47,685 nt of DNA, taken from the IMG/VR virus record IMGVR_UViG_2541047696_000007, one strand, 5' to 3'. The translations under genes and the position numbers were made by a program. Within the stretch, counting starts at the first letter, position 1; every line of letters begins with the position of its first letter. Below are positions 1 through 47,685 of the stretch, piece after piece. The notes under the pieces are model-generated. The model ran no database searches and had not been told where the DNA came from. It was given only the letters and a program-made list of their open reading frames with translations. Source of the stretch: a virus. Lineage: Duplodnaviria > Heunggongvirae > Uroviricota > Caudoviricetes.

Positions 1-1284
1 TTACAGACTTCTTGAAGGTTGCGCAGCTGTTACAACACGCGGTTGATCTTCCGCGGCATCTTCCAGTGCACTTAAATCACGGTCTCTCACTTCTGGCATT
101 TTCAGCGCAGAGATTAAACCAATCACTGAATATGCCATGATCATAATGGCGATCGGATACCAGGATTCCGTCATGGTGCAGAAAATACCCGCCAGGATAG
201 GACCAAAACCGGAAGCGATAAGACCACCAATTTCTTTAGAAATCGCCATCCGGGTAAAGCGGTTTTTACAGCCGAACATTTCTGCCATGGTAATGTTTTC
301 CAGAGCAAATAATCCCAGCACCGCACAGTTATGAATCACAATCAGTGCAACCATAATGGTGCTCGGGGCATAGCTTTTATCTACGATGATAGAAAGCATT
401 GGCCACGCCAGCACAATCGCAGAGGTATTCATAATAATATACGGGATCCGGCGACCTATTTTATCGGATAACCAACCAAGGAACGGAATGGTCATAAAGC
501 CGAGAATCGAACTGATCATCAATGCATCTGTTGGAATTGCTTTGTTAAACAATAACGTCTGCACTAAATAGCCTGCAAGGAAAGTCTGAATTAAACCGGA
601 GTTACCAGCCTGACCAAAACGCAGCCCTGTTGCCAGCCAGAAGGATTTGCTCTGGAACATGCTACCAGCAGGTGCAGGTTTTGCTGTCGGTTGGTTGCTG
701 TCGTTAACCTTCTCAAAGACCGGGCTTTCTTTCAGATTCATACGCAACCAGATAGCAAAGACCATCACGACAACGCTCGCCAGGAACGGTATACGCCATC
801 CCCACGCAAGCAGTTCCTCTTTACTGAGAATGAAGAACATAAAGGCCCAGATTGCCGTTGCGCTCAAGGTTCCGCAGTTAGTCCCCATAGCAACAAATGA
901 GGAGATAATTCCGCGCTTACCTTTTGGTGCATATTCCGCCAGCATCGTGCCGGCACCGGAAATTTCCGCGCCTGCCCCCAGCCCCTGAATAATACGCAGC
1001 GTCACCAGCAAAATTGGCGCAAACACACCAATTTGTGCATAGGTCGGCAGCACACCAATTAAGGTAGTACAGATCCCCATCATAGTGATGGTAATAAAGA
1101 GCACTTTTTTACGCCCGATTCTGTCGCCCATTTTGCCGAAAATAAATGCTCCGACAATACGCGCCACATAACCTGCACCGTAGGTTCCCATTGCCAGAAT
1201 TAACGCCATTGCCGTTGATGATTCAGGAAAAAATATTTCATGAAACACTAACGCTGCGCCGAGCGAATATAACTGGAAATCCAT
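1..1284 (-). CDS. ydfJ: MFS transporter (YdfJ-like), probably 5'-truncated at the prophage junction
   Basis: 427-aa ORF with many hydrophobic helices and the MFS loop motif GDRIGRKK; an in-frame stop lies two codons upstream of the ATG and the first helix appears missing. Gene name is from memory of the K-12 Qin locus. Confidence 0.6.
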   Translation of the reverse strand: MDFQLYSLGAALVFHEIFFPESSTAMALILAMGTYGAGYVARIVGAFIFGKMGDRIGRKKVLFITITMMGICTTLIGVLPTYAQIGVFAPILLVTLRIIQGLGAGAEISGAGTMLAEYAPKGKRGIISSFVAMGTNCGTLSATAIWAFMFFILSKEELLAWGWRIPFLASVVVMVFAIWLRMNLKESPVFEKVNDSNQPTAKPAPAGSMFQSKSFWLATGLRFGQAGNSGLIQTFLAGYLVQTLLFNKAIPTDALMISSILGFMTIPFLGWLSDKIGRRIPYIIMNTSAIVLAWPMLSIIVDKSYAPSTIMVALIVIHNCAVLGLFALENITMAEMFGCKNRFTRMAISKEIGGLIASGFGPILAGIFCTMTESWYPIAIMIMAYSVIGLISALKMPEVRDRDLSALEDAAEDQPRVVTAAQPSRSL

Positions 1285-2069
1285 AATTCACAGGTGTTTT
1301 TTCCCATCCTGTGGTTTCCTTGGCGTTTTCTAGGTTTTTTCAGATAGTTGCATTTTTTAAAAAGCATCCTAAGTTCGATCTCAGTGTCTATCTGGGGCCT
1401 ATTTCTGTCCCATATATGCCCCAAAAAAACTCCCCAACAGATAAGTAGTTTTTTCATGGATTTATGCGTAAAATCAAGAACGGCTGGAAATCATTCAATA
1501 CTCACACTATCGAAAAATTTACCAGCCAACCGCAGCACGTTCTTGCATAAGGCGTGTCTGCGGTTTTTCAACTATTCAGATACATCACTCCCATCACATT
1601 CATTCCTCCGCATCAAAGGCATATAGGCTATATCACCTTGATATTTTTCTTCTTCAGATAAAAACTGTTATCTATGTATACTTTTAAACCCAATCCGTGT
1701 AGAGTCTCTGCATAAGATAGTTTGCAGTTGCCGCTTCAGCTTGCGCCATAAACCGCCTGATTTTTGCTGCCACCTGTTAGCATTCCTGTATACCTGAAAC
1801 GACAATGTTTATCTACGAACTTTAAGAACACCCAAGATAAAAATTGTCAACTATATCATATATAACACATTACTAATTCGAGGCTATATGAACAGCATAC
1901 TGATAATCACTTCTCTCCTTATCATATTCAGCATTTTTAGTCATGCCCTAATAAAATTAGGGATTGGCATATCCAATAACCCAGACAAAACCGATGTATA
2001 AGCCAACATATCCTGAATCAGACATACAATATCGCAATGAAAATCAATAATATTTTAAGGAATATCTTC

Positions 2070-2303
2070 ATGAAATCAAAAGACACCCTAAAGTGGTTCC
2101 CTGCGCAGCTTCCTGAAGTAAGAATTATCCTAGGGGATGCTGTAGTGGAAGTAGCAAAACAGGGAAGACCTATCAATACCAGAACATTGCTTGATTACAT
2201 TGAAGGAAACATAAAGAAAAAATCATGGCTGGATAACAAAGAATTATTACAAACAGCGATATCAGTTCTTAAAGACAACCAAAATTTAAATGGTAAAATG
2301 TAA
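2070..2303 (+). CDS. ydfK: small cold-shock-inducible protein, YdfK/YnaE family
   Basis: 77-aa product starting MKSKDTLKWFPAQLPEV, recognised from memory as YdfK-like; start taken at the internal ATG of track ORF 2037-2303. Confidence 0.55.
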   Translation: MKSKDTLKWFPAQLPEVRIILGDAVVEVAKQGRPINTRTLLDYIEGNIKKKSWLDNKELLQTAISVLKDNQNLNGKM

Positions 2304-2619
2304 TATAATAAACTTACTTTTTTATCATTTTTCCACTTTAACAACATTTTGCTCCACTTTTCCACGACCAAACAACTTGAAATCTGGTTAAAATAACACG
2401 CAACACTATTCTTCTTCCTTGAGTCCGCCCGGAACTCGAAAAACAAACCGAGTTAAAGCCATTTTTCACAAAATCGATTTTGGGTCTCACCAAAATTACG
2501 GGGTTGCATACGCATTCGTTTATTTTCGAACGTGTACATACAAATATGTACAAAAATAATCAAAATTATTTTCTGAGATGCATTATGATATGAACACCAA
2601 TTTCGTATAGAATCTCACT

Positions 2620-3210
2620 ATGTCTCGAATTTTTGCTTACTGTCGGATATCAACGCTGGATCAGACCACCGAAAATCAACGCCGGGAAATCGAAAGTGCA
2701 GGTTTTAAAATCAAACCTCAGCAAATAATCGAAGAACACATTAGCGGCTCAGCAGCAACCAGTGAGCGTCCTGGTTTTAACCGGTTGCTTGCTCGCCTGA
2801 AATGTGGTGATCAATTGATTGTGACAAAACTGGATCGCCTTGGTTGTAATGCAATGGATATCAGGAAAACAGTGGAACAACTGACCGAAACAGGTATCAG
2901 AGTGCATTGCTTAGCATTGGGGGGCATTGACCTGACCAGTCCAACAGGAAAAATGATGATGCAAGTAATTTCAGCAGTCGCTGAATTTGAACGAGACCTT
3001 TTACTTGAACGCACTCATTCCGGGATAGTAAGAGCCCGCGGCGCAGGGAAACGTTTTGGTCGACCACCTGTGTTAAATGAAGAACAGAAACAGGTGGTAT
3101 TCGAACGAATTAAGTCAGGTGTAAGTATAAGTGCCATTGCCCGGGAATTCAAAACCTCGCGGCAAACCATTTTAAGAGCCAAAGCAAAACTTCAGACACC
3201 TGACATATAA
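2620..3210 (+). CDS. pinQ: serine recombinase, DNA invertase (Pin/Gin/Hin family)
   Basis: 196-aa ORF with N-terminal resolvase/invertase catalytic region (YCRISTLDQ, catalytic Ser) and C-terminal HTH; lies next to tail-fibre genes as in e14/Qin. Symbol inferred from context. Confidence 0.85.
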
Positions 3211-3307
3211 AAAATAATCTCGGTGTGAGATGCTTTACGTCTTCCAAGCCCCCTTCCTTGCCGTAAATGGAAAGATACATCTAATTATAGAATTTATATG
3301 TTTTACC

Positions 3308-3883
3308 CTACGGCAGTGCTGGCCATTCAATATCCTGTGCAGTTGACGTATCAACACGGTTCAGCAATACCCGATACTTTTTCCATGCTTCCAGCAACGA
3401 GATTTCTTCCTCCGTTGCAATTTCCAGATCTGCAGCATCCTGAAGCGGCGCAATATGCTCACTGGCTACCTGCATCAGGTTGTTTTTTGTTTCTTCCGCC
3501 TCCCGGATCCGGAACAGTTTTTCTGCTTCCGTATCCTTCACCCAGGCTGTGCCGTTCCACTTCTGAAACTCCCCTTCCGGGGATAACCAGGTGACATTTT
3601 CCGGTAATGGGCCAAGTTCAGAAATAAATAACGCGTCGCCGGAAGCCACGTCATAGACGGTTTTACCCCGATGATCTTCAACGAGATGCCACGATGCCTC
3701 ATCACTGTTGAAAACAGCCACGAAGCCAGCCGGAATATCTGGCGGTGCAATATCGGTACTGTTTGCTGGCAGACCTGTATGAGGCGGAATATATGCGTCA
3801 CCTTCACCAATAAATTCATTAGTTCCTGCCAGCAGATTATAAATTTTTATGGTCCGTGGTTGTTCACTCATTCTGAATGCCAT
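3308..3883 (-). CDS. tfaQ: tail fibre assembly protein (Tfa)
   Basis: 191-aa ORF immediately downstream of and overlapping the side tail fibre gene; sequence recognised as lambdoid Tfa-like. Confidence 0.8.
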
Positions 3884-6804
3884 TATGCAAGCCTCACAAT
3901 GTAGTTAAATGCGATGTTTTTGACAGTGTTTTCCGCGTTACCAGCAGCGTTAACGGTGATGGTGTGTCCATGTGAGCCAATCGCAACAGAGTGCGTATGA
4001 GCACCAATACCGACAGTATGTGCGTGAGCACCTGCAGATGCAGCTGTGCCGCTGACACTATGAGTGTGCGCTCCTGCAGCACTTGTATTCACACTGGCCG
4101 CAGACACTACCTTATGTACTGACCCATTTTGTGACCACTGGCTGACTGCTGATGCGCCTGTGACACTATGAGTATGGTTTCCGGCACTTGCGGCTGTACC
4201 GCTCACACTGTGCGTATGCGCCCCGGTGTTATTCGTGGATTTAGTGCCGTAATCAAACGACGATGTGGTTTTCGTCCCCAAATCCGTACTGGATGCACTG
4301 GCGCTGTGGGTGTGCGATTTAATGCCGTCCTGTTCCTGAGACAATACGGCCCGACCACTGGCAGGTTTGCCCTTAATCGTCCAGCCACGCATATCAGGGA
4401 TCACGCCTGACGGATAAGCGGTTGCAAGTTTCGGGTAAGCGGATTTGTCAAAAGTCTGCCCCTGCATCAGGGCATAACCAGACGGAACGGTATCTGATGG
4501 CCACGGGATTGGTGCGCCAGGCGGATAAAACTGCTCTGATGGCGTATAGAGTGAATAAACTGTACCGTCCGTTAACCCTTCCGGCTTATTAGCAGAATAT
4601 GCTGGTGACGTATGAATAGTCACGCTGGCATTACTGGTATAATCCCATTGAATATTTACACCAGTCGCATAATTTCCGATTGCAACGTAAATATCGTAAG
4701 TATCACCAGATGTATTGACCCAGGCAAAATTTGTAAACCCTGTCGATGTGCGCTGCCATAAAGCACCAGTAATCCCCTTCGGATTACCATTACCTGCACG
4801 CAAAACAAGTTCAGATATACCTGCCTGTTGAGGTGACCCCACGTTAAATCCCGCGCCACCAATCAACGTAATTGAAACAACAGAACTCGCCTGTGGCATG
4901 GTTACCGTTGCTAATTTGAACCAACCAGCACCACCGCTGAATGACATTGTTGTTGAGTTAAGCGTACCAATATCTTTCGGCGTCAGTGTTATATCCGCTG
5001 AAAGCGCCTTACCATTCACCTTACGGGCAGAAGGTACCCGACCATTCGCATTATCATTAGCTGCTTTCACTGCTTTCGGTGTCGCGGCAAGCGTTTCAGA
5101 TGCGCTGTTGGTTGCACTACTGAGCTGGACAATTCCTTTTTGTGCTGTCGTAGCGTCCTGAGCAGTATATTTCCCGTTAGCAAGGTCATAGGCTGCCTTT
5201 ACCGACTTTGGCGTTGCCGCCAGCATTTCAGATGTGCTGTTGGTCGCGCTGCTGAGCTGAACTATCCCTTTTTGTGCTGTCGTTGCATCCTGTGCGGTGT
5301 ATTTCCCGTTAGCCAGCTCATACGCGGCCTTAACGGCTTTTGGCGTTGCCGCCAGTGACTCGGAAGTGCTGTTAGTCGCACTGCTGAGCTGTACTATCCC
5401 CTTTTTCGTCGTGCTCGCATCCTCAAGCGCCACGGCGGATGCAATATCCTCTGCCCGTTTTGCCGCTGTCTCGGCGCGCGTTGCCGCGGATTCCGCCGTA
5501 CTTTTGCTCTGAGCTGCCGCCGTCGCACTGCCAGCTGCCTCTGTCGCCTTCGTGGATGCCGTCGTGGCGCTGCCCTTTGCTGCTGACGCCTGTCTGGTCG
5601 CCTCATCTTTTGAAGCAGACGCAGATGATGCCGATGACGCCGCCGAACTGGCGGACGATGCGGCAGCCGTTTTTGAGGATTCTGCGCTGGTTTCCGACGC
5701 TTTCGCGTTCGTCTCGGATGTCTTCGCTGCGGAAGCAGACCTCGCTGCTGCGCTGGCCTGTTCAGTGGCTTCGCCAGCCTTCGTTGTGGCTGTTGAAGCG
5801 GACGATGCGGCGCTTTCTGCCGATTTTCCGGCAGCGGTGGCACTGGCTGAGGCCTGCCCGGCACTTGTTGACGCGGCACTGGCAGACGACGCAGCCGCTG
5901 TTTTTGAGCCTGCCGCAGCTGAGGCGCTCTGTCCCGCTGCCGTCTCAGAAGACCTGGCGTTCGTCTCGGACGTTTTTGCCGCCTTCGCGGAATTTGCTGC
6001 CGCCGTTGCCGAGGAAGCTGCGCTACTGGCGCTCGAGGATGCGTTCGTTTCTGATGATTTTGCCGCCTCTTTTGAAGCCGACGCATCCCGGGCTGAGGTG
6101 GCAGCTTCTGACGCTTTCGTGGTCGCGGTGGATGCAGAAGTGGCGGCTGATTGTTGTGACGCTGCAGCATTCGTTTCTGACGTTTTCGCGGCAGCGGCAC
6201 TGGTAGCTGCCGCGCTTTTTGAGGACTCTGCAGCGGCAGCACTTTTTTCCGCTTCAGTGGCCTTTGTTGATGCCGTTCCTGCGCTGGAAGACGCTGACTG
6301 AGCCGACGAAGCGGCCTGTCCGGCTGACGTGCTGGCTGCACGTGCTGAATCTGCAGCATCAGTCGCATGGGTTGCCGCCTCACGGGCAGATGTGCCGGCA
6401 TCACTGGCTGACTTCTTCGCGGCTGCCGTGTTCTGTGCCACCACGGACGCGTTACGCGCCACCTCTTCCACCATCTGTTCAAAACGGCGCAGTGCCTCCG
6501 GACGGGCATCATCCTCCGTCATGGCACCGAGAAAATCATTCAGCGTACCGGGTTGAGAATCTTCATACACGGTGATGGTCCCGGCATGTGACGGCGGGAA
6601 TCCTTCCACCAACAGAATAACGCTGTACTGCCCGTACTCAACGTCCATGCTGTAACGCCCGGCTTCATCCGGATTTTCTGAGGCCAGCGTGTTCACCACC
6701 ACCGTGGTGCTGTTACGTTTTGCTTTCAGCTGGATTGTGCAGTTCTGTACCGGTTTTCCTGTGCCGTCTTTCAGTACACCTGAAATCTTTACTGCCATAT
6801 TCAC
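3883..6804 (-). CDS. stfQ: side tail fibre protein (Stf)
   Basis: 973-aa ORF; lambda Stf-like N-terminus ([26 protein letters not shown]), long Ala/Ser/Thr-rich region, three tandem ~42-aa repeats ([15 protein letters not shown]...), and Gly/His-rich C-terminus ([13 protein letters not shown] repeats). Confidence 0.85.
5040..5412. repeat. three tandem ~126-bp direct repeats inside stf
   Basis: Near-identical nucleotide units visible in 5100-5400, encoding the repeated [12 protein letters not shown]...[27 protein letters not shown] peptide; coordinates approximate. Confidence 0.7.
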
Positions 6805-6862
6805 CCCACAAAAAAGCCCGCCTGAACCGGCGGGCTGTCATAACACTGTGTTACCTGGCTAA

Positions 6863-7462
6863 TCAGAACTTATAACCGACACCCACGATGAAACCGTCAG
6901 TGCGCCAGTCGCCACTGCCGGAGCCTTCATAAGCAATATCAATGGCCACGGATTCGGTCGGGTTAAACTGCACGCCAGCTCCCCACGCCAGAGACGTGTT
7001 GCTGTGGCGACCGTCATCACTTCCGGTCAGCACGTCGTGCGTTTTCCCCTTGTTGTCAGTTACGCGGAGATAATCCCCGGAGAAAGTCGACACACGGCTG
7101 TAAGCCATACCCGCCATCGCATACGCGCTGAACCATTCATTCACGCGCACAGACGGCCCCACCATCACGCTGAACCAGCGGTTACGCACGGAATCTTCAT
7201 GCCAGCGGGTATCGCTGTAACGGGTAAGCTGGCGATTCTTGTCTCCTGCATAGCTGAATGACGTCACCAGCCCCAGTGTGTCCGTAAACTCATAACGGTA
7301 TTTCACGTTAATCCCGTTCAGATCATCACTGCCGGGAACGTTCGTCCGGGCATGAAGATACCCCGCGCTCAGCGTGGACTGATGTTCAGACGCCCATGCA
7401 GGCGCACCGGATACGGCCAGACAAATGGCTGCGGACAAAATGGCGGCATAAAGTTTACGCAT
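6863..7462 (-). CDS. lom: Lom-like outer membrane protein (Ail/Lom/OmpX family)
   Basis: 199-aa ORF with signal peptide ([24 protein letters not shown]) and C-terminal aromatic residue (..GVGYKF) typical of beta-barrel OMPs; position between J and stf as in lambda. Confidence 0.8.
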
Positions 7463-7528
7463 AATTACCTCTCGCTTTTCTGCAATAAAAAAGGCGTCAT
7501 TTCTGACGCCCGTTCTGGGTTATAAAAT

Positions 7529-10930
<3,402 letters not shown>

Positions 10931-10987
10931 TCACGCTCCATAAACGATAAAACCGCCCGGAGGCGGTTTCACATAAAACATTTTGCA

Positions 10988-11635
10988 TCAGCGACCAATC
11001 ACCACAACCTGACCACCATCCCCTTCGTCTGCCGTGCTGATCTCCTGAGAAACCACACGTGACCCCACGCGCATTTCACCGTACAGAACAGGCAGAACAT
11101 TGCCCTGGGCAACCATGTTATCCAGTGAGGAGAAATAGGTGTTCTGTTTGCCGTTATCTGTACTGGCTGCCGTGGGCGTCCTGGCTTTCGGTGCCAGCAT
11201 CTGCGCCACTCCGCCCAGGATCATACTGGCCCCTGCCGCATACATGCCCGATACAGCCGCGGCCCCCAGCCAGCCCACAGGGTTCCACCATGCCACCGCA
11301 ATCAGCGCCGCCCCAAGCACCACCTGAAACACACCGCCACTTTTAGCTCCCGCCAGACGCGGCACGATGTGGATCACGGCACCATTTGCCAGCGGCTCAT
11401 TAAGACGGGCAGATAATTCATTTTCGCCTGCATCACGCCCGGCAATGCGCACCTGATACCAGCCCTCATTCAGTTTCTGACGAAACACCGGGAGCTGTGT
11501 GGCCAGTGCCCGGATGGCTTCAGCCCCCGTTTTCACACGAAGGTCGATACGGCGACCAAATCGTTGCAAATCCCCGTAAAGGCAGATGCGTGCCATGCCC
11601 GGTGACGCCAGAGGGAGTGTGTGCGTCGCTGCCAT
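10988..11635 (-). CDS. I: tail assembly protein I
   Basis: 215-aa ORF, sequence (MAATHTLPLASPGMARICLYGDLQRFGRRIDLRVKTGAEAIRAL...) recognised as near-identical to lambda gpI. Confidence 0.9.
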   Translation of the reverse strand: MAATHTLPLASPGMARICLYGDLQRFGRRIDLRVKTGAEAIRALATQLPVFRQKLNEGWYQVRIAGRDAGENELSARLNEPLANGAVIHIVPRLAGAKSGGVFQVVLGAALIAVAWWNPVGWLGAAAVSGMYAAGASMILGGVAQMLAPKARTPTAASTDNGKQNTYFSSLDNMVAQGNVLPVLYGEMRVGSRVVSQEISTADEGDGGQVVVIGR

Positions 11636-12276
11636 TTGTCGGTGTACCTCTCTCGTTTACTCAGTTGTTCAGGAATATGGTGCAGCAGCTCGCCGTCGCC
11701 ACAGTAAATGGCGGCATGATTCGGCACCGATGAACCAAAACAGCACAGCAGCACATCGCCCGGCTGGGCCGCTGACAACGGCACCTGATACAACCCCGTT
11801 GCCTCCATATTATCCAGATAGAGATTCTGGCCGTGACGCCACCAGTCATCCCCGCGATGAAAATCCGGCATCTCAATTCCCGCCAGATGGTAAGCGTCCC
11901 GGAACAGCGTGTAACAGTCCGTCACCCCGTGCTCAAAGCGCCGCCCGGTGAGATGCGGCACACAGCGGAATTTATGAATCGCCCCCCGGCAGACCAGCCA
12001 CCACGGCAAATCACTCTGCACCTGCAGCCGCCGGTCGGCCTCACTCAGCCAGGGCAGACCACCGGGGTGGCTGTGGACCAGCGCCACAATCTCTCCCTGC
12101 ATTTCTGCACTCAGCCAGTCCTCCGGCGACATCCGGAAATACGCCTCCGGCTCACCAGAGATATTCACGCAGGGAAAATATCTTTCCCCCTCCGGTGTTC
12201 TCACCACGAAGCCGCACGACTCCGCTGGCGCACATCGCCGGGCGTGCGCCAGAATCGCTGATTCTGTCTGTGTCAT
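11533..12276 (-). CDS. K: tail assembly protein K (JAB/MPN plus NlpC/P60 domains)
   Basis: 247-aa ORF with HSHP JAMM-like motif and a Cys in DCYTLF; overlaps the start of I as in lambda. Confidence 0.85.
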   Translation of the reverse strand: MTQTESAILAHARRCAPAESCGFVVRTPEGERYFPCVNISGEPEAYFRMSPEDWLSAEMQGEIVALVHSHPGGLPWLSEADRRLQVQSDLPWWLVCRGAIHKFRCVPHLTGRRFEHGVTDCYTLFRDAYHLAGIEMPDFHRGDDWWRHGQNLYLDNMEATGLYQVPLSAAQPGDVLLCCFGSSVPNHAAIYCGDGELLHHIPEQLSKRERYTDKWQRRTHSLWRHRAWHASAFTGICNDLVAVSTFV

Positions 12277-12281
12277 GGGAT

Positions 12282-12980
12282 TTACTGCGAAAGTTTGTTA
12301 ATGGAAAGGAAGCCGCCAAAGTTGCCGACGTTATTGCGAAACTTACAGCCGCTCAGGCATTTGCTGCATTTATCCTTCGTGATATCGGACGTCGGCTGGT
12401 CATATTCATCCGCGACAGCCGGACCGTTATAACCGCACTCATCACCGCGATAGGTCCAGGTGCAGGTGTTGGCCAGCATGATGCGCCCCGGAAAAACAGC
12501 ACCATCCGTTTCCGTTGGTGTGGACAACACAAAGGAGGCACTGACCGCGCTCAGTTCGCTGCACTGCTCGATGCGCCAGCGGCTGATCACCTCCTGCTCA
12601 GGATCGGCGTCACTGTTTCCGTTGACGAAGTTCACCGCATCCAGAAAACGGGCGTAAACCTTACGCCTGACCACCGTTCCGCCGACCAGACTCTGCAGAT
12701 CTTCCGCCATCCCGGTGACCATGCCGTGCAGGTTAGAAACCGTCAGTGTCGGACGGGCAGCACTGCCCTTGCCATTCAGTTCAAATCCCGTCCCCTGAAT
12801 GGGGTATGCCTGATACTGCCGCCCCTGCCAGGTAACCGGCTCACCTTTTTCGTTCTGCTCATTACAGAAAAAATAACGTTCACCACCGACCTCTGTCAGA
12901 TCGATTTCCCAGAGCACCACCTGGGCTGACTGAGTGAGGCGTGTCGTCTCATGATGTGTTTCCTGTGGAATATCCTGCAT
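12282..12980 (-). CDS. L: minor tail protein L
   Basis: 232-aa ORF, lambda gpL-like including the C-terminal Cys cluster (DKCSKCLSGCKF). Confidence 0.9.
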   Translation of the reverse strand: MQDIPQETHHETTRLTQSAQVVLWEIDLTEVGGERYFFCNEQNEKGEPVTWQGRQYQAYPIQGTGFELNGKGSAARPTLTVSNLHGMVTGMAEDLQSLVGGTVVRRKVYARFLDAVNFVNGNSDADPEQEVISRWRIEQCSELSAVSASFVLSTPTETDGAVFPGRIMLANTCTWTYRGDECGYNGPAVADEYDQPTSDITKDKCSKCLSGCKFRNNVGNFGGFLSINKLSQ

Positions 12981-12989
12981 CAGAGCCTC

Positions 12990-14579
<1,590 letters not shown>

Positions 14580-14580
<1 letters not shown>

Positions 14581-17500
14581 TACCGATATGCTCCACTTAA
14601 CCGACCACCATCACGGGCCTGCTGTTGCATAAAGTCCGCTGCCGCTTTTTTCCCGAGGTCATAAACCGCCTTCAGGGCAGCCGGACCTATCTGCCCGTTC
14701 GTGCCATCGTTATTGATCTCGATGTTGTACTGCGGGGAAAACATCGCCATACCTGAACCCCCAATATCCGCCACAACCCCCAGCTTACCGTCAGCACCAC
14801 GACGCAATGGCAGAATGGCTTCAGGTCCCGCTTCCCCCATCACACCCGCGCCTTTTGCAAAAGCAAAAAACGTCGGACGGTTAACCACCGTGCCACTGTA
14901 ACGACTCAAATCAGCAGACTGATAAATCCCCCCATTGGCATTCAGGGAAAGGCTGCTGAGATCAAATCCCAGCACACTGCCAATCCCTTTTATCGATTTC
15001 ATCATGGTTGCCTGCGCCAGGATTTTCGCCATATCTGACAGCACAGAAGAGGTGAAGGATTTGAAATTGAGTTTGCCGGTAGTGACAAAAGTTGCCAGGC
15101 CATTTCCCATGTTGCTGAAGGCTGACGAGAACACCTGTTCTGCTGTTCCTGCCGTATTATCTGCATCCACGGTAAAATCCTGAAATGCACGCAGGACTCC
15201 GTTTTTCCAGTTACCCTGCACAACTTCAAGCTGTTGCCAGTAACGGCGATTCTCATTCAGTTGTCGGTTCAGGCTCTCCGTCAGCGCCTGCTCGGCCTTT
15301 CTGTAGTCATCCGTGTTATATGTTCCTTTCTGCTCACTATCCCGCCTCAACTGCTCCAGCTGTTGCTGGTATTTCTGGCGAAGACTCAGTTGTACCTGAT
15401 ATCGCTGCCGCTGCTGATCACCCATACCCACCGTGGCGATATCCAGGTCATGTTGCTGACGCTGAGCGCGCTCTTCTTCAGCCAGTTGACTGGTCAGCTG
15501 AATTGTTTTTTTCTTCAGCTCGTTGAGTGCCGTCTGTTTCTGAAGCTCCTGCTGTTTTACATCCAGCAGCGTCAGTGCCTGAATCAGTTCATCTTTACGG
15601 GCCAGCACACTCTTTTCATCTGCCGTCAGTTTTTTCCCGTCCAGGTCGCTGATGCGCTGCTGCAGAGCCAGAAGCTGTTTATGCGCTTCTGTCATCCTTT
15701 CCGTGGCAATGCCTGCTGACTGTCTGGCAGCAGCAATCTGTCCTTCCACCTGTGCCTGTTGCTGACTGTACTGCAGCAATAACCGGGTGGCCTCATCATT
15801 ACGGGGTTCGCGTGTTTTTTTCTTACCGGATGCCAGGGCTTTCTCGTAACGTTCATTTTCACGTTGTATCGCTGCATCCCTGACAGCCTGATCGGCGTAC
15901 TGCATGGAATTAATACGCGCAATTTCACGCTGATGTCGTGCTGCTTCCGTTTCATTCATCCGGTTCAGTGCAGCATTTTCAGCATTACGTCGTTTCTGTT
16001 GCTCCTGATAATTCCGCTCTGCCTGCTCTTTTGCATCCTGCAAATCCTTCTGGCGTTTTTTCTCCTGAAGATCGTTAAGACGCTGCTGATCGTATTCAAC
16101 CTGAGAAGATGATGCCGTCCAGGGGAGTCTTTTCGCCCGCGACACTTTCTCCTGTAAAGCGGCAATCTGTTCATCCAGCGAGTCTTCACGACCAATATTC
16201 ATGGCCGCATCCCAGAAACGACTCCACAAATCAGACAGATACTTCAGCGTACTGCCAAGCGCATTGAGGTTATTATCAATATCCGCAGTACGCCGACCGG
16301 TTTCCTCTGCCAGTGCAGACATGGCTATCCGTGCAGCATCACTGGACCGTCCCTGATCCCCAAGGACACGTATCTGCTCAAGCTGAGTGGCAGTAAGAAA
16401 ATGCAGCTCATTGTCCAGAGCCTTCGCGGCATTTACAGGATCATCCTTCAGCCGCTTAAACTGATTTATGGTATCGCTGACCGACTGGCCAACCGATCGC
16501 TCCATCTGTGCGGCAGCTCTCGCCACCATACCGATATCGTTTCCACGAAATGCACCACTCCCCACCACCTGAGCCAGCGCACCGGCTGCAGCATGTTGCG
16601 TGATACCATTCCCGGAAATAGCACGACTGAGCGTCCACAGCTGCCCGGCAGTGACTCCGGCATAATGCCCCGTCAGCGACAACTGGCGGTTAAATTCTTC
16701 CCCCTCCTTCTGACCGTCATACCAGGCTTTACCCAGACCATAGACGGACGCGGCAATACCGCCAATAACCCCGCCAAGCATCATGCCTTTCGGTGACATC
16801 AGAGTGTCTATCCATCCGGCACGGTTAGCCAGCGTTATCCCGGATCCCCTCAGCGCCCCTAAATTGCCGCGGGCCAGTTCACCTATCAGAACGCCAATCT
16901 CCTGGCGGGCCGCTGCACTTTTCAGACCCAGCGAATGCGTGGCTTTTCCTGCCTGCTCCATTTTGCGGATATACACTTCTGCAGCACTGCTTACCCCCAG
17001 CTGGGCAGCCTTAGCACGAAGCAACTCAGAAGAAGAAAGATTCTGGCGGGTTGCCTGCTCTTTAAGCTGACGGATAAACGCCACTTTCTGTCGGGTAGCC
17101 TCTTCCTCAGCCTGCGTAAGAACACGGGTTTTCGCCGTAACCTCAGAAATCAGCGCCAGATAATCCTGCTGACCAATCCCGCCACTGTTTCTGGCCTGTC
17201 GGATCTGCTGCTGAATACGCTGTAATTCCTGCAGCCCCGCACTGGCCTGTTTCACACTGTCAATCTGACGATAAAACGCGGCAGCCGCTTTATCCTGAGC
17301 CTCCGCCAGAGCCATGGCCTGCGCCTGTTCCTCGCGCATTTTCTGGCTCAGTGCCTCCATACGCTGGCGGGTTTGCTCCACCTCGCGGGCCATGCGTTCA
17401 TGAGCCTGTGCGCTCTTCTCCACCGTCTGCGCATGGACGGATGCGGCTGTTGCAGCCGAAGAAGCCGCCTGCATTGTCTGCCGGGCGGCCTGAGTCTGAC

Positions 17501-17675
17501 GCTCCATAAAACGCTGCATACGGGCAGAAGACCGTTCTGCATCGCTGGCTGCACCATTCAGAAGGTTTTTGATACGGGGAATTTCATTTTTAAACTCTGC
17601 CGCATCAATCCCCAAATCAATGACCAGGTTGGCTATCTGGTCCATAACGCACACCTCCGGAAATACCTTCCCCAA
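14580..17675 (-). CDS. H: tail tape measure protein H
   Basis: 1031-aa ORF with long coiled-coil-like Q/E/R/A-rich centre, at the lambda H position between G-T and M; likely ATG start is at about 17645. Confidence 0.9.
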
Positions 17676-17946
17676 GATGCATCAGTTCTTCGTCCGTTCG
17701 CTCCGGTATCCCGTTCTCTTCCGGTAAAAGGCTGAAATCAGCCACCGCAGCATCACTGCTACCGGACACCATTCTCACGATCAATGCCTTCAGCGAGGCA
17801 AACTGCGCATCCATCCACACATCACTGAAGCTCTGCATCCGGAAATAATCGCCCCACTCACCAAGCTCAGTGGCCGACATTTCCGACAGCATCCGCCGCC
17901 AGTCTGCCCGCCGGAACTCCCGGGCAAGCCGCATGACAAACTGCAT
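17617..17946 (-). CDS. T: tail assembly chaperone T portion (G-T fusion by -1 frameshift)
   Basis: ORF in the -1 frame relative to G, overlapping the G 3' end, as in the lambda G/GT arrangement; candidate slip site GGAAAAG at 17961-17967. Confidence 0.6.
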   Translation of the reverse strand: MQFVMRLAREFRRADWRRMLSEMSATELGEWGDYFRMQSFSDVWMDAQFASLKALIVRMVSGSSDAAVADFSLLPEENGIPERTDEELMHLGEGISGGVRYGPDSQPGH

Positions 17947-17954
17947 TTCCCGCG

Positions 17955-18344
17955 TCAGGACTTTTCCGGCGTCAGCACCTCATGCTCCAAATCCCCGGCA
18001 TTCTCAATGACTCCCATACCGCTCAGCGACAGAACCATCTCCGCCCCCGCTCCCAGGGCATCATACGACCATGTTGTAATAACGGATGCGCAAAGCGTCT
18101 CAACATCCTGAGACTGTTCCGCATTCCACAGTGAGCGGGAAACCAGCCAGGCATTGATATCCATCCCCATCCGCAGAAAAGCAATCTGTCGTTCAGCCTC
18201 CGGCAGTTCTCCCTCTTCGGCATCAAACTTTGCCGTTCGCTGCTGAACAAACGCCAGATATTCAATTCTCTGCAGCCCGGACAGCTCACTGAGCACCACG
18301 GACTGCTTTTCATAATTAAACGTGCCCTGTTTCAGAAACATCAT
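17955..18344 (-). CDS. G: tail assembly chaperone G
   Basis: Lambda gpG-like (MFLKQGTFNYEKQSVVLSELSGLQRIEYLA...); GGTGGAG Shine-Dalgarno sequence upstream of the ATG pair at 18344/18341. Confidence 0.8.
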   Translation of the reverse strand: MMFLKQGTFNYEKQSVVLSELSGLQRIEYLAFVQQRTAKFDAEEGELPEAERQIAFLRMGMDINAWLVSRSLWNAEQSQDVETLCASVITTWSYDALGAGAEMVLSLSGMGVIENAGDLEHEVLTPEKS

Positions 18345-18401
18345 GTTCTCCACCTGCAAAAAAGCCCCGGATAACCGGGGCAAATGATGAGTATCGTCCT
18401 G

Positions 18402-19151
18402 TTAACCTGCGGCGCTGACAGCCACCGCAGCCACTGCCACAAAATCGCCGTCAGAAGTCATGCCCACAATGCTGACACTGCCCTGCTTCACGCCTTTCAC
18501 CGTGGCCACAAGCCCGTTCAGGGTCACCGTGGCAGTCTGTGGATCTGTCGAATGCACACTGATCGCTTTGTCACTGGCTCCGTCAGGTTTTACTGTAAAG
18601 GTCAGCGTGGTGGTTGCTCCCACTTTTACACTGGCAGATGCCGGTGCCACCGTCAGCCCGGTAACGCTCACTGTTTCAGTGCCTTCCTCTGCCAGATACG
18701 GACGCCCCACACCGCTGATTTTCACTGTGCGGGTCATCACGTCTTTTGAGGCAATGGTTTTACCCAGTGAGCTCAGCCAGCCACGGAAAACATCAACAGT
18801 GCCGTTGGGATATTTGATACGAAACGCGCAGACTTCACCGGAGTCGAACAACTGAACCAGTTTTTTCTGCCCGCTGTCACCCGGACGCCAGGCCAGCGTC
18901 GCCGAAGTATCACCGACGGATTTCTGCCCCTGGGTTGTCGTTTTCCAGTCTGCATCTTCATCATCGAGATAAGTGTCATCTTCTGCATCAGCGGTCATTT
19001 CGCCAGGTTGCAGATCCTTCACCATCGCAAGACGCAGCCAGTCAGTGTCCGATAAAGGGTTCGCAAACGCATCGCCCTTGCCGGTGTACATCCAGAACGT
19101 CGTTCCCGCACCTTTCGTTTTTGCCAGTGGATTTGGTGTGGTCATTGCCAC
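18402..19151 (-). CDS. V: major tail protein V
   Basis: 249-aa ORF recognised as lambda gpV-like (KGAGTTFWMYTGKGDAFANPLSD...DVFRGW) with a C-terminal Ig-like region. Confidence 0.9.
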   Translation of the reverse strand: MAMTTPNPLAKTKGAGTTFWMYTGKGDAFANPLSDTDWLRLAMVKDLQPGEMTADAEDDTYLDDEDADWKTTTQGQKSVGDTSATLAWRPGDSGQKKLVQLFDSGEVCAFRIKYPNGTVDVFRGWLSSLGKTIASKDVMTRTVKISGVGRPYLAEEGTETVSVTGLTVAPASASVKVGATTTLTFTVKPDGASDKAISVHSTDPQTATVTLNGLVATVKGVKQGSVSIVGMTSDGDFVAVAAVAVSAAG

Positions 19152-19156
19152 CTCCT

Positions 19157-19570
19157 TTAATTCGTGTACGTGATCTGGTACGTGATTTCCGCCATCGCCC
19201 AGGTGGCCATCTCATTATCACGTTGATAGTTAAAACCGAGAGGGATCAGGGTGTCGATGAGTCCGGAAAGTGCCGGTATATCATTCAGGGCCGGGAAAAT
19301 GGTGCTCTCCATCCACATATCCAGCTCTGAATCCGGTGCCTGTGCCCGGATGAAGACAGCAATATGCAGAACAGCCTGCCAGTCATCTTCATCCGTCATT
19401 TTTCCGGTGTACTGAGCATCACTCAGCCACACCGCCACGGCAGGCAGTTCCTGCGCATCAATAAATGCCGGAAGCCCGTCAAAAAACGTGGCGCTGTCTC
19501 CACACTGTTCCCGAAGGCGTGCCAGTACGGCCTGGCGGATTTGTGTATGTCGGTTCATCGGGTCAGCCAT
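19157..19570 (-). CDS. U: tail terminator protein U
   Basis: Lambda gpU-like (ATFFDG..PAVAVWL...PDSELDMWMES...DIPALS); start could be the ATG at 19558. Confidence 0.85.
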   Translation of the reverse strand: MADPMNRHTQIRQAVLARLREQCGDSATFFDGLPAFIDAQELPAVAVWLSDAQYTGKMTDEDDWQAVLHIAVFIRAQAPDSELDMWMESTIFPALNDIPALSGLIDTLIPLGFNYQRDNEMATWAMAEITYQITYTN

Positions 19571-20133
19571 AACCTCAGTTGTTGTTTCAGTGCATACCCC
19601 AGCTGTTTCGGCATTTCCGCAGCAATAATGCGGTCGCGGGCATCTTCAAATGCCTGTGTCAGCGGTCCGGACAGCGGGACTTTCACCACATCAATGGGGT
19701 AACGATTTTTGCCATCAATACGCCGCATCACATGCCAGCGACCATTCGCCAGTTGCTGAATAAACGCATCCCGGAAAAGATATTTACCCACCTTCAGCAC
19801 ACTGCCACGGTACTGCAGTTTTCCACCACGCCGGGCCAGTCTGACCCGGGCTGTCCCCAGCTTAATAGCGGGCAGATTGCCCCGGTTAACGCGGATCCTG
19901 GCCGTCATTTTTCCTGACGGACTGGCTTTAAACACCCGGACACGCTGACGTACCAGTTTCAGGGGGATCCCTTTCACCTGGTTATCTCCCGCAACGGTAT
20001 TCCCGGCAACCTGCCGGGTGGCGACCGAGACCGCTTTCTGTGCCACACGGTTTATCGCCCATGCGCTGGCCTGTGGCACCATACGGGTATCAAGGCTGTT
20101 CAGATTACGGATGGCATTCTCAAGCCCCTTCAT
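19555..20133 (-). CDS. Z: tail completion protein Z
   Basis: 192-aa ORF, lambda gpZ-like (MKGLENAIRNL...NGRWHVMRRIDGKNRYPIDVVKVP). Confidence 0.85.
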   Translation of the reverse strand: MKGLENAIRNLNSLDTRMVPQASAWAINRVAQKAVSVATRQVAGNTVAGDNQVKGIPLKLVRQRVRVFKASPSGKMTARIRVNRGNLPAIKLGTARVRLARRGGKLQYRGSVLKVGKYLFRDAFIQQLANGRWHVMRRIDGKNRYPIDVVKVPLSGPLTQAFEDARDRIIAAEMPKQLGYALKQQLRLWLTR

Positions 20134-20144
20134 CCCACACCTCT

Positions 20145-20420
20145 TTACTCAATAAAGATCATTGGCTTACCGTTAAAACGTTCATGCCGTGTGACCGTCC
20201 ATTGTTGTCCGTCATAAACAACGCGATCCCCGCGCCGTGGGCGGTATCCCGAAGAAAACACCACCAGAGAGACCGCAGGTCCGGACAGAGCATTCAGCTC
20301 TGCCAGTGTTTCTCCCGGGATCACAGTCATATCGACATCATTAATCGAGGCTGTCTTTCCCATCTTTCTGACCGTGATAGCATCCATACGCGCTGCCAGC
20401 CGGGAAAAGGGATCAGACAT
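20145..20420 (-). CDS. head-tail joining protein (FII-like)
   Basis: 91-aa ORF between the head module and Z, at the position of lambda FII; assignment is by position and weak resemblance only. Confidence 0.45.
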   Translation of the reverse strand: MSDPFSRLAARMDAITVRKMGKTASINDVDMTVIPGETLAELNALSGPAVSLVVFSSGYRPRRGDRVVYDGQQWTVTRHERFNGKPMIFIE

Positions 20421-20736
20421 TGAGTTTTACCGGCACTTCTTCTGCACTGGTTCCGGCATCTGCCCAGACAACCCCGACCAGCGGATCAGAGCCGCTGTTA
20501 GTCAGCTGAACTTTTCCGGACTTCAGATAAACCTTCTTACCCGTTTTCATGTCATCCGTTTTCAGCTTAGGCAGCATAAACACACCTTCGGTCATGCCGT
20601 CGCCTGTTTCACCCTGTGGAATATCGGTCAGCGCCACCGCAAAAACATCGCCCACCTGCACCAGATCTCCGCTGCTGATGGCTGCACTGGCAACAATCGC
20701 CACCGTTTTTCCTTCTTCTACAAAATTCTTTGCCAT
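20413..20736 (-). CDS. small head protein of unknown function (possible decoration/head-completion protein)
   Basis: 107-aa product starting MAKNFVEEGK with GGAG Shine-Dalgarno upstream; sits directly downstream of the capsid gene. Confidence 0.4.
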   Translation of the reverse strand: MAKNFVEEGKTVAIVASAAISSGDLVQVGDVFAVALTDIPQGETGDGMTEGVFMLPKLKTDDMKTGKKVYLKSGKVQLTNSGSDPLVGVVWADAGTSAEEVPVKLNV

Positions 20737-20822
20737 AACTGTCTCCGCACAGCCCCGTTCAGGGGCTGATTTCAGGTACAAAAAAAGCCCTTACGGGCCA
20801 TCAGAGTTGTTGTCTGCGACGT

Positions 20823-22781
20823 TTACGCCGTACATTTCACCAGACCGCGGTGATCAACTGGCGCGACACCGGCGTCAATACGCACTTTCGTTGTCACGCC
20901 ATCCACACTGAAGCCCTCCATCTGATCAATATATGGCGTATCCACACCGTTGAGATAAGCCACTTCAATCGTATCGGAGCCTTTTGACGCAGCCAGGTAG
21001 AAGGTGGTCTGGCTGTTATCATCAAGACGAGGCTCTGCAATAACGGTCGCAAAATCTTTCACCGGGTTAATAATACCGGCGTTAATGTCAGCCCCCTTGA
21101 CACTTGAGGAGCGAATGACCTGGTTAGCAACAGACTCCATCGCCGTCGGTACCAGTACGAACGCAGGACGAATATTCAGATGACGCTCCCCCTCTTTCTG
21201 AACGCGCATCAACTGGCGGGCTTTATCCAGCGATGCCACGTCCATTGCAGCGCTCTCCAGTACGTTTGCATGTTTCGCTTTATCGAACAGACTTACATTA
21301 TCTGTGGAGATTTTCGGGTTAGACGTCAGAATGGCATAAACCAGATCGGCAATAGTGGATTTCGCCGCACGGCCCAGTTTCATCGGGACATCGGTCAGCA
21401 TATTCAGATCATCATTGATAATGGCCTGACGGGTGATACTGAACAGCTCGCCATAGGTCGCCAGTGCAATAGTGGCCTGTTTATCTCCGGTGGTGACGTA
21501 TTTATATTCCGCCCCTTCACGCACCTGACGTAGAGCACTGAAGCCCCCCATACCCACACGATGGGCAATTTTAAAATCAGACAACTGACCTTTCCGCGTC
21601 CACTGTTCATAGGTTTCAGGGGCATCTTCCCAGCCCTGCAGAATGGCTTTGTTCGCAACATCCAGCAGAATATTACCGAAGTCAGACGTACTGTGTGTGA
21701 ACGCCGCACCGACCATCTGCATCGGGTTATAACCGGAAACCCCAATACCCCGTTCAGTTAGTGACATACGGGCATATTCACGCAGGGTCATCCCGTTGTA
21801 GACATTATCACGTTCGGTTTTTTCAAATCCGGCACGCGCCATCAGCGCCTGGCGAATCCCGTCCCCCACAAAATTACCGTTACCGGCATAAATATGAGCC
21901 GGGGTATTTTTATTGGATGGCGTGGACTCGCGCCCCATCTCGTTCAACAGCTTTTCACGGGCCTGCTCCAGCGAACATTCAGGATCGGCAAGACACTGGG
22001 CCTGCAGCGTCTGATAACGCCCGCCAAACATGGCAAACAGATCATTAATACCGTTTACACGCGCTTTTTGCTCTGCCAGTACCTGCGCACGGATACTGTT
22101 TTCATCCACCACGGGTGCTGCTGCCTGCACTGGCGTCCGGGAGGCTGCAGGTTCATCATCCTGTACGCGTGGAGCACTGTTGCGTGGCGGAGTAATCATG
22201 TTTCGAATGGATTCCGGCATCTTTTTAAATTCCTCTGTACGTTTTGACTGAATACATGCCATTGCCTTAACGGCTGGTGTCACCTGATCAGCAAATCCCT
22301 GTGCCAGACATTCGGCACCGGACATCCAGGTCTCATCCGCCAGCATGGCAGCAATTTCATCGGTGGTTTTCCCGGTTTTCTGTGCATAAGCGGGTAACAG
22401 AACCGCCTCAACTTTATCGAGCAGGTCGGCATAGGTGCGCATGTCCTCCGCATCACCGCCCGTAAAGCCAAATGGTTTATGAATCATCATGAAGGAGTTT
22501 TCCGGCATAATGACCGGGTTTCCCACCATCGCAATGACCGACGCCATTGACGCCGCCACACCGTCGACATAAACGGTAATGGACGCACCATGTGTTTTCA
22601 GTGCATTAAAAATGGCGATGCCTTCAAAGACATCGCCACCCGGTGAATTAATATGGAGATTAATGTGGGTGATATCGCCCAGTGCATTCAGATCACTGAT
22701 AAACTGCTTCGCTGTAACACCCCAGAAACCAATCTCGTCATAAATATAAATATCCGCGTCACTCTGGTGACCTGCCTGCAT
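20823..22781 (-). CDS. prohead protease (ClpP/S14-like) fused to major capsid protein
   Basis: N-terminal part has ClpP-like motifs (INSPGGDVFEGIAIFNALK...MASVIAMVG...MIHKP); ~400-aa C-terminal region consistent with a capsid protein; start taken at MQAGHQ (22781), overlapping the portal stop. Confidence 0.6.
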   Translation of the reverse strand: MQAGHQSDADIYIYDEIGFWGVTAKQFISDLNALGDITHINLHINSPGGDVFEGIAIFNALKTHGASITVYVDGVAASMASVIAMVGNPVIMPENSFMMIHKPFGFTGGDAEDMRTYADLLDKVEAVLLPAYAQKTGKTTDEIAAMLADETWMSGAECLAQGFADQVTPAVKAMACIQSKRTEEFKKMPESIRNMITPPRNSAPRVQDDEPAASRTPVQAAAPVVDENSIRAQVLAEQKARVNGINDLFAMFGGRYQTLQAQCLADPECSLEQAREKLLNEMGRESTPSNKNTPAHIYAGNGNFVGDGIRQALMARAGFEKTERDNVYNGMTLREYARMSLTERGIGVSGYNPMQMVGAAFTHSTSDFGNILLDVANKAILQGWEDAPETYEQWTRKGQLSDFKIAHRVGMGGFSALRQVREGAEYKYVTTGDKQATIALATYGELFSITRQAIINDDLNMLTDVPMKLGRAAKSTIADLVYAILTSNPKISTDNVSLFDKAKHANVLESAAMDVASLDKARQLMRVQKEGERHLNIRPAFVLVPTAMESVANQVIRSSSVKGADINAGIINPVKDFATVIAEPRLDDNSQTTFYLAASKGSDTIEVAYLNGVDTPYIDQMEGFSVDGVTTKVRIDAGVAPVDHRGLVKCTA

Positions 22782-22794
22782 CCTGAACCAGGAA

Positions 22795-24303
22795 TTATTC
22801 TTCGGACTGGTCGTCGGTGTGCTGCGGCTCCTGTCGTTTCGTTGCGGCACTGCTGCCTCCTTTATCACTGGCCGGATCGGTATCAAATACCAGATCCAGC
22901 TTGCGGTTTTCATCAATTTCGGCCTTGCGCCGACGTTTGACATCATCCGGATTACGACCACCTGCACGTACCCAGTCTGATTCTGTCGCCGCTCCACCAC
23001 GAATCTGAATTTTCCAGGCCTCAGCCTCCTTAACAGGGTCAATCCACGGCATCACCGGTCCGGAATACACCGCGGTATACAGTGAAGAACGATCAAGATC
23101 GCGGGGTAGCCTGATAACACCGGATGCCACAGCCTGTTTCAGCCAGGCACGATACATCGGGCGGGTGACGGCACCAATAAACCAGTCCTGCAGGATCAGG
23201 TAGCCATCAGTGGATTCAACCAGCTCCTGACGCTGGGCGCTGTAAGTGCCGTTATAGTTGCGTGCCGTACTGGAAAAACTCAGACGACTGCCCGCCGCCA
23301 CGGCACGCAACTGACCATTACGAAAAGTTTCAAGGTTAGGATTGGGACGATCCGACTTCACCATTCCGATTTCTTCGCCGGGTTTCAGATCGTCGTAAAT
23401 AATGCCTGGCTGAATGGTAAGCTCGCGTTCATTCTCCTTGCTGCCATTACCATCCGGTTCATAGCTCTGCCCGTCGCCTTTCCGGATGTACATCCCCAGA
23501 GCAGCGGCGATCCTTGCTGCAGTCAGCTCAGAATCTTCATACTCTTTCAGGGCACTGAGGCGGATCAGCACACCGGACAACAAAGACGTCCCGCGCATCT
23601 GGTGCAGACGGCGAACAAATTTAAGATGCAGCATTCGCTCTGCATCCACTTCTTTGGTTTCCATCTGCCGCCCGGATACGGGACGGCTTTTATACACCAG
23701 ATATTTTTCGGGACGCCCCCAGTCATCAACAAACACGCCCTGATTCAGCCTGTTGCTCTCATCACTGGTCATGGGAATAAAGTCCGGCTCGAGCGCCTCC
23801 AGCCAGAAATGAACACCGGCAGAAGGCGTCAGGCTGTTTATGCGCCCGGAAACCATCTGGGCAAACACCTCACCATCGCGCAGCCAGGTACGCAGCATCA
23901 GACGTTCCAGCATCGGACGGGTAAACTGCCCGGTGACTTCCGGACTGACAGACCATTCACTCCATCGGGTGCGTATCTCCGCTGCCAGATCACGGGCAAT
24001 GGCCCCATTGCGTAATACCGGATGTGGCTCGACAATAATCCCGTTTTTCCCCACCACCCGTTCTTCCAGCTTGTCAAATACACCAATAACCAGATCGTGG
24101 TTGTTATCAAGGTAACGGGCCTGCTCACGTAACGACACGGCCCCGTACTGGCTTAACTGGTCGGCAGTTCGGTTTTCCCGCCGGGCTTTGTGTGTCCGTG
24201 TCGTTTTTACGGCCTCATAAGCCTGGATCACCGCACGGGAACGCAGCCTTGCCGCTTTCCATCCTGGTGAAAAAACGCCAATCACATCATCAAGAATTGC
24301 CAT
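22795..24303 (-). CDS. portal protein
   Basis: ~502-aa ORF between W-like and protease-capsid genes; ATG at 24303 overlaps the W-like stop (ATGA); lambda B-like size and position. Confidence 0.85.
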   Translation of the reverse strand: MAILDDVIGVFSPGWKAARLRSRAVIQAYEAVKTTRTHKARRENRTADQLSQYGAVSLREQARYLDNNHDLVIGVFDKLEERVVGKNGIIVEPHPVLRNGAIARDLAAEIRTRWSEWSVSPEVTGQFTRPMLERLMLRTWLRDGEVFAQMVSGRINSLTPSAGVHFWLEALEPDFIPMTSDESNRLNQGVFVDDWGRPEKYLVYKSRPVSGRQMETKEVDAERMLHLKFVRRLHQMRGTSLLSGVLIRLSALKEYEDSELTAARIAAALGMYIRKGDGQSYEPDGNGSKENERELTIQPGIIYDDLKPGEEIGMVKSDRPNPNLETFRNGQLRAVAAGSRLSFSSTARNYNGTYSAQRQELVESTDGYLILQDWFIGAVTRPMYRAWLKQAVASGVIRLPRDLDRSSLYTAVYSGPVMPWIDPVKEAEAWKIQIRGGAATESDWVRAGGRNPDDVKRRRKAEIDENRKLDLVFDTDPASDKGGSSAATKRQEPQHTDDQSEE

Positions 24304-24521
24304 CAGAACCTCGCCAGCCGGTACCCGGGATGCCCCCGTCGTCGTGTAATCAGAGCCGCAAGGCGGCGCTCCCACTCCTGCCGTCCCTGCCGGATCTCAG
24401 ATAAGTTTTCCATGGTCATCTGCTGACCATTAAAGGTGACGGATTTTCCGTCCAGCACCGCCATTTCAGCTTCCGTATAACGCTGAATCATGGCTTCGAT
24501 ATCATTCTGGTTCATAACCAT
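24303..24521 (-). CDS. gpW-like head-tail connector protein
   Basis: 72-aa ORF between terminase large subunit and portal, ending ...RRRGHPGYRLARF, resembling the lambda gpW C-terminus. Confidence 0.5.
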   Translation of the reverse strand: MVMNQNDIEAMIQRYTEAEMAVLDGKSVTFNGQQMTMENLSEIRQGRQEWERRLAALITRRRGHPGYRLARF

Positions 24522-26614
24522 CCTCCGGAAGTCAGCCAGGGGTTAACATCGTCAGTTACTGTTTTCTTCCGTTTTTGTTTTTTAACAGGCGTGGATACCG
24601 GTTCCGGTGTGGGTGACGGTTCGGTACTGTCCGGGACACACTCCAGCCAGGTTTCCCGGCTCGCCCACTCCGGTGCATCCGGCCAGCGGATCTTTTCGTA
24701 TCCATGCAGAATGACCAGAGCCTCGGCATACACCATCAGGTCAAAAGCTTCGTTGGCACCGCGACCCGGCTTACTCCATTTCCCGTCACTGCTCCGCTCT
24801 TCATACGTCAGTTCGTCGTAAAACCAGCTCCCCAGCCAGTCAGGGAAATGCACATAGCCGGGACCTGGCGAGTCACGCCATAACGCGTTATTCACCCGGT
24901 CTTTCAGGGCATCCGTCTGAAGAAGCCAGAGCGGCACATCACCTGCGGCCTGCGCCCGGCGGCCCGTTCGTCCGGTGTTATCAGGGAATGTACGGCTGAT
25001 CAGTTTTGCGCGCCGGATGCTGTCACCCTTAAACAGGTAAATACGTTTACCAAGGCCATCACGACGGCAACGACGCCAGAATTTATAGGCATTATCAGTG
25101 ACCCCGTCTTCACCGCCGGAGTCCACCGCCATTGCCATCAGTCGCATTTGTTGAGAAGGATCGGAGGCCAGCGGCCAGCTTTTATGAAAAACATCCGTCA
25201 GCAGGACATCCCAGTCTTCCGGATAGCTGGCCGGATCAATTCGCTGGCTCTCCCCGTCGCTGTCACCGCGCAATGACTGCGTGATGTTGTAACGATCAAT
25301 AATCCAGCGTTCGCCACGGCTGCCATAGCCCGTTACCTGAACCACAAAACGGCGATGACGTCCCGCCTGCACATCCACTGTCGCCACAAGGAAATTAACG
25401 CCATCCGGCACACTGCGGGAAGGAACTGGCTCTGCCCGCTGCTCAAGCAATTCACTTTTTCGTTGCTCCATGCTGGCGCGGGGAAGATAAGGTAATCCCC
25501 AGTCGGTATTGATAACCGTCTTGAGTGTCTCTTCACTTCCGGTTGTCTCGTATTCCTGTTCTGCAGTAAGCAGTTTGTAAACGAGTTGCGAGAGTGTCTG
25601 ATAAGCAGCTGCCGGACCCTCCATCCAGAATGACGCAATACGTGAACGCCGGGGATCACCATAACGACTGCCATCTGCATTGATGGATTCACCATCCCGT
25701 AACCAGACCCCACGTCCGTTCAGCTCGCGTTTTTGTTCAGGCAAAATCCGTCCTGAACAGGAAGGACACTGAATATAAGCCGCCTCACTTGCCAGCACAG
25801 GATCGGCAATATCACGGAAACCAGCAACCACATCGCCGCAGGGCTGAAAATACTCACCACAGTGTGGACAGGGCCAGTACCAGCGACGGCGATCGCCACG
25901 GTTATAGAGCGACAGGATCCCCGTGGTTGGTGGAGCCTCATGCGGTGAAGTCCGTCGCCATTTCACATCCTTCACATCCCTGCCGGGGGAACTCTCCACC
26001 AGCGTCATACCACTGGACATAAATGTGGTGGTACGTTTTGAGGCAAGAGAGAAGGCATCCCCCTCACCATCAATATCTTCCGGAAAACGGTCATAATCCG
26101 TCAGCGCCACGCATTTATAATCTGATGAAGACATGATATTGACTGACGGCCAGCCGATTTTCAGGTAGTTGCCAGCAAGGAATGTTCTGTCATAAACGTT
26201 GTTGTCATTTTTGTTCGGACTCAGGCGACTGACCACTTCCGGGCTGACGCGAAACGTTCTGGCGAGTCGTTTTTTGGAGTGTTCGCGGGCTTTTTCCTCC
26301 GTCATCTGAATGATCAGCATATCAGCAGGATCGCAAATCACGTTGTAAATCACCCAGCCGTCAATCAGGCCGATAGTCTTGCCGGTTCGTGCCGGGCCAA
26401 CAAATATCACTGCGTCGTATTCACGCGAGGCCAGGCAGTTCATAGGCTCAATAACATACGGTGCCACCAGCGGATCCCACGGGACTGAGTTCCCTGCCCC
26501 CATAGGCACCCGCATATACTGAGCAACGGCATCAGCAACCCGCATTCGTCTCGGTGCGCGAAGGATATAACCTGAATCGGTTCGTGCTGCCTTTGCGGTT
26601 TCCTGATTCAGCAT
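24512..26614 (-). CDS. terminase large subunit (lambda gpA-like)
   Basis: 700-aa ORF with Walker A-like GPARTGKT and a C-terminal nuclease region; translationally coupled to the small subunit. Confidence 0.9.
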   Translation of the reverse strand: MLNQETAKAARTDSGYILRAPRRMRVADAVAQYMRVPMGAGNSVPWDPLVAPYVIEPMNCLASREYDAVIFVGPARTGKTIGLIDGWVIYNVICDPADMLIIQMTEEKAREHSKKRLARTFRVSPEVVSRLSPNKNDNNVYDRTFLAGNYLKIGWPSVNIMSSSDYKCVALTDYDRFPEDIDGEGDAFSLASKRTTTFMSSGMTLVESSPGRDVKDVKWRRTSPHEAPPTTGILSLYNRGDRRRWYWPCPHCGEYFQPCGDVVAGFRDIADPVLASEAAYIQCPSCSGRILPEQKRELNGRGVWLRDGESINADGSRYGDPRRSRIASFWMEGPAAAYQTLSQLVYKLLTAEQEYETTGSEETLKTVINTDWGLPYLPRASMEQRKSELLEQRAEPVPSRSVPDGVNFLVATVDVQAGRHRRFVVQVTGYGSRGERWIIDRYNITQSLRGDSDGESQRIDPASYPEDWDVLLTDVFHKSWPLASDPSQQMRLMAMAVDSGGEDGVTDNAYKFWRRCRRDGLGKRIYLFKGDSIRRAKLISRTFPDNTGRTGRRAQAAGDVPLWLLQTDALKDRVNNALWRDSPGPGYVHFPDWLGSWFYDELTYEERSSDGKWSKPGRGANEAFDLMVYAEALVILHGYEKIRWPDAPEWASRETWLECVPDSTEPSPTPEPVSTPVKKQKRKKTVTDDVNPWLTSGGWL

Positions 26615-27108
26615 TACTCCTCCTGCTGTAATTCCTCCTCATCATCCGCACCTGCTTCAGTCACCCGCAGGGCTATCTGATCGCGCAGATCATCAATAAT
26701 GGACTGAACACGGCTCACAGCGGCAGGCTGCAGACCGCAGTCACGTTCAAGAATATCCGGTAATGTCTCCAGCACCTGCACGACCGCTTTTGCCCAGATG
26801 GCAAACTCCCGTCTGACATCACTGGCCGGAATGAGTTGTGCCGTTTCCTGTTCGAACTTAAGACGCTCACGTTCAGACTGATACCAGGCTTTGCGCTCAT
26901 GCGCGTCCATTTCGCCTTCTGCAACCGGCGGTGGTAATGCCAGAAATGCCGACACAATATCAACCACCCGATAAAGCTTGAGGTTGCTTTCATGCCCCCC
27001 TGCAACGGGTAGATTTTGCAGCCTTGCCGCAGCAGTCTGGCGATGTACACCTGACAATGCCGCCAGTTGACTGATATTCAGCGTCAGATTTTTTAACTCT
27101 CGATCCAT
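26614..27108 (-). CDS. terminase small subunit (Nu1/NohA-like)
   Basis: 164-aa ORF with N-terminal HTH (LNISQLAALSGVHRQTAAARL) directly upstream of the large subunit; candidate cos ~180 bp upstream. Confidence 0.8.
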   Translation of the reverse strand: MDRELKNLTLNISQLAALSGVHRQTAAARLQNLPVAGGHESNLKLYRVVDIVSAFLALPPPVAEGEMDAHERKAWYQSERERLKFEQETAQLIPASDVRREFAIWAKAVVQVLETLPDILERDCGLQPAAVSRVQSIIDDLRDQIALRVTEAGADDEEELQQEE

Positions 27109-27269
27109 ACCCGCTCCAGAATGTTTTAAACATGCATCTTGCGAACAACTTTAGGCAAACGGTGTTAGTGATGAACAAAAAACAATCAGAATCGACACCA
27201 TAAAAATAAATCCACTGTAATATCAATCAATTACAGTAGTGGTGATGACGAATAAAATTTCAAAAACTA

Positions 27270-27350
27270 GCCTTTTTCCGCGACGCTCCCGCCCCGTGGC
27301 AGGGGCCCCCACCGGGAGGACCCGACAGCCTGACAGCCTGACAGCCGTGA
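27270..27350. promoter_or_regulatory. candidate cos site (cosN-like GC-rich segment plus TGACAGCC tandem repeats)
   Basis: Minus-strand reading GGGGCGGGAGCGTCGCGGAAAAAGG...GTTTTTGAAATTTTATTCG resembles the lambda left end GGGCGGCGACCTCGCGGGTTTTCGCTATTTATGAAAATTTTCCGG (recalled from memory); GACAGCCT x3 at 27324-27347; ~180-200 bp upstream of the small terminase start, as in lambda. Confidence 0.45.
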
Positions 27351-27670
27351 CGAGCATCTGATACAGCGCTTTACATAATGGCATAGGAATAATTCAGAAG
27401 GACATCACAGCATGCCCACACAAATTAGTGTGAGTGTCCTGTTTCTTCCTACGCACAGGACTGACGAGCATGAGGGGAAAATATGCGAACCATAAATGCC
27501 TCATCTTCAGCAATGCAGCCGGCATCCGAACAGGACGATATTGTAAATTCACCTAATTACGAGGACATTGCAGTAGTTGAATTGCAGCTCTGTATTAGCC
27601 TGACAGTGACAGAATGCGATATTGACTCTGTCACAGGTGAAATAGTTTGAATGATTAGCAGTTATGGTGC

Positions 27671-27877
27671 TCAGTCAACCACCAGGGAATAATCCTTCGA
27701 ATTCTTATCGTGCTTCACCAACGCTGCCTCAATTGCCCTGAATGCTTCCAGAGACACCTGATGTTCTATACATGCAATTACAACATCCGGGTAACTCATA
27801 GAAATGGTGCTATTAAGCATATTTTTTACACGAATCAGATCCAACGAGAGTTCATCAGCAGATTGTTCTTTATTCAT
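27671..27877 (-). CDS. hypothetical small protein
   Basis: 68-aa ORF with GGAG Shine-Dalgarno 6 nt upstream of the ATG; no recognisable family. Confidence 0.3.
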
Positions 27878-28177
27878 TTTGTCGCTCCATGCGTTTGCTC
27901 GTCATCTAGCGGTTAAAATATTACTTCAAATCTTACTGCATAAAAGAGGAAAAGTATGAAAGTTTGAGTACATCGACCTTACATACATCTGTCGGTTGCA
28001 TATCCCTCCTGGATGCCAGCAAGGCTCAATTTTGTTACGCAATCAACACTATTCATTAAAAACAGGCTTAATATTTGACATAAATCATCAACAAAACACA
28101 AAGAGGTCAGACCAGATTAAAACAATAAACACGATAATGCAAACTACGCGCCATCGTATCACATGGAAGGTTTACCA

Positions 28178-28588
28178 ATGGCTCAGGCTGCCATTTTTAA
28201 AGAAATATTCGATCAAGTGCGTAAAGATTTAAACTGTGAATTATTTTATTCTGAGCTAAAACGTCACAATATCTCACTTTATATTTACTATTTAGCCACA
28301 GATAATATTCACATTGTGTTAGAAAACGACAACATAGTGTTAGTAAAAGGACTCAAAAAGGTTGTAAATGTTAAATTCTCCAGAAACAAACATCTTATAG
28401 AGACCTCCTATAATAAGTTGAAATCAAAAGAAATCACATTTCAACAATACAGGGAAAATCTTGCTAAAGCAGGAGTTTTCCGATGGGTTACAAATATCCA
28501 GGAACACCAAAGATATTACTATGCCTTTGATAACTCATTACTATTTACTGAAAGCATCCAGAAAACTACACAGATCTTACCACGCTAA
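28178..28588 (+). CDS. ydfO: YdfO-like protein
   Basis: Product [30 protein letters not shown]... recognised from memory as YdfO of the Qin prophage. Confidence 0.55.
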
Positions 28589-28739
28589 ACCATAACGTCC
28601 GGCTTCTCTCACTCCTGAGCCGGACTGCATTGGTTTAATAAAAACCATCAACAATTGTGATTTAGATATTCGGAACCATTCAAATATAACAAAACCCCGT
28701 AAAAACGAGGTTTATGGATAAATTTTATTATTGAATACA

Positions 28740-28913
28740 TCAGATTAAATTAATCTTGACATCATAGCTTTCAAGACCCGTCATTTTTTCCCGTGCGGTA
28801 AACTGAATACTGGTAACTTCTTTCCCGGTCTTTTTCTTAAGTTCAATAATTTTTTTTGTTATATATTCAGAAATATCTGCTTCTGCTTTTGTTTTTAAGT
28901 TTTCAATATTCAT
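28740..28913 (-). CDS. gnsB: GnsB-like protein (Gns family)
   Basis: Hand translation (below the 60-aa track cutoff): MNIENLKTKAEADISEYITKKIIELKKKTGKEVTSIQFTAREKMTGLESYDVKINLI, 57 aa, recalled as close to K-12 GnsB. Confidence 0.7.
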   Translation of the reverse strand: MNIENLKTKAEADISEYITKKIIELKKKTGKEVTSIQFTAREKMTGLESYDVKINLI

Positions 28914-29084
28914 CATTTCCTCTTTTAGTCTGTTATGACTTTCCAGTTACACAGTAAGTCGATTATATGGTGCAAACGTGTAAAAGATAAGATGAAACAT
29001 CGCAATAATCAACATACGATAGTCTAAATTTTACACAAACAGACAAAGAGAATTTTCCTGAATTATCAATACAATAGCATCAAA

Positions 29085-29357
29085 TCAACTCAAGAGCCTT
29101 ATTGCTGCTTCCAGAATTTCTTCTGAAGTAACATGTCGATCCGCGGCTACATAAATGACTTTATGATCTCCGGTCAGAGATGGAAACCCTGCGGCCATTA
29201 CAGTAAGGTGTGTTTTTTCGCCATTTGGATATTCACGCATGATGGTGTTAACTCCAGTCATCGCTGGCACTACCACTGCTGGTTCAGAGTTAAAAAAAAC
29301 TATGATTTTTTTCATGATGTTACCGTAGTATGTGAGTATCCATCGAATAGATACCAA
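29085..29357 (-). CDS. hypothetical protein
   Basis: 90-aa ORF between gnsB and cspI; start uncertain (internal MKKIIVFF); no family recognised. Confidence 0.3.
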   Translation of the reverse strand: MVSIRWILTYYGNIMKKIIVFFNSEPAVVVPAMTGVNTIMREYPNGEKTHLTVMAAGFPSLTGDHKVIYVAADRHVTSEEILEAAIRLLS

Positions 29358-29395
29358 GCAAAAAAGCTCCCGAAGGAGCCTTCATTTTCACTTTT
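29358..29395. terminator. bidirectional rho-independent terminator-like hairpin
   Basis: GCTCC-CGAA-GGAGC stem-loop (29366-29379) flanked by an A-run on one side and a T-rich run on the other. Confidence 0.4.
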
Positions 29396-29586
29396 TTAAA
29401 TCCAACGACAGACGGCTGGCATTTAAGTATTGTGAAATATTATCAAATGTAATCATCATTGATTTACAAAAGATACATTTTGCCCCGAAAGGATTCATGT
29501 CAGAAACATCAAAAGATGATGTTCTATACTGGGAACCATGACAACACGGGCATCTAAAGTGAATATGGTTTGTAATATTGTCTACC

Positions 29587-29799
29587 TCAAAGCGCCACTA
29601 CATGAACAGCGGCAGGACCTTTAGGTCCGTTCTCAATACCAAATTCAACTTCCTGATTCTCAGTTAATGTTTTGAAATCGTTGCTCTGAATTGCTGAGAA
29701 ATGGACAAACACATCTTTGCTGCCATCTTTCGGCGTGATGAAACCAAAACCTTTTTCAGGGTTAAACCATTTCACTAAACCAGTCATTTTGTTAGACAT
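29587..29799 (-). CDS. cspI: cold shock protein CspI
   Basis: 70-aa CspA-family protein [38 protein letters not shown]... with RNP1/RNP2 motifs; matches recalled CspI. Confidence 0.9.
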
Positions 29800-30162
29800 A
29801 ATTATTACCTTTTGAAGAAATTAGCCCTTGGGCAGAATGGTCCGAAAAAAAATATCAGAGAGAAAAACCAACAAGGAAATCTCAAGAGGTACAAATAATA
29901 AAATTATAACAATGACTGCTTCAGATAAATTTGTAACAAACCAGAACACCATTAACGCATGATTAACCACCCATAGCAAGGATTACTTTTGTAAAGAAAA
30001 ACACAGCAATGAAAGAATAGCTTTATTTATTAATAATAACGTGTCATTCTGATTAAGACCTTTTATCTTACCCTTAAGATTTCAGGAATTTTGGCTCATG
30101 GAAGAGTCCTTTTTATTTAAATTTTACATTCCGCGATGTAAATGTTCCGATTTAATATTACC

Positions 30163-31186
<1,024 letters not shown>

Positions 31187-31190
<4 letters not shown>

Positions 31191-31474
31191 ATATATTTAT
31201 GATGAGGACGCTCGTGCTTATTGGCAGGATTTTCAATCTTAAAGGAGTACTGATGCTGCAGATAAGACTCAACTTTTTCTGACAATTTTTCTGCTACTTC
31301 CAGGAAGACTTGCCGGACGCTCCTTCTGGCTGCTGCCTCATAAAACTCCAGCGCAGCTCCTTCAACACGGTCCATGGCGACATCCAGGTCAAAAATTTCA
31401 CCGTCAAAGCGTTCTTTGTCCTGTAAGGCTACAGTTACCGTAACTTTATTCTCAAAATTACGGACTCCTTTCAC
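31187..31474 (-). CDS. hypothetical phage protein (YdfR-like)
   Basis: 95-aa ORF between holin and endolysin; assignment by position in the Qin lysis cassette. Confidence 0.45.
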
Positions 31475-31502
31475 AACCAGTTCATAGTCTTGAGTCGTTG
31501 GA

Positions 31503-31718
31503 TTACTCTCCTCTCGCAGCCTTACGCCTGTCTTCTTTAATCTTGAAATAAAGATTTGTCAGATACGTCAGCAGGCCAAAAACCAGGCTACCCAGCACAC
31601 CGATTGCAGCCCACTGTGACGGAGTTACTTTATCGAGTAACTGCAATGCCCAGAAACCAGCATTACCCGCCGATGTGCCATAGGCAACACCTGTTGTTAA
31701 CTTATCCATTGATTTCAT
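31503..31718 (-). CDS. holin (class II pinholin, S21-like)
   Basis: 71-aa product [28 protein letters not shown]...[35 protein letters not shown], recognised as phage 21 S-like with two TM helices and charged C-terminus. Confidence 0.85.
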
Positions 31719-31937
31719 ATCCTCACCCCGATGTACACGGATGGTGCAATATGTTTGAAAAGATCGGAGTCTACGGGGTAGTTTTGACAGCACACGTTGT
31801 TCTCAACGGCGCTAAAAAAACATACACATTAAAAATGTGGGTAATTATTTTGAAAGAAAGTCATATATAAAATAATAATACGAGAAATGTTTTCATATTT
31901 AGTGTACTGTATACGGCCATTTATACAGGAAAAGCCT

Positions 31938-32108
31938 ATGTCAGAACGTAAAAACTCAAAATCACGCCGTAATTATCTCGTTAAATGTTCCTGCCCAAAC
32001 TGCACCCAAGAGTCAGAACACAGTTTTTCAAGAGTACAAAAAGGTGCCCTTTTGATCTGCCCTCATTGCAACAAAGTATTCCAGACAAATCTTAAAGCTG
32101 TAGCCTGA
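31938..32108 (+). CDS. small zinc-ribbon protein (CxxC...CxxC)
   Basis: 56-aa product MSERKNSKSRRNYLVKCSCPNCTQESEHSFSRVQKGALLICPHCNKVF... with AGGAAAAG Shine-Dalgarno; followed by a hairpin terminator. Confidence 0.4.
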   Translation: MSERKNSKSRRNYLVKCSCPNCTQESEHSFSRVQKGALLICPHCNKVFQTNLKAVA

Positions 32109-32167
32109 TTGATTTTATTAGTAACAAGTATTTTTTATATTTTAATAATATATTTAAAGCAGATAAT

Positions 32168-32193
32168 AAAAAACCCGCCTGAGCGGGTTTGAG
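32168..32193. terminator. bidirectional rho-independent terminator-like hairpin
   Basis: CCCGC-CTGA-GCGGG stem-loop (32174-32187) with an A-run upstream and TTT downstream; the minus-strand reading gives a long T-run. Confidence 0.45.
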
Positions 32194-32471
32194 ATTGTGG
32201 TGCTTTTTGTGGGAGTCATCCACTTACGCACTTTGTTTTGCCATGCCAGCAGTTAGCTTCTGCTGTAAAACTATTCATGCAGCAAACCTGCACTTCACCA
32301 CAATGGTTAGCATACTTTTCCTGATTAAGATTTTGCCAAATATGCTAGCCATTGTTTCATGTATTGGACCTCCTTACTTTTTATTAAAGAGATCCAATAT
32401 TCACTACTCTGTCCGTATCTCTACTCAGGCATCAGCCTTCTTCGTTATCGTATACAGACGAGCGATGAATT

Positions 32472-32687
32472 TTAATCAGTAATGATGACATTTGCTGCTG
32501 CAGGACCTTTAGCACCACTCTCTATAGAGAAGGTAACCTTTTGACCTTCAAATAAGGTTCGATAATTATCATTCTGAATCGCAGAAAAATGCACAAACAC
32601 ATCTTTACTACCATCAACAGGAGAAATAAAGCCGAAACCTTTATCAGCGTTAAACCATTTTACTAAACCAGTCATTTTATTTGACAT
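32472..32687 (-). CDS. cspB: cold shock protein CspB
   Basis: 71-aa CspA-family protein [38 protein letters not shown]...; matches recalled CspB. Confidence 0.9.
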
Positions 32688-32987
32688 TCTACATTCCTTA
32701 ACTTGAGCCTTTCGGCATAAATGGTTTGCATAACAGAAACGACTTCGTACTTAATTGGAGAGACTCAAAGAAGGAATAAGTGAATAACACCTGAAATGAG
32801 AACTGCTTTAGTAAACTACTTCGTATATCGTCTGTTCTTCAAACCGACGCAATCATTAACGCATAGTTGAACATATGAAGCAATGTTTATTTTAGACATC
32901 CAGCCATCTTCAACCCCATCAAAAAACTATAGCTTTCTTCAGGAACGTGTGTATAGTGCGCCAAGTTATCAGTATTAAGGAATTTTT

Positions 32988-33200
32988 TTGTCCCGTAAAA
33001 TGACAGGAATTGTCAAAACCTTTGACGGCAAAAGCGGCAAGGGTCTTATCACCCCATCCGATGGTCGTATCGATGTCCAGCTTCATGTTTCAGCGCTCAA
33101 TCTCCGCGATGCAGAAGAAATTACCACCGGATTACGCGTGGAATTTTGCCGGATAAATGGTCTGCGTGGCCCTTCAGCTGCCAATGTTTACCTTTCATGA
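32988..33200 (+). CDS. cspF: cold shock protein CspF
   Basis: 70-aa divergent Csp-family protein [37 protein letters not shown]...; divergently oriented to cspB as in Qin. Confidence 0.85.
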
Positions 33201-33496
33201 GCTATATTAAAGCTTTAATTTCAGGCCCCATCGGATCACACATGGAGAGTTTTTATGAATAACCCCGTCTGTCTTGATGACTGGTTGATTGGCTTTAAAA
33301 GCTTATGCTGTACTTTGGCCGTAATAGCTCTGCTAATAATATAATAAGCAGACTCATTGTGTTTAGGGACATTGTACTGGAAGAAAATATTTTAAACATC
33401 AGGCAAATAACCAAGTCACCAGCTAAATAATAAGTTAACAGACATGAGTCCCGGGATGAGATTCAACATTACCATTGCCCCATTTAAAGCACAAAA

Positions 33497-33528
33497 CCCG
33501 CTCATCAGCGGGTTTTCTACTTTTTCTT
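33497..33528 (+). terminator. rho-independent terminator
   Basis: CCCGCT-CATC-AGCGGG stem-loop followed by TTTTCTACTTTTTCTT. Confidence 0.5.
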
Positions 33529-33621
33529 AACGTCGGGTATACAAAGCCCATCGTTGAAAAAATTTTATCCATATTTTTTGAAAAATGCAAACATCATGTC
33601 GCCATCTTCAGCAAAAATCAT

Positions 33622-34374
33622 TTATCTCGTCACCTTCCTCAATTGCGCTTCCGCGTATGCTTCTTCCTGCCAGCACTTTGTTACCAGTTTATCAATGACG
33701 TCCGCATACCCCTTATACCACTGATAATCGGTCAGGTCTGGTACCAGCTTCTGGACATGACGTCGTGCCAGCGTGGTCGGTAAACGACTAAATCGGTTTC
33801 CATTACAACGCCCACAAATCTTATATACCGGTACGCCATGAAACCGGGTTCTTTTTTCATCCAGAACAATCCCTTTACCCTTACACCCTCTGCACGCTGT
33901 GCTGACTTCGCCCTTACCATGGCAATGCTGACATAGTTCCTTCACCCATTCTTCCTTGATTACAGATTCCCCGCGTCTGTAGTGTTTCACCACTTCGCGC
34001 AATACATTATAAAATCCCGTACCTGAACAATGCTCACAGCGAGCCTTACTTGCCGCAGACCTGGAGTAATCAGCAAAGGCAAAATTCACAAGGTAAGGAA
34101 TAATCTGTAACCGGATTTCTTCACTCAATTTGTTCAATGTCGGGTTATCCAGTGCCATCGCGTAATTTAGCAGGCCTTCAATCGCAAACTGAGGGTCCTG
34201 AACACCAACTTTTGCCAGAAATAAGGCCAACCCAAGTGGTGCTTTCGACTGCACCATCCCCTGCGCTGCCATTACATCCGTAATTGTTAAACAACCGGTG
34301 CCTGTCGCTGGAGCGTCATCGCTCAATTTTGGAGATTTTGGGGAGTAATATTTTGGTAAGGCTTCAAGGTTCAT
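33622..34374 (-). CDS. quuQ: late gene antiterminator Q-like
   Basis: 250-aa ORF upstream of the lysis cassette with Cys-rich zinc-binding clusters (CEHCSGTG, CQHCHGKG, CRGCKGKG, CGRCNG); position typical of Q. Confidence 0.75.
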   Translation of the reverse strand: MNLEALPKYYSPKSPKLSDDAPATGTGCLTITDVMAAQGMVQSKAPLGLALFLAKVGVQDPQFAIEGLLNYAMALDNPTLNKLSEEIRLQIIPYLVNFAFADYSRSAASKARCEHCSGTGFYNVLREVVKHYRRGESVIKEEWVKELCQHCHGKGEVSTACRGCKGKGIVLDEKRTRFHGVPVYKICGRCNGNRFSRLPTTLARRHVQKLVPDLTDYQWYKGYADVIDKLVTKCWQEEAYAEAQLRKVTR

Positions 34375-34387
34375 GCTCGTTCTCCAC

Positions 34388-35476
34388 TTACGCCAGTACG
34401 CCAGTTGCCAGCGCGCGATCGATAAAACGAAATATCAGCTCCAGTTGGGAGCCATACTTCTCTTCAAATGCCACTGTATCCGTATGCAGCTCGTTGTGAT
34501 GCTTTCTGCACAAAGGCAACACAAAGAGATCATGTGCTTTTGTTCCCATTCCGCCCTGCCCGTGACCAATCAGATGATGCGGATCGTCGGCTGGCATACC
34601 GCAGCAAGCACACGGCTGTGTCTTAACCCAACGAGTGTATTTCTCCTTAACCCAGCGGCGACGTTTAGGCAGCTTCATGAAAGATTCCGGAGACTCTGGA
34701 TCAACGGTGATGCTTACCACCGTCTTTTCCTGTGGTGGTTTTTGTTGCTGGTGGGCGTAAGGCAACGGTGCAAGATTTTCTGTGCGTTGTTTCAATATGC
34801 TGGTGGCGGTCTGCTCTCCCTGTACGATGTCGCTTTCGCGGTACACCGAGCAGATTTTTTCCGCTGGTAATCCCAGCGAACGACGCGATACAGCCTCAGG
34901 TAGTGCATCCACCACCTGATTGCAGACCGCCCACCAGGATAATTCAGCCAAAGATAATTCCCGCTCCTGCGTACCGCTTATTGCGTGACGGATGACGTCA
35001 ATCACCCATGCTGTCAGATTTTGTTGAGCAAGCAGCTCCAGTGATTCCGATGTCTGGTCACGCAGTTGGTTGTCGCAGTGCCAGCACAACACCATTGCGC
35101 CGGTACCATAACGGTGAATGACTGTTTCAGTGTGATGGTAATCGCCATTAGGCCACTGGCAGGATGTAACATGACGTAATAGCCAGTCAGACAATGCGCC
35201 AACGCCGCCAGTAGCACGAATCACCCGTTCGTTACTAAAAAACGGCAGCAATGTTTTGTCTTCTGCCAGCGGCTGGCGAACGGCAGGAACGACTCCGGAT
35301 GGCAGATTTCGCATGCTTTTTGGTTCCGGTTCCACCAGCACTCGAGGATTATGAAATATCTGTATGGATTCACGGCCCGGCTTAAGGACCACCAGCCCAA
35401 GCTCAGGCACCAGAACAGGTCTAAGTAATACCCGCACGTTACCTCCAGATCCGTTGCTGGAAAGTGCGGGACGCAC
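34388..35476 (-). CDS. ydfU: YdfU-like protein with C-terminal HNH-like motif
   Basis: 362-aa ORF with C-terminal CACCGMP..HHLIGHG...LCRKHHNELH pattern; start uncertain (ATG at about 35314 possible). Confidence 0.55.
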   Translation of the reverse strand: MRPALSSNGSGGNVRVLLRPVLVPELGLVVLKPGRESIQIFHNPRVLVEPEPKSMRNLPSGVVPAVRQPLAEDKTLLPFFSNERVIRATGGVGALSDWLLRHVTSCQWPNGDYHHTETVIHRYGTGAMVLCWHCDNQLRDQTSESLELLAQQNLTAWVIDVIRHAISGTQERELSLAELSWWAVCNQVVDALPEAVSRRSLGLPAEKICSVYRESDIVQGEQTATSILKQRTENLAPLPYAHQQQKPPQEKTVVSITVDPESPESFMKLPKRRRWVKEKYTRWVKTQPCACCGMPADDPHHLIGHGQGGMGTKAHDLFVLPLCRKHHNELHTDTVAFEEKYGSQLELIFRFIDRALATGVLA

Positions 35477-35717
35477 GTGGTGGGCGTTCGGAATAAGGCA
35501 GCCTGACAGAGATTATCCAGTGCCGATAGTCGAGACTGAGAGCTTTCTTAACCTCGAACCCGCGCCTGCGGTAAGAATGAATCAGCCATTCGGCCTGTTC
35601 TGCAGTGCATGGAGGGTGCTGGAACCATTCAGACTTGAATGCGTGAGAATACCGCCCGTGCGTGCAGGCAAGAACGGGCGAATTATCAGAATTGTAATAT
35701 TTTACGTTGCGTGCCAT
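35439..35717 (-). CDS. hypothetical protein
   Basis: 92-aa ORF upstream of ydfU; no family recognised. Confidence 0.3.
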   Translation of the reverse strand: MARNVKYYNSDNSPVLACTHGRYSHAFKSEWFQHPPCTAEQAEWLIHSYRRRGFEVKKALSLDYRHWIISVRLPYSERPPRASRTFQQRIWR

Positions 35718-35783
35718 CGGTTTTCTCCGGTGGCACGGTGTTACTCAGCGGGAGTTCAGCCCCGCGCAAGATTGTAGATGAGT

Positions 35784-36035
35784 TTATTCTTCTGCAAAAG
35801 CAGAAAAGCCAGCTTTTATTCCGATCTCTTTCAATGCCTGTAATGAAGTGACAAACTCACCTTCGCGCAAGATAAATCCGTCCGTGACCCGAGCATCCAC
35901 AAAATTAATTAACGCAGCCCCATTCTTTCGCAAACACATAATGCGGTAATGACTAACAAGATTTCCATTTTCAACGCACACAGCATAGAGGCCATCTTCA
36001 CAAAAAATTTTACGCAGTTCTTCGATGTTCATCAT
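35784..36035 (-). CDS. hypothetical protein (Rem-like by position next to hok)
   Basis: 83-aa ORF immediately downstream of hok, same size and position as rem in K-12 Qin; sequence identity not verified. Confidence 0.4.
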   Translation of the reverse strand: MMNIEELRKIFCEDGLYAVCVENGNLVSHYRIMCLRKNGAALINFVDARVTDGFILREGEFVTSLQALKEIGIKAGFSAFAEE

Positions 36036-36149
36036 CAGAATCCTTCCGGATAATTAGCTCTCCCCTTTAAGGGACCATCCCTCTTATCCCTGCGCGCTAC
36101 TTAAGTATTTTTGATTCTATTCCGGCACCGTCCAGATCTTCAAACGCGT

Positions 36150-36181
36150 TGAAAATAAAAACAAAAACCCGCCGAAGCGGG
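36150..36181 (-). terminator. rho-independent terminator downstream of hok
   Basis: Minus-strand CCCGC-TTCG-GCGGG hairpin followed by TTTTTGTTTTTATTTTC. Confidence 0.55.
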
Positions 36182-36251
36182 TTAAGTGCGGGTGCGTTGA
36201 GGATGCCTGCCACATCAGAGGTGGCGAGGGATTTCTCCCTCGCCGGGTCTC

Positions 36252-36407
36252 TTACTCCTCAGGTTCGTAAGCTGTGAAGACAGCGACCTCCGTCTGGCCG
36301 GTTCGGATTCGTACCTCGCAGAGGTCTTTCCTCGTTACCAGTGCCGTCACTATGACGGTTAAACAGATGACGATCAGGGCGATTAACATCGCCTTTTGCT
36401 GCTTCAT
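36252..36407 (-). CDS. hokD: Hok-family type I toxin
   Basis: 51-aa product MKQQKAMLIALIVICLTVIVTALVTRKDLCEVRIRTGQTEVAVFTAYEPEE, canonical Hok with a single TM helix. Confidence 0.85.
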   Translation of the reverse strand: MKQQKAMLIALIVICLTVIVTALVTRKDLCEVRIRTGQTEVAVFTAYEPEE

Positions 36408-36464
36408 AGCCTGCTTCTCCTTGCCTTTCGGCTCGTAAGAGGCTAACCTACATGTGTCTAGCAT
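36252..36464 (-). CDS. mok: Mok-like overlapping reading frame (translational coupling to hok)
   Basis: 70-aa ORF in the same frame extending upstream of hok, as in hok/mok/sok loci. Confidence 0.5.
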   Translation of the reverse strand: MLDTCRLASYEPKGKEKQAMKQQKAMLIALIVICLTVIVTALVTRKDLCEVRIRTGQTEVAVFTAYEPEE

Positions 36465-36495
36465 GAAATTGGCCTCAGATTAATGTTAAGCGTCT
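36425..36495 (+). ncRNA. sok: putative Sok antisense RNA (position inferred)
   Basis: Inferred only from the conserved architecture of hok/sok loci (antisense to the mok start region); boundaries not determined from sequence. Confidence 0.3.
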
Positions 36496-37081
36496 TGCAG
36501 GACGCGTAATGTTAACTGGGGCTTTTCTCTATCTGCCTTTGGTGTTCATGCCCGAGGCAGATAGCCTCAAGCACCCGCAGCCATTCTACTTAACTACCGT
36601 TACCTCGCCAATATGAAATCAGTCAGAAAGGCGATCCATAAGAACAATAGCAAGACAATAAATCGCCATTACAGCCGTAATAGCCAGCGCACATTTGAGA
36701 ACCAGCACCACAACCTCCTGTATTGGACGTAGACCAGTCCTGATGAATATGAGGCTGTCTCGTCAGTGATTCAATACAACTATTGGGTATAGTTTCTCTG
36801 ATTTTTTCTGTGGAAATGGGGCACAACCACTAGTCACCACCAGCACTTCTTTTAATACGCAAAGTCCGACACAAGCTAACCTTCTAGTCCGCTTTGAGCG
36901 AAAAACAGCCATAATTTAGTGCCACGTATATAATGATAGAGCTATTCAAGCTAGCAATTCACATGTAAAAATTCAGAGGGTAGAAGCACATAGTTATAAA
37001 TGTTGGCTCCATCGACAAATTGCGGTCTCAAGTACATTTATTAATGTTGCCCCCGCATTAACAAATCATCAAGGTGACGAC

Positions 37082-38869
37082 ATGGACGATATTAATATCA
37101 GCCTCGACGAACTTAACACTATTGATTTATCCCCCTTAATCCAGAGTAAGCTGCCAGTTACCTGCTTTGATATCACAAAGTATCTTTCTAGCCTAGGTGA
37201 TGGAAGAGCGGAGATAAGACTGCTAACCCATATTTGCGGTTTTCACTTTCGTCCCGAAAATCCACAGGTACCATTTGGTCCGTGCTTTCAAAGCAGCCAA
37301 GGTAGATCTGCAATTCCGGATGACATTAACGGGTTGTCGCTGGAGGTACTTTCTCAATTTTGCCCGACGATAGAGCTACCCGAACTTCAAGCTCGTATTG
37401 CTGATACACTTTGGGTTCGTAAAATTGGTGGAATCCGTTTTCCTTTGCTGGCAGTCCGTGCTTATTATGCGTCCAGTATAGCTATTATGACATCGCAAGG
37501 GACGTGGGTTAGTGCTTTAGAACGCCTAGAGCGTGCGCTTAGGCTGTGTTGTTTTTTTCGAAAGAATACTGATTTCAGGGATGAATTTGATCAGCTTTCG
37601 GCACATCTACTAGCAGAGTATGAACGTACCAGAGAACAAGGCGATTCACCTTATCCGCTGCGACTCCTGCAACTCGATATCGACTGTAAAGTGAGTGAGC
37701 CATCTTTTATTGCCCAGGAACTCCTGTTTCTGACAAAAAACTATCTGGCTCAAAAATTATTTTCATTTGCCGTCGATGCCTGTAAAACCGCAATCACGAT
37801 TGCGAATAGGTGCTGTGACAGAGATACACAGTTTGAATTCTGGCGGCTTCTTGCCGATACACATCTGGAAGAGTCAAAATTCCAAGATGGCGGTATGATT
37901 TCGGCAGCCTGCATGCAGAATGCTATTGAAGCACTGGCTAATATTCCAGGAACCCGAATAGAACGTCTTGCGCTGTATGAAGAAATGCGTGATTACCAAA
38001 TCGAATCCCGTCACCAGATGTCTATCCTTCAGTCTCCCCCTCAAGATATTAGTGAGATTGTCCATCAAGCCAAGAGTCGGGTAGTCGGAAGAGATATGTT
38101 TGATATGGTTTTCAGACTTGCGATGCTGGTCTGTCGGCCAACCAGCATTGAGAGACTTAAGGCTCAAGCAATAGAACAAAAGGCCAACAGCATAGCTTGG
38201 ATGTTTGGATCAACACATATTGATCATGAGGGAATGACACTTGCTCGCATACCCGCAGGATTGGGGATTGATGATGCAAATGGGGCAGTTATTTGGCCCA
38301 TAATGATGACGAGAATGCGTATCGACCATGAGTTGGCAGTAGCTGGGCAAATTATTCCTGCTACAGATGAGATCACAATGAAATATCCAATCTCGGAGGC
38401 GTTTTTTCGCGATATGTTCATCAATCATCCCTTCATCCCGTTTGGGCATGAAGAGTTTTTCATCAAGGGTATGGTTTGCGGTTTCAATGGAGATTTTATG
38501 ACGGCATGCCACGTGTTGATTCCCCAGATCGAAAATAGTCTGAGATATGTGGCTAAAATTAAAGGTGAGGAACCATCGCAGCTTCACGGGGACGGTTCGC
38601 AAGAGCGAAATGGACTCAAGGGATTACTAGATAATCCACTGATTATTGAAGCTTTCGGCGTAGACATAATTGGCAATCTTCAGGCCTTACTGGTAGATAA
38701 AATCTATGGTGATTTACGAAATCAACTAGCTCACGGATATGTGCCTGCCGGTTACTACAATCAACCTCCCTGCATTTTTGCATGGTGGCTTGTATTGCAC
38801 ATTCTAATGAACCCTACGGCGAGATACTGGCAAGCCACTTATGGCCAAGAGAGTGAGGCTCAGACTTAA
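37082..38869 (+). CDS. 595-aa protein with C-terminal HEPN-type R-x4-H-x-Y motif; candidate abortive-infection/RNase defence effector
   Basis: Long ORF on the strand opposite to flanking phage genes; AAGGTGA Shine-Dalgarno 4 nt upstream of ATG; motif DLRNQLAHGY encoded at 38711-38740; sits where K-12 Qin carries relBE. Confidence 0.7.
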   Translation: MDDINISLDELNTIDLSPLIQSKLPVTCFDITKYLSSLGDGRAEIRLLTHICGFHFRPENPQVPFGPCFQSSQGRSAIPDDINGLSLEVLSQFCPTIELPELQARIADTLWVRKIGGIRFPLLAVRAYYASSIAIMTSQGTWVSALERLERALRLCCFFRKNTDFRDEFDQLSAHLLAEYERTREQGDSPYPLRLLQLDIDCKVSEPSFIAQELLFLTKNYLAQKLFSFAVDACKTAITIANRCCDRDTQFEFWRLLADTHLEESKFQDGGMISAACMQNAIEALANIPGTRIERLALYEEMRDYQIESRHQMSILQSPPQDISEIVHQAKSRVVGRDMFDMVFRLAMLVCRPTSIERLKAQAIEQKANSIAWMFGSTHIDHEGMTLARIPAGLGIDDANGAVIWPIMMTRMRIDHELAVAGQIIPATDEITMKYPISEAFFRDMFINHPFIPFGHEEFFIKGMVCGFNGDFMTACHVLIPQIENSLRYVAKIKGEEPSQLHGDGSQERNGLKGLLDNPLIIEAFGVDIIGNLQALLVDKIYGDLRNQLAHGYVPAGYYNQPPCIFAWWLVLHILMNPTARYWQATYGQESEAQT

Positions 38870-39087
38870 AGTGAATAAGTTTACGAAGTTGGCACTTCCG
38901 GATGCATGTCCATATGAGTTGAGGCGATTTGGTTAATAAGGTTGAGTGCTGCTGAAATTATTCGATGTCCGCTTTTGGCACAAAGCGGACAACCACGCCA
39001 GATCTACCCTGTGCCATGAAAAATGAGAATGTCAATTCACTCCTGAACTAATGCTTTTTAATCTAGTAACGTCTAAAATACCTAACA

Positions 39088-39489
39088 TTATCCCTGATAA
39101 AATGCCAGTATGCGCTGCATAACTTCACTCATCCGGCACTCGCGACAGATTATGTTTAGGCGACTGTCGTAGCGACGTATTTCTCCATCAGGTAACGACC
39201 AGATAAGGTCCGGATCAACCACAGCTGTTTTCTTCACCTTTGCCCTCGAGAGTTTTTTGCGGGCGTTTTGCCAGTCCTTACGCGCCTGTTCAGACGGGAA
39301 TAACCCGTAGCCGGAGTTGTATACATCGCCACTGGCTACCAGCTCTCTGGCAAGAACGCTCATCAGATATCTAGTCGCACCTGTTTTAGCTTCCAGTTGC
39401 CGTAACGTCTCACGACCGCTCTGGCGCACGAGTTCCACCACCTGCCCTTTAATTTTTTCCCGCTCTTCTTGTGTAAAAACTTTTGCCAC
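39088..39489 (-). CDS. hypothetical protein downstream of replication gene
   Basis: 133-aa ORF following the O-like gene; no family recognised. Confidence 0.4.
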   Translation of the reverse strand: MAKVFTQEEREKIKGQVVELVRQSGRETLRQLEAKTGATRYLMSVLARELVASGDVYNSGYGLFPSEQARKDWQNARKKLSRAKVKKTAVVDPDLIWSLPDGEIRRYDSRLNIICRECRMSEVMQRILAFYQG

Positions 39490-39529
39490 AAGTCCCCCTT
39501 AAAATTACCTCATGACCTGAAATCAAAAC

Positions 39530-40549
39530 TTATCCTCTGAAACCAGGCGGAATTTCTGTATCCGGTTCAGAAATATGATTAACACAACGCTGTACAGGTG
39601 AACGCCCCAGGCGGATGACCAGTTCGTCCCATTTTTCGCGGAGCTTTGACGGGCTCATGATGTTTTTTACCCAGAATGGATCCCGCTGTACCCGACCAAA
39701 CATTTCACAAATTTGTCTGTGGCTTCTGCCATCCAGCATCCGCATTGTGCGCACATCATTGGCCCAGACAGTCCAGTTAGGCTCTTTTGGTCGCATGATC
39801 TCGCCATCATCACTGGCGGCCTGTTCGTAGAGACCCACGATCCGCCCCCATATCCACTGCGCACACGCCAGATCCTCCTGGCTACCCCACTGGCGTTTTT
39901 TCGCACTAAACACAACTGCGCCAGGGTGCCGGATTAAAAAATCCTGTTCAGCCGTCTGCGGGTCCGGTTGCGAAGCTTCCGGACGAAAAGTGTTTTTATT
40001 CTCTGTAGTAATCTCTGTTGTATTCTCTGTAGGATCATCGGGCCATTTTGACCCGATGACATTGGGTCGTTTTGAACCAATGGAGCGTTTCATTTTGACC
40101 TCTTCCATCGTGTCATTTTGACCTGATGGAGCGGCGCATTTTGAACCGATGGATTCGCTCAATTTGCCATCATCTAAAAGCTCGCTTCCATAGTTAATCG
40201 TGTAGAAATTGGTCATATCGCGCTTTGATTTATTGAGCTTTTCACAACGCAAAAGCCCCAGCGTTTTCAGACTTGCAAACGCGCGCTTTAACGTTGACTC
40301 TGACCAGAATGGGAACTGTTCCAGCCATTGTTCCGTTGTGTTGTAAATCCAGCGAACACCATCACATTCCATGCCGGAATTGGTATCTCTCAACCAGTAA
40401 TGCAACTGCTGCAACACAATGGCTTCATTTAAGCCAATCTTCATCGCAAGCTGTGTGTTTATAACCAGTGGGCGTTCAGCAAAAAGAAGGCTCATAATTC
40501 CATCCAGCTTTTTGTTGGTATTGCTGTCGATACGCAAGTTTGAAAGCAA
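39530..40549 (-). CDS. replication initiation protein (lambda O-like, iteron-binding)
   Basis: 339-aa ORF containing five ~18-bp iterons in its coding sequence (peptide repeats SIGSK/VIGSK); N-terminal HTH-like region; probable ATG start at about 40495. Confidence 0.65.
   Translation of the reverse strand: MLSNLRIDSNTNKKLDGIMSLLFAERPLVINTQLAMKIGLNEAIVLQQLHYWLRDTNSGMECDGVRWIYNTTEQWLEQFPFWSESTLKRAFASLKTLGLLRCEKLNKSKRDMTNFYTINYGSELLDDGKLSESIGSKCAAPSGQNDTMEEVKMKRSIGSKRPNVIGSKWPDDPTENTTEITTENKNTFRPEASQPDPQTAEQDFLIRHPGAVVFSAKKRQWGSQEDLACAQWIWGRIVGLYEQAASDDGEIMRPKEPNWTVWANDVRTMRMLDGRSHRQICEMFGRVQRDPFWVKNIMSPSKLREKWDELVIRLGRSPVQRCVNHISEPDTEIPPGFRG
40043..40154. promoter_or_regulatory. origin of replication iterons (5 direct repeats, core CATTTTGAC/ACC-GATGGA)
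   Basis: Repeats at about 40043, 40068, 40091, 40115 and 40137 with ~23-25 bp periodicity inside the O-like gene, the classic lambdoid ori arrangement. Confidence 0.6.
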
Positions 40550-40997
40550 TTGCTTTTTCTATAAGTTCGTCAGTTTCACGATCCACTACGGCAGGATCAG
40601 CAAAAAGCAGTCCGGACTCCACCACATCGCCATATTCTTTGTTTAACCCGGCGATCATGTACGTGATGCTTTTTCCGTCACTAATTTCACGATACAACCT
40701 GAAATCATTAATCCGGATAGCCTCCATAATTGCAGGCACTAGCGCCGTGAACTTTTCACGCTTATCCCTGGTGTCGATAGCCTTCCAGCGTTCGAATATC
40801 TTCACTCGATTAACGCCAAGCGCTCGCTGATCAACCGCGCCACCTTCATCTGTGACACGCTGAACATCGATGTTCGGGCGCTCTTTCAAAGCCCAGAATG
40901 CTTCAGTGATTAATATCGTCGCCTGCTCCTGTGTCATTCCTGGTCGACATATCCAGGCATCCAGAGCCTCACGAGCCTGTTCAGGAGTGATTTTCAT
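40476..40997 (-). CDS. YdaT-like protein (CII-analogue regulator candidate)
   Basis: 173-aa ORF directly downstream of the Cro-like dicC; segments such as REKFTALVPAIMEAI resemble recalled Rac YdaT (REKIQKLIPAILAIL). Confidence 0.45.
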   Translation of the reverse strand: MKITPEQAREALDAWICRPGMTQEQATILITEAFWALKERPNIDVQRVTDEGGAVDQRALGVNRVKIFERWKAIDTRDKREKFTALVPAIMEAIRINDFRLYREISDGKSITYMIAGLNKEYGDVVESGLLFADPAVVDRETDELIEKAIAFKLAYRQQYQQKAGWNYEPSFC

Positions 40998-41208
40998 TGT
41001 TCAACCGCCCCGCCCGCTTCGTCTTACGATATTCGTCATAAACCTTGGGATCATACAGAAGCTCGCCGCCAGATGCCTCCTGTAGACGCATCGCGCGACC
41101 TTCAGGAACCAGCTCTTGCCATTGAGAAACAGCAGATGGGTCAACGCCAGCAGCTTTCGCTACTTTGGCTTTCGTACCGTAAAAATTAATTACGTCTGAT
41201 TTAAACAT
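40981..41208 (-). CDS. dicC: Cro-like repressor DicC
   Basis: Product MFKSDVINFYGTKAKVAKAAGVDPSAVSQWQELVPEGRAMRLQEASGGELLYDPKVYDEYRKTKRAGRLNNENHS, closely matching recalled DicC; divergent from dicA. Confidence 0.65.
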   Translation of the reverse strand: MFKSDVINFYGTKAKVAKAAGVDPSAVSQWQELVPEGRAMRLQEASGGELLYDPKVYDEYRKTKRAGRLNNENHS

Positions 41209-41285
41209 CGCACCTCCAGTATTGAGTTTTCTCAATGCTAATCACTCAAGGAATCTCAAGTCAAGGGTTATTAAGATATCTAAAT
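41209..41285. promoter_or_regulatory. dicC/dicA divergent promoter-operator region
   Basis: Intergenic region between divergent repressor genes containing the palindrome TTGAGTTTTCTCAA (41222-41235); related copies near 41757-41772 and 41793-41809. Confidence 0.5.
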
Positions 41286-41693
41286 ATGAACGAGAAAACT
41301 TTAGGTCAACGCATTAGAGAAAGACGTAAGCAGGTAGGTTTAAGTCAAAACGGTTTAAGCAAAGCTGCTGGCGTATCTGGCTCATCAATTTCATTATGGG
41401 AAAGTGACCATACAGCCCCGCGCGGGCAAAATTTGCATCGCCTCGCCGAGGTATTGCAATGTTCACCAACCTGGATACTGTTTGGCGACGAGGACAAAAC
41501 ACCAGCTCCCCCTGTTTCACTCGATAGTGCCTTAGACTTATCGGAAGATGAGTTAGAGATGCTGCGTTTGTATCGCGCACTTCCTAAATCAGAGCAACAA
41601 GCACAACTCAGCGAACTCCGCGCCCGCGTTGAGAATTTTAATCGCCTGTTCACCGAGCTATTAGAGGCTCGCAAACGCAACAAGCATCAATAA
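41286..41693 (+). CDS. dicA: HTH XRE-family repressor DicA-like
   Basis: Product MNEKTLGQRIRERRKQVGLSQNGLSKAAGVSGSSISLWE... with Cro/C1-type HTH; C-terminal half resembles recalled DicA (VLQCSPTWILFGDEDK...). Confidence 0.7.
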   Translation: MNEKTLGQRIRERRKQVGLSQNGLSKAAGVSGSSISLWESDHTAPRGQNLHRLAEVLQCSPTWILFGDEDKTPAPPVSLDSALDLSEDELEMLRLYRALPKSEQQAQLSELRARVENFNRLFTELLEARKRNKHQ

Positions 41694-41885
41694 TCATCCC
41701 TTCACAAAATTTTAAAGCCTTACATTTCAATGTATTGGCTTTATCTTGCGCCAATACTTGAGTTTTCTCATCAAAAAGCCTTGACGAAAAATAATGAGAA
41801 AACTAAATTACCTCCATCAACACACCGCACGGTGTTCTCAGCAAACAGTTCCGCTACCCCGGCGTTAAGGGGAAATGAGGTCAGC

Positions 41886-42041
41886 ATGGATACTATCGAT
41901 CTTGGCAACAACGAATCTCTGGTGTACGGCGTGTTTCCAAACCAGGACGGCACGTTCACCGCAATGACGTATACCAAAAGCAAAACGTTTAAAACCGAAA
42001 ATGGTGCCCGTCGCTGGCTGGAAAGAAACTCAGGTGAGTGA
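41886..42041 (+). CDS. ydfA: YdfA-like small protein
   Basis: 51-aa product MDTIDLGNNESLVYGVFPNQDGTFTAMTYTKSKTFKTENGARRWLERNSGE; first gene of the dicB operon. Confidence 0.5.
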   Translation: MDTIDLGNNESLVYGVFPNQDGTFTAMTYTKSKTFKTENGARRWLERNSGE

Positions 42042-42042
42042 T

Positions 42043-42618
42043 ATGGATTTCGACACAATCATGGAAAAGGCTTACGAAGAATACTTCGAAGGCCTTGCCG
42101 AAGGCGAAGAAGCTCTCAGCTTCAGTGAGTTTAAACAGGCACTCAGAATAAGAATGCGCTCTCACAATGACGCGGAGCACAAATATGAGAAGCAAAATCA
42201 GACCGCAGAAAATTTTGTTCTGGAACCCGGAGAAACGCTTTTCAAAATTCCCGTTACGTGCCCCATTTGCGGTTTTACATCAGAAGAACTTGACGACTCC
42301 TGTAACAATCAGGAAACAACCAAGTATGTCGAAGATGATACCGAGTGCGCACGAAGAACGATTATATCCACGAGTCCAAACTCCAGGACCAATAAATCTC
42401 ACTTTGAGAGGGTGATTAATCCACTCCCCCAAACCAATAAAAAAGATGCCGGAGGACAAAAAAACCAATGGAACAACGGGATATCTGTCAAAAAAAGACG
42501 TTCCATTAAAGACAAACAACGCAGCGCCAACAACTGTAAGCGCTTTATACCAGTAATCAATTTTCATGTTCTTAAGCGGATTTATTGGTGGTTGCGACAT
42601 TGCTTAATGAATCCTTAA
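42043..42618 (+). CDS. YdfB/YdfC-region ORF (extent and coding strand uncertain)
   Basis: ORF starting MDFDTIMEKAYEEYFEGLAEGEE; the 3' half is K/N-rich low complexity and overlaps a membrane-protein-like ORF on the opposite strand (42280-42600). Confidence 0.3.
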   Translation: MDFDTIMEKAYEEYFEGLAEGEEALSFSEFKQALRIRMRSHNDAEHKYEKQNQTAENFVLEPGETLFKIPVTCPICGFTSEELDDSCNNQETTKYVEDDTECARRTIISTSPNSRTNKSHFERVINPLPQTNKKDAGGQKNQWNNGISVKKRRSIKDKQRSANNCKRFIPVINFHVLKRIYWWLRHCLMNP

Positions 42619-42877
42619 AACTGTGGTGATTTTAAGGATACCACCTCGCCTGACGTGGTTAAAAGCAGGCACACAACACGAAAGCGCACGGCGAAGTTCG
42701 TCTCACTGTACGGTGTCGTCAAATTTAATTCGACCGTGCGCTTCCGGTTGTGGCAACCCGCGAAATGGCGCGGCGGTAAGTATGGCGGGGTTATTCCTTC
42801 CCCGTTGAGGACACCGAGTTGTCAGGTTGACCATACGCTTAAGCGACAACCCCGCTGCAACGCCCTCTGTTATCAAT

Positions 42878-42935
42878 TTTCTGGTGACGTTTGGCGGTAT
42901 CAGTTTTACTCCGTGACTGCTCTGCCGCCGTTTTT
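42878..42935 (+). ncRNA. dicF: DicF small regulatory RNA with intrinsic terminator
   Basis: Sequence TTTCTGGTGACGTTTGGCGGTATCAGTTTTACTCCGTGACTGCTCTGCCGCC followed by GTTTTT matches recalled DicF (~53 nt); located between the ydfB/C region and dicB. Confidence 0.8.
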
Positions 42936-43104
42936 AAAGTGAATTTTGTGATGCGGTGAATGCGGCTAAGCGCACGCGGAACAGTTAAAACCAAAAACAG
43001 TGTTATGGGTGGATTCTCTGTATCCGGCGTTAATTGTTAACTGGTTAACGTCACCTGGAGGCACCAGGCACTGCATCACAAAATTCATTGTTGAGGACGC
43101 GATA

Positions 43105-43293
43105 ATGAAAACGTTATTACCAAACGTTAATACGTCTGAAGGTTGTTTTGAAATTGGTGTCACTATCAGTAACCCTGTATTTACTGAAGATGCCATTAAC
43201 AAGAGAAAACAAGAACGGGAGCTATTAAATAAAATATGCATTGTTTCAATGCTGGCTCGTTTACGTCTGATGCCAAAAGGATGTGCACAATGA
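43105..43293 (+). CDS. dicB: cell division inhibitor DicB
   Basis: 62-aa product MKTLLPNVNTSEGCFEIGVTISNPVFTEDAINKRKQERELLNKICIVSMLARLRLMPKGCAQ matches recalled DicB. Confidence 0.85.
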   Translation: MKTLLPNVNTSEGCFEIGVTISNPVFTEDAINKRKQERELLNKICIVSMLARLRLMPKGCAQ

Positions 43294-43481
43294 ATTCAGC
43301 ATTTGCGCTTGTTCTGACAGTTTTTCTTGTTTCCGGAGAGCCAGTTGATATTGCAGTCAGTGTTCACAGGACAATGCAGGAGTGTATGACTGCAGCAACC
43401 GAACAGAAAATTCCCGGTAACTGTTACCCGGTCGATAAAGTTATTCACCAGTATAATATCGAAATCCCGGCAGGTCTTTAA
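43290..43481 (+). CDS. ydfD: YdfD-like small membrane (lysis) protein
   Basis: 63-aa product MNSAFALVLTVFLVSGEPVDIAVSVHRTMQECMTAATEQKIPGNCYPVDKVIHQYNIEIPAGL with N-terminal TM helix; ATG overlaps the dicB stop. Confidence 0.6.
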   Translation: MNSAFALVLTVFLVSGEPVDIAVSVHRTMQECMTAATEQKIPGNCYPVDKVIHQYNIEIPAGL

Positions 43482-43574
43482 AACAGTTCCGTAATAAATA
43501 TCCGGTTTCATTCTTATATGCCAGCAATGGCAGGGATTTGTTCATCCTTAAATCTGTCATGAGGTTAAAACAAA

Positions 43575-46046
43575 ATGAGTAAAGTCTTTATTTGCGCCGC
43601 TATTCCTGACGAACTGGCAACAAGGGAAGAAGGCGCTGTGGCTGTAGCCACAGCCATTGAAGCTGGCGACGAACGCCGTGCTCGAGCAAAATTTCACTGG
43701 CAATTCCTGGAACATTATCCGGCTGCTCAGGACTGCGCTTATAAATTTATTGTCTGCGAGGATAAACCTGGCATACCCCGCCCTGCCCTCGATTCATGGG
43801 ATGCTGAATATATGCAGGAAAACCGCTGGGATGAGGAGTCTGCTTCTTTTGTCCCGGTTGAGACTGAATCCGATCCGATGAACGTCACTTTTGACAAGCT
43901 GGCCCCTGAAGTACAGAACGCTGTCATGGTTAAGTTCGACACATGTGAAAACATCACCGTTGATATGGTTATTAGCGCACAGGAATTGTTGCAGGAAGAC
44001 ATGGCAACATTCGACGGACATATCGTTGAAGCGTTGATGAAAATGCCAGAAGTTAACGCCATGTATCCGGAGCTTAAGTTGCACGCCATTGGGTGGGTTA
44101 AGCATAAATGTATTCCTGGTGCTAAATGGCCCGAAATTCAGGCAGAGATGCGCATCTGGAAAAAACGTCGCGAAGGTGAACGCAAGGAAACCGGAAAATA
44201 CACGTCTGTTGTTGATCTCGCCCGCGCCAGAGCCAATCAACAGTACACTGAAAATTCAACAGGAAAAATCAGCCCGGTCATTGCTGCCATTCATCGCGAA
44301 TACAAGCAGACATGGAAAACACTGGATGACGAACTGGCCTACGCTCTCTGGCCTGGTGATGTGGATGCCGGAAACATTGACGGCAGCATCCATCGCTGGG
44401 CAAAAAATGAAGTTATCGATAACGACCGCGAAGACTGGAAGCGTATCTCGGCATCAATGCGCAAACAGCCTGATGCCCTTCGCTACGACCGCCAAACTAT
44501 TTTTGGCCTTGTCCGTGAACGTCCGATCGACATTCACAAAGATCCCGTAGCACTGAACAAATATATCTGCGAATACCTGACGACAAAGGGCGTGTTTGAG
44601 AATGAAGAAACAGACCTGGGCACTGTTGATGTTCTCCAGTCATCAGAAACACAAACTGATGCAGTGGAAACTGAGGTATCTGATATCCCAAAAAATGAAA
44701 CCGCGCCGGAAGCTGAACCATCTGTAGAGCGTGAGGGGCCGTTCTATTTCCTCTTCGCAGATAAGGACGGAGAAAAATACGGTCGCGCAAACAAACTTTC
44801 TGGTCTGGATAAGGCACTGGCTGCTGGCGCCACTGAAATCACAAAAGAAGAATATTTTGCCCGAAAAAATGGCACATACACGGGCTTACCGCAAAATGTA
44901 GATACCGCTGAAGATTCAGAACAACCAGAGCCGATAAAAGTTACCGCTGACGAAGTAAACAAAATTATGCAGGCAGCCAATATCATCCAGCCTGACGCCG
45001 ATAAGTTGCTTGCTGCATCACGTGGTGAATTTGTTGAAGGGATTAGTGACCCGAATGATCCGAAATGGGTTAAGGGGATCCAGACCCGCGATTCTGTGAA
45101 CCAGAACCAGCATGAATCGGAACGGAACTACCAAAAAGCGGAACAAAACAGCCCAAATGCGTTACAAAACGAGCCAGAAACGAAACAGCCTGAATCAGTG
45201 GCGCAACAGGAAGTGGAAAAAGTCTGCACCGCCTGCGGTCAGACCGGCGGCGGCAACTGCCCTGATTGTGGCGCGGTAATGGGCGACGCAACATACCAGG
45301 AAACATTCGATGAAGAGTATCAGGTTGAAGTTCAGGAAGATGATCCGGAGAAAATGGAAGGCGCTGAACATCCACACAAGGAGAACACTGGCGGCAATCA
45401 GCATCACGATAGCGATAATGAAACTGGCGAGACGGCAGATCACTCAATTAAGGTGAACGGTCATCACGAAATCACATCCACCAGCAGGACGTGTGACCAT
45501 CTAATGATCGACCTTGAAACCATGGGAAAAAATCCTGATGCCCCGATCATCTCAATAGGTGCAATATTTTTCGATCCGCAAACCGGAGATATGGGACCGG
45601 AATTTATTAAGACTATCGATCTGGAAACTGCTGGCGGAGTCATTGATCGGGACACCATTAAATGGTGGTTTAAGCAATCACGCGAAGCGCAATCTGCCAT
45701 TATGACCGATGAAATCCCGTTAGATGATGCACTGTTACAATTGCGGGAATTTATCGACGAAAACTCCGGTGAATTTTTTGTTCAGGTCTGGGGAAATGGA
45801 GCCAACTTCGACAACACGATTTTGCGCCGTTCATACGAACGGCAGGGGATCCCCTGCCCGTGGCGTTACTACAACGATCGCGATGTACGCACAATCGTTG
45901 AGCTGGGGAAAGCCATAGACTTCGATGCCAGAACGGCTATTCAATTCGAAGGTGAGCGCCATAATGCACTTGATGACGCCCGTTACCAGGCAAAATACGT
46001 TTCAGTTATCTGGCAAAAACTGATCCCGAGTCAGGCTGATTCTTAA
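43575..46046 (+). CDS. large acidic protein with C-terminal DnaQ-like (DEDDh) 3'-5' exonuclease domain
   Basis: 823-aa ORF; C-terminal ~190 aa carry Exo motifs (MIDLETMG, VWGNGANFD, HNALDDARY); central CxxC..CPDC zinc-ribbon-like segment; possibly the intact counterpart of the truncated K-12 ydfE. Confidence 0.65.
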   Translation: MSKVFICAAIPDELATREEGAVAVATAIEAGDERRARAKFHWQFLEHYPAAQDCAYKFIVCEDKPGIPRPALDSWDAEYMQENRWDEESASFVPVETESDPMNVTFDKLAPEVQNAVMVKFDTCENITVDMVISAQELLQEDMATFDGHIVEALMKMPEVNAMYPELKLHAIGWVKHKCIPGAKWPEIQAEMRIWKKRREGERKETGKYTSVVDLARARANQQYTENSTGKISPVIAAIHREYKQTWKTLDDELAYALWPGDVDAGNIDGSIHRWAKNEVIDNDREDWKRISASMRKQPDALRYDRQTIFGLVRERPIDIHKDPVALNKYICEYLTTKGVFENEETDLGTVDVLQSSETQTDAVETEVSDIPKNETAPEAEPSVEREGPFYFLFADKDGEKYGRANKLSGLDKALAAGATEITKEEYFARKNGTYTGLPQNVDTAEDSEQPEPIKVTADEVNKIMQAANIIQPDADKLLAASRGEFVEGISDPNDPKWVKGIQTRDSVNQNQHESERNYQKAEQNSPNALQNEPETKQPESVAQQEVEKVCTACGQTGGGNCPDCGAVMGDATYQETFDEEYQVEVQEDDPEKMEGAEHPHKENTGGNQHHDSDNETGETADHSIKVNGHHEITSTSRTCDHLMIDLETMGKNPDAPIISIGAIFFDPQTGDMGPEFIKTIDLETAGGVIDRDTIKWWFKQSREAQSAIMTDEIPLDDALLQLREFIDENSGEFFVQVWGNGANFDNTILRRSYERQGIPCPWRYYNDRDVRTIVELGKAIDFDARTAIQFEGERHNALDDARYQAKYVSVIWQKLIPSQADS

Positions 46047-46118
46047 TGTTCAACTGTCGCCGGTTGTGACTGGTATTCTGCAACCGGCGCTCGTCTAATA
46101 TAAGAGATAAAGAAATCG

Positions 46119-46370
46119 ATGAGCGAAGTAATCATGATTGTCTCTCCCGGCAAATGGGTATCCGAAGAGCAGTTAATTGCGCTGAAAGGAATAAAAAAAG
46201 GTACGTTAAAAAAGGCCCGGGAAAAATCGTTTATGGAAGGAAGGGAATATAAGCATGTCGCTCATGACGGTATGCCATGGGATAACAGTCCATGCTTTTA
46301 CAACCTGGAAGAAATTGATCGCTGGATTGAGCGCCAGGCATCAGCAAGACCAAGACGTCATCTTACTTGA
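46119..46370 (+). CDS. putative excisionase
   Basis: 83-aa basic protein immediately upstream of the integrase on the same strand; assignment by position. Confidence 0.45.
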   Translation: MSEVIMIVSPGKWVSEEQLIALKGIKKGTLKKAREKSFMEGREYKHVAHDGMPWDNSPCFYNLEEIDRWIERQASARPRRHLT

Positions 46371-46404
46371 CTAAAAGCCACACTAACTAATGAGAGAAGT
46401 TGAA

Positions 46405-47685
46405 ATGAAATATCCGACAGGCGTGGAAAACCATGGAGGGAAATTACGTATCTGGTTTGTTTATAAAGGCGTAAGAGTCAGGGAAAACCTGGGGGTTCCT
46501 GACACAGCAAAAAACAGGCGCGTTGCAGGTGAGCTACGCGCCTCTGTTTGTTACGCAATAAAAACTGGTGTTTTCGACTATGCAAAACAGTTTCCCTCCT
46601 CACGCAATCTGGAAAAATTTGGTGAGGCCCGACAAGATTTAACCATAAAAGAACTGGCTGAAAAATTTCTGGCACTGAAAGAAACTGAAGTCGCAAAAAC
46701 ATCACTCAACACATACCGTGCCGTCATCAAAAATATCCTGAGCATAATCGGTGAAAAAAATCTTGCCTCATCGATTAATAAAGAAAAATTACTGGAGGTT
46801 CGTAAAGAGCTACTGACTGGATACCAGATCCCCAAAAGTAACTATATTGTTACACAACCAGGGAGATCGGCTGTAACTGTAAATAATTACATGACAAATC
46901 TTAACGCCGTGTTCCAGTTTGGTGTTGATAACGGTTACCTGGTAGATAACCCGTTTAAGGGGATCTCGCCATTAAAGGAATCAAGAACCATTCCGGATCC
47001 TCTTTCGCGGGAGGAATTCATCCGTCTTATCGATGCGTGCAGAAATCAGCAAGCCAAAAATTTATGGTGTGTTTCTGTTTATACTGGCGTTCGCCCTGGT
47101 GAGCTGTGTGCACTTGGATGGGAGGACATAGATCTGAAAAATGGAACAATGATGATCAGGAGAAATTTAGCAAAAGACCGTTTCACGGTACCAAAAACAC
47201 AGGCGGGAACCAATCGGGTCATTCATCTTATTAAGCCAGCAATCGACGCTCTCCGGAGTCAGATGACATTAACGAGACTGAGCAAAGAGCATATCATTGA
47301 TGTTCACCTCAGAGAGTATGGCAGAACAGAAAAACAAAAATGCACCTTTGTTTTTCAACCTGAAGTGTCAGCGAGAGTAAAAAATTATGGTGACCATTTT
47401 ACCGTTGACTCAATAAGGCAGATGTGGGACGCAGCGATAAAACGTGCCGGACTCCGCCATCGAAAATCATATCAGTCGAGACATACTTATGCCTGCTGGT
47501 CGCTGACAGCTGGTGCTAACCCGGCATTTATAGCAAACCAGATGGGCCATGCAGATGCGCAAATGGTATTTCAGGTATACGGAAAATGGATGTCTGAAAA
47601 CAATAATGCACAGGTAGCTTTGTTAAATACACAGTTAAGCGAGTTTGCCCCAACCATGCCCCATAACGAAGCAATGAAAAATTAA
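46405..47685 (+). CDS. intQ: tyrosine recombinase, phage integrase
   Basis: ~426-aa ORF at the prophage end with C-terminal catalytic region (HDTRHTYACW-like RHTYA...HAD...Y); GAGAGAAG Shine-Dalgarno before the ATG at 46405; stop coincides with the window end. Confidence 0.85.
   Translation: MKYPTGVENHGGKLRIWFVYKGVRVRENLGVPDTAKNRRVAGELRASVCYAIKTGVFDYAKQFPSSRNLEKFGEARQDLTIKELAEKFLALKETEVAKTSLNTYRAVIKNILSIIGEKNLASSINKEKLLEVRKELLTGYQIPKSNYIVTQPGRSAVTVNNYMTNLNAVFQFGVDNGYLVDNPFKGISPLKESRTIPDPLSREEFIRLIDACRNQQAKNLWCVSVYTGVRPGELCALGWEDIDLKNGTMMIRRNLAKDRFTVPKTQAGTNRVIHLIKPAIDALRSQMTLTRLSKEHIIDVHLREYGRTEKQKCTFVFQPEVSARVKNYGDHFTVDSIRQMWDAAIKRAGLRHRKSYQSRHTYACWSLTAGANPAFIANQMGHADAQMVFQVYGKWMSENNNAQVALLNTQLSEFAPTMPHNEAMKN

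Follow-up and report, generated by a model that had tools for sequence, protein, structure and literature searches.

A prophage accessory gene of the DUF7380-TPR-HEPN (PDC-S39) family as a candidate single-protein abortive-infection effector

The locus raises the question of what a single gene, transcribed against all the phage genes around it, contributes to the prophage that carries it. The window analysed, that is the whole stretch of 47,685 nucleotides of viral DNA, has an E. coli prophage setting of the Qin-like, lambdoid type. The initial annotation had proposed a single-protein HEPN defence effector as the working hypothesis for the 595-aa product. This reading was supported by the analysis, all of its computationally testable parts having held, while the function itself is a prediction. 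The gene is regarded here, with moderate confidence, as a prophage moron whose product belongs to the DUF7380-TPR-HEPN (PDC-S39) family and serves, as a single protein, in abortive infection or defence. The coordinates of the features are summarized in Table 1.

Table 1. Features of the 595-aa gene and its flanking DNA, as positions in the window
Feature	Position	Strand	Remarks
Upstream stretch travelling with the gene, putative promoter and 5' UTR	36889-37081	+	192-193 nt, 38.9% GC; Klebsiella plasmid homology starts at 36889
Shine-Dalgarno-like AAGGTGA	37071-37077	+	Direct reading of the sequence
Protein-coding gene	37082-38869	+	ATG start, 595 aa; ORF list, sequence and RefSeq annotation of an identical locus
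DUF7380, residues 1-166	37082-37579	+	Pfam 2.1e-34; small N-terminal subdomain and first repeat helices
TPR-like alpha-helical solenoid, residues ~84-312	37331-38017	+	Putative sensor/interaction domain
HEPN domain, residues ~457-594	38450-38863	+	Pfam DUF4209 at residues 484-573
Second conserved block, Q482-I-E-N-S-L-R488	38525-38545	+	On the first long HEPN helix
R-x4-H motif, R546-N-Q-L-A-H551	38717-38734	+	Predicted catalytic dyad; invariant in 42, then 132 homologues
Downstream stretch travelling with the gene	38870-38990	+	121 nt; plasmid homology stops at 38990
Hairpin, 9-10 bp, no U-tract	~38967-38991		At the end of the 121-nt downstream stretch; stable when either strand is folded

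The gene, its flanking DNA and its slot

The reading frame was borne out exactly by the ORF list and the sequence, and the AAGGTGA ribosome-binding site lies 4 nt 5' of the ATG. The product is annotated in an identical RefSeq locus as WP_000340970.1, 'DUF4209 domain-containing protein'. The orientation opposite to the surrounding phage genes was also confirmed, both flanking blocks being on the minus strand, with hokD/sok, rem, ydfU and Q on one side and DUF977, the replication protein, YdaT and Cro on the other. The non-coding gap 5' of the ORF extends for 505 bp from the end of sok at 36576 (Rfam match, 116 bits) to the ATG. The upstream region had been described as AT-rich and ~480 bp long; the gap is real and its AT-richness only mild, the GC content being 41.8% in the gap, 44.7% in the ORF and 49.2% in the window. 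A consensus scan of 36400-39200 gave five sigma-70-like matches against 6.2 expected from shuffles, found no consensus sigma-70 site in the stretch 36889-37081 and detected no canonical terminator, performing no better than shuffles. The Rfam search around the gene returned only sok and a sub-threshold isrK-like match, with nothing in 36889-37081.

The statement that the equivalent slot of the K-12 Qin prophage carries relBE was correct, the K-12 order being hokD-relE-relB-ydfV-flxA...dicC. The homology between the window and K-12 stops at 36421 and restarts at 40718, and otherwise similar prophage regions elsewhere carry alternative cargo in this slot. The locus is an accessory slot, as had been suggested, with cargo exchangeable between prophages. 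Conjugative Klebsiella plasmids carry a 97% identical copy, which has only 36889-38990 in common with the window; on the IncF plasmid pMSB1_8A the identity over this interval was 96.6%. The gene was thus shown to form a discrete cassette of 2.1 kb that moves between prophages and Klebsiella plasmids, its prophage slot being an exchangeable one.

The homologues were found in varied contexts. The Enterobacter homologue lies in a prophage between Q and holin, and that of Citrobacter at the edge of a prophage. The copy in the window occupies a prophage slot and no restriction-modification operon, the Aliivibrio homologue stands beside a type I RM system, between it and a PDC-S06 ATPase, and the Chlorohelix plasmid copy adjoins a DNA methyltransferase. 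A full-length family member is present in the P2 gpA-gpQ defence hotspot, where it is the 13th commonest system (193 loci). No partner is conserved across the prophage, plasmid and chromosomal-island contexts, which agrees with the single-gene organisation claimed earlier. In Vibrio and Aeromonas the homologue is followed by an ORF of ~160 aa; these ORFs were considered as partners and rejected, as they are mutually unrelated and absent from the window. A PIN ORF overlapping the cyanobacterial homologues was also set aside, being confined to that clade.

Of the E. coli genomes, 97% lack the gene. Among its carriers about 80% have the 595-aa frame intact and at least 99% identical, and the common reference strain ATCC 25922 has the gene at 99.8% identity. 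In an even sample of 60 copies from the 152 E. coli genomes concerned, IS elements or truncation have broken about 11 (~18%), which fits a costly defence gene and fits neutral decay equally well.

Domain architecture and the HEPN fold

The peptide DLRNQLAHGY, with R546 and H551, is encoded at 38711-38740 as had been reported. The R-x4-H motif by itself is within chance expectation, since a shuffled protein of the same composition would have ~0.9 occurrences and the actual one has two, at R411 and R546; its significance derives from conservation and fold only. R546 and H551 were found to be invariant in 42 homologues and then in 132 divergent homologues at ~25% identity, where they account for two of only four invariant columns; the conservation anticipated by the initial annotation was thus observed. 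The R-x4-H-x-Y arrangement had been called the hallmark of HEPN RNases, and of this the R and H stand, whereas the x-Y part is no family feature, as position 553 in the 42 homologues is occupied by Y (22), L (14), F (5) or R (1). Within the motif, position 547 is N in 37 of the 42 and H in the other 5. The adjoining G552 is invariant in the 42 sequences and at least 90% conserved in the set of 132. The second block is similarly conserved, with Q482, E484, S486 and R488 invariant in the 42 homologues and Q482, E484 and R488 each at least 90% conserved across the 132.

Structure prediction, which had been proposed as a check, gave a HEPN fold around R546/H551. The monomer model places the R-x4-H motif at helix 545-551. 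The all-alpha up-and-down bundle of the C-terminal domain superposes on solved HEPN domains, and the best structural matches were of the HepT/MntA type (7ae2, 5yep and 8xdj). A profile search against PDB sequences returned no related solved structure. The Pfam PF13910 (DUF4209) scores were 34.0 bits for the whole protein and 36.2 bits for the domain alone, the gathering cut-off being 22.3 bits. The C-terminal half, as modelled, was shown to have a HEPN fold that is conserved and whose R-x4-H is invariant.

The N-terminal region had been described as having no recognisable family; this did not hold, as Pfam DUF7380 (2e-34) and TPR-like repeats were identified in it. The fusion to TPR-type repeats, a trait of bacterial DUF4209/C6orf70 members, is present in the 595-aa protein. 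D108, inside the DUF7380 region, and R151, in the helix after that of D108, are each invariant in the 132 homologues. Residues 1-83 are the least conserved part with a mean identity of only 24%. Within the clade of ~47% identity, residues 1-312 are 26-38% identical compared to 50-64% for the C-terminal half. These identities showed the N-terminal DUF7380/TPR-like half to be fast-evolving at the sequence level.

Family assignment and related systems

The profile HMM searches matched Pfam DUF7380 and DUF4209 and two PADLOC PDC-S39 models, PDLC05012 (8.4e-103 over residues 43-581) and PDLC05011 (2.6e-102). The suspicion that the protein belongs to an already named HEPN family was right with regard to DUF4209/C6orf70 HEPN and PDC-S39 and wrong with regard to the ApeA-like family given as example, as the C-terminal domain has no HEPN_Apea match in Pfam even at E<=10 and PADLOC gives PDC-S39 only. 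No match to DUF3644 or CBS was obtained in the protein, none to NCBIfam, and the PHROGs matches are families of unknown function. Clustered at 50% identity, the PDC-S39 family has 7,334 representatives, among which an architecture of ~600 aa is conserved. They come from bacteria and archaeal plasmids, from prophages of the P2-like and lambdoid kinds, and from conjugative plasmids. The 595-aa protein has this architecture with a full-length HMM match, and like the family, which occurs in mobile elements and defence loci, it is encoded by a single gene. The PDC families were defined by embedding in BREX, DISARM or type I RM loci (PDC preprint), and the supplements of that preprint contain no text on PDC-S39 or DUF4209. 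Judged by its profile matches the ORF is a PDC-S39 member, and the family is so far a computational candidate through guilt by embedding.

The idea is not new, as the domain was assigned to HEPN in 2013 and the family is already flagged by two prediction pipelines. Anantharaman et al. (PMC3710099) placed DUF4209 in the C6orf70/ERMARD HEPN family, noted that its Rx4-6H is conserved and that bacterial members are fused to TPR repeats and found in R-M operons, and scored it catalytically competent. DefensePredictor gave the E. coli DUF4209 protein WP_021514655.1, which matches the 595-aa protein in length, species and product name, a log-odds of 4.3, only just above the strict cut-off of 4. Neither of the two E. 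coli DUF4209 proteins of that study was chosen for cloning. Its table lists an HHblits AbiJ match at 67% probability over 19% of the query only; AbiJ had no match to the 595-aa protein in PADLOC or Pfam. The literature search found nothing on DUF7380, WP_000340970 or ERMARD with HEPN, the 2013 paper only on DUF4209 or C6orf70, genome inventories only on PDC-S39, and no published phenotype for any PDC-S39/DUF4209 family member.

The nearest studied relative is the P2-hotspot DUF4209 system #13, pFR103 'Putative HEPN', which falls in the same PADLOC family (8.5e-85). It has the same DUF7380 and DUF4209 architecture, is a single gene in a phage accessory hotspot, and shares with the 595-aa protein both the LIPQxE...R and the R-x4-H-G motifs. 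The two proteins are ~23-24% identical, with tblastn aligning the C-terminal half only, and the host phage is P2-like rather than lambdoid. The relative is 643 aa long in the phage record, the version in the Rousset table beginning at an internal Met. It was cloned with its native promoter, challenged with 8 coliphages and listed as tested but not validated (Rousset et al. 2022, PMC9122126).

Among the validated systems, HepS of the Salmonella prophage Gifsy-1 (Sargen et al. 2026, PMC13043305) is a single HEPN protein that acts by abortive infection with an essential R-x4-H and that, as a tetramer, directly senses the tail-tip protein J. Both genes are carried by prophages, in accessory slots of the lambdoid type close to replication genes, and have no partner gene. 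Membership in HepS was rejected, as HepS homologues are defined as <250 aa without extra domains and the present protein has 595 aa with DUF7380 and TPR-like repeats. DS-11 (CBS and HEPN), HEC-08 (DUF3644 HEPN and Zn ribbons) and ApeA are validated single-protein HEPN defences that couple a sensor or regulatory domain to a HEPN RNase, and Rx4-6H mutation abolishes their defence; their HEPN subfamilies and accessory domains are different from those found here. The HepT/MntA type VII toxin-antitoxin system has the R-x4-H in common with the protein. It depends on an MNT nucleotidyltransferase antitoxin encoded alongside and on conservation of the Tyr in R-x4-H-x-Y, and it was rejected as the family of the 595-aa protein, whose neighbours are hok/sok and DUF977 and whose Y553 occurs in only 22/42. 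The relBE toxin module beside hokD in K-12 is likewise RNA-targeting; it is unrelated in sequence, has a second gene and is encoded on the other strand. The eukaryotic ERMARD members of Pfam DUF4209 reside in the ER membrane, have a transmembrane segment and are predicted to take part in RNA degradation, whereas the 595-aa protein is a soluble prophage accessory protein.

Predicted function, alternatives and significance

The most likely function is that of a single-protein abortive-infection RNase. The gene would be transcribed in the lysogen from its own upstream region, against the phage operons, and the protein at rest would be auto-inhibited. A component of an infecting phage may bind or perturb the TPR/DUF7380 sensor, and the HEPN domains of two chains would then pair to form the active composite site; homo-oligomerisation would be required since there is one HEPN per chain, as in other HEPN RNases, whose metal-independent activity comes from a dimeric site of this kind. 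Cleavage of RNA (tRNA, mRNA or rRNA) would then stop translation and abort phage production. The RNase activity, the oligomerisation and the trigger are predicted features of the protein, and its specificity is probably narrow. In favour of this model stand the fold with its invariant motif, the contrast between a variable putative sensor half and a conserved effector half, the PDC-S39 match, the RM-island and P2-hotspot settings of relatives, the DefensePredictor score, the mobility of the cassette, and HepS, DS-11 and HEC-08 as validated analogues. Against it count the literature devoid of a family phenotype, the unvalidated pFR103, the passing over of both E. coli DUF4209 proteins for cloning in the DefensePredictor study, the negative promoter and terminator scan and the disrupted copies. 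A narrow trigger range would explain the negative result of the pFR103 relative on a small panel. A wider reading, put forward tentatively, is that PDC-S39 is a genuine and widespread single-protein immune sensor, whose DUF7380/TPR half, with D108 and R151, recognises a specific phage protein and frees the HEPN RNase.

The same observations were weighed for a selfish stabilisation or competition toxin of mobile elements, a HEPN RNase that punishes loss of its element or attacks rival plasmids and prophages. Its control would lie with an antitoxin that has escaped recognition, either an RNA or a small peptide, or with intramolecular inhibition. The position beside hok/sok in the slot of K-12 relBE is a toxin-antitoxin neighbourhood, conjugative plasmids and prophages carry the gene alike, the PIN domain encoded over the cyanobacterial homologues is typical of toxin-antitoxin systems, and the tested family member has no validated anti-phage phenotype. 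This explanation is nevertheless unlikely, given the lack of a partner common to the contexts (the Vibrio and Aeromonas ORFs being unlike each other), the mere 192 nt of upstream DNA that co-travel and are blank in Rfam, the missing MNT-type antitoxin and the unconserved Tyr of the HepT motif; a fast-evolving repeat domain of ~450 aa would also be unexpected in a simple addiction toxin. A function benefiting the phage rather than defending the host, either an RNase for induction or lytic growth (host shut-off, transcript processing) or a narrow superinfection exclusion of close lambdoid relatives, would account for the recurrent carriage by temperate phages, i.e. Qin-like, Enterobacter and Citrobacter prophages and P2-like phages, and exclusion limited to close relatives would be missed by the small pFR103 panel. 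It was judged quite improbable, as the orientation against both early and late operons is typical of lysogen-expressed morons and atypical of lytic genes, and many homologues reside outside phages in chromosomal islands, RM islands and plasmids. The absence from most E. coli genomes and the other cargo in similar prophages also indicate that the gene is dispensable for the phage.

Some HEPN families are non-catalytic, and the domain could accordingly serve to bind a ligand or RNA or to regulate, or the copy could be a functionless remnant in a semi-cryptic prophage. The disrupted fraction of the sampled copies and a literature devoid of any family phenotype point in this direction. The strict invariance of R546 and H551 at such divergence, together with the Q-x-E-N-S-x-R helix, argues for an active site that is being maintained; the family was scored catalytically competent by Anantharaman et al., most carriers keep a nearly identical intact frame, and the thousands of cluster representatives retain the ~600-aa architecture. 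A non-RNase or remnant status is very unlikely.

The candidate effector lends itself to study, as it is encoded by a single gene in a compact 2.1-kb cassette available in ATCC 25922 and offers D108, R151, R546 and H551 for mutation. If the gene is active, a large catalogued family that is so far a candidate would become a validated defence system, and it would be the second case after HepS of a lambdoid prophage with a HEPN suicide RNase and no self-block. Since its HEPN domain and that of human ERMARD fall into one Pfam family, PDC-S39 may serve as a model for the latter; if the reading is true, the trigger and RNA target found in E. coli would give the first functional model for the eukaryotic ERMARD (C6orf70) family, and the shared DUF4209 domain may connect it with a eukaryotic protein that is itself poorly understood.

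Gene, locus and the exchangeable prophage slot

The 595-aa ORF of the window is flanked on both sides by genes that are all on the minus strand: hokD and sok, followed by rem, ydfU and the Q antiterminator, on the left, and a DUF977 gene, the replication protein, YdaT and Cro on the right. The initial annotation had described an ORF running opposite to all its neighbours, an AAGGTGA ribosome-binding site and an encoded DLRNQLAHGY stretch; all were borne out by the ORF list, the flanking genes and the sequence. The ~480-bp AT-rich upstream region was accurate as to the gap, which measures 505 bp from sok to the ATG; with a GC content of 41.8% (ORF 44.7%, window 49.2%), the AT-richness is only mild. 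No promoter was recognisable in a consensus scan around the gene. The features are summarized in the table.

Table. Features of the DUF4209 locus, in window coordinates
Feature	Position	Strand	Basis or remark
DUF4209 gene	37082-38869	+	ORF, ATG start, 595 aa
AAGGTGA	4 nt 5' of ATG	+	read from sequence
DLRNQLAHGY-coding stretch	38711-38740	+	ORF translation
D108 codon	37403-37405	+	DUF7380/TPR region, invariant in 132
R151 codon	37532-37534	+	DUF7380/TPR region, invariant in 132
Mobile cassette	36889-38990	+	ORF + 192 nt 5' + 121 nt 3', plasmid homology limits
Slot DNA outside cassette	36577-36888 and 38991-39087		between hok/sok and DUF977 gene
sok RNA, complete	36402-36576		Rfam RF01794, 116 bits
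hokD with sok/mok regulatory region	36252-36576	-	regulatory region complete
isrK match	36162-36243	-	Rfam, just 3' of hokD
67-aa ORF	36623-36826	-	TTG start, between sok and cassette
Terminator-like hairpin	36684-36665	-	within 67-aa ORF

The C-terminus of the 67-aa ORF is Cys/Gly-rich (...GGCGAGSQMCAGYYGCNGDLLSCYCSYGSPF), and the ORF is annotated in none of the matching RefSeq genomes. The match to isrK, an Hfq-binding sRNA, was sub-threshold (25.7 bits, gathering score 50, E=0.011).

A prophage of E. coli 118UI is 99.996% identical to the window over 23 kb and adjoins rspAB/ynfA, which is the Qin site. The gene order of K-12 Qin is hokD-relE-relB-ydfV-flxA...dicC, so that relBE had been correctly named as the occupant of the equivalent slot; the window's homology to K-12 is lost at 36421 and returns at 40718. 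Cargo is exchanged between hok/sok and the DUF977 gene: the slot holds relBE in K-12, QueH (epoxyqueuosine reductase) in many E. coli, O157:H7 among them, and in plasmid pDCE7-1, between flanks 98% identical to those of the window, a 195-aa orphan gene having no Pfam or PADLOC match. At the K-12 locus (L002:5120-5275) homology stops 14 nt 5' of the hokD start codon, with relE directly next to it.

Family membership and the conserved dyad

Pfam placed DUF7380 at residues 4-166 (2e-34), within the N-terminal ~500 aa for which the initial annotation had recognised no family, and, with 34 bits (cut-off 22.3), DUF4209 at residues 484-573. PADLOC matched the candidate PDC-S39 over the full length (8.4e-103) and nothing else. 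An NCBIfam search of the protein gave no match, the two matching PHROGs families have no function given in PHROGs, and the RefSeq product name is 'DUF4209 domain-containing protein' (WP_000340970.1). The AlphaFold2 model, built from a 42-sequence alignment, was confident (pLDDT 90.2) and almost wholly helical. The domain matches and the model together revealed, from N- to C-terminus, a DUF7380 region, a TPR-like solenoid, a helical linker and the HEPN domain. DUF4209 has been classed within the HEPN superfamily under the name 'C6orf70', a family which has a conserved Rx4-6H and TPR-repeat fusions, is found in R-M-related operons and has more bacterial than eukaryotic members (Anantharaman et al. 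2013, PMC3710099). By motif, fold and profile matches, the ORF is a member of the HEPN superfamily, of this DUF4209/C6orf70 family and of PADLOC PDC-S39. That it might belong to an already named HEPN family had been rightly anticipated, the example offered, ApeA, being wrong: PADLOC gives PDC-S39 alone, and ApeA, HepS and HepT/MntA were each rejected on the features tested.

The R-x4-H motif by itself is not beyond chance, since an average of 0.9 occurs in shuffles of the protein, which itself contains two (R411, R546). Judged from the alignments, it is conservation that sets R546/H551 apart. R546, H551 and G552 were invariant in all 42 homologues of identity down to 25%, as was the upstream block Q482-x-E484-(N)-S486-x-R488. 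A further 131 sequences, mostly 22-27% identical to the window protein, were drawn from 1.84 billion cluster representatives searched exhaustively, and across the resulting set of 132 only D108, R151, R546 and H551 were invariant. The tyrosine of the proposed R-x4-H-x-Y did not hold, residue 553 in the 42 sequences being Y (22), L (14), F (5) or R (1). D108 and R151, the only invariant columns outside the dyad, could form a salt bridge or interdomain latch.

Identity to the ~47%-identical clade rises from ~26% (residues 1-83) through ~38% (84-312) to ~50-63% (313-456) and ~60% in the HEPN domain. The same gradient was found for all 42 sequences, the N-terminus having 24% and the HEPN domain 50%. 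Single-chain immune sensors usually combine a conserved nuclease with a fast-evolving repeat region in this way.

Mobility and occurrence

Conjugative IncF plasmids of Klebsiella encode a 97% identical protein. The DNA they have in common with the window is the cassette only (96.6% identity), which ends in a 9-10 bp hairpin, and its neighbours there are a group II intron, an IS110 element and an antirestriction gene. In one of these, pMSB1_8A (IncFIB/IncFII), the cassette is flanked by the intron reverse transcriptase and the IS110 transposase, close to antirestriction, ssb and ParB-like genes, a set characteristic of plasmid leading regions. Other homologues lie between tauE and carB (Vibrio cholerae), on a small chromosomal island (Pseudomonas), between Q and holin in a prophage (Enterobacter kobei), at a prophage edge (Citrobacter), and between a type I RM system and a PDC-S06 AAA_13 ATPase (Aliivibrio fischeri). 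The last ATPase (L022:9854-12169) has 771 aa, matches PDC-S06 at 1.3e-168 and shows weaker PrrC similarity; the RM system contains three embedded genes. No neighbour gene was conserved across these contexts, in accordance with the solitary gene first proposed. Downstream ORFs of ~160 aa in Vibrio and Aeromonas were rejected as partners, being unrelated to one another. A recurrent partner was found only in cyanobacterial homologues, where a PIN-domain ORF overlaps the stop codon (Nostoc and Trichocoleus, L020:9938-10372 and L015:9926-10348; 140-144 aa, 4-nt overlap), which suggests a clade-specific two-gene version of PDC-S39.

The gene was present in 152 of 5,426 complete E. coli genomes, ATCC 25922 among them, always chromosomal and at least 99% identical. 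In an even sample of 60 copies, about 11 look broken by IS3/IS1203 insertions or truncations. Several copies are split by IS3/IS1203 or IS4, and some are annotated 'DUF7380' only, though the whole gene is covered at 99.7-100% identity, probably reflecting frameshifts; such interrupted or 'DUF7380'-only copies occur in E. coli genomes H135, H151, H152, H1 and H127/H131/H132/H155/H157.

Proposed mode of action

Both the family and the idea that it acts in defence are found already in publications and annotation pipelines. The 145 PDC candidates are defined by lying embedded within loci for BREX, DISARM or type I RM. DefensePredictor labels two E. coli DUF4209 proteins 'predicted novel defense gene', one of 595 aa (WP_021514655.1; log-odds 4.3, strict cut-off 4) and one of 602 aa (7.4); both are absent from that paper's tables of cloned and validated units. 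A P2-like phage carries a full-length member (PDC-S39 8.5e-85; DUF7380 + DUF4209), ~23% identical to the window protein, between gpA and gpQ. This locus is a defence hotspot in which the protein is system #13 'DUF4209' (193 loci) and construct pFR103 'Putative HEPN', for which no defence phenotype against eight coliphages was reported (Rousset et al. 2022, PMC9122126). As Table S2B, of additional tested systems, lists pFR103 and Table S2A, of validated ones, does not, a distant relative has been tested without reported defence. No experimental data on the family besides pFR103 were found in the literature.

The initial observation was confirmed, and its interpretation as a candidate single-protein HEPN defence effector is supported. 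A one-protein abortive-infection effector is the best-supported reading and somewhat favoured, drawing on the fold, invariant dyad, domain asymmetry, mobility and defence-type contexts observed here. Confidence is moderate because pFR103 was negative, the DefensePredictor score borderline and no promoter recognisable. By analogy with the validated single-protein HEPN defences HepS in Gifsy-1 (PMC13043305), DS-11 and HEC-08, the effector would be expressed in the lysogen and held inactive before infection; a component of the infecting phage would engage the DUF7380/TPR region, whereupon two HEPN domains would pair and cut RNA. The window protein probably acts as HepS does, with a large dedicated sensor region in addition. 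A toxin for mobile-element stabilisation or competition is an unlikely alternative reading of the same gene, an RNase benefiting the phage or narrowly excluding related phages is slightly less probable still, and a non-catalytic or decaying gene is the most doubtful.

The candidate abortive-infection effector is of value mainly because it offers a tractable way into a very large candidate family of 7,334 cluster representatives, whose HEPN domain family is common to human ERMARD.
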